A stretch of 32,000 nt of DNA, taken from positions 69,175 through 101,174 of the forward strand of contig NZ_JBALDM010000037.1 in assembly GCF_036917435.1 (NCBI RefSeq), written 5' to 3'. Position numbers and translations under genes: made by a program. Below, piece by piece: positions 1 through 32,000 of this stretch. The stretch comes from Nostoc sp. GTDB lineage: Bacteria > Cyanobacteriota > Cyanobacteriia > Cyanobacteriales > Nostocaceae. The notes below the pieces were generated by a model that saw only the letters and a list, made by a program, of their open reading frames with translations, was not told where the DNA came from and made no database searches. How positions within the stretch are numbered: position 1 is the stretch's first letter; each line of letters opens with the position of its first letter.

Positions 1-452
1 CCAGTACTAACAATTTCATCCACTGAGAACTCGTAAGTACTCAAAAATTGGTCGGGAATTTGGGGGATTCCTAAAGAAGCGATGACTATAGAGTTAAGCT
101 TCCCGGTTTCACCGTTGAATTTGAAGCCCCGAACTTTGCCTAGTACTTCACCTGTTTCTGTAATTACTTCCCAGTTAATCAGATTGCTGAGAGATTCAAC
201 TTCAATATCTTCAATTACATCTTCGTTATCAACCAAGATGACATCACCAATCTGGCTGATATTGTTGAGGTACATGTAGCGCGGTATGCCCGAAATGGAG
301 ATCAGGCTGTCTCGCAAACCAAGAGCTACAACCTCTCGTTGATCTATATCTACCCAGACTTGACTGATGATGCCTAGCCGCTTGCCGTTGTCGCGGGTAA
401 TCACCTGGGTGTTTAATATATCGGAACGCCTAATTATCTGTTCGGAGGTCAT
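1..452 (-). CDS. PRC-barrel domain protein (N-terminal part; gene runs off the left edge)
   Basis: Own translation of the minus strand from ATG (452-450): MTSEQIIRRSDILNTQVITRDNGKRLGIISQVWVDIDQREVVALGLRDSL... The frame stays open to position 1. It is absent from the ORF track because no stop lies in the window. Domain call is by resemblance only. Confidence 0.55.
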   Translation of the reverse strand, partial: MTSEQIIRRSDILNTQVITRDNGKRLGIISQVWVDIDQREVVALGLRDSLISISGIPRYMYLNNISQIGDVILVDNEDVIEDIEVESLSNLINWEVITETGEVLGKVRGFKFNGETGKLNSIVIASLGIPQIPDQFLSTYEFSVDEIVST

Positions 453-510
453 TCTATACCGAGTCCTGATCTCGAATCCGGTTTATCCATACACTATTAT
501 TAACAAAAAA

Positions 511-3500
511 TCAAGCAGATGTATTGGATGATTGTAACTTAATCCCCAAAACTTGAGTGTAAGCTCCTCGTGCTTGAGTAACGCCGATTGTGCGTTCGGC
601 TGATTCTATCATCGGACGGCGCAAACTCACAACTATAAATTGCGCTTGTTGTGATTGTTGCTTAATCATTCTAGCTAATCGTTCTACGTTTGCTCCATCT
701 AAGAACATATCTACTTCGTCAAAGGCGTAAAAGGGCGATGGGCGATAGCGTTGCAGGGCAAAGATAAAGCTCAAGGCTGTAAGTGATTTTTCTCCCCCAG
801 ACATGGAAGCTAGGCGCTGTACGGGTTTACCTTTGGGGTGTGCGACTAAATTTAGTCCACTGCTAAAGGGATCTTCGGGATTTTCGAGTTGTAAATAGCC
901 GTCGCCGTCTGAAAGAATGGCAAAAATTGATTGAAAGTTTTCATTGACGGCATCGAATGCTTCTTTAAAGGCAAGTTGCCGCAATGTGGTAAAATTCTCA
1001 ATCCGCAAAAGTAATTCGGTGCGTTCCCCTTCTAGTGTTTCTAATTTTTGCGTCAGTTCTTGGAGACGGTTTTGAGTGCGTTCGTATTCTTCCAACGCCA
1101 GCATATTCACAGGTTCCATCGCCTGTAAACGTTTGGTAAGCGATCGCAATTCTTTCTGCAATTCTTCCAAATCTACTTTATCTGGAACTTCCGGCAAGGG
1201 ATTTGGTAATTCTGCTCCCATATCCCGTAACTGGCTTTGCAGTGCAATTAGTTCCTCTCGCCGCTTCTCTTGGGTTTCTTTGAGTTTTTCGATTTCCCAT
1301 TGCAATTGTTGTTGGCGCAAAAGGTGCGATCGCACTTCCAATTCTGTAGTGTCGCGTTTTTGTTTTTCTTCTCCTAAATTTTGTTCCATTTGAGTCAACA
1401 TCACGCGGGTTTCGCCGATTTGCTCGACTATCGTTGTGATTTGTGTGGAAACGCGATGAATCGCGTCTCTACAAGTGATTTGTTGGGTTTCGTATTCTGC
1501 GATGCGTGTCTCTGCTTCTTGGATTTTTTCTTGCGATCGCTGTTGCTGATTTTCTAAATTTTTTAATCTTTGTTCAGCTTCGCGTAATGCTGTCTCCCGT
1601 TGTTGCAATTGTTGCTCTTGAATTTTAATTGTCGCCTGGATTTGTTGCCATTCACTGGGAGTTTGGGATGCTTCCAACTCTGCTAAAGCGTGTCGCAATT
1701 GTTGCAACTGAGTTTCTTGTCCCGGTAATTCCCGATCTAAAATTTCCAATCGGGATTGAGCGGTGGCTAACTTTTCGCTGTTTTGGGCAAGTTGCGATCG
1801 CGTCCCCTCTAATTGCGCTGTTAAACTCTTAATGTCTTTCTGCAACTGTTCCAATTGCAATTGCTGTTCGCGCCGCGCCTGACGCGCTTCTGCGAGTTCT
1901 TGGGTGAGTTTTTTGGCTCTGGCTGATAAAGTTGCGATCGCTTCCGTACAACGCTCTAAAACCCGTTCAATATCCACCAAACGACTTCTCAAAGCGATCG
2001 CTTCATCAGATTCTGCCGCTTCCGCATTGCCAAACCGCAATGCTGAACGATTGCTGTTACTACCACCTGTCATTGCACCACTAGTTTCCAGCAATTCCCC
2101 GTCTAAGGTGACGATGCGATATAACCCTAAGTTTTTCCGCGCCGCTTCAAGGCTGGCAAATACTACTGTGTTACCAAAAACATAGCTGAATACATCTTTG
2201 TAACGGCGATCGCAATCGACTAAGTTCACAGCATAATTAACGAAGCCACTAGCGAAACGCAGCGTTGCATCTTGAGTAAATTTCGGAGCGTGAATTTTAT
2301 TCAGAGGTAAAAAAGTCGCTCTCCCTGCACGTTTCTGTTTGAGTAATTCAATCCCGGCTGCGGCTACACCATCATCTTCCACCACAATATGTCCCAAACG
2401 TCCACCAGCAGCCATTTCCAAAGCTAGTTGATGCCGAGGTTCCACCTTTGCTAACTGCACAACTAAGCCACAAAGTCCAGGCATTCCCGATTGTAAAATA
2501 ACTTTACTAGCTTGGGTTCCTTGGACTTCTTGCTGTGCTTGCGCTTGCGCCTCGATTTTATCCAACTGGCGTTGTTTTTCCCGTTGTTCAAAAAGTAACC
2601 GTTTTTGCGTTTCCTGTTGGATTTGCAATTCTTGTTCTGTGGCTGAGAGATTTTGGGCTAAATTTTGGATGGGTTCACTAGAGGCGTTAAATTCTGTTTC
2701 AATTTGACTACAGTCAGTTTGTTTTTGGGCTAATAGCGGTTCGTCGCGTTCAATTAACTGAGTTTGTTCTGAAATTAATTGCTGTAACTGATTATTGCGT
2801 TCCGTGAGTTGTGCTTTTTCTGTACGTTGCGGTTCTAGAGTTTGCAGCAGAGTTTCAATTTGACGGTTGAATGCCGTTTGTTGCTGCACCCACGCTTCTG
2901 AAGCCGAGGCGATTTCGGCGGCTGCTTCGCGGGATGTTTCTAAGGCTTGGTACGCTTCGTTTCTTTGTTGTTGTGAAGACGCGATGAATCGCGTCTCTAC
3001 AATTTGTGTTTTGGCAATTTCTTCTAGGGAATGACGGTGTTTCTGAATCTCTTGCTGAGTTTGAGTCAGACGTTTGGCGGTTTCTTGGGAAGCTGTTTCT
3101 AATTCTGTTAGCTGACGTTGGAGTTGTTTTCGTTCTGCTTCTTGGGTGGCGAGGGTAGATTGTACCGCTAAAAGTTCATCTTCTCCCAATGCTTTGACAT
3201 GGGTATTGAGTTGTTCAAGTTCAGCAGTTTTTTGGACGATTTCGGAATTTAGATTTGTGAGTTGAGTTGAGAGTTCACTAGAATTGCGATCGCCTGCTTG
3301 AATTTCGTGAACTAACTTTTCTTGTTGTGTTTGTAGCGATCGCCATGATAAAACAGCTTCCCAGGATTGTTTCGCCAGAAATTCTGTGCGAAGCTTTTGA
3401 TATCTCTCAGCTTTAGCCCGATCTTGGGAAAGGCGATCGCGTTGTGCAGTTAATTCTGTTTCAATAATCCGACAGCTATCTTCCTTTTCCTTCACCTCAT

Positions 3501-4128
3501 CTAAAGTTGACTTAGCTTGAATGATTTTGCGATCGAACGCCGCCACCCCCGCCAATTCATCAATAATTTCCCGTCGTTCCCGCGTATTCATCGAGATAAT
3601 GCTGGTGACATCCCCTTGCAGCACCACATTGTAGCCTTCAGGATAAACCCGCAGGTTACTTAGTTCTTCGTGCAGCTGCGTCAGCGTGCAAGCTTCACCA
3701 TTGATATAGTAATTCGACGTGTAACTCCCTTGGTGAGTTACTCTCAGCCTTCTGGTAACACTCCACTCTGTCGATTTTGGATTTTGGATTTTGGATTTTG
3801 GATTTTCTTCCTCATCTCCCTCACTTTGCACCTTTACGGATTGAGGTAAGATATCCTCCCCAGATAAATCAAATGTCACAGTGACACTAGCTTCAATAGA
3901 AGCCCGTCCTTTGGAGGTTTGGGTGTTATTTACCAAATCTGGGAGGCGATCGGCTCGCATTCCCTTAGAACTGGAGAGTCCGAGGCAAAATAGCAGTGCA
4001 TCTAGAATATTAGATTTACCGGAACCATTTGGCCCAGATATGACAGTACATCCCGGCAGCAAAGGGACTGAGGTAGTACCGCCGAAGGATTTGAAGTTGG
4101 TAAGTTCCACGCGCTTGATATGAACCAT
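511..4128 (-). CDS. smc: Chromosome segregation ATPase SMC
   Basis: 1205 aa. N-terminal Walker A GPNGSGKSN. Long heptad-rich coiled coils. Hinge GLCGLVVQLAKV...GRATFLPLNKI. C-terminal signature LSGGEKSLTALSF and Walker B FYAFDEVDMFLD. Confidence 0.96.
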   Translation of the reverse strand: MVHIKRVELTNFKSFGGTTSVPLLPGCTVISGPNGSGKSNILDALLFCLGLSSSKGMRADRLPDLVNNTQTSKGRASIEASVTVTFDLSGEDILPQSVKVQSEGDEEENPKSKIQNPKSTEWSVTRRLRVTHQGSYTSNYYINGEACTLTQLHEELSNLRVYPEGYNVVLQGDVTSIISMNTRERREIIDELAGVAAFDRKIIQAKSTLDEVKEKEDSCRIIETELTAQRDRLSQDRAKAERYQKLRTEFLAKQSWEAVLSWRSLQTQQEKLVHEIQAGDRNSSELSTQLTNLNSEIVQKTAELEQLNTHVKALGEDELLAVQSTLATQEAERKQLQRQLTELETASQETAKRLTQTQQEIQKHRHSLEEIAKTQIVETRFIASSQQQRNEAYQALETSREAAAEIASASEAWVQQQTAFNRQIETLLQTLEPQRTEKAQLTERNNQLQQLISEQTQLIERDEPLLAQKQTDCSQIETEFNASSEPIQNLAQNLSATEQELQIQQETQKRLLFEQREKQRQLDKIEAQAQAQQEVQGTQASKVILQSGMPGLCGLVVQLAKVEPRHQLALEMAAGGRLGHIVVEDDGVAAAGIELLKQKRAGRATFLPLNKIHAPKFTQDATLRFASGFVNYAVNLVDCDRRYKDVFSYVFGNTVVFASLEAARKNLGLYRIVTLDGELLETSGAMTGGSNSNRSALRFGNAEAAESDEAIALRSRLVDIERVLERCTEAIATLSARAKKLTQELAEARQARREQQLQLEQLQKDIKSLTAQLEGTRSQLAQNSEKLATAQSRLEILDRELPGQETQLQQLRHALAELEASQTPSEWQQIQATIKIQEQQLQQRETALREAEQRLKNLENQQQRSQEKIQEAETRIAEYETQQITCRDAIHRVSTQITTIVEQIGETRVMLTQMEQNLGEEKQKRDTTELEVRSHLLRQQQLQWEIEKLKETQEKRREELIALQSQLRDMGAELPNPLPEVPDKVDLEELQKELRSLTKRLQAMEPVNMLALEEYERTQNRLQELTQKLETLEGERTELLLRIENFTTLRQLAFKEAFDAVNENFQSIFAILSDGDGYLQLENPEDPFSSGLNLVAHPKGKPVQRLASMSGGEKSLTALSFIFALQRYRPSPFYAFDEVDMFLDGANVERLARMIKQQSQQAQFIVVSLRRPMIESAERTIGVTQARGAYTQVLGIKLQSSNTSA
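1444..1473. repeat. 30-nt palindromic small dispersed repeat (copy 1, inside smc)
   Basis: tgtggaaACGCGATgaATCGCGTCTCTACA. Near-perfect inverted repeat. Read in smc as CRDAIHRVST. Confidence 0.8.
2972..3001. repeat. 30-nt palindromic small dispersed repeat (copy 2, inside smc)
   Basis: tgtgaAGACGCGATgaATCGCGTCTCTACA. Same + strand orientation as copy 1 but read in a different frame, as (I)VETRFIASS(Q). Confidence 0.8.
3773..3824. repeat. Heptamer array (GATTTTG x about 4.9) plus CT-rich tail, inside smc
   Basis: gattttg units at 3773, 3780, 3787, 3794 and 3801, followed by cttcctcatctccctcac. Encodes SEGDEEENPKSKIQNPKS in the SMC head. Confidence 0.85.
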
Positions 4129-4449
4129 AGGCGCTGGTTAACTGGGCTAATGAAGAACAAGTGTATCAACTAATTAAAAATTCGCAAGAGGGTAGGGGGG
4201 AAAATTAGGGATTATCGAACCGCAGAGGCGCAGAGAACACAGAGGGGGGAAGGAGAATAATGTTTCAGAGAAAAGCGCAATACTGCTAGAGTTGGTACGA
4301 ACATGAGATTTAATTACACGCGCTCAACAGCAACTAGATCAACTGATTCCAGTTTTATTTGATATAAGTAACTGTAAAAATAATTCAACAAGTTGGCGTT
4401 GTTAAAGGCATTATTATCAGTTAATTCCCATTTATTGCAAGAGTATCTT

Positions 4450-4624
4450 AGAGGGTGTTTGAAAAGTTTTGGGCGAATATAATTCGCTACTATACAAGCA
4501 AAGTCCACCTCCGTAGACTAACCAAAAATCAAGGTTTTTAACCCACGAAGGTGGGTTTTCTCTGTGTAGCCGCGAATTATATTCGCCCAGGCAAGTAAAA
4601 ATTTAGACTTTTAAAACATCCTCT
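4450..4624. mobile_element. MITE-like long imperfect palindrome (non-autonomous element)
   Basis: Perfect 17-bp inverted repeat gggcgaatataattcgc (4471-4487) / gcgaattatattcgccc (4572-4588). Outer arms agagggtgtttgaaaagtttt (4450-4470) and agacttttaaaacatcctct (4605-4624) are also complementary. Internal GTCCACCTCC / CCCACGAAGGTGGG hairpins. No ORF. Confidence 0.6.
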
Positions 4625-4800
4625 TACATACTTTATAAGATAATTTTATAGGTAAACATAATAAAATAAATTATGCAACCAAGTTAAGTTGGTAGGAATA
4701 AACAATGAAAAAAGCATAGGAGAATGACTCTCAAATATCTGCTGGATGAAAATGTTGCCCTCTTTATCAAGTTCAACTTCAACGAGGAAAGAGTAAATCA

Positions 4801-5439
4801 ATGACAATTACTGTAGATGCAAGAAATCTTAGGCTGAAAGATGTTCAAAGCCTTCTGAAATTAAAAGAACAGTTAAATGACTCATTTACATCATTACTCT
4901 CGCTAAAAAATATTACAGAATTTGAACACCAGGAATTACAGGTAATCCGTAAGACATACCATGAATACTACTCAGAAGGTAAAATTTCCGAAGGACAAGT
5001 AAAATTTCTCTTCCTTGCACCATTAATGAAGTTAGCTGGTTTTTATCAACCCATTATTAAAATTACATTAGAAGAAAATATTGCTGACATCTACGTAGAA
5101 GATGAAGATACGAATATCAAAGGAAGGATGGATATTTTAGCTGTTAGTAAAACTCAAGAAAAGATAGTAACTACACCTTTTTGGATACTAGTGATTGAAT
5201 CTAAAAATAGTACATTTAATGCTTTAGAAGGATTGCCACAATTGCTCACCTATGCGTACAAAAGTCTAGAAAATCAAACATCAGTTTGGGGGGTGACTAC
5301 TAATGGTATGGATTACCAGTTTGTCTATATGCAGCAGGGGAATCCTCCCATTTACCAATTATTGCCAAAACTAGATATAACTCGCTCTACATCTTCAATT
5401 GAGTTGTTGCAAGTCCTCAAATCAATCTGCCAGTTGTAG
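4801..5439 (+). CDS. Stand-alone PD-(D/E)xK nuclease-fold protein (HsdR N-terminal-like)
   Basis: 212 aa. GRMDILAV ... WILVIESKNS gives a D...ExK arrangement. It is followed by QLLTYAY and WGVTTNGMDYQF, as in the type I restriction R-subunit N-terminal domain family. No HIP1 site in the gene. Confidence 0.5.
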   Translation: MTITVDARNLRLKDVQSLLKLKEQLNDSFTSLLSLKNITEFEHQELQVIRKTYHEYYSEGKISEGQVKFLFLAPLMKLAGFYQPIIKITLEENIADIYVEDEDTNIKGRMDILAVSKTQEKIVTTPFWILVIESKNSTFNALEGLPQLLTYAYKSLENQTSVWGVTTNGMDYQFVYMQQGNPPIYQLLPKLDITRSTSSIELLQVLKSICQL

Positions 5440-5518
5440 TTCAATTTTCTTCTATCTTTTTAAAATCTATAGTGAGGGGTTTTCTCTTACTAATTTCTCA
5501 CCCTTATTTAAGTGAGAT

Positions 5519-5557
5519 AAACAGGATTTACGTCTGCGTAAGTCCTGTTTATTTTTG
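5519..5557. terminator. Hairpin between convergent genes, T-tract on the + strand
   Basis: aacaggatttacg-tctg-cgtaagtcctgtt (one mismatch) followed by tatttttg. Lies between the 3' ends of 4801..5439 (+) and 5617..6075 (-). Confidence 0.6.
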
Positions 5558-5616
5558 ATAACGATGACAAGCTGATTTAGCTAGTCTAGTATTAACTAAA
5601 AGCTTCAGTTATTCTT

Positions 5617-6075
5617 TTATGGCTTTTTTACAGTTTCAACTTTTGCTTCCACTTTCACCGTTTTCACCCCTTGAACTTCTTTAGCCAAAGTTTCAGCTTT
5701 CTTGAGTTCTTCAGCAGAAGTTGCTGTACCTTTGAGGATAATTTCACCCTCTTTGTTTTCAACTTGTAACTTATTGCCTGGTAAGCCTTTGTTCAACTTT
5801 GCGCTAACTTCAGTTTTTAAGTCACTTTTAACTTTTGTTGCTGCTGTTTTTTCAGAACCGGCTTTAACTTTAGTATCTGTGCCAACTGCTAAAGGAGTTG
5901 TTTGTATTCCTGGAACTTTGGCAGTTTCATTTGTTTGCGAAGCTGGTTTTGCTGGTACTTGAGCAGCTTCATTAGTAGTGCCAGGAGTTTCTGAACCAGT
6001 TTTAGGAGCCTCTTGGCAGCCAAAAGAACCAACTACCAAAATACCACTAACTAGTAATAGAATTAGCTTTTTCAT
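5617..6075 (-). CDS. Lipoprotein with C-terminal BON domain
   Basis: Signal peptide and lipobox MKKLILLLVSGILVVGSFGC. Low-complexity linker. BON-like VENKEGEIILKGTATSAEELKKAETLAKEVQGVKTVKVEAKV. Confidence 0.7.
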   Translation of the reverse strand: MKKLILLLVSGILVVGSFGCQEAPKTGSETPGTTNEAAQVPAKPASQTNETAKVPGIQTTPLAVGTDTKVKAGSEKTAATKVKSDLKTEVSAKLNKGLPGNKLQVENKEGEIILKGTATSAEELKKAETLAKEVQGVKTVKVEAKVETVKKP

Positions 6076-6536
6076 TATCTATCTCCGAATTGATTACTGG
6101 AAGCAATTAATTTGTGTGTCATGGTGAGGAGCAGATGTTAAAAAGCAATTAAATGTGAAGTAGCAAAAGTGCCCAAGCAATTACTCAGTTTACTGGAAAT
6201 TAAAACTTGGACGATTTCTTTCGGCTAAGATTTTGCAGCCATTTTTGAGAAGCGCCAATTCAACTTTATTGACGGTTGCTAATCAATATGGTTCCGTATG
6301 CGGTCTATAGCTTTCTATGAATTTAATGTAGATGCGCTATTTGAATGATAAACTATGCCGCCTTACAGTAGTGACTCGATGTTATCAGATTTCAGTCAGT
6401 TTGGCGATGTTGAAACGTATTCAACTCAAAAATTCAGCGTTTTTGCAATCCTGTGCCAGCAAAATTACCAACAAAATGTTACTTTAGAAAACTATGGCTT
6501 ACTTACAATGCCCTAAATATCAGGAAATATTAGCCA

Positions 6537-7457
6537 ATGCCATATCTTACTTCCGCCCGCGAAATTAGTGCCATTGTTGCTGAATATACCAATGCAAAAA
6601 TACTGTGGATCGATACAGAAGTCGCCGACTATAAAAGTCGTAATCCTAGACTATCACTGATTCAGGTGTTAGATGATTCTCAAGATATGAGTGGCGATCG
6701 CGTCTACCTTTTAGATGTGTTAGATCAGCCCCATATTATAGCTGAATTTATTGAAAAAGTTATGATAAATTCTGCCATTGAAAAAGTTTTTCACAACGCC
6801 AGTTACGATTTAAAACTTCTCGGTAATAAGAAAGCTAAAAATATTACTTGCACTTTGGAAATGGCAAAAAAAATTCCCTACTATCTTTTGCCATTACCTA
6901 ATTACCAACTCAAAACCATAGCTACGGCACTTTGTAGCTTTAACAATATCGATAAACAAGAACAAACAAGCGATTGGGCAAAACGCCCCCTAACAGAAGA
7001 ACAGATAGAGTATGCTTACCTAGACTGTATTTATCTTGCTCAAATCCACTTAAATTTGTTAGGTTTACAAGCTCAAGCCAGCCCCGAACCCATTACAGAA
7101 GATTTAATATCACTAAGTACTAGATATTCACAAATTGAACAACAATACAAGTTGTTGAATTCAGAATTTGAGCATTTGCAAGAACGCATCAAAAAAGCCA
7201 TGCAAGCTCAGAATATATCTGAAACTTCTTATCATAAGCTGACTAGTTACGATCGCACTACAATCAAAGCTACTTTCTCAGAATTGGCAAGGCTAGCCCA
7301 AACTCAAGATATTGATTTAGATTTTCCTGTCACACTAACTCAGAAACTCCAAAAAGATTTAGGGACAAATCTGGAACAACTGTCTGTAGATATTGAAAAA
7401 ACTACCTATTGGCGACTAACTTCTAAAACTCAAGAGAGCGAAACAGAAGATGAGTAA
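6537..7457 (+). CDS. DEDDy-type 3'-5' exonuclease (RNase D-like) with coiled-coil C-terminal extension
   Basis: Exo I WIDTEVAD, Exo II HNASYDLKLL, Exo III YAYLDCIYL. About 120 extra C-terminal residues of unknown function. Confidence 0.8.
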   Translation: MPYLTSAREISAIVAEYTNAKILWIDTEVADYKSRNPRLSLIQVLDDSQDMSGDRVYLLDVLDQPHIIAEFIEKVMINSAIEKVFHNASYDLKLLGNKKAKNITCTLEMAKKIPYYLLPLPNYQLKTIATALCSFNNIDKQEQTSDWAKRPLTEEQIEYAYLDCIYLAQIHLNLLGLQAQASPEPITEDLISLSTRYSQIEQQYKLLNSEFEHLQERIKKAMQAQNISETSYHKLTSYDRTTIKATFSELARLAQTQDIDLDFPVTLTQKLQKDLGTNLEQLSVDIEKTTYWRLTSKTQESETEDE

Positions 7458-7823
7458 ATTGTCTATAAGGCTACAAATGTCAGAATTTATGGAGTGACTA
7501 TTTAAAACAAATCTTAATATTTCAAATATATTTTTTCAAAAAGTATCCTAAAAAACATGACTAACAGTAGTTTTCTGTTCAGAAATCGATTGTCAAGAAG
7601 TAGAGTGATGACAATAACAAAAAGTAGGATTGACAATTTTTATACTTTATAATTCAGATTTTTTATTTAATATAACTATGAAAGAAATATATTGAATATC
7701 AGGTAAATTTGTTAATTGACTTTAAATGTCTATCAAAAGTTAGAATGACAATTGAGTTAAAGAATTAAAATCTAGATTTTTGTACTAAGTGTGTTCCGGT
7801 GTTATGGCAGTTTATATTAAATT

Positions 7824-8684
7824 ATGAGACGGCGTTTATTTAGGCAAAAGCGAACAAGGGTAAATCAAATATTTACCATAGCTATTTTTACTACATTGAC
7901 AGCAATTAGCAGTGTTTCTTGTAGCAAGAATGATAATGTTTTGGTGACAGAAATAGGAGTTAGTACACCTAGCCGTCGTTCAGCTACAGCTTCCAGAGGT
8001 GGGGAATTCTATCTTCAGGGAAAGAATCAGCATTTGAACGGCGATTTACAAGCTGCGATCGCATCTTATGGTAAAGCAATTAGTCAAAACTCTCAATATG
8101 GCGCAGCTTACAACGGGCGGGGATTAGCCTACTTTGATTTGGGAGACAAAGAAAAAGCGATCGCAGATTACAATCAAGCCCTCCGCATCAATCCTAACGA
8201 CGCTGAAGCTTACAATAACCTGGGAAATGCCCGCGCTTCACTAGAAGGTAACAGAGAAGCAGTGAAAGATTACAGTGAAGCGATTCGCCTTAATCCCAAC
8301 TACGCCGAAGCCTACAATAACCGAGGAAATGCCCGCGCCACCAATGGAGACAAAAAAGGGGCAATAGACGATCTCGATCAAGCGATTCTTCTTAACCCCA
8401 AATATGCGATCGCTTATAATAACCGAGGAAATGCTCGTGCTGCCAATGGAGATCCAAAGGGTGCGATCGCAGATTACAATCAAGCCATCCGCCTCAACCC
8501 TAACTTTGCCCCTGCCTACAATAACCGAGGAAACGCCCGCGCTACCAATGGAGACAAACAGGGCGCACTCAAGGACTTACAACAAGCAGCAAGCATTTTT
8601 CAAAGTCAGGGTAACAACGACTTGTATCAACAAGTGATGAAAAATATCAAAGAGCTTGGACAGAGTAGGCAAACAGGGCAGTAG
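7824..8684 (+). CDS. TPR-repeat (lipo)protein
   Basis: N-terminal hydrophobic segment ending SSVSCS. About seven 34-aa units of the form [24 protein letters not shown]. Confidence 0.8.
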
Positions 8685-8784
8685 GGAGTAGGAGAAGATG
8701 AGGGAGAAGAATCAACCAATGCCCAATGCCCAATGCCCCATGCCCCATGCCCAATGCCCAATGCCCAATGCCCAATTCCCAATT
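8684..8784 (-). repeat. Composite STRR module: heptamer array (ATTGGGC/ATGGGGC on the minus strand) plus CT-rich tail
   Basis: + strand has gggagtaggagaagatgagggagaag, then ccaatgc/ccatgcc heptamers from 8716 to 8784. It fills the whole gap between the TPR gene stop and the actP stop. Confidence 0.9.
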
Positions 8785-10352
8785 CACATCCCAGAACCAA
8801 TGTGAATGCGATCCTCAACTTCTGCAAATTTTTCCTGTGCTTGTTGTTCAGTAGTCAATAGTGAAACGACAATTGCCACAATAAATGCTAGGGGAATAGT
8901 AATTAGTCCCGGATTTTTTAGTGGGAAAGGTGCAGAAGCGTGCTTGAGAATCGTTACCTGAATAGTAGGTGATAAATAAATCAGCAGCAACGAAGAGAAA
9001 GTACCGACTAACATACTCGCAACCGCCCCGCTAGTGGTGAAGCGTCGCCAAAGCATTGATAGCAGCAATGCTGGGAAGTTGGCACTAGCTGCGATCGCAA
9101 ATGCTAAACCTACCATATAAGCGACGTTTTGTCCTTTAAACAAAATACCCAGAAATATCGCCACTAAACCCAAAACCATTGTCGCACCGCGAGCTACCTT
9201 CAGTTGTTCTGACTCGTCAGCATGACCAGATCGCACCACATTCACCCACAAATCATGAGACAATGCAGCCGCCCCTGAGAGTGTCAACCCCGCTACAACC
9301 GCCAAAATTGTCGCAAAGGAAACAGCAGAAATAAAGCCTAAGAAAGCATCACCACCGAGAAATTCTGCCAACATCGGTGCAGCCATGTTACCACCAGTCC
9401 CAATTTGCTTGATAGCATCTTGCCCTACTAGCGCCATCGCTCCAAAGCCCAGGATGAAGGTAAGGAGATAAAAAACGCCAATAATAGCTGTGGCGTAAGT
9501 AACAGAGACGCGTGCTGCTTTAGCGTCTGGTACTGTGTAGAAACGCATCAAGATGTGGGGTAATCCGGCAGTGCCAAACATTAACGACATCCCCAAGGAG
9601 ATGGCATCAAAGGGATCGGAAACCTGTTTCCCTGGAGCTAATACACCTGGATACTTGTCTGCGGCGGCGGCGAAAAGAGCGAGTGGGTTAAAACCAAATC
9701 TTGCCAGTACCAAGATAGCTAGCAAGATAGTTCCGCCCAGCAACAGAACTGCTTTAATAATTTGCACCCAAGTGGTGGCAATCATGCCGCCAAAAATCAC
9801 ATAGGCCATCATCACACAACCGACGATGACCACGGCTAATTCATAATCAAAGCCAAATAGTAGTTTAATTAGCTCCCCAGCCCCTACCATCTGGGCAATT
9901 AAGTAAAAGCTAATCACTGCCAGCGTTCCAATGGCAGATGCGATGCGAACAGGTTTTTGTTGTAAACGATAAGCCACTACATCGGCAAAGGTGTATTTGC
10001 CTAAGTTACGTAATGGTTCCGCAATCAAAAACATCACAATCGGCCAGCCCACCAGGAAGCCAATAGAATAAATTAAGCCATCAAAGCCGTTGAGTGCAAC
10101 CAGCCCAGTGATACCTAAAAAGCTAGCTGCACTCATAAAGTCTCCTGCTAGGGCTAGCCCATTTTGGAAACCACTGATATTACCGCCAGCCGTATAGAAG
10201 TGGGCAGTATTTTTGGTCAGCTTTGCCGCCCAAAAGGTAATACCTAGAGAACTGACAACAAACAGAAGAAAGAAAGCGATCGCTAACGGGTTAAACTTAC
10301 CAAGACTGGTAATATCCGCCGCTAGTGGCAGATCCAACCACACACTATTCAT
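8784..10352 (-). CDS. actP: Cation/acetate symporter ActP (SSS family)
   Basis: 522 aa with close motif-by-motif resemblance to E. coli ActP: [58 protein letters not shown]. It lies downstream of a DUF485 gene, as in yjcH-actP. Confidence 0.92.
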
Positions 10353-10371
10353 GCTTTTTTGGTTTAGTATT

Positions 10372-10512
10372 TTGGATTTTGGACTAGAAATTGCTAATAG
10401 CTAATAGCTATTGGGCATTGGGCATTGGGCATTGGGCATTGGTAAAAAATAAATATTCTTTTTTCCCTACTCCCTCATCCACCTCATGCCCCATGCCCCA
10501 TGCCCCATGCTC
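10372..10512 (+). repeat. Heptamer arrays and CT-rich tail between DUF485 and actP
   Basis: ttttgga x2, gctaata x2, attgggc x about 4.7 (10409-10442), ccctactccctcatccacctcat (10465-10487), catgccc x about 3.7 (10486-10512). Confidence 0.9.
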
Positions 10513-10517
10513 AATTT

Positions 10518-10793
10518 TCACTTGCGTGTCAGCCTTGCAATTTGGTCGTCGTAACTGCTATTTGCCCAACGCACATAGATAAAAATTAATACCCATGCTG
10601 AGACAATTACCAGCGCCCCTAGTAAAATTCCCAGGCTGAGGCCAGGAACTACTAATGATCCCAATAGGGGCTTATTGAATGCGATTAGTAAGATAAAGCC
10701 AAAGTAAATCAACATCATGGCTCCACTGAGAATTAGGGATACCCGCCAACGTTCAGCCGCGAGAGCCTGAAGAGCCTTTGTGCGATCGTTCAT
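10518..10793 (-). CDS. DUF485 (YjcH-like) inner-membrane protein
   Basis: 91 aa with two TM helices. LIYFGFILLIAFNKPLLG resembles E. coli YjcH. Lies immediately upstream of actP on the same strand. Confidence 0.85.
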   Translation of the reverse strand: MNDRTKALQALAAERWRVSLILSGAMMLIYFGFILLIAFNKPLLGSLVVPGLSLGILLGALVIVSAWVLIFIYVRWANSSYDDQIARLTRK

Positions 10794-11316
10794 GTCTTCG
10801 TTTAGGTTGAGAAGATTAGGTCAGATTGTCTCATTGAAGTTGATTTTTGCATAACTTTCTTAAAGATTATTAGTAAATATATTGCTATTTCAGGTAATAA
10901 AATTAACCTTGCAAAGTGATGTAACAAAATAACAAAACAATAGCGCCTCTGTTTTGAGGCAGAGACACATAAAACTATAGATGCAGTTAGACACAAATAA
11001 AGCTGATCTATCTGTAATTCATGACTTCTAATCGTGTAGTCTATTACACCACTATATTTATTACAAAGCTCAGTACAAAATCTTTATATACTAAAAAATA
11101 CAATAGATACGTAGTTGCCACCAGGTTTTAAAATCCTTCAAGTGTTATGAAATATTTTTTTAAGCTATCAAATCAACTGAGATTAATAAAAATAGTAAAT
11201 TTTGATTCCTAAAATATACCAGAAATCACAGTAGTCGATTAAGTAAATATTCTAATAACATTTATACCAGGAGCTTGTTATTGCACAAATAGGGCATTAC
11301 CAAAATTTAGTAAAGT

Positions 11317-11925
11317 ATGTTTATAAAAACACTCATCACAGAGCCGATTCTTTTTTTCAGAATCGTTTTAATTGTCATATTTTCCATCACTTTGCATGAA
11401 CTTGCTCACGGCTGGGCTGCTATGAGTCAAGGAGATAATACTCCACAAAAAACTGGTCATCTTACGCTTAATCCTCTAGTTCACATGGGCAAAGAATCGA
11501 TTATTTTTCTGTGCCTCATGGGTATAGCTTGGGGACAAATGCCCGTAAACCCCTCTAATTTTCGCTCTCCCAAGCTAGGTAATATTTTGGTATCCGCAGC
11601 TGGGCCATTATCAAATCTGGCTTTAGGCATTCTATTTATTTTAGTGCTGAAATTTATCTCTAATCAGAGTCTTACAGGATTTTTCAGTGAGGAATTTATT
11701 TACTTAGCGGCTCGGATAAATTTGACCTTATTTCTGTTTAATCTGCTGCCAATTCCACCACTAGATGGCTTTCATGTTTTCAGTGAGATTTTTCCTCGGC
11801 TAAAGCCACTGCAATATACTCAATTCGGAATTTTTGCAATGATGTTTCTATTTATAATTCCAGAATTTGGGACGGGACTTAGTGATATGACTGATTTAGT
11901 TATCCAGTCGGTGCTTGGGGGATAA
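11317..11925 (+). CDS. Site-2 protease family (peptidase M50) membrane metalloprotease
   Basis: HELAHG zinc motif in TM1. NLLPIPPLDG second motif. Polytopic. Confidence 0.85.
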   Translation: MFIKTLITEPILFFRIVLIVIFSITLHELAHGWAAMSQGDNTPQKTGHLTLNPLVHMGKESIIFLCLMGIAWGQMPVNPSNFRSPKLGNILVSAAGPLSNLALGILFILVLKFISNQSLTGFFSEEFIYLAARINLTLFLFNLLPIPPLDGFHVFSEIFPRLKPLQYTQFGIFAMMFLFIIPEFGTGLSDMTDLVIQSVLGG

Positions 11926-12000
11926 TCAGCAGCTTCTTTAAGTAAAAATAGATTATTTATTCATATAGTAATTTTATTTTTTTGGGATAATTTAAACCGA

Positions 12001-12040
12001 AACAACCCCGATTTTTTAGTCCATCGGGGTTGTTTTTGTT
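12001..12040. terminator. Hairpin terminator between convergent genes
   Basis: aacaaccccgat (12001-12012) / atcggggttgtt (12023-12034), a perfect 12-bp stem, followed by tttgttt. Confidence 0.7.
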
Positions 12041-13446
12041 TATGAAAGATTTAGGATAGGCACATTTTTACTGTAATATTCAGTTTTGGCATAGATGCTG
12101 ATTATACTATCACCAACTGCAAAAAAACTGCCATCTTGCTCATTTTTAGAAAATTGCAAATTTGGGTATTTAACAGTAGCTTCTTCAGCAGTCATAGGTT
12201 TTGCTTCTATTTGCTCTGGCAATAGTCCTGTACAACCAATGTAAAATACCAAAGGAGAAATTTTATCTTGGTAGATATTTTCTACATATTTCTCTAGCTT
12301 GTTATTCGCTGCCGTCAAAGCTGCGATCGTTTCCTCTTTGCTGATTTGCTTACCAGTTTGTTTATCCTGAAATAACTTCGCCAAACTATCAGCACCAACT
12401 TTCTTAAGAATACCTAAAACTATGCCATTTTGTTCAAGCCCAAGAAAATCATCAAAAATTGGTTTCATTAACTCGTCAACTTTCGTAATCTTGGTACGTG
12501 ATGAAAGTAACCTGTGCCTAACAGCAATATTATCATTAAACATCATCTCAAAACTCGGATTAATAATAATTTCTCCAGTTTCCCGATCGTAAAGACGATA
12601 CATTCTATTCAGAAATTTGTTTGCCGAGGGGAACTTACTCAGGTTTAGAATATCTTGAGTGCCGATATCAATTTTATAGCTCAATCTTGAGTCAAGAGTA
12701 CCATTAAACAGAGCTTCATGGATATTTGCATATTCATTAGTTGTAGGGAAATTGATGTAAATATTCTTGGAGAGATAGTGATTTTTAAACTCATCTAACT
12801 GTGGTGCTATAAATACATCTGATTCCTTTTTTAAGTGAGCAGAAATAATACTAGTAAGCACTTTAATTTCTGCAAGTTGATGGAATACTCCATCAATACT
12901 ACTGTAACGACTATCAGAAGCTACAAGCGGTAAGTTATCTAGATGGATAGAATATTCAGTATGGAAGTCAAATTTTTCTGCATCTAAAACACCCTTTTCT
13001 TTGAGCAAATCAAAAGCTTTTTTACTACTAATTTTGACTTGTAAGGACTTTATGTTGATTTTACCATCACTTACAATTGTGTAGTTATTAAAACTATTGA
13101 GATTATTTACCAGTAAACCTGCTACTTCAAGAGTGGGGGTTTGATCTTCAGATTTGGCAAGTCTGACTTTCCGTTTGATAAGCATATTGATAGTAGCAGT
13201 ATTTCGGTTAAACTGAAACTCTCCCATACCAACATACTCAGCATTATCTATATATTCTGTTTGCAGCCAAGGTTGAAGCAGTTCTCCATTTTCGTTTCTC
13301 ACACCTTTAACCCGTTTGATGCTTGTTCTTTGATAATGTTCTTGTAGATGTTTGATGTTGACGATAATATTGTTACGATATTCTGCAAAAATCCTGATGA
13401 GTTCTAGCAGACAAATTTGATTATTTGTCATATTGTCACCTTCCAT
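12040..13446 (-). CDS. Hypothetical protein, no motif recognised (AT-rich orphan)
   Basis: 468-codon uninterrupted ORF. My counts on two 60-nt stretches gave 33-35% G+C, against 48% in one stretch of the neighbouring mprF-like gene. No GCGATCGC in 1.4 kb. Confidence 0.6.
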   Translation of the reverse strand: MEGDNMTNNQICLLELIRIFAEYRNNIIVNIKHLQEHYQRTSIKRVKGVRNENGELLQPWLQTEYIDNAEYVGMGEFQFNRNTATINMLIKRKVRLAKSEDQTPTLEVAGLLVNNLNSFNNYTIVSDGKINIKSLQVKISSKKAFDLLKEKGVLDAEKFDFHTEYSIHLDNLPLVASDSRYSSIDGVFHQLAEIKVLTSIISAHLKKESDVFIAPQLDEFKNHYLSKNIYINFPTTNEYANIHEALFNGTLDSRLSYKIDIGTQDILNLSKFPSANKFLNRMYRLYDRETGEIIINPSFEMMFNDNIAVRHRLLSSRTKITKVDELMKPIFDDFLGLEQNGIVLGILKKVGADSLAKLFQDKQTGKQISKEETIAALTAANNKLEKYVENIYQDKISPLVFYIGCTGLLPEQIEAKPMTAEEATVKYPNLQFSKNEQDGSFFAVGDSIISIYAKTEYYSKNVPILNLS

Positions 13447-13568
13447 CTAAAGGTAAATAATCACACAGTAAATTCATGCCAAATATATGCTAAGACAAAG
13501 GATAGAATACCCTTCTTAAAGGTAAGGCAAACTTCCGTCTAGTGGTATGTCAAACCCATTTTGACACT

Positions 13569-13599
13569 TGGAGAGACGCGATAAATCGCCGTCTCTACA
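13569..13599. repeat. Palindromic small dispersed repeat (copy 3, intergenic)
   Basis: tggAGAGACGCGATaaATCGCcGTCTCTACA. Same family as the two smc copies. Confidence 0.75.
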
Positions 13600-13808
13600 G
13601 AAGATTTATTCGTCAATTATTTCTTGATAGACTACTAGCTACTATGAAGGTTTACTTATTACAAACTTTGGGCATTTCCTGCCAAACTTAGCATTACATA
13701 CTCACCGGATATTCATTGCTTTATGGTACAATTATACTATAAAATGTTGATTTGTGTCATATTGCCCTGGAATGAGGTGTTATGGCGTTAGCACCAAAAT
13801 AGATGCTT

Positions 13809-15479
13809 TTACGCTCCAGGTTTGAAATAATCAAAAAGGCGATCGCCTGAATCTGCGCGAATCAATGCTACAACTACATCTGGTAAGGCAGCTAAACTGG
13901 GGTAAACTAAATAACGCGGTTCCCAGCCGGGGCGGAATTTGTCTTTGTAGGCGTGTAGTCCCTTGAAGTTGTAGAAGCGATTCAAATGCTCGTAAAGATA
14001 GTGCAATACTCTCTCTAAGCGGCGTGATTCTGGGTTATCTCCAACTCCCGCCAGGGCGGAAAGACCGAAATTAAAGCTGTCGTAACCACACTCTTTAAAA
14101 TGCTGAAGTAGGGAAATAAATAGAAAGTCCATCGTTCCATTCTCAAGAGATGAGCAATGTCGCATCATGTCAATAGTTGCTTCGTTGAGTTGGTACTCGC
14201 GGAGAATGTTGGCAAAAGCGCTGATATTACCTTCAGGATTATGCACCACAGCAATCTCACACTCTCGTAAGTAAGCTTCGTCAAACCAACCTAAAGAAAA
14301 TTGTTTTTCCGAACCTTGTACCATCTTTAGCCATTCATCACTCACAGGTTTGAGGAGGTGCAATAAATCATTGGCGATGGGCGGTTGGTAAAATTCGATT
14401 TGATATCCCAGTTTAGTTAAACGATTGATTGATGGTCTAAAGTTTTTACCTGCCTTACCTTGTAATGTAAAACTTTTTAGATCAACGATCGCTTCTTCTC
14501 CAATTTTGAGTACCTTAAATCCCAATGACTTGTAAAGCTCAACATCATCGGGCAAAGTTTGGTAAAAGCCTGGATACCAGTCATTGCGCTGGCAAAACTG
14601 CTGGAAAGCAACAATTGTCTCTTTGCGTTCTTCAATAGGGCCGATGGGATCTCCTAATGCGATCGCGCCCCTTCCCTTGGGAACATAAGCTATTACACTA
14701 TTACCAGTAGGACTAAAATAATAACTCTTATCATTTAAGAGTGCGATCGCTGCTAAAGAAGAACGTCCATATTGCTCGACAATATCTTTAGCTCTTTTTC
14801 GCTCATTTGATGTTGCTAAATTACGCCAAAACACAGGTTGCAATAACATTACTATTGCATACGTAATAGTAACTGCGGCAATAATATAGATAGAATTAGC
14901 AAAAAATTCTCCAAATCGGCTCTTTGGTTGTAGTCCCCAATTATCCTCAGTGAAGAACATCGCTAAAGTCTGAAGTACAGATTCACGCAAATTAAAATTT
15001 TCTGAAAATTTGTTGTCTAATAAGTAAAATCCAATAGTTCCGTATGCTAGGGTAAATAGCAAAGCACTGACCAGCACTCTAACTCCCCGTGCGATCGAAG
15101 GACGGTCTGATTGCGCGGTGAAAGAATGGCGCATCAAAATCAATTGCATCAGCAAAACTCCAGAGAGGAGACTTTCTTCATAGTCCAATCCCTTAAGTAA
15201 ATGGCTGAGAATAGAAATTACTAGTAAAGCAACGGTCAGTAACCAAGCTATTCTTTTTCGGCGTAATAAGTTAGTAGCAAGTGTGAGTAGAATAAACCCC
15301 GTCAGTGCTGCAAATACATGACCAGTGGCACGAATTTCAAATGGTAAAAATTCTTTCAACCAGTGATTCCGCCCATAGAGGTTAGGTGTCACTGCTGACA
15401 ACAAATTTACTATTCCCACTAAACCTGTAAGGAAGGCTGCACTCCAAAGTCCAATCTTAGTTTTTAAATTATTAGTCAT
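13809..15479 (-). CDS. MprF-like aminoacyl-phosphatidylglycerol synthase (TM region + LPG_synthase_C/DUF2156 domain, no flippase half)
   Basis: 556 aa. About 6 N-terminal TM helices. The C-terminal domain aligns by eye to S. aureus MprF: YGRSSLAAIALLNDKSYYF, ALGDPIG, LKIGEEAIVDL, WEPRYLVYP. Confidence 0.85.
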   Translation of the reverse strand: MTNNLKTKIGLWSAAFLTGLVGIVNLLSAVTPNLYGRNHWLKEFLPFEIRATGHVFAALTGFILLTLATNLLRRKRIAWLLTVALLVISILSHLLKGLDYEESLLSGVLLMQLILMRHSFTAQSDRPSIARGVRVLVSALLFTLAYGTIGFYLLDNKFSENFNLRESVLQTLAMFFTEDNWGLQPKSRFGEFFANSIYIIAAVTITYAIVMLLQPVFWRNLATSNERKRAKDIVEQYGRSSLAAIALLNDKSYYFSPTGNSVIAYVPKGRGAIALGDPIGPIEERKETIVAFQQFCQRNDWYPGFYQTLPDDVELYKSLGFKVLKIGEEAIVDLKSFTLQGKAGKNFRPSINRLTKLGYQIEFYQPPIANDLLHLLKPVSDEWLKMVQGSEKQFSLGWFDEAYLRECEIAVVHNPEGNISAFANILREYQLNEATIDMMRHCSSLENGTMDFLFISLLQHFKECGYDSFNFGLSALAGVGDNPESRRLERVLHYLYEHLNRFYNFKGLHAYKDKFRPGWEPRYLVYPSLAALPDVVVALIRADSGDRLFDYFKPGA

Positions 15480-15498
15480 TAGTCATTAGTCATTGGTT
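15471..15498. repeat. Heptamer array (ATTAGTC x3 + ATTGGTT) covering the mprF-like start codon
   Basis: On the minus strand this gives ATGACTA ATGACTA ATGACTAATAAT. The last ATG is the annotated start. Confidence 0.85.
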
Positions 15499-15510
15499 TT
15501 GGTGTTAAAA

Positions 15511-15533
15511 CAGACGCGATTAATCGTGTCTAC
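15511..15533. repeat. Palindromic small dispersed repeat (copy 4, shorter arms)
   Basis: cAGACGCGATtaATCGtGTCTac. Supplies the last four codons and the stop (SRHD*) of the esterase gene 15520..16428. Confidence 0.65.
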
Positions 15534-16428
15534 TAACTTTTTTAAATTGTTCACCTACATAGAAGAGGGAATCTTTAAGATGCTTGTGGAAGTAATTCCA
15601 GCCTATATTAGCACCAGACAAACCATGACCTCCTGGAAATGCATAAAATACGTGAGCAATGCCTAATTGATTTAAGGTTACGCTGAAGGCTTTGGTAGAA
15701 GCCAACAAATTAGTATCGTTCAAACCTGCATCTAAGTAAACACGCAATTGCTTTCTATCTTCAATTGGTAGCTGTTGCACAATTTGTTGGGGACTATTTT
15801 GTGAACCGCTATTATCAGTAAAATAACCGCTATGGCTAAACAGAATATGGAAAGTGTTGAGATGGCGTAATCCTATATTAAAAGCTCCCCATCCCCCAGA
15901 AGACAAACCTCCCAGCGCCCAAGACTGGGGTTCTTTTAAGGTGCGGTAGCGCGACTTGACAACTTGCACTAATTCTGAACCAATTAAAGTTCCTATTTTG
16001 CCATTCGGGCCATCATAATAATCGGGGTCGTATAAAGGACTCGAACCGCGATTATCATTACCATCAGGTGTAATCACAATTGATGGCGGTAATTTTCCAT
16101 TTTGATAAAGTTCATGCAGTATATCTAAAATTGCATACTTGTCAGCATAAGCACGGGCATCATCATGACCACCATGTAGCAAGAATATCACAGGGTAACG
16201 CTTTTGCTGATTTTTGTTATAGTTAGGCGGCAAAATCACGCCGTAGTTGCGGACTGCACCCATCGCTTGAGAGTTGAAGGTTGCTAATTGAAGTTTTAGC
16301 CCGGTATTTGCCTCTTCTTGGGGTGGGTCTAGTTGTGGCGCACCTAAGATAAATACATAATAATAACCAACAGTAGTCAGGAGTGCGATCGCTCCTAGCA
16401 AACTAATTAATAATTTAGAAATCTTCAT
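15520..16428 (-). CDS. Membrane-anchored alpha/beta hydrolase, 'putative esterase' family (paralogue 1)
   Basis: 302 aa. N-terminal TM anchor. YPVIFLLHGGHDD. Nucleophile elbow GGLSSGGWGA (GxSxG). C-terminal FPGGHG. Confidence 0.8.
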   Translation of the reverse strand: MKISKLLISLLGAIALLTTVGYYYVFILGAPQLDPPQEEANTGLKLQLATFNSQAMGAVRNYGVILPPNYNKNQQKRYPVIFLLHGGHDDARAYADKYAILDILHELYQNGKLPPSIVITPDGNDNRGSSPLYDPDYYDGPNGKIGTLIGSELVQVVKSRYRTLKEPQSWALGGLSSGGWGAFNIGLRHLNTFHILFSHSGYFTDNSGSQNSPQQIVQQLPIEDRKQLRVYLDAGLNDTNLLASTKAFSVTLNQLGIAHVFYAFPGGHGLSGANIGWNYFHKHLKDSLFYVGEQFKKVSRHD

Positions 16429-16565
16429 ATTTATTTAACATTGAAAAAAACACCTTCATTAGAACTTACTATAGTTAACCTGCTGACAAATGGCAGCATA
16501 GTTTTCTAAATTGATGTTTAAATATCAATATTTTTCTCAAATAAAATTATTTATCCTGGAAATTG

Positions 16566-17543
16566 CTAATTATTTGGAGTCCTTTTCTTTTGATTAACAC
16601 CTAAATTACCAGTCATGTTTGCTATTTGAGCAGATTTAAACTGTTCCCCCACAAATGTCAAAGAATCGGCTAAATGTTCCCGCCAGTATTGCCAAGTGTG
16701 ACTCCCAGGAAACTGACGAAGCAAATTATAAACTTTTAGTTCGCTTAGTACGTTAGAAAAGTTTTTGGCTTCGTTGATTTCTTCAATATCTGCTGTACCT
16801 GAATCTAGGTAAATTCGCAATCTTTTTGTAGCTGATGTGGGAATGTTTTTAATATAAACTATTGGGCTATTTGTAGGGCCGCTTTTATCTTGAAAATAAC
16901 CACTATGACTAAATAAAATTGAGAAGTGTTTCAGGTTGTGTAACCCCACATTCATTGCACCCCAACCACCAGAAGATAAACCACCTATTGCCCAAAAATC
17001 AGGATTATTTATTGTCCGATAACGATTTTGCACAACTTTTACTAACTCATCACCTACGGCTGTGGAGACTTTCCCGTTAGGGCCATCGATATATTCGGGA
17101 TCTCGGTAGCGACTAGAGCCGCGTTTGTCGTAGCCATCTGGTGTAATAATGATGCTGGGTGGCAACTTACCTGTAGCATAAAGTTGTTCCACTGTTTTGA
17201 GAGCTTCTCCCTTTTTTTGAATAAACCAATCACTGGGATAACCATGTCCGCCGTGAAGGAGAAAGATTACAGGATACTTTTGTTTTGGGTTTTGTTCATA
17301 GCCAGGGGGTAAAGAAACGCCGTAAGTGCGATTTGCACCCATTAATTGACTATCGTAGGTTTCAATTTTATAAGTTAATAAAGTTGCTGAATCGCCAGTA
17401 TTAGACCGATTTGGAAGAATGGAAGGTGTTGTAGGTAAATCTTGCTGTTGCGGTGGTTTTGCTACGACATTTTCAGATAAATTACAGGCAACTAGGGTTA
17501 AGACTGAAACTAGCAAAAGAATTTTTGATTGTTTATAGTTCAT
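16566..17543 (-). CDS. Membrane-anchored/secreted alpha/beta hydrolase, 'putative esterase' family (paralogue 2)
   Basis: 325 aa. Signal/lipobox-like LTLVAC. YPVIFLLHGGHGY, GGLSSGGWGA, FPGSHTW. Colinear with paralogue 1. Confidence 0.8.
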   Translation of the reverse strand: MNYKQSKILLLVSVLTLVACNLSENVVAKPPQQQDLPTTPSILPNRSNTGDSATLLTYKIETYDSQLMGANRTYGVSLPPGYEQNPKQKYPVIFLLHGGHGYPSDWFIQKKGEALKTVEQLYATGKLPPSIIITPDGYDKRGSSRYRDPEYIDGPNGKVSTAVGDELVKVVQNRYRTINNPDFWAIGGLSSGGWGAMNVGLHNLKHFSILFSHSGYFQDKSGPTNSPIVYIKNIPTSATKRLRIYLDSGTADIEEINEAKNFSNVLSELKVYNLLRQFPGSHTWQYWREHLADSLTFVGEQFKSAQIANMTGNLGVNQKKRTPNN

Positions 17544-17680
17544 CTTTGAAGGGCATTAGACAATCTGTGATCATAAACATTAACTTTACGCAAGTAATTT
17601 GTCAATGTTGTGTCAACAGGATGGAAACTTTGCGACTTGTTGTAAGTTAAAAGTTAAGAGTTAGGATAAGTTTCTTTAGG

Positions 17681-18631
17681 ATGCTTAAAAAACTACAACT
17701 TAATTTCAGCACACTGTTCGGCTTATCGCTGTTGGTGATTTCTGTGGTGGCGATCGCTAACGAACTGCACGAGTATAATTATCGTGATATCCTCAACTCT
17801 CTAGCTGCTATCCCCAAAAGCCGCTTAAGCTGGGCAATTTGGCTGACAGCCTTGGGCTATCTAGTGATGATTGGGTACGATATTTTAGGTTTTAGTTACA
17901 TTAATCGTTCCCTAAACTGGAACAAAATTGCTTTAACCAGCTTTATTAGCTCTGCCTTTAGTAATACTATTGGTTTTGCCCTACTGACTGGTAGTGCTAT
18001 CCGTTATCGATTTTATACTACTTGGGGAGTGTCAGCAGTTGCGATCGCACAAGTAATTGCTTTCGCCAATTTTACTTTTTGGTTGGGGATGTTTGCCGTT
18101 GCAGGTTGCTTGTTCCTCATCAATCCGCTCAAAATTCCCACTCAACTACATTTACCTTTTGCTACTGTGCGTCCCATCGGCGTGATTTTTCTGCTATTAG
18201 TCGCTGGTTATTTGCTAGGAAGTATTTTTATTAAACAACCGTTAATAATTCGTGGACAAGAATTTCGATTTCCTGATTTTAAGATATCCCTTATCCAAAT
18301 AGCAATTTCTGGTTTTGATTGGATTTTAGCAGCAGCAGTTCTTTATGCTGTGCTTCCCGGTAATATATCTTTGTCCTATCTGGACTTTTTGGGTATCTAC
18401 TTACTAGCGATGTTTGCAGGTGTTGTTAGTAATGTCCCCGGTGGTTTGGGAGTATTTGAAACTATAATTTTGCTGATTCTCTCATCTAAAGTTTCGGCGG
18501 CGGCAATTTTGGGTTCAATGCTGGCTTATCGGGGAGTCTATTATTTTTTACCTTTGTTAGTAGCATCGGGTTTGCTAGGAATTTATGAAGTTAGATCCGG
18601 TAATTTAAAAAATATCAATAATAAACCCTGA
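17681..18631 (+). CDS. MprF flippase-like membrane protein (LPG_synthase_TM / UPF0104 family)
   Basis: 316 aa, about 8 TM helices. VPGGLGVFETIILL...AYRGVYYFLPLL matches the IPGGFGAFDLVVLL...LYRFAYYFVP region of the S. aureus MprF N-terminal half. Confidence 0.8.
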   Translation: MLKKLQLNFSTLFGLSLLVISVVAIANELHEYNYRDILNSLAAIPKSRLSWAIWLTALGYLVMIGYDILGFSYINRSLNWNKIALTSFISSAFSNTIGFALLTGSAIRYRFYTTWGVSAVAIAQVIAFANFTFWLGMFAVAGCLFLINPLKIPTQLHLPFATVRPIGVIFLLLVAGYLLGSIFIKQPLIIRGQEFRFPDFKISLIQIAISGFDWILAAAVLYAVLPGNISLSYLDFLGIYLLAMFAGVVSNVPGGLGVFETIILLILSSKVSAAAILGSMLAYRGVYYFLPLLVASGLLGIYEVRSGNLKNINNKP

Positions 18632-18661
18632 AGTCTAGTTTCAGTATAACTACGAGCAACA

Positions 18662-18700
18662 AGATCCCCGACTTCTTTAAGAAGTCGGGGATCTAAGATT
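18662..18700 (+). terminator. Rho-independent terminator
   Basis: agatccccgacttc (18662-18675) / gaagtcggggatct (18681-18694), a perfect 14-bp stem, then aagatttttgtttatttt. Confidence 0.8.
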
Positions 18701-18872
18701 TTTGTTTATTTTAAATGCGATATCTTCACAACTAACGGCGAAAATTCCTAATTTTTGCTGAGGCGATCGCTAATTCAATTCCATAACAATAGTAATTAGT
18801 TGGAAGCTTTGAATTAGATTTCCATAAATCATCATCAAAATTCCGTTTTACTATTTGAGGATAGAAAGAATC

Positions 18873-19262
18873 ATGAAAAATAAAGTATTGTTTGGTGCTA
18901 TTTTCATGGCAACTTGGGTAGGAACATTAATACCTGGCGCTTTAGCTGCCTCACCCTGTTCTGTGGGACAAAAGGCTGAGGTTTTTTGGAAGGAAACATG
19001 GTATCCAGCAACGGTACTTAAGGTCAAGAATGAGCGTTGCTATATTACTTATGAAGGTTATAGTAGTTCCTGGAATGAATGGGTTGGTACTCAACGCTTT
19101 CGGGCATCATTTCAATCTGGAGATGCAGTGAGAATTTTGTGGAAGGGGAAATGGTATAAAGGGAAGGTTTTAGAAGTTAATAACGATCTTTATAAAATTA
19201 CTTATAATGGCTACGATAGCTCTTGGGATGAGTGGGTTAAACCTTCTAGAGTAAGCAGATAG
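18873..19262 (+). CDS. Exported protein with two tandem Tudor/Agenet-like (SMN-type) domains
   Basis: Start moved to ATG 18873 (gagg upstream). Signal peptide MKNKVLFGAIFMATWVGTLIPGALA. Two repeats: GQKAEVFWKETWYPATVLKVKNERCYITYEGYSSSWNEWV and GDAVRILWKGKWYKGKVLEVNNDLYKITYNGYDSSWDEWV. Confidence 0.65.
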   Translation: MKNKVLFGAIFMATWVGTLIPGALAASPCSVGQKAEVFWKETWYPATVLKVKNERCYITYEGYSSSWNEWVGTQRFRASFQSGDAVRILWKGKWYKGKVLEVNNDLYKITYNGYDSSWDEWVKPSRVSR

Positions 19263-19288
19263 AGAATATTTCACTTTTATAATTCGGG

Positions 19289-19331
19289 AGGGACGATTTC
19301 ATCTGTTGGAGTCGTCCCTTTAATTTGTTTT
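19289..19331 (+). terminator. Rho-independent terminator
   Basis: agggacga (19289-19296) / tcgtccct (19312-19319), then ttaatttgtttt. Confidence 0.6.
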
Positions 19332-19432
19332 ATAGTGGTTCTCCGTTGAGTAGGTACTGAACCTCACCCCCAACCCCTCCCCGCAAGCGAGGAGAGGCTA
19401 TGATGTACCTTCTATGATTAGGAAACGCTATA
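19331..19432. repeat. MITE-like imperfect palindrome with central CCCCTCC...GGAGAGG hairpin
   Basis: Ends tatagtggttctcc / ggaaacgctata and aggtac / gtacct are inverted. Core is cctcacccccaacccctccccgcaagcgaggagagg. Confidence 0.4.
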
Positions 19433-19459
19433 TAATTCATTTTGTTATTTGCTGCTATA

Positions 19460-19620
19460 TAAATGCTAGACAAGTCTAGACATTTATTTCTTACTTCACT
19501 GGGAGCATGGGAGCGGTTATCCCTCAGTAAGCTTTCAAGGTTTAGCCAACCTCGATAAATTTATTGCTGCGTTTAAATCCCTGTCCATTGAATGACCACA
19601 ACTACCACAGTTATAGGTTC
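19460..19620 (-). ncRNA. Predicted TnpB guide RNA (omega/reRNA) scaffold; extent not determined
   Basis: Position only. In characterised TnpB systems the RNA overlaps the tnpB 3' end and runs to the transposon right end. A CTAGAC-aa-GTCTAG hairpin lies at 19466-19479. No structure or covariation could be tested. Confidence 0.3.
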
Positions 19621-20611
19621 TTTCCATAAGTGGCATCTCTTGAATATGCCCACACTTTGAACAGGTTTTACTGGACGGATACCAACGGTCAGCAATTATT
19701 ATTTCGCAACCAAATTTTTTAGCTTTATATTCTAACTGGCGCTTGAACTCATGGAAGCCACAATCAGCTATCACCTGAGCTAATTTATGGTTGGCTAGCA
19801 TACCAGAGATATTCAAATCTTCTACTACTATTTTTGCGTGGTTTTTGCATAAGAAAGTAGTGATTTTATGGAGAGTATCTTTTCGGAGGTTTGCTACCCT
19901 AGCATGATGTTTAGCGAGTTGAATTTTAGCTTTATATCTGTTGTTAGAACCTTGATTTTTTCTAGCAAATGTTCTAGATAACCTTCTGAGCTTTTCTAGA
20001 TTGGTTTTGTAATGTTTGGGATTAGGAAAAACTACGCCAGTAGATAGCGTAGCTAGTTCTTTAACGCCAACATCAACTCCAACTACCTCATGTTGTTTAA
20101 TAGTTGGAGTATGATTTTGTTCGTAAGCAAAAGCAATAAACCAACTGTCAGCAGTCCGAGAAATAGTAATATGAGTACAAATAGTATGTGGCAAGCCTTC
20201 GTAAGTTTTGACCCATCCGATTGTAGGCAGTTTTATTGACTTACCTCCAACAGGGATAGGCTTACCACTAGCATCAATAGTAAAAGAATCGTGATGACCT
20301 TTCTTTTTAAACTTAGGATATCCGCCTTTACCACTAAGAAATCTAGAGAAAGCATCCCCCAGGTTGTCGAAAGCGTATTGAGTTATCTTTTGGCAAACTC
20401 CCTTTTCTTTAATCCATGAAAACTCAGGTTTAACATGATTGTTGAAGAACTTTTTAAGAATATATTTATTAGGCTTCAATCCATCGCTATATAAGTCTTT
20501 CCAAGTAGCTAAACCCCAGTTGTAGGTAAACCTAGCAATCCCAGCATGTTTACACATTATTATTTCTTGGGCTTTACTTAGTTTTAACTTTGTTTTGATG
20601 GATAAAAGCAT
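19535..20611 (-). CDS. tnpB: TnpB (OrfB) RuvC-like RNA-guided nuclease
   Basis: 358 aa. RuvC triad candidates in VGVDVGVKELA, IVVEDLNISGM and MDRDLNAAINL. Zinc finger CSKCGH...CGSCGH. Confidence 0.9.
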   Translation of the reverse strand: MLLSIKTKLKLSKAQEIIMCKHAGIARFTYNWGLATWKDLYSDGLKPNKYILKKFFNNHVKPEFSWIKEKGVCQKITQYAFDNLGDAFSRFLSGKGGYPKFKKKGHHDSFTIDASGKPIPVGGKSIKLPTIGWVKTYEGLPHTICTHITISRTADSWFIAFAYEQNHTPTIKQHEVVGVDVGVKELATLSTGVVFPNPKHYKTNLEKLRRLSRTFARKNQGSNNRYKAKIQLAKHHARVANLRKDTLHKITTFLCKNHAKIVVEDLNISGMLANHKLAQVIADCGFHEFKRQLEYKAKKFGCEIIIADRWYPSSKTCSKCGHIQEMPLMERTYNCGSCGHSMDRDLNAAINLSRLAKP

Positions 20612-20621
20612 TGTTTCGACC

Positions 20622-21272
20622 TCAACACTGGATTTCTTTGTTGTCTAATTCTGTAATATCTTGTATGGGTTTGTCAATAGCCTTTTCAAAAGTATCTTTA
20701 AGTTCTTTAGAATAGTTCCTTAACCCGTACAAGCGACAAGAAAAACAATGAATAATTGCCATTAAATCTTCTACAAGTTCTTGTTGAGGTGAAAGAGATT
20801 CTTGATTCGCTACCACTATTTCACAACCTACTGAGGTTGCTAGTTCTTGAATAAATTCAAAGGCAAATCTGCACAAGCGATCCTTATGGGCTAATACGAG
20901 GATAGAAACTTCACCTTTAAGAATTGAAAAAATAATAGATAAAAATTTCTTTCTTTTAAAATTCAATCCCCCACCAATCTCAGAAATCCAATCATCAACA
21001 GCTAAACCGCGATTTAGGCAGAATATTTCCATTGCTGATATCTGATTTTTTAGTTCTGGCTTTTGACCACTAGAAGACACGCGACAATAAACAATTACTT
21101 TTCGCTTTGCAACAGTTGGCTTTAATCCTTGAGCTACCAATAAATCATCTTCAGTATAAAAACGATGTCCCGATAAAGTTCTCAAGGCTGGGAGTTTTCC
21201 TGCGGTATCCCATCTCTGTAAGGTTTTAACGGATACTCCGATCTTTTGTGCAAACTCATGAGGCTTAAACAT
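20622..21272 (-). CDS. tnpA: IS607-type serine recombinase transposase TnpA
   Basis: 216 aa. MerR-like HTH FAQKIGVSVKTLQRWDTAGKL. Catalytic-serine motif VIVYCRVSSSGQK. Resolvase core HKDRLCRFAFE. Confidence 0.9.
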   Translation of the reverse strand: MFKPHEFAQKIGVSVKTLQRWDTAGKLPALRTLSGHRFYTEDDLLVAQGLKPTVAKRKVIVYCRVSSSGQKPELKNQISAMEIFCLNRGLAVDDWISEIGGGLNFKRKKFLSIIFSILKGEVSILVLAHKDRLCRFAFEFIQELATSVGCEIVVANQESLSPQQELVEDLMAIIHCFSCRLYGLRNYSKELKDTFEKAIDKPIQDITELDNKEIQC

Positions 21273-21409
21273 AAAAACACTTATAGGTTTGTCTATAAGT
21301 GTATATGTTTGTCTATTTTATTGCCAGCTAAGTTAACTCTCTTCATTAGGTGTTTTGAGGCTGTTAAACTGAGAACCATAAGTAAAATCTCGTGTGTTTT
21401 GGGAAACTT

Positions 21410-21799
21410 ATGGAGCCAGTATCACTTACAGCAGCTGCGATCGCAACCTTGGTCATCACCAAAGCCTTTGAAAAAACTGGTGAAGTTCTGGGTGGAAAGG
21501 TTTTAGAGCAAGGCGGTAAATTATTCTTACTGCTGAAACGTAAAGCACCTAATACGGCGAGTGCTATAGAACTGGCTCAAACACAACCGCTAGATTATAG
21601 TCAAGCTTCTTTGGTTGAGCAGGTAGAAGAAGCGGCAAAAAAAGACCCTGAAATTGCTCAAGCTGTTGAGGCGGTGGCGGATACTGTTAAATCTCAACCT
21701 TCTATTATCCAGAATTTTACGAACACCGTTCATAAAAATTATGGCGGGAATGTCGGGAACGTTGCTAATGACAACCGCAATCAAACCTTTAATTTCTGA
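21410..21799 (+). CDS. Short alpha-helical N-terminal module of the downstream STAND NTPase, ended by in-frame TGA
   Basis: MEPVSLTAAAIATLVITKAFEKTGEVLGGKVLEQGGKLF... from ATG 21410. Stop TGA at 21797-21799. Same reading frame as 21905..24079. Contains a HIP1 site. Confidence 0.6.
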   Translation: MEPVSLTAAAIATLVITKAFEKTGEVLGGKVLEQGGKLFLLLKRKAPNTASAIELAQTQPLDYSQASLVEQVEEAAKKDPEIAQAVEAVADTVKSQPSIIQNFTNTVHKNYGGNVGNVANDNRNQTFNF

Positions 21800-21904
21800 C
21801 TAAAGTCGCCTGAAGGGGAACGGGCAAAGTTAAATCCCCCGACTGGAACACCGCAAAATTTACCCCTGAGTGGGGTAGTTGATTTTGTTGGGCGTGAAAA
21901 AGAA

Positions 21905-24079
21905 TTGCAAAATCTGCACCAACTTTTGCAGGATAATAAACAAGTAGCCATTGCTGCGATCGCTGGGATGGGTGGAGTAGGTAAAACAGAACTCGCCTTA
22001 CAATATGCCATTCAGCACCGCGAAACATACAACGGTGGGCTTTGCTGGTTGCTAGCAAAAACTGGGGATGTGGGCATTCAAGTTGTACAGTTTGCCAGAA
22101 CGCAGCTTGATTTAAAGCCGCCAGAAGATTTTGATTTACTCGCCCAAGTGCAATACTGTTGGCGGCGTTGGCGTGAAGGTGATGTGCTGCTAGTGCTGGA
22201 TGATGTCAGCGACTACGAGGAAGTTAAGCGTTATTTACCGTCGTCATCTTCTCGGTTTAAAGTGCTGATGACTACGCGCCAGAAGTTGGGACGCATCGCA
22301 CAATTATCTTTAGATGTGCTGCAACCAGAGGCGGCGCTAGAGTTATTAAAGTCTTTACTCAAAGAAACACCAGAGCGAATTGAGCGAGAATTAGCTACAG
22401 CAAATCAGTTGTGTGAATGGTTAGGATATTTACCTTTGGGTGTGGAATTAGTGGGGCGCTATCTGGCGCGGAAACAGGATTTATCTTTAGCAGAAATGTT
22501 GCGGCGATTGGAGAACAAGCGATTAGATGAGCGTTCCCTCTCTAAATCTAAGTCGGAAGCTGACATGACAGCACAACGAGGTGTGTTAGCAGCCTTTGAG
22601 TTGAGTTGGCAAGAATTAGAGGACGATGATAAGCAATTGGGTTGTTTATTGAGTTTATTTGCCGCCGCACCTATACCTTGGAAGTTGGTGGAACAGTGTT
22701 TACCAGATGAAGATGTTGGAGATTTGGAAGAAATTAGAGACGATTGCTTGCTGAATCTGCATTTACTTCAGCGTAAAGGTGAGGGAATTTACCAACTGCA
22801 TCCACTATTGAGGGAGTTTTTTCAATATCAGTGTACAGGTTTAGAACAGGCAGAGGAATTAAAGCGATCGCTTTGTAGGGTAATGGTAGCAGTTGCTAAA
22901 GATATTCCTGAATTCCCTACTCTTAAACAAATCTACAATGTTACTCCCGCCATACCTCATTTAGCAGAAGTAGCAAAGAATCTCATTCAATACGTCAAGG
23001 ATGAAGATTTAATTTGGGCTTTCATCGGTAACGCTCAATTGTATCAAGATCAGGGATTGTATAATCAAGCAGTATCTTGGTATGAACAGTCTCTAACAGT
23101 CACTAAAAAGCGCTTGGGAGAGTCAGATGTATCTGTTGCCCAAAGTCTGAACAATCTGGCAGAACTATACTACTTACAAGGAAGATATAGCGAAGCTGAA
23201 CCCCTGTTCTTGCAAGCATTGGAACTCAGGCGACATTTGCTGGGAAAGGAACATCTAGATGTTGCACTTAGCCTCAGTAACTTGGCACAACTCTACAACT
23301 CCCAAGGAAGATATAGCGAAGCCGAACCCCTGTTCTTGCAAGCATTGGAACTCAGGCGACATTTGCTGGGAGAGTCACATATATCTGTTGCCCATAGTCT
23401 CAATAACCTGGCGGGACTCTACAATTACCAAGGAAGATACAGCGAAGCCGAACCTCTGTACCTGCAAGCTTTGGAATTAAAGCGATGCTTGCTGGGAGAA
23501 GAACATCCAGATTTTGCCCATAGTCTCCACAACCTAGCGTTCCTGTACTACTTACAAAGGAGATATAGCGAAGCCGAATCCCTCAATCTGCAAGTTTTGG
23601 AACTAAGGCGACGCTTACTGGGAGAAGAACATCCAGATTTTGCCTATAGCCTCAACACCCTGGCAGGACTCTATGAATCTCAAGGAAGATACAGCGAAGC
23701 CGAACCTTTAAACCTGCAAGCATTGGAACTAAGGCGACGCTTACTGGGAGAAGAACATCCATCTGTCGCAGATAGTCTCAACAACCTAGCGCAACTCTAC
23801 CGTTCCCAAGGCAGGTACAGCGAAGCCGAACCCCTTGACATCCAAACTTTGGCACTTAGGCGCAAACTGCTGGGTGAAGAACATCCACATGTCGCAATTA
23901 GTCTCAACAACTTAGCAAAACTCTACTACTTACAAGGAAATTATGCAAAATCCGAACCATTGTATCTGCAAGCATTAGATATTTTTGAGCAACGGTTAGG
24001 CGCAAATCATCCAAATACTATTACTGTGCGTGAAAATTTGGCATATTTGCGCGATCGCCTCCCCCCAAACCCAGAATAG
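21905..24079 (+). CDS. STAND NTPase: NB-ARC ATPase + eight 42-aa TPR units (frame open from 21800)
   Basis: P-loop AIAGMGGVGKTELA. Walker B LLVLDDV. MTTR motif. GLPLG-like GYLPLGVEL. Then 8 units of LGEEHP.VA.SLNNLA.LY..QGRYSEAEPL.LQALELRR.L. The listed start is TTG. Confidence 0.85.
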   Translation: MQNLHQLLQDNKQVAIAAIAGMGGVGKTELALQYAIQHRETYNGGLCWLLAKTGDVGIQVVQFARTQLDLKPPEDFDLLAQVQYCWRRWREGDVLLVLDDVSDYEEVKRYLPSSSSRFKVLMTTRQKLGRIAQLSLDVLQPEAALELLKSLLKETPERIERELATANQLCEWLGYLPLGVELVGRYLARKQDLSLAEMLRRLENKRLDERSLSKSKSEADMTAQRGVLAAFELSWQELEDDDKQLGCLLSLFAAAPIPWKLVEQCLPDEDVGDLEEIRDDCLLNLHLLQRKGEGIYQLHPLLREFFQYQCTGLEQAEELKRSLCRVMVAVAKDIPEFPTLKQIYNVTPAIPHLAEVAKNLIQYVKDEDLIWAFIGNAQLYQDQGLYNQAVSWYEQSLTVTKKRLGESDVSVAQSLNNLAELYYLQGRYSEAEPLFLQALELRRHLLGKEHLDVALSLSNLAQLYNSQGRYSEAEPLFLQALELRRHLLGESHISVAHSLNNLAGLYNYQGRYSEAEPLYLQALELKRCLLGEEHPDFAHSLHNLAFLYYLQRRYSEAESLNLQVLELRRRLLGEEHPDFAYSLNTLAGLYESQGRYSEAEPLNLQALELRRRLLGEEHPSVADSLNNLAQLYRSQGRYSEAEPLDIQTLALRRKLLGEEHPHVAISLNNLAKLYYLQGNYAKSEPLYLQALDIFEQRLGANHPNTITVRENLAYLRDRLPPNPE
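23054..24061 (+). repeat. Eight tandem 126-bp coding repeats (TPR units), several near-identical at DNA level
   Basis: For example, 23179-23248 and 23305-23374 differ at only a few bases over 70 nt (caaggaagatatagcgaagc[t/c]gaacccctgttcttgcaagcattggaactcaggcgacatttgctggga...). Confidence 0.85.
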
Positions 24080-24170
24080 GCAAGTTCTGTGCAAAGCCTA
24101 CCATGTTAAAAGCTAGATTTGCGATCGCGTAAACTAAAATTTATATCAAGCTAAGTAAAAATCCCTGATT

Positions 24171-24395
24171 ACTTACTCAAAATGGCGTTTGACTTACTCA
24201 AAAAAAGCTTTTGCTTTCTCAAACCTCAGTTTGCTTACTCATTTTGGTGTTTTCCGCAAGCAAAATCAACTTCTGCTTTCTCAAAAGAAGCTTTTACTTA
24301 CTCAAACCCCAGTTTGCTTACTCATTTTGGTGTTTTCTGCAAGTAAAATCAACTTCTGCTTTCTCAAACCCCAGTTTGCTTACTTATTTGAGTAA
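24171..24395 (+). repeat. Non-coding direct-repeat array (58-nt unit x2.4 plus 9-mer [T/C]T[A/T]CTCAAA motifs, terminal inverted copy)
   Basis: The 58-nt unit at 24218-24275 and 24301-24358 has 3 mismatches. A partial third copy lies at 24363-24386. ACTTACTCAAA / CTTTCTCAAA occurs at 24171, 24192, 24214, 24276, 24296 and 24358. Inverted TTTGAGTAA at 24387-24395. Confidence 0.8.
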
Positions 24396-24455
24396 TTCAC
24401 GTATTCATTTTGGAAGCGATCGCTGTTGTCATCAGACATCGCTTCTCGCCAAATC

Positions 24456-24686
24456 TTAAAAGCTATTCCATTCTTCTAGCGTGATTTCCCGCTCTAGAAT
24501 AACCTCAACTTCCCCAATCATCATCCGCAATTGGGGTACAGAATATTCATCATTAGAGGGAATAGTTAGGCGACATTCCCCGTAAACCATAAACTGATGT
24601 CTTGTTCCAGAAAAAGGCCCATCAAAGCCAAGCCATCGTAATTTCTTTACAAAATCACGACGCTTACAGGGTATCTATCGGCTCAA
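24456..24686 (-). pseudogene. hicA: HicA-family toxin gene with nonsense codon at position 4 (no usable start downstream)
   Basis: Own translation: TTG AGC CGA TAG, then IPCKRRDFVKKLRWLGFDGPFSGTRHQFMVYGECRLTIPSNDEYSVPQLRMMIGEVEVILEREITLEEWNSF*. The first ATG/GTG/TTG after the TAG is codon 26 (the M of HQFMVY). Confidence 0.55.
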
Positions 24687-24936
24687 GAGTCGGCTCCTTG
24701 TTGAGGTCAATATTATCAATTACTGGTAGAGAATGTCCCAGCTTTAACCCAAGCAAAATCCAGTCTTCTAGTATTGAGCGTAATTCATCCTCACACTCGC
24801 GCAAAGTTGATGCAAAGGCTATCACTCCTTTGCAAACAGGAATCCTACCTGCAAACGTACCATCTTTGAGCTTGTCATAAATTGCCTGAGCGATCGCTCG
24901 GTCAACATAATCGCTCAGAATAAACCTTATGGCCAT
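24664..24936 (-). CDS. hicB: HicB-family antitoxin-like protein
   Basis: 90 aa. FAGRIPVCKGVIAFASTLRECEDELRSILEDWILLGLKLGHSLP fits the HicB/UPF0150 fold pattern. Overlaps the hicA-like frame. Confidence 0.6.
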   Translation of the reverse strand: MAIRFILSDYVDRAIAQAIYDKLKDGTFAGRIPVCKGVIAFASTLRECEDELRSILEDWILLGLKLGHSLPVIDNIDLNKEPTLEPIDTL

Positions 24937-24989
24937 GAAGTCTCGTGTTGTGCTACCAGTTTAATCTTACATTTAACCCTCAGTTTTTC

Positions 24990-25044
24990 TTAGTCCGTGG
25001 AGGTGGACTAAGCCTATATAGGCGTGAATTCTATTCGCTTGGGC
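24990..25044 (-). repeat. Solo arm of the same MITE family as 4450..4624
   Basis: The reverse complement gcccaagcgaatagaattcacgcctatataggcttagtccacctccacggactaa aligns to 4471-4521 (gggcgaatataattcgctactatacaagcaaagtccacctccgtagactaa). Confidence 0.55.
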
Positions 25045-25132
25045 TATAAAAGCAACAAATTGCGCCATCCACGATTAAAATCAATTTGCTAAGGTACTCA
25101 GCTAAATTAATATTCTGGAGTTTTGTGACTCT

Positions 25133-25729
25133 GTGCTTACTCAGTTACCAACTATTAACGTCCTAAAACAGCCCACTAGCTCTGCTTGGGTTGAACAAGC
25201 GATCGCTAACTTAGACATCATCTTACTCGATCACTCCCACTGTGAACGCAAAGCAGCAGGCGTGGCTTTGAACATGATGTTTCGCTACCCTTCCAATACT
25301 AAAATGGTTCGGGAATTAACTGCGATCGCCCGTGAAGAACTAGAACACTTTGAGCTAGTTAACCAATGGTTAGAACGCCGGAACATTCCCTTAGCTCCTT
25401 TACCCCCACCTCCCTACGGCGCAGGTTTAAAGGCTCAAGTTCGCCCTAAAGAACCTGAGCGATTTTTGGATTCCTTACTAGTCACTGGTTTAATCGAAGC
25501 TCGCTCTCACGAACGCCTGGGGCTATTAGCTGCTCACTGTCCAGAACCAGAGCTAGCAAAATTTTATCGGGGGTTAATGGCATCCGAAGCGCGTCACTAC
25601 GGTATATATTGGGTTTTAGCTGCTACTTATTTCGACAAAGAAATTGTCATGCAACGGCTTGATGAATTAGCAATTGTCGAAAGCGAGTTGCTGGCGACTT
25701 TGCACTCAGAACCAAGAATTCACAGTTAG
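25133..25729 (+). CDS. miaE: tRNA-(ms2io6A37) hydroxylase MiaE (di-iron)
   Basis: LLDHSHCERKAAGVALNM, EELEHFELV, GLIEARSHERL and ASEARHYGIY iron-ligand motifs. GTG start. Confidence 0.85.
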   Translation: MLTQLPTINVLKQPTSSAWVEQAIANLDIILLDHSHCERKAAGVALNMMFRYPSNTKMVRELTAIAREELEHFELVNQWLERRNIPLAPLPPPPYGAGLKAQVRPKEPERFLDSLLVTGLIEARSHERLGLLAAHCPEPELAKFYRGLMASEARHYGIYWVLAATYFDKEIVMQRLDELAIVESELLATLHSEPRIHS

Positions 25730-25747
25730 TAGATTAAGGTAACAGAC

Positions 25748-26152
25748 ATGAAGCTTCAGTTAACACACCTGAGACTGCTTGTATCCAACTACAAAGATTC
25801 TTTTCTGTTCTACCGGGATCTGCTAAAATTTGATGTCGATTGGGGCGATGAAGATAGCGGATATGCTGAGTTTAATACCGGATATCTCAAGCTGGGTTTG
25901 TTCAAAAAAGAATTAATGTCTGAAGTAGTTCCAAGAATTGAACAGCCTTCATACGTCGTGAATCGAGATAAGATTGCCTTAATTTTCGCAGTCGATAACG
26001 TAGATGAGGTTTATCAGCAAGTAAAGAGTCAGAATGCGATCGTTGTGACTGAACCACAAGATCGTTCAGACTGGGGAATTCGCACGGCTCATTTTCGCGA
26101 TCCTGATGGCAATCTTATCGAAATCTACAACAATCTCGGAATTATTAGTTAA
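25748..26152 (+). CDS. VOC/glyoxalase-bleomycin resistance family protein
   Basis: 134 aa. C-terminal HFRDPDGNLIEI motif typical of the VOC fold. Confidence 0.75.
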   Translation: MKLQLTHLRLLVSNYKDSFLFYRDLLKFDVDWGDEDSGYAEFNTGYLKLGLFKKELMSEVVPRIEQPSYVVNRDKIALIFAVDNVDEVYQQVKSQNAIVVTEPQDRSDWGIRTAHFRDPDGNLIEIYNNLGIIS

Positions 26153-26340
26153 AAGTTTACTCTTAGTTTGATTTATTATTACCCGATTCATATAAATAGG
26201 GGACATATTTGCAATACGTCCCCCTAGAAGTTTTAGGCATTTATAACCTTCTAAATTTTTGGTCATTACAGCACTTACTGCTGCTATGAAGTACAGATAC
26301 TTGGGATGCTATTAGTATTCTGTCAAGCTAGTAATAAAAA

Positions 26341-26396
26341 GTTTGTAGTAAGCACTTTAGTGCTTAGAAAATAAGGACTGAAGTCCTTACTACGAA
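26341..26396. repeat. Double-hairpin dispersed repeat
   Basis: gtttGTAGTAAGCACtttaGTGCTTAgaaaaTAAGGACtgaaGTCCTTACTACgaac. Confidence 0.7.
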
Positions 26397-26537
26397 CTTT
26401 CTTACCCAACTATAAGCACAGAGCAAGGATAATTCTATCAATTAGTGTGCCTCATAACTTTGGGAAGTGCTGTAAAGCTAGAATAATGTTTAATTACAGT
26501 TCTAATCAGACTAGCTTCAACTATTCAGGTTCACTGT

Positions 26538-27152
26538 TTATGTAGATGCTGGCTTTTTCTTCAGGACTCTATTCACAAAACCAAGAACCAGCAAACCAAA
26601 AATTGCACCAGGTTCAGGAATAGCAGTTGCAGTCAACTTACCCCCAAGATCCAACCTACAGTTTGGGTATGTATTGCATACTTCTGGTGAAAGGTCATCC
26701 TTCAAGAATATTTTAGCCGTTGGTAATCCTTGTTCGGCATTTAGATAAGTATAAAAATCTAAACCTGTCACATCAGTTGCAAAGTCAATTCCTAAATCAA
26801 AACCATTAGTTGCGTCAAAGTTGCCAGTTTGTAGAACAGTCTTTGTGACTGGATCAAAGTTGAAATTAAAACTGCTATCCGATTGCGGAAAATTGTAGTT
26901 AAAAGTTTGTAACAATGTTCCCTGTGGGTTGAAGAAAGAAATAGCAAAATCAGTCAGTTGATCCTTGGTAACAATACTTCCCAGAAAACTATCATCATAG
27001 CTGAACTCCCCCTTAGCTGAATAGCCTTTATCTCCTAGCCAATCAAGCTCAAAAGAAGCAGCATCAGCACTGGGAGCTTGAATTAAACTAGCCATAGAGC
27101 TAAAAGCAACAACAGCTACAGTAGCTTTGATTTGGTTACGAATGCTTTTCAT
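26538..27152 (-). CDS. PEP-CTERM sorting-domain secreted protein
   Basis: Start moved to MKSIRNQIKATVAVVAFSSMASLIQAPSADA (signal peptide). C-terminal IPEPGAIFGLLVLGFVNRVLKKK is a PEP-CTERM anchor. Confidence 0.8.
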   Translation of the reverse strand: MKSIRNQIKATVAVVAFSSMASLIQAPSADAASFELDWLGDKGYSAKGEFSYDDSFLGSIVTKDQLTDFAISFFNPQGTLLQTFNYNFPQSDSSFNFNFDPVTKTVLQTGNFDATNGFDLGIDFATDVTGLDFYTYLNAEQGLPTAKIFLKDDLSPEVCNTYPNCRLDLGGKLTATAIPEPGAIFGLLVLGFVNRVLKKKPAST

Positions 27153-27682
27153 TTTCTTGGTATTTGATATCGTAGTTAACTGCAAAATTTTCATCAGCAT
27201 TGCAATCAATACTGATTATTCCTTCAAAATGTGAACTTTAGAAACTTAATTCATGTACCTTGTTAGGCACTCTAAAAGGCAGCATAATCTATGCTAGTTG
27301 GCTTAATTCCTCTTATAAATAGAGGTTTTAGGCTCTGGAAATGACAATAAACTATGACCTTTGTTATCCGATTTGTTTCTGAAAAACCTTCAGGGAAATT
27401 GTATCACTTAGATTCCAATTAATCATGATATTTTTTGGTTACTTTTTCATATAAAAATATCAAAAAGCATAATTTATTCTCAGAGGATTATATTTATTTA
27501 AATTAAACAAATCTTTAAGTCTTCTTAATCAAGTGTTGCTCTATTGCCAACATACAAGCATTTTTTACTTTATATAACTTTATCTTTTGTTAACTAACCC
27601 TAAATTAAATAAAGCATTACCCAAAATTAATCAAAATCAAATATTTTCTCTTCAGCATTATGTAAGTAACCAAATCATCCTC

Positions 27683-28987
27683 ATGACATTCTCAAGACGT
27701 AAATTCTTTGCAATAGCAGGTACAACTGCTGTCGGCACCTTGATGGTGTCTCCTTTAGAAGGTCTGCTTGCCAGAAAAGCTTTTGGACAAAAACTTGGTA
27801 AAGGATATGGGCCACTTTTTCCAGGTGCTGATGGGATTTTAGAAGTACCAAGGGGATTTCAGTATCAAGTTATATCTCGCACAGACACCCTAATGAGCGA
27901 TGGGAATCTAGAGCCTAGTAATCATGATGGGATGGCAGCCTTCCCTGGGCCTAAAAACACAACAATCTTGGTTCGCAATCACGAACTTAGCATCACTTCT
28001 AGTACAAAAGTACAAGTGCTAAATCCCTACGATCCGATTTGCAGAGGTGGCACTACAACCTTGGTTGTTGGGCCCAATCGCCAGCTGATAAAACAGTTTG
28101 CCTCTCTCGGTGGAACCATTCGTAACTGTGCTGGTGGTTTAACTCCTTGGGGTTCGTGGATTAGCTGTGAAGAAGATGTCACTATACCAACTGCAACAAA
28201 CGGAGTTACTAAGCCACATGGTTATAACTTTGAGGTTCCAGCTAGTGCCACTTCTCCTGTTCAGCCATTACCTCTAGTTGAAATGGGACGATTTAATCAT
28301 GAGGCTGTAGCTGTAGATCCTAAAACTGGGATTGTTTATCAGACTGAAGATAATGGGAGTAGCCTCTTCTATCGCTTTATTCCAAAACAGTATGGCAATT
28401 TAAAAGCAGGAGGCACTCTCCAAGCTTTGAGGATTAAGAATAGACTAGAGGTTAACACCATTACCGGTTTCGTAGTTGGAGAGAAATGGGATGTAGATTG
28501 GGTAACTATTCCTGACCCAAACCCCACTACTGTAGATAATGTTAGAGTGCAAGGCCGGACTTTAGGTGCAGCGCGGTTTAGCCGAGGGGAAGGCATCTGG
28601 TATCACAAAAAAGGCAAAGGCGAATTTTACTTCACTGCAACAAGTGGTGGCCCTGTAGGTGGTGGTCAGGTCTGGCGCTACATTCCGGGTGAAGAAACAA
28701 TTGAATTATTTGTCGAGTCTCAATCTAAAAATGAACTCGATATGCCTGACAACATAGTTGTGGCACCTTTTGGCGATCTGATTCTCTGTGAAGATGGAGA
28801 TGGTGAAAATTTCTTAAGAGGTGTGACTCCTAAAGGCGAACTTTATAATTTTGCACGCAACGCTTTCAATGATAGCGAGTTCGCTGGTGCTTGCTTCTCA
28901 CCTGATGGTCAGACTTTATTCGTCAACATTCAGACCCCTGGTATTACTTTAGCTATTTGGGGCCCTTGGAATAGTAATAGAGGCTGA
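27683..28987 (+). CDS. phoX: PhoX-type alkaline phosphatase (DUF839), Tat-exported
   Basis: Start moved to MTFSRRKFFAIAGTTAVG (twin-arginine signal). NHDGMAAF, NCAGGLTPWGSWISCEE, GRFNHEAVAVDP, FSPDGQTLFVNIQTPG. Confidence 0.85.
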   Translation: MTFSRRKFFAIAGTTAVGTLMVSPLEGLLARKAFGQKLGKGYGPLFPGADGILEVPRGFQYQVISRTDTLMSDGNLEPSNHDGMAAFPGPKNTTILVRNHELSITSSTKVQVLNPYDPICRGGTTTLVVGPNRQLIKQFASLGGTIRNCAGGLTPWGSWISCEEDVTIPTATNGVTKPHGYNFEVPASATSPVQPLPLVEMGRFNHEAVAVDPKTGIVYQTEDNGSSLFYRFIPKQYGNLKAGGTLQALRIKNRLEVNTITGFVVGEKWDVDWVTIPDPNPTTVDNVRVQGRTLGAARFSRGEGIWYHKKGKGEFYFTATSGGPVGGGQVWRYIPGEETIELFVESQSKNELDMPDNIVVAPFGDLILCEDGDGENFLRGVTPKGELYNFARNAFNDSEFAGACFSPDGQTLFVNIQTPGITLAIWGPWNSNRG

Positions 28988-29004
28988 TTTTAGTTGTAAT
29001 CTCA

Positions 29005-29049
29005 ATTCAGCGATATAGTAGCCCGCCGCACGCTACTATATCGCTGAAT
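29005..29049 (+). terminator. Perfect 18-bp hairpin downstream of phoX (no T-tract)
   Basis: attcagcgatatagtagc (29005-29022) / gctactatatcgctgaat (29032-29049), with a 9-nt loop. Confidence 0.4.
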
Positions 29050-29214
29050 CATGGTTGTTGAGCAGACAAGGGAAGGGGAAAATAATTCCTCTTCCCTTGT
29101 CCCTTTATTGATACCTTGAGAGTGCCGCCTAAAATCAACTCTGCAAGAATTGCTATTTGCTGGGTAAATTGGGATATAGAACCAGAAAATTTTCTGTGTA
29201 AACTTGACCAGCAA

Positions 29215-29712
29215 ATGGTAATGAAAAACTATTATCAAGATTTTATAATTCGTGATTGGGTTGCAAGCGATCGCACAAGAGCCGCGGAAGTCATCAGTTA
29301 TGTATTATCAGAATACGGTATCGGTTGGGAACCAAAGGGCGCTGACCAAGATGTGCTGCGAGTCGAGGAATGTTATTTGGCTACTGGGGGAGAGTTTTGG
29401 GTAATTGAACACCAAAGCCAGTTAGTAGGAACTGGGGCATACTACCCCATACACCGAGGTGAAAAAGCTGTAGAAATCCGCAAAATGTATCTTTTGCCCA
29501 GCATTAGGGGTTTAGGATTAGGGAAATATTTGTTACAACAGCTAGAAGCAGCGATCGCAAACCGTGGTTTTCACGAAATTTGGATTGAAACCGCCAGCGT
29601 TCTGGTGGAAGCAGTCAAGCTGTATGAAAGCAACGGCTACACACCAGCAACAGGAGTAGAAACACCACGCTGCGATCGCGTGTATTTTAAGTCATTAGTC
29701 ATTGGTCATTAG
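29215..29712 (+). CDS. GNAT family N-acetyltransferase
   Basis: Start moved to ATG 29215 (or 29221). Acetyl-CoA motif VEIRKMYLLPSIRGLGLGKYLL. The last six codons (SLVIGH) and the stop lie inside a heptamer array. Confidence 0.8.
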   Translation: MVMKNYYQDFIIRDWVASDRTRAAEVISYVLSEYGIGWEPKGADQDVLRVEECYLATGGEFWVIEHQSQLVGTGAYYPIHRGEKAVEIRKMYLLPSIRGLGLGKYLLQQLEAAIANRGFHEIWIETASVLVEAVKLYESNGYTPATGVETPRCDRVYFKSLVIGH

Positions 29713-29806
29713 TCATTGGTCATTGGTCATTGGGCATTGCTCATTTCATTGGTCATTAGACATTAGCTAACGACAAATGACAAGTGACTAATGACAAAGG
29801 ACAATT
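29691..29806 (+). repeat. STRR2-type heptamer array (GTCATTG/GTCATTA x about 11) plus degenerate 7-nt periodic tail
   Basis: gtcatta gtcattg gtcatta gtcattg gtcattg gtcattg ggcattg ... then acaaatg acaagtg actaatg acaaagg acaattc. Confidence 0.9.
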
Positions 29807-30489
29807 CTAAAATGCACCCTTGGATTAAAAATCTCACAGGCTTACTCAATCTTTTTCTCCAATCTCATTGCCCTCTATGTCAACGCGCAACTTCCCAAGA
29901 ATTTTGTCAGAACTGCACCAGACAACTGCAAAAATGTCAACGGAAAGACCAGATTTCTCTATGGAAAGAGCCAATACCAGTGTTTGGCTGGGGAGAGTAT
30001 GGTGGCCCAGTTAAACGAGCGATCGCGGCGATGAAATACGAAAATCAACCCCAAATAGCTCGCCCCTTGGGTCAATGGTTAGGAGAAGCATGGTTGTTAA
30101 ATTCACCAAGGGGAGATAGCCAGCCTGTGGTAGTTCCTATTCCAATGCACCCTCGCAAGCAAAAGCAACGTAAATACAATCAAGCTGCACTAATAGCACA
30201 AAGCTTCTGCGAAATAACTGGATTAAAATTGAAACTAAACGGTTTAGCCAGAGTGCGAGAAACTGAAGCGCAATTTGGCTTATCGGTATCTAAACGAGAA
30301 AAAAACTTGGCTCAAGCTTTTGCTGTTGGACAAGAATTTCGCGATCGTCCTCCAAATGTTCCTGTGCTGTTAGTGGACGACATTTATACTACTGGTGCTA
30401 CTGCCAGGTCTGCTGTGCAAACACTTCGTCAGTATGGAATAGTGGTCTTAGGATTAGTAGCAGTAGCCACTGCCGTCAAAGACGGATAA
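29791..30489 (+). CDS. comF: ComF family phosphoribosyltransferase-fold protein
   Basis: N-terminal Cys pairs CPLC...CQNC. PRT motif VLLVDDIYTTGAT. Start ambiguous: ATG 29791 lies in the heptamer tail, alternative ATG at 29812. Confidence 0.8.
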   Translation: MTKDNSKMHPWIKNLTGLLNLFLQSHCPLCQRATSQEFCQNCTRQLQKCQRKDQISLWKEPIPVFGWGEYGGPVKRAIAAMKYENQPQIARPLGQWLGEAWLLNSPRGDSQPVVVPIPMHPRKQKQRKYNQAALIAQSFCEITGLKLKLNGLARVRETEAQFGLSVSKREKNLAQAFAVGQEFRDRPPNVPVLLVDDIYTTGATARSAVQTLRQYGIVVLGLVAVATAVKDG

Positions 30490-30576
30490 ATCCAGACTTC
30501 ATGAGTTAATTTGAACATATAAACGTATAAATTGACTGAATCACCCTATTTTTATGGAAAAAATTGCTTGAAATGT

Positions 30577-31032
30577 ATGAATAAAGTTTTTGCGGCGGGT
30601 TTAAAACAACTCATGATTATTCCTGCCACATTGCTGGCAATAGGTATAAGTACAAGTGCAGCTTTTGCTCAAAATAAGTTGTATAGTCCAATTCCTTTAT
30701 CTAACAGTACTGAAATTACTGATACTCTCTCAGATAAAGACATTCCCACAGGTCAAGGTGGCTTTGCTCGTGATTATACTGTGAAGTTACAAAAGGGTGA
30801 TAATTTAGCAGTTGACCTGTCATCGGAAAACTTTGACAGCATCATCACACTGCTAGCACCTGATGGTTCAACTCTGGCAGAAAATGATGATGGGCCTGAT
30901 GGTACTAGCAATTCTCTACTGTTTACCCGCATCGTAGAAACAGGGAATTATGTTATTCGTGTCCGGTCTTTTGGAGAAACTGGGGTTGGGGCTTTTAAAC
31001 TCAAGGTGACAAAGCTGCAACCGATTAAGTGA
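30577..31032 (+). CDS. Secreted protein with pre-peptidase C-terminal (PPC) domain
   Basis: Start moved to [31 protein letters not shown] (signal peptide). [29 protein letters not shown]...NDDG...YVIRVRSF fits the PPC pattern. Confidence 0.7.
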
Positions 31033-31137
31033 ATTGGGGATTGGGGATTGGGGATTGGGCATTGGGCATTGGGGATTGGGCATTGGGGATTGGGCATTGG
31101 GCATTGGGCATTGGGGATTGGGCATTGGGCATTGGGC
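31033..31137 (+). repeat. STRR1-type heptamer array, exactly 15 units (ATTGGGG/ATTGGGC)
   Basis: 105 nt of uninterrupted 7-nt periodicity, starting one base after the PPC gene stop codon. Confidence 0.95.
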
Positions 31138-31147
31138 AGCAGTTATT

Positions 31148-31205
31148 CTCCCTCATCTCCCTCATCTCCCTCATCTCCCCCACTCCCCACTCCCTACTCC
31201 CCCAC
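31148..31205 (+). repeat. CT-rich tail: CTCCCTCAT x3, then CTCCCCCAC/TCCCCAC/TCCCTAC units
   Basis: The 9-mer is repeated at 31148, 31157 and 31166, then degenerate 7-mers follow. The tail ends 3 nt before the cobS stop codon. Confidence 0.9.
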
Positions 31206-31208
31206 ATT

Positions 31209-31982
31209 TTAAAAAACGGTCATTACGCAGAGAAATAAGGCTTCAGTCCACTCGACGACTGCGCCGTAGGTGTCTCCGGTGTGTCCGCCTAATTTGTGGT
31301 TGAACCATGCACCGGTTAGAGTGGCGATCGCACTTCCGGCTATTATCATTCCTAGTGCGAGAAATAATTGCTGTTTATCTATCAGCACAAGTAAACCACT
31401 CAAACCCAACAGCAAAAGCAATCCTGGCAATAAATCTTTGTAAGAACGAATGGCTTGCTTGTGAAATGCACCTTTGCCAGTTGGTTTGAGATAAGGATAT
31501 CGCGCGATCGCTACCTGTTGTCCCCAACGTCCCCAGCCACAAGCAGCCATCAATAATAAACAACGGTTTTCTGGCATATCTGTTAAGGCTGTGATTTTGA
31601 GCAGGACTAAGGCGATCGCAGTCATTGCCCCAAATGCACCCGTAGCACTATCTGCCATCACCTCCAGCCGCCGTTTTGGATCGCCCACTGCCAAACCATC
31701 GGCGGTATCCATTGCCCCATCTAAGTGCAGTCCTCCAGTTATGGCAATCCAAACACTTACTACCAAAGCACTACGAGTTAACACTGGCATACCAAGATAA
31801 TCCATCCCCGCATCCAGTAACCCTAAAATTCCCCCAATCATTAACCCTACAAGCGATGCAAGACGCGCCACTCCCTGAAAGTCTAATCCGTTAAAATACG
31901 GCAATGGAATACTTGTGTAAAATATAATACTAGCTGCCAGCCTTAACAGCAGCTTTTTCCACCACTGTTGCTGTTTCGTCAT
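31209..31982 (-). CDS. cobS: Adenosylcobinamide-GDP ribazoletransferase (cobalamin synthase) CobS
   Basis: 257 aa, polytopic. [11 protein letters not shown] and [13 protein letters not shown] motifs typical of CobS. Confidence 0.85.
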
Positions 31983-32000
31983 CTGAGTTACATTAATATT

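Follow-up and report, generated by a model that had tools for sequence, protein, structure and literature searches.

We asked what is made, and what becomes of it, at a locus in Nostoc sp. where the parts of an MprF-type protein lie on either side of two esterase genes. Aminoacylated lipids alter membrane surface charge, and in other bacteria they lead to cationic-peptide resistance and to tolerance of acid and other stresses. A literature search found no report of them in cyanobacteria, whose membranes house photosynthesis and depend on phosphatidylglycerol (PG). The locus spans positions 13809-18631 of the window, by which we mean the whole 32,000-nucleotide stretch of DNA that was analysed, and it holds a probable four-gene lipid-aminoacylation cluster: genes for a synthase, esterase 1 and esterase 2 on the minus strand, and a flippase gene on the plus strand. 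A check of the window's open reading frames found all four exactly as a preliminary description had presented them. Profile searches placed PF09924 (LPG_synthase_C), PF03706 (LPG_synthase_TM) and PF00756 each in the expected reading frames and, together with the NCBIfam MprF profile, upheld the claim of a split MprF encoded by two genes on opposite strands that flank two esterases.

The synthase gene (13809..15479, minus strand) encodes a 556-aa aminoacyl-lipid synthase made up of MprF membrane subdomain 2 and a cytosolic tandem-GNAT synthase domain. PF09924 is matched over its full length (profile positions 3-298 of 298, E 1.4e-85), and the protein covers positions 316-840 of 841 in the NCBIfam bifunctional MprF profile as a single stretch. 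By hydropathy scan its N-terminus has five to six hydrophobic transmembrane (TM) segments, corresponding to subdomain 2 (TM9-14, about six helices), and the protein aligns to residues 353-843 of RtMprF. Over its whole length the synthase domain can be aligned with those of solved Lys-PG and Ala-PG synthases (4v36, 4v34, 5vrv and 6lv0). Because its scores to enzymes of the two kinds overlap (225, 208, 193 and 192 bits, the highest being to the B. licheniformis Lys-PG synthase), amino acid specificity cannot be called from them. The motifs previously likened to S. aureus MprF are all present, and two of them, LKIGEEAIVDL and WEPRYL, fall on conserved columns, although the proteins that define those columns are the solved MprF domains of B. 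licheniformis, P. aeruginosa and rhizobial LpiA, not S. aureus MprF. Against the NCBIfam equivalog for a one-polypeptide bifunctional MprF, in which the flippase is N-terminal, the scores were 514 and 227 bits, both below the 600-bit cut-off.

The 316-aa flippase (17681..18631, plus strand) corresponds to MprF membrane subdomain 1 (TM1-8, PplT/UPF0104 type). It matches PF03706 over its full length (5-301 of 302), covers positions 4-303 of the 841 in the NCBIfam MprF profile, and can be aligned with RtMprF 37-325 as well as with 7f47 and 9goe, two more solved MprFs. In the RtMprF structure subdomain 1 runs from Leu24 to Arg325 and subdomain 2 from Ser334 to Arg530 (PMC8131360), and the split between the two Nostoc genes coincides with this boundary. 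The flippase carries the motifs IRYR107, D213, PGGLGVFE253 and YRGVY283. The last of these, at residue 283, is the YRxxY head-group motif, whose site was defined in RtMprF as Y303, R304 and Y307 (PMC8131360), and it aligns with 'YRLIY' of the solved MprFs; D213, found in looking for the equivalent of RtMprF D234, lines up with a conserved Asp in the alignment read with 7f47 and 9goe. Directly 3' of the gene is a terminator-like hairpin of 15 pairs (18662..18694, plus strand).

Between esterase 2 and the flippase lies a divergent intergenic region (17544..17680) of the 137 bp originally reported, in which the roughly 80 bp closest to the flippase (about 17597-17675) are almost unchanged across Nostoc species. 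A consensus scan placed no sigma-70-like site in 17544..17680, the promoter scan returned no more sites than in shuffled sequence, and an Rfam scan of the window, intergenic region included, matched no family. This layout had been said to allow synthesis and translocation to be controlled independently; in a wider comparison that is no general design, and the flippase is no dedicated partner of the synthase. Among the 401 cyanobacterial genomes sampled, a flippase homologue is absent from about half of those bearing the synthase, while 31 genomes have a flippase without any synthase, and elsewhere in cyanobacteria the two genes are co-directional, overlapping or fused. Since a permuted fusion, synthase then flippase, is common in cyanobacteria, divergent control of the two is a peculiarity of Nostoc.

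The two genes in the middle encode esterase 1, a signal-anchored PF00756 serine esterase of 302 aa (15520..16428, minus strand; E 4.5e-20), and esterase 2, a lipoprotein PF00756 serine esterase of 325 aa (16566..17543, minus strand; E 6.2e-25). They are paralogous, as proposed, with 51% identity over 260 residues (E 2e-93) and the quoted motifs YPVIFLLHGGH, PPSI[VI]ITPDG and GGLSSGGWGA. The description of both as membrane-anchored suits esterase 1, whose N-terminal helix (2-27) leads into the conserved juxtamembrane motif GYWYVF-GAPQLDPP, but esterase 2 lacks a helix anchor and is a lipoprotein; the Cys of its lipobox, LVAC, is kept in Nostoc, Aulosira and Calothrix (Nostocales) orthologues. 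Such export signals are conserved among the esterase orthologues, and from the signal anchor of the one and the lipobox of the other we predict that the catalytic domains face the non-cytoplasmic side of a membrane. Since signal sequences in cyanobacteria may lead either to the periplasm or to the thylakoid lumen, they do not settle which compartment this is. Mode of anchoring is the sole difference between the paralogues that bears on substrate or compartment specialisation. Both have a complete Ser-Asp-His triad; in esterase 1 numbering, S176 and H268 are invariant and D238 is kept beyond cyanobacteria. D233 had been a candidate for the catalytic acid and was dropped, D238 being the Asp conserved outside cyanobacteria. 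A structural comparison with an AF2 model of the esterase fold (pLDDT 84.7) gave alpha/beta-hydrolase serine esterases as the top hits. Among solved proteins the closest are feruloyl and carbohydrate esterases, 20-26% identical, and the NCBIfam hits, to enterochelin esterase and xylanase/feruloyl esterase, were weak; no CBM domain was found in the esterases by domain profile search.

Three structurally unrelated types of hydrolase recur in operons with aaPGS, one of them the 'putative esterase', which the literature ties to Corynebacterium PesT, an enzyme proposed both as a hydrolase and as a transferase (PMC6103681). The esterases had been put forward as aminoacyl-PG hydrolases of a kind known beside other synthases. 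Their link to the synthase stood, but they are of neither the VirJ/AcvB/PA0919 nor the AhyD type (VirJ, PF06057, has no match in either at E up to 0.01) and belong to the third, PF00756 'putative esterase' type.

That link rests on distribution, synteny and phylogeny. The esterase type is present in 30 of the 401 cyanobacterial genomes, all 30 of which also have the synthase, and no case of the esterase without the synthase occurred in the sample. In 29 of the 30, across seven family codes, esterase and synthase genes are no more than 1.3 kb apart, and their start and stop codons overlap in several genomes. Scanning genome contigs by ORF calling and phmmer yielded ten further esterase-synthase pairs outside cyanobacteria, in Actinomycetota, Chloroflexota and Dormiibacterota. 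When the esterases are placed in a tree, every synthase-adjacent one (38/38) falls on one side of a branch, opposite 26 esterases from Bacteroidota, Pseudomonadota and others with no synthase beside them (0/26); the adjacency label changes 6 times on the tree as against 23 in shuffles, and the SH-aLRT value for the branch that gathers all the linked esterases, 83 in a quick search, is moderate. The signature SxSGYF plus NSP is confined to the synthase-linked esterases. The preliminary description had named grouping with siderophore or carbohydrate esterases and lack of synteny as grounds for giving up its reading; we found instead that the linked esterases group apart and synteny holds. Esterase 1 is the paralogue paired with the synthase across cyanobacteria, its orthologue immediately preceding the synthase gene in other families of the phylum; esterase 2 forms a separate, well-supported subclade and, where the cluster is split over two contigs, remains with the flippase. 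Members of this esterase clade, in cyanobacteria as in the three other phyla, are found almost exclusively next to genes for aminoacyl-lipid synthases. Given the conserved adjacency, its recurrence in other phyla and the grouping in the tree, it is almost certain that the esterases work on what the synthase makes.

We propose, with a probability of roughly 60%, that the four genes form one module in which the synthase charges a lipid, the flippase assists and the tethered esterases hydrolyse the aminoacyl ester. The synthase would take aminoacyl-tRNA and esterify a membrane lipid on the cytoplasmic leaflet, most likely PG; the charged lipid would then reach the outer leaflet, aided by the separate flippase where present, and there the esterases would cleave the aminoacyl ester, in this way determining how much charged lipid is present at steady state. 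Aminoacyl-PG is assumed here as the product. The esterases most likely serve lipid homeostasis by hydrolysis; operon-encoded hydrolases are known to control aminoacyl-PG levels (PMC6103681, PMC13197417). Counting against hydrolysis is that PesT, the sole studied member of the type, promotes the formation of a second aminoacyl lipid and does not simply lower the first (PMC6103681). The frequent lack of a flippase in synthase-bearing genomes, and the feruloyl and carbohydrate esterases as nearest solved relatives, also count against the proposal, as do the moderate support for the branch of linked esterases and the two possible destinations of cyanobacterial signal sequences.

PF00756 includes true transesterases, the mycolyltransferases, and the esterases could instead be aminoacyl transferases that carry the group, through an acyl-serine intermediate, from the flipped lipid to a second extracytoplasmic acceptor (lipid, glycolipid or envelope polymer). 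Protein PS1 (6sx4), a mycolyltransferase-type relative, is among their sequence matches, and two differently tethered paralogues with clade-specific invariant motifs beside the nucleophile fit a specialised acceptor site. PesT itself has been proposed as an Ala-DAG-to-PG transferase, Ala-PG being seen only when it is co-expressed with AlaDAGS (PMC6103681). However, the cluster holds no conserved gene for a second acceptor or a partner: orf468, a downstream ORF of 468 aa, was rejected as a fifth member because its conservation is confined to the genus. Moreover, every other characterised aaPGS-linked enzyme is a hydrolase (PMC6103681, PMC13197417). We consider transfer unlikely and prefer hydrolysis.

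Glycolipids dominate cyanobacterial membranes, in which PG is minor, a composition that speaks for a synthase acceptor other than PG (glucosyl- or galactosyl-diacylglycerol, or diacylglycerol), with the esterases tuned to that product. MprF homologues that use Glc-DAG, Glc2-DAG and DAG are known (PMC11630815, PMC10580965, PMC6103681), and our literature search gave no aminoacyl-PG report in a cyanobacterium. The synthase domain is nonetheless closest to bona fide PG-using enzymes, with B. licheniformis Lys-PG synthase at their head, and the flippase retains the residues that bind the aminoacyl-PG head group in RtMprF; both are weak discriminators between acceptors, and we judge a non-PG acceptor distinctly improbable. 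The two departures could also be joined: the module would produce a lipid unreported in cyanobacteria, possibly an aminoacylated glycolipid, the PF00756 enzymes would be transferases that pass the aminoacyl group from this flipped carrier to a second envelope acceptor, and the widespread permuted architecture, synthase then flippase, would mark a distinct cyanobacterial branch of the MprF family; this we would credit with little more than an outside chance. Its logic, a lipid-carrier route, would be analogous to D-alanylation of teichoic acids. Strongly disfavoured, and improbable in the extreme, is the reading of the pair as ordinary exported carbohydrate or lipid esterases whose adjacency to MprF is meaningless: CE1 feruloyl and acetyl-xylan esterases are their best sequence and fold matches, and the weak NCBIfam hits agree, but the often overlapping neighbourhood in 29 of 30 genomes, its recurrence in three other phyla, and the single clade with its common signature and no sampled genome lacking the synthase all oppose it.

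The module is found in about one in ten sampled genomes; it is common in Nostoc and decayed in some relatives. Such patchiness points to a trait of particular niches, possibly connected with soil, symbiosis or desiccation.

We take PesT to be a PF00756 protein, in line with the wording 'putative esterase' in the review that covers it. The Nostoc cluster is a cyanobacterial variant of a synthase and esterase pairing already reported in other bacteria, the AlaDAGS-PesT operon of Corynebacterium glutamicum, as far as that work (Smith et al. 2015) is known from the summary in PMC6103681 and from its use in PMC10580965. In both systems an MprF-family synthase that lacks the N-terminal flippase domain of canonical MprFs adjoins a 'putative esterase', a likeness drawn from published description; other Actinomycetota have PF00756 esterases directly upstream of aaPGS homologues, and these group with the cyanobacterial ones. 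The Nostoc cluster departs from the Corynebacterium operon in its pair of paralogous, differently anchored esterases, in giving the flippase a gene of its own, and in a synthase that lies much nearer to PG-type MprFs. The tight coupling of esterase and synthase across four phyla offers a tractable, non-pathogenic system in which to settle the function of PesT-type esterases, in question since 2015.

PA0919 of P. aeruginosa and AcvB/VirJ/AtvA of Agrobacterium and Rhizobium are likewise exported, membrane-associated serine hydrolases that are encoded with the synthase and set aminoacyl-PG levels (PMC6103681, PMC13197417), and we propose the same logic for the Nostoc esterases, though these are of a different family, as the lack of a PF06057 match indicates. 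With the CE1 esterases (such as PDB 5vol, 7b5v and 7xrv) they have in common the alpha/beta-hydrolase core and the GxSxG nucleophile elbow, whereas the CE1 enzymes lack the membrane anchors, the aaPGS synteny and the SxSGYF/NSP signature. Canonical bifunctional MprFs (S. aureus MprF, R. tropici LpiA/RtMprF, P. aeruginosa MprF) have the three structural parts and conserved motifs that are also present in Nostoc, and the domains of S. aureus MprF are reported to function as separately expressed proteins (Ernst 2009, as cited in bioRxiv 10.1101/2022.03.11.483950). In Nostoc, by contrast, subdomain 1 is its own gene on the opposite strand, and other cyanobacteria place it after the synthase or fused to the synthase C-terminus, the reverse of the canonical order. 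These natural two-gene and permuted forms show ways in which the three parts of MprF can be rearranged.

The four reading frames lie exactly where the preliminary description had placed them, and the two outer ones correspond to separate parts of MprF. The synthase gene (13809-15479, minus strand) encodes a 556-aa protein with a full-length LPG_synthase_C domain (PF09924, E 1.4e-85), and the flippase gene (17681-18631, plus strand) encodes a 316-aa protein with a full-length PF03706 domain. Against the NCBIfam profile of bifunctional MprF (841 positions), the synthase covers positions 316-840 in a single stretch and the flippase positions 4-303; against the structure of Rhizobium tropici MprF (RtMprF), they align with residues 353-843 and 37-325, respectively. 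The membrane part of RtMprF comprises Subdomain 1 (Leu24-Arg325, TM1-8) and Subdomain 2 (Ser334-Arg530, TM9-14) (PMC8131360). Because the alignments to RtMprF stop and start there, the break between the Nostoc genes corresponds to the boundary between the two subdomains. The soluble part of the synthase aligns end to end with solved synthase domains for lysyl- and alanyl-phosphatidylglycerol (Lys-PG and Ala-PG), and the motifs LKIGEEAIVDL and WEPRYL, previously singled out as MprF-like, fall inside this alignment. In the same comparison, the scores of the synthase against Lys-specific and Ala-specific enzymes overlap. The flippase retains IRYR, PGGLGVFE and YRGVY, the last of these being the YRxxY motif, which touches the lysyl-PG head group in RtMprF (PMC8131360).

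Between these genes, both on the minus strand, lie esterase 1 (15520-16428) and esterase 2 (16566-17543), PF00756 proteins that are 51% identical to each other; the best esterase match is in Nostoc sp. LEGE 12447. Across a 36-sequence alignment, the nucleophile Ser176 (within GLSSG) never varies, nor do His268 and two aspartates, and comparison including non-cyanobacterial relatives identified Asp238 as the widely conserved acid. In an AlphaFold model (pLDDT 84.7), a flexible linker joins an N-terminal helix to an alpha/beta-hydrolase core. The structures that match it best are CE1 feruloyl esterases, with 20-26% identity, and the sequence search points the same way. At its N-terminus, esterase 1 has a signal-anchor helix and then a conserved GYWYVF-GAPQLDPP motif, and esterase 2 has a lipoprotein signal peptide whose lipobox cysteine is kept in Nostoc, Aulosira and Calothrix. 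From these two signals, both catalytic domains are predicted to be exported and membrane-tethered, facing the periplasm or the thylakoid lumen.

The esterases are closely tied to the synthase across cyanobacteria. At least 18 of the 24 Nostoc genomes sampled share a single-contig layout in which the flippase is followed by the divergent run esterase 2-esterase 1-synthase, and in 4 others the cluster falls on two contigs, one with the flippase and esterase 2 and one with esterase 1 and the synthase. We then surveyed 401 evenly sampled cyanobacterial genomes, accepting esterases at E up to 1e-30. The esterase was present in 30 genomes, all of which also had the synthase; in 29 of these, spanning seven family codes, the two genes are on the same strand no more than 1.3 kb apart, the sole exception being a draft assembly in which they lie on two contigs. 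Several genomes have esterase and synthase reading frames that overlap by 4-8 bases. Twelve of the 401 genomes gave a synthase match without an esterase, and in 4 of these the match was no more than a fragment or a protein with the C-domain alone. A soluble-synthase form of the pair occurs in one genome (G347), where a 354-aa LPG_synthase_C-only protein with no membrane part precedes the esterase with a 4-base overlap (L016:3389-5505(+)). Outside Nostoc the single esterase is of the esterase 1 type, which makes esterase 1 the partner that is conserved broadly. Esterase 2 is the duplicate, and the duplication predates the diversification of Nostocales.

The association extends beyond the phylum. 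An exhaustive representative search yielded five full-length clusters of close relatives and then fell off steeply to generic esterases of ~30% identity, many with several domains. A wider scan, with one genome per species and a query built by aligning the nearest single-domain relatives, returned 80 loci; at 16 of them the esterase has an aminoacyl-PG synthase (aaPGS) gene as its neighbour. Of these 16 pairs, ten come from outside the cyanobacteria (Ktedonobacterales, Dormiibacterota, Gaiellales, Streptosporangiaceae and an unclassified actinomycete), and Pfam confirmed a sample of esterase-aaPGS pairs. The synthase-linked esterases of Chloroflexota and Dormiibacterota (L024:5251-6801, L032:5203-6783 and L090:5152-6819) carry, before PF00756, an N-terminal extension of ~280 residues. 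This extension has no Pfam match in the three proteins and possibly forms a membrane domain of several helices.

A maximum-likelihood tree of 70 esterase domains has a branch (SH-aLRT 83) with every one of the 38 synthase-adjacent esterases on the same side. Five others join them there, 4 of which are at a contig end or have a synthase or flippase gene next to them. The 26 esterases across the branch (Bacteroidota, Pseudomonadota and others) include no synthase-adjacent one, and the adjacency label changes 6 times on the tree compared with a mean of 23 in shuffles. The motifs SxSGYF and NSP are common to the linked esterases and are gapped or different in the non-linked ones. The preliminary description would have counted clustering with carbohydrate or siderophore esterases, combined with a lack of synteny, against its reading; tree and synteny do not show this combination.

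The flippase has a distribution of its own. A full-length synthase is present in 37 of the sampled genomes, only 18 of which have a flippase homologue (E up to 1e-20), and one genus has ten genomes with the esterase-synthase pair and none with the flippase. Of 52 flippase-bearing cyanobacterial genomes, with homologues 39-53% identical, 31 lack any LPG_synthase_C domain, and under one family code the flippase occurs in 20/20 genomes and the synthase in 4/20. Such gene content argues that the flippase-like protein must have a role apart from lipid aminoacylation. When the two form a cluster outside Nostoc, the synthase precedes the flippase, either as separate genes or within one ~880-aa polypeptide with PF09924 ahead of PF03706. 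This permuted MprF is made up of a six-helix subdomain, the synthase domain and a C-terminal eight-helix flippase (e.g. L011:3328-6048(+)). The arrangement is widespread in cyanobacteria, with ~95 clusters listed (proteins P0296-P0390); Leptolyngbya, Nodosilinea, Phormidesmis, Waterburya, Chondrocystis and Synechococcus sp. GFB01 are among the named sources. We know of no description of this architecture. Two relatives, a Nostoc and a member of a different genus in the same family, have only decayed remnants, with flippase and/or synthase fragments and no esterase (G132:C1:3584021-3584479; G197:C1:3771903-3772526 and 6639002-6639226), indicating that the module is dispensable.

Given the synthase-then-flippase order or fusion elsewhere, divergent transcription from the 137-bp spacer (17544-17680) is specific to Nostoc and close relatives. 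The earlier proposal that this promoter region separates control of synthesis from that of translocation therefore reads too much into a divergence of limited range, the flippase often being independent of the synthase. The flippase-proximal half of the spacer hardly varies between Nostoc species. Across five Nostoc genomes, a block of ~80 bp just before the flippase start (17597-17675), containing two TGTCAA repeats, is almost unchanged, and the flanking remainder is variable, with indels. No Rfam family matched the block; its near-invariance suggests a regulatory (operator) or leader element.

Past the flippase, a small gene (18855-19262, plus strand) encodes a protein of 135 aa with two repeats that resemble Agenet/Tudor-knot domains, which typically serve as chromatin readers in eukaryotes. 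The gene also adjoins the flippase in a further two Nostoc genomes. A strong hairpin lies 3' of it (19287-19321), and ~270 bp beyond the gene is an IS607-type element (19535-21272, minus strand) with a serine-recombinase transposase (20622-21272, minus strand; NF033518, E 8e-61) and a TnpB RNA-guided nuclease (19535-20611, minus strand; E 2.5e-87). Downstream of the synthase, a 468-aa soluble protein (12040-13446, minus strand) had no Pfam or NCBIfam match. Its position is kept in four Nostoc relatives and, because it is not kept in Aulosira, Calothrix or a further genome (G021), the protein is probably a mere neighbour of the module.

In its main lines the earlier interpretation seems right: the module would make and process an aminoacyl lipid. 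The choice of PG as that lipid is an assumption. MprF acceptors also include glycolipids and diacylglycerol (PMC11630815, PMC10580965), and our literature search found no report of aminoacyl-PG from any cyanobacterium. Most likely, a lipid would be aminoacylated on the inner leaflet and moved to the outer leaflet, where the tethered esterases would trim it. The main rival is that the esterases are aminoacyl transferases. Both transferase and hydrolase have been proposed for PesT, a 'putative esterase' encoded with an alanyl-diacylglycerol synthase in Corynebacterium glutamicum and required for Ala-PG to appear (PMC6103681).

For trimming by the esterases, the hydrolase families first cited as precedent were the wrong ones. 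AhyD and VirJ are aminoacyl-PG hydrolases (PMC6103681), but VirJ-type hydrolases belong to a different family from the Nostoc esterases, neither of which matched VirJ in a Pfam search. By published type description, the Nostoc esterases fit the third aaPGS-linked type, that of PesT, and the module is a cyanobacterial form of an already known type of system.

Follow-up and report, generated by a model that had tools for sequence, protein, structure and literature searches.

A conserved in-frame UGA between a Bell-type effector and its NB-ARC/TPR sensor points to probable programmed read-through in a cyanobacterial Bell/BASS-NLR system

Positions 21410-24079 (forward strand) of the 32,000-nt stretch of Nostoc sp. 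DNA analysed here (the window) probably constitute one recoded gene, from which programmed UGA read-through would yield both a 129-aa effector and an 889-aa effector-motif-sensor protein. The locus would belong to a Bell/BASS-NLR cell-death system of the abortive-infection type. Across related loci, we observe an in-frame UGA conserved together with its context, the absence of a start and of a motif copy on the sensor side, and a modular junction that is kept in frame. No description of such an arrangement was found in the literature searched.

The small ORF runs from ATG 21410 to TGA 21797-21799 and shares one frame with the NB-ARC and TPR frame at 21800-24079, from which only this TGA separates it. 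The coordinates and the common frame given in the initial annotation were confirmed by re-reading the sequence. A GTG at 21392 lies upstream in the same frame, and ATG 21410 was chosen as the start because all homologues begin MEP. At NCBI, the locus is annotated as two proteins, MEH2194418.1 (129 aa) and MEH2194419.1 (724 aa, from TTG 21905), and the start calls for the sensor disagree (724 vs 739 aa), while the conceptual read-through product has 889 aa. The earlier proposed succession of a helical N-terminal module, an Asn/Gly-rich segment, NB-ARC and TPR stands. Pfam places an NB-ARC STAND NTPase module at 21896..22570 on the plus strand (PF00931, E 3.3e-18, residues 33-257 of the post-TGA frame), with the P-loop GMGGVGKT at 21965-21988, and a TPR sensor array of seven to eight TPR_12/TPR_10 units at 23000..24079 on the same strand (stop codon 24077-24079). 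The DNA of the array is a tandem repeat with a period of 126 bp and 6.7 copies. A STAND NTPase with a repeat sensor is hence adjacent to and collinear with the effector, as in Bell/BASS-NLR pairs.

The small protein is, judged from its sequence, a Bell-type domain followed by an Asn/Gly-rich putative amyloid signalling motif related to BASS7. The predicted helical effector domain (residues 1-107; 21410..21730, plus strand) begins MEPVSLTAAAIATLV and has a hydrophobic first helix of the MEPIS type, here MEPVS. The residues that open the ORF, MEPVSLTAAAIATLVITKAFEKTGE, are invariant or nearly so in 26 homologues. The MEPIS motif has been described for Bell/Bab/Hell domains (10.1101/2024.11.07.622273). 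About 200 homologues of the small protein are all short and stand-alone, and a profile search returned 461 clusters at 50% identity, nearly all of 56-174 aa. The AF2 model is a helical bundle (pLDDT 67.6) in which the motif tail is disordered (pLDDT < 50 at residues 112-129). Pfam, NCBIfam and PADLOC hold no HMM for Bell, and a Foldseek structure search with the small protein gave no match and did not confirm the Bell fold; the assignment was made because of the MEPIS motif, the architecture and the family members that carry BASS7. The initial annotation had noticed the helical module and had not recognised it as Bell.

The 22-aa C-terminal tail (21731..21796, plus strand) carries the BASS7-like variant HKNYGGNVGNVANDNRNQTFNF and ends in TFNF, as BASS7 does. 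In the homologue alignment, this motif is a variable cassette behind a conserved Bell domain. What had been called an Asn/Gly-rich linker is better read as a putative BASS7-related C-terminal amyloid signalling motif. The paralogous variant ENWQGINIKGGTNTISGNTFNF is BASS7 itself, which Table S2 of 10.1101/2020.01.06.895854 gives for Bell proteins and which occurs in members of the small-protein family, whereas the variant of the window is absent from that table and is not among the published BASS families. Amyloid signalling has been shown experimentally for the Bell-type effector of Bab/Agp and for the BASS1 and BASS3 motifs (10.1101/2024.11.07.622273, 10.1101/2020.01.06.895854).

The in-frame UGA and the CUA that follows it (21797..21802, plus strand), the proposed leaky stop, are conserved across related loci. 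Sixty-eight of 81 small-protein loci end in TGA and 13 in TAA or TAG, and a long ORF in the same frame follows the stop in 66 of the 68 TGA loci vs none of the 13 others, although shared ancestry of the sequences makes these counts larger than the number of independent events. In 67 of the 68, the stop is followed by CTA, CTG or CTC, with C at +4. TGA-type loci come from Nostocales and Oscillatoriales-type genera, and the same TGA is found in four metagenome contigs besides the 66 loci. The 240 control ORFs were taken from the same loci and encode 200 aa or more: TGA makes up 17.5% of their stops, TGA-C 2% and TGA-CTN 0/240, and in-frame extensions of at least 100 codons occur in 1.25%, with TAA accounting for 56% of local stops. 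The combination of TGA and an in-frame extension is far beyond chance. TGA-type and TAA/TAG-type loci are interspersed at least six times on the Bell tree, which replicates the association of stop codon with architecture. In bacteria, UGA-C terminates translation weakly. A U at +4 after the stop is what PMC5289835 addresses.

Between the stop and the sensor lies a 35-codon linker (21800..21904, plus strand) in frame with both ORFs, which reads LKSPEGERAKLNPPTGTPQNLPLSGVVDFVGREKE and, if translated, would give peptides such as LNPPTGTPQNLPLSGVVDFVGR. It contains neither ATG nor GTG, as already remarked, and no TTG either; the first possible sensor start is indeed TTG 21905, 20 codons before the P-loop. 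From 21896 on, ahead of that TTG, the linker is already inside the NB-ARC match, with profile position 2 at residue 33 of the post-TGA frame. The first ATG, GTG or TTG after the TGA ranges over codons 4-44 among TGA-type loci and falls at codon 35 in the window. The initial annotation had named a stop at the same place and a proper start for the NB-ARC part as signs of two separate genes in relatives; the former was found and a conserved start was not. The conserved PQNLPLSGVVDFVGRE segment of the window lies upstream of any canonical start, whereas two-gene relatives translate it from a true ATG. Linker indels consist of whole codons only (P-loop offsets of 48-55 codons), and the frame is held through at least seven linker lengths. 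At least seven C-terminal architectures follow the Bell and motif module across the TGA junction, without exception in frame: NB-ARC-TPR, another NB-ARC, nSTAND1-WD40, nSTAND3/5, TM plus PsbP-like, TM plus Pro-rich, and small unknown proteins.

The sensor starts at a codon of its own in the ten TAA/TAG loci whose small ORF is intact. Smith-Waterman comparison finds a clear sensor-side motif copy in five of them (z 12-13 in L078 and L079, about 4 in L019, L022 and L027) and a weak or undetected one in the other five (z 0-3 in L023, L055, L061, L062 and L076). Comparing the effector tail with the first 120 post-TGA residues of the 66 TGA-type loci gave no motif copy (median z -0.41, maximum 1.7), which is weaker evidence than it would otherwise be because half of the two-gene relatives show little or none. 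The same motif at the NLR N-terminus, a feature of Bell/BASS-NLR pairs, would reach these sensors only via read-through. The NLR of L078 reads ISQSERAKLNPP after its own BASS7 copy, a segment homologous to the window linker at the nucleotide level. In L029, the sensor is near-identical (92% at the nucleotide level) and the upstream flank matches at 96.6%, yet the motif is of a different type, so the motif can evidently be swapped without a co-evolving sensor copy.

The strongest competitor to read-through, which we consider improbable but worth taking seriously, is that two separate proteins are made. Ribosomes would terminate at the UGA and the sensor would be initiated independently, by termination-reinitiation or 70S scanning or from a non-canonical or variable TTG or GTG in the linker; the motif-less sensor would contact the Bell protein in some other way, and the 3' element would be a reinitiation or mRNA-processing signal. 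The NCBI annotation agrees with this, a TTG or GTG is present at codons 17-25 in most TGA-type loci, and a few loci could have an ordinary start for the second gene, for example L047, where codon 7 is a TTG. Half of the intact two-gene relatives score at z 0-3, and a motif-less sensor may therefore be unexceptional in this family. Tiny spacers or overlaps are usual in Bell/NLR pairs, suggesting translational coupling (10.1101/2020.01.06.895854). However, two separate proteins leave unexplained why the frame of the upstream ORF is constant (66/66, through indels and domain swaps), why the stop is constantly UGA-C where TAA prevails locally, why no start position is conserved, and why the conserved residues PQNLPLSG..FVGRE lie ahead of the first start in the window, L010, L020 and L069. 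The effector motif would be left without a partner, and a conserved Shine-Dalgarno-like element is lacking.

Programmed read-through, the reading that we prefer, also draws on constraint at the RNA level after the stop. Over the first 12 post-UGA codons, synonymous diversity (pS) drops to 0.078 vs 0.45-0.55 in the flanks; a comparable dip at codons 94-97 weighs against this. pN/pS is 1.49 at post-stop codons 1-12, where synonymous sites are frozen and there is no protein-coding signature, and 0.36 at codons 13-27; both the effector and the sensor part are under purifying selection. The lack of a coding signature in codons 1-12 also speaks for two separate proteins, and since it is lacking, translation of these codons rests on frame conservation.

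A hairpin, GCCUG-AAGGGGAA-CGGGC (21808..21825, plus strand), follows the UGA after an 8-nt spacer and has a 5-bp stem. It covaries across 43 loci, for which RNAalifold gives -7.0 kcal/mol, and in the window alone it scores -8.8 kcal/mol (z -2.45). The pairs CCCG/CGGG, CCTG/CGGG, CCTG/CAGG and CCCG/CAGG were counted 23, 13, 9 and 0 times, respectively, and TCGG/CCGA and TCCG/CGGA also occur. Its 5' arm consists of nine extra nucleotides absent from L078, the one two-gene locus checked. The hairpin is missing from the "ESI" linker subgroup and from some distant TGA-type loci, and RNAalifold predicted none on the mixed alignment. A second, terminator-like hairpin, ACCCCUGAGUGGGGU with a U-rich tract, lies inside the linker (21860..21878, plus strand; z -2.47); its stem is kept with loop changes in the Nostoc group and is absent from distant TGA-type loci.

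The hairpin and the specific use of UGA would also suit efficient decoding of the codon, either as selenocysteine, with the hairpin as a bacterial SECIS, or by a dedicated suppressor tRNA, so that essentially only an all-in-one Bell-motif-NLR is produced. The apical loop lies 17-24 nt after the UGA, which is compatible with bacterial SECIS elements, and all-in-one Bell-NLR and Bell-TM fusions exist. We regard efficient decoding as very unlikely, however, as many TGA-type loci lack the hairpin, there is no chemical reason for a selenocysteine in a disordered linker, and no opal suppressor tRNA was found reported for Nostocales in the literature searched. No Sec-decoding trait is reported in Cyanobacteria (PMC1794560). 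Were the fusion the sole product required, variants with a sense codon should moreover be common, but no sense codon occupies the TGA position in any of the loci, metagenome contigs and database proteins compared, and no uninterrupted Bell-sensor fusion across the site was found among 5.8e9 database proteins. The continuous orthologues that the initial annotation had suggested searching for thus did not turn up. A continuous protein made up of Bell, an N/G-rich segment, TM and a GUN4-like domain does exist (P0355), so a fusion architecture as such is viable.

Of the options raised initially, a split or read-through arrangement is upheld. In a single genome, a lone in-frame stop without a downstream start looks like the result of a recent nonsense mutation in an all-in-one NLR or of faulty sequencing or assembly, and real nonsense mutations do occur in NLR genes of these loci (TAG at 5912 in L026, TGA at 6497 in L071), but the same TGA across many genera and assemblies, the purifying selection on both parts, the lack of any ancestor-like intact sequence with a sense codon and the interspersed Bell tree leave this explanation virtually no probability, and we reject it. 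Nor is the locus an all-in-one NLR in the sense of an uninterrupted ORF, as the TGA is conserved.

Under programmed read-through, most ribosomes would stop at the UGA and release the free 129-aa effector, a membrane-targeting Bell domain with an amyloid signalling motif. A minority would read through UGA-CUA, most likely via near-cognate tRNA-Trp and possibly aided by the conserved 3' sequence and hairpin, to give the 889-aa protein composed of Bell, motif, linker, NB-ARC and TPR. The TPR/NB-ARC part would sense a trigger and oligomerise, bringing the motifs of the long form together in an amyloid fold. These would then template many free short effectors, whose Bell domains would damage the membrane. 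Read-through would in this way supply the sensor-side motif copy that two-gene relatives encode separately, fix a low sensor-to-effector ratio and guarantee that both motifs match.

With slightly less confidence, we favour extending this to a whole subfamily of cyanobacterial Bell/BASS immune systems. Each would be a single recoded gene in which a leaky UGA-CUA and a 3' RNA element give an executioner together with a low-frequency fusion of executioner, prion motif and NLR, so that the sensor takes its templating motif from the effector itself. Such programmed read-through, conserved on the chromosome and independent of selenocysteine, would set both sensor-to-effector stoichiometry and motif specificity, and the junction would permit free swaps of motif and sensor modules.

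The closest known systems are the Bell/BASS-NLR pairs of the cyanobacterial BASS7 family, in which a helical Bell domain of about 100 aa with a 20-25-aa C-terminal Asn/Gly-rich motif is encoded directly upstream of a collinear NB-ARC/TPR (or WD) STAND protein. Their hosts are the same (Nostoc, Calothrix, etc.), BASS7 is present in its published form at sister loci, and the Bell family of the window itself has two-gene members with a detectable sensor-side motif (L019, L027, L078 and L079). The locus differs from them in that its sensor lacks a start and a motif of its own and the effector stop is a conserved UGA-CUA in the sensor frame. Dyrka et al. 2020 require the motif on both proteins, because of which the UGA arrangement falls outside their definition of a pair, and do not mention stop codons or read-through (10.1101/2020.01.06.895854). 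HET-S/NWD2 of Podospora and Bab/Agp of E. coli ECOR25 share the proposed logic, by which the sensor oligomerises and seeds an amyloid fold, which in turn converts an effector that forms pores or targets the membrane, and the window effector has the MEPIS-type N-terminal helix in common with this amyloid-templated class. Theirs are, however, separate genes that each carry the motif, whereas here the sensor-side motif would be effector codons reached by recoding, and the long form would also carry the Bell domain. The conceptual read-through product has the architecture of all-in-one NLRs, including the Bell-NLR fusions noted by Dyrka et al., but those are continuous ORFs, normally without an amyloid motif, while here a stop is kept and a free effector would also be made.

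As regards recoding, programmed UGA read-through is exemplified by the coat/A1 protein of phage Qbeta, by alphaviruses and retroviruses and by the eukaryotic UGA-CUA(G) motif. The locus resembles these in its C at +4 (CUA) and in the conservation of an in-frame extension and, less certainly, in reduced synonymous variation and a candidate stem-loop about 8 nt downstream. The proposed isoforms, a rare long one and an abundant short one with a common N-terminus, would also fit. To our knowledge, bacterial read-through consists of phage genes or unprogrammed leakiness, and no conserved bacterial chromosomal family that uses it for an immune sensor was found described in the literature searched. 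The autoregulatory prfB (RF2) site, CUU UGA C, combines a +1 frameshift with an upstream Shine-Dalgarno element. It likewise exploits the poor termination context UGA-C, but the frame is unchanged in our locus, where the +1 frame closes about nine codons after the UGA.

Fungal HET-S/NWD2 and RHIM signalling have their bacterial counterpart in Bell/BASS-NLR pairs, which are defined by a motif common to two proteins. The TGA-type subfamily breaks this rule and would make sense only if the ribosome reads through the stop. If so, functional read-through would be conserved in bacterial chromosomal genes, beyond phages, and one gene would give a sensor and an effector in a built-in ratio and with perfectly matching motifs. 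Many cyanobacterial NLRs would then be annotated with wrong N-termini, and annotation would hide "orphan" Bell motifs that cannot be classified in pair-based screens. The UGA-CUA element of about 35 nt could be used in cyanobacterial synthetic biology as a portable signal for read-through, and a testable model would be available for the interconversion of all-in-one and two-gene NLR architectures.

The IS607/TnpB element reported upstream is real according to Pfam matches to tnpB (19535-20611) and to tnpA, a Resolvase+MerR serine recombinase (20622-21272), both on the minus strand. The insertion of about 2 kb (19335..21340, minus strand) ends some 70 bp upstream of the Bell start. The orthologous loci L001, L002 and L003 lack it and have the sequences that flank it in the window (19326/19334 and 21339/21359) directly joined; by this comparison it is a strain-specific insertion and no part of the Bell/NLR system; it may have displaced the promoter in this strain. 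No HIP1 site (GCGATCGC) lies between 18771 and 21436, and HIP1 sites occur in both pieces of the gene, as had been noted: one in the small ORF (21437) and three in the sensor (21956, 22864 and 24051).

The small ORF of the window encodes the Bell effector, a 129-aa protein running on the forward strand from ATG 21410 to the TGA at 21797-21799. A GTG at 21392 lies in the same frame, and all homologues begin MEP. Beyond the TGA the common frame remains open between 21800 and its own stop codon, 24077-24079, and encodes the sensor, which has an NB-ARC match (E 3e-18) and 7-8 TPR units in Pfam. The ORF reading thus bears out the initial annotation, which had described two ORFs in one frame separated by this TGA, with TTG 21905 as the first start; its HIP1 sites are likewise present in both parts. 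The 35 linker codons (21800-21904) contain no ATG, GTG or TTG, and the P-loop follows 20 codons after TTG 21905, the first canonical start of the sensor. In the window, the linker peptide LNPPTGTPQNLPLSGVVDFVGR is therefore encoded 5' of any canonical start, as is the beginning of the NB-ARC match at residue 33 of the post-TGA frame.

The stop was assessed in 80 fetched genomic loci and the window. It is TGA in 68 loci, 66 of which have a long in-frame ORF after it (the exceptions are L021, at a contig end, and L072, which is truncated), and TAA or TAG in 13, none of which has one. The codon after TGA is CTA, CTG or CTC in 67 of the 68 TGA loci. Control ORFs of 200 aa or more in these loci (n = 240) end in TAA (56%), TAG (27%) or TGA (17.5%), with TGA-C in 2%, TGA-CTN in 0% and in-frame extensions of 100 codons or longer in 1.25%; the long extensions among them are ordinary nonsense pseudogenes. 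The TGA junction joins Bell and its motif in frame to at least seven downstream architectures, namely NB-ARC-TPR, a different NB-ARC, nSTAND1-WD40, nSTAND3/5, TM+PsbP-like, TM+Pro-rich and small proteins not assigned to a family. Its distance to the P-loop takes at least seven values between 48 and 55 codons, all of them whole codons. The first canonical start after the TGA varies by locus from codon 4 to codon 44 and lies 3' of the conserved PQNLPLSGV.FVGRE segment in the window, L010, L020 and L069; the NCBI sensor annotations come in 724-aa and 739-aa versions. Post-TGA codons 13-27 have a pN/pS of 0.36, and synonymous sites are frozen in codons 1-12 (pS 0.078 versus 0.45-0.55 in the flanks). 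A sliding window of synonymous diversity dips to 0.065-0.10, with a second dip at codons 94-97.

Programmed UGA read-through is the most economical reading of the junction, and we consider it somewhat more probable than not, a confidence held down because the long protein is not observed here. Termination at the UGA would release a free Bell-motif effector, and occasional read-through would produce an 889-aa Bell-motif-linker-NB-ARC-TPR protein, which would be the only way for the sensor to carry the templating motif. Downstream steps would follow the model that experiments support for HET-S/NWD2, BASS pairs and Bab/Agp. A motif-less sensor with initiation of its own is an unlikely alternative, as it explains neither the frame conservation nor the exclusive UGA-C nor the absence of a conserved start. 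TTG or CTG starts overlapping the TGA were rejected, their frame closing after about 16 codons, and so was the +1 frame at the TGA, which closes after about 9 codons.

Decoding of the UGA as selenocysteine or by a suppressor tRNA is very improbable: the literature offers no support for it in cyanobacteria, for which no Sec-decoding trait is reported (PMC1794560), and no sense-codon variants were found. The initial annotation had proposed a fused-protein search for orthologues continuous at the stop. No sense codon occupies the site among the 80 loci and the window, and a junction-spanning protein query returned no fused Bell-sensor protein with one; the matches at 70-80% coverage are NLRs whose N-termini carry EAD4 or other domains, and none is a Bell fusion. 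The small protein has about 200 homologues (55-96% identity), all short, and profile searching across 1.84 billion cluster representatives yielded 461 clusters, nearly all of 56-174 aa. With the stop written as NNN, a metagenome scan returned 14 matches, ten of them by chance; the four relevant ones all have TGA. In a Bell-domain tree, TGA-type loci occur throughout the family, in both Nostocales and Oscillatoriales-type genera, and the two-gene TAA/TAG loci are interspersed among them at least six times. Because the TGA is kept across loci, 66 of them with the long in-frame ORF, across metagenomes and across the Bell tree, a very recent nonsense pseudogene and an assembly error, two of the three readings offered in the initial annotation, are refuted. 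Genuine nonsense pseudogenes, in contrast to the conserved TGA, occur at L026 5912 (TAG), L071 6497 (TGA), L033 4253 (TAA) and L060 4085 (TAA), where the stops sit in TPR arrays, an nSTAND sensor and Bell ORFs.

A 5-bp hairpin, GCCYG-N8-CRGGY, follows the UGA after an 8-nt spacer. Its arms pair as CCCG/CGGG (n = 23), CCTG/CGGG (n = 13) and CCTG/CAGG (n = 9) but never as CCCG/CAGG (n = 0), with TCGG/CCGA and TCCG/CGGA as further pairs. RNAalifold recovered this hairpin in a 43-locus subgroup only and found no structure in the mixed 64-sequence alignment. Its 5' arm corresponds to 9 nt absent from L078, the one two-gene locus checked. A second, terminator-like hairpin inside the linker (21860-21878; ACCCCUGAGUGGGGU then a U-rich tract) encodes PLSGV. 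Within the Nostoc group (e.g., L007 and L012) the stem persists despite changes in the loop, and distant TGA-type loci lack the stem; the hairpin could attenuate transcription beyond the effector. A mini-helix sequestering the UGA (UGAC/GUCG) was rejected, as it is not conserved and is broken by CCG and CUCG variants.

The small protein begins with MEPVSLTAAAIATLV, the hydrophobic "MEPIS" helix reported from Bell, Bab and Hell domains (10.1101/2024.11.07.622273). No family model for the protein exists in Pfam, NCBIfam or PADLOC, where it drew weak chance matches only, and a profile search against PDB sequences returned coiled-coil noise. Its AF2 model (pLDDT 67.6), a helical bundle with a disordered tail, had no Foldseek match in the PDB at E < 1. 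The domain is conserved, and the tail it carries is an Asn/Gly-rich cassette that varies. In many sister loci this tail reads ENWQGINIKGGTNTISGNTFNF, the motif of the BASS7 amyloid signalling family that Dyrka et al. give for Bell proteins in their Table S2 (10.1101/2020.01.06.895854). The window tail, NYGGNVGNVANDNRNQTFNF, is a related variant not found in that table. Cluster look-ups did not reveal which exact proteins Dyrka et al. had used. Two BASS7 "pairs" in the table have unusually large gene distances (AKG20974.1/AKG24489.1, 1725 bp; AFZ00398.1/AFZ00399.1, 748 bp), which could mean that their Bell genes are of the TGA type and were paired with an NLR farther away. P0355, a continuous 412-aa protein from the profile search, combines a Bell domain with a long Asn/Gly/Ser-rich region, a TM helix, a Pro/Ser-rich spacer and a part that is GUN4-like by eye; it is an uninterrupted equivalent of TM-extended TGA-type loci (L049, L066, L067).

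The NLRs of L019 and L027, both TAA-type loci, start from an ATG of their own 50-70 nt downstream and carry an N-terminal copy of the effector motif (AEKIGIVVQGGTVNI versus MAEKIGVVNYGKTNIG). Those of L078 and L079 start 5 nt past the TAA with a BASS7 copy, TTENWNGINIKGGNPVINI, followed by SQSERAKLNPP.., which is homologous to the window linker at the nucleotide level. Local alignment of effector tail and sensor N-terminus, scored as z, gave 12-13 in L078/L079, about 4 in L019/L022/L027 and 0-3 in the other five intact two-gene loci (L023, L055, L061, L062, L076), and a sensor-side copy is therefore not detectable in every two-gene relative. None was detected in the 66 TGA-type loci (median z -0.41, maximum 1.7), whose sensors, judged from sequence, lack both a start and a motif of their own. 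L029, from another Nostoc MAG, matches window positions 17002-24413 with nucleotide identities of 96.6% upstream and 92% in the sensor, yet its effector tail is BASS7-type instead of the NYGGNVGNV tail of the window. With sensor and flank nearly the same and the motif type different, there is evidently no co-evolution between the motif and a sensor-side partner, and the comparison implies that recombination has exchanged the Bell/motif module at the conserved junction. Some single genomes (MAGs) carry two or more TGA-type loci (L007/L059, L010/L063, L034/L041); motif variants differ within the first two of these pairs, which is consistent with parallel, insulated signalling channels.

Functionally the system groups with the Bell/BASS-NLR pairs but departs from their defining two-motif arrangement and adds a proposed recoding step. 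Stop codons or read-through are not mentioned in Dyrka et al. (10.1101/2020.01.06.895854), Kaur et al., the Bab/Agp preprint (10.1101/2024.11.07.622273) or the ASM-detection paper. A keyword literature search, covering subscription journals in part, found no prior description, although an earlier one is possible.

Upstream, the IS607/TnpB element of the initial annotation is real: Pfam identifies a serine recombinase with MerR HTH (tnpA, 20622-21272, reverse strand) and TnpB (tnpB, 19535-20611, reverse strand) in an intact-looking IS607-family element of about 2 kb (19335-21340). It lies between the Bell gene and a forward-strand gene (18855-19262) for a small protein that has tandem Agenet/Tudor-knot domains and whose N-terminus is hydrophobic. 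The element is absent from the orthologous loci L001-L003, where the flanks adjoin, and contains none of the 40 HIP1 sites of the window; by this comparison it is a strain-specific insertion, which may have displaced the Bell promoter in this strain. Just 3' of the sensor gene is an 83-bp tandem repeat (24193-24368; 2.1 copies, 92% match), related copies of which occur in L029. Farther downstream, a forward-strand gene (25133-25729) encodes the tRNA-(ms2io6A) hydroxylase MiaE, a tRNA anticodon-loop modification enzyme. On the reverse strand, a UPF0150/HicB-like antitoxin gene (24664-24936) adjoins a 44-aa ORF (24456-24590), and the two (24456-24936) are a possible HicAB-type toxin-antitoxin pair beside the NLR.
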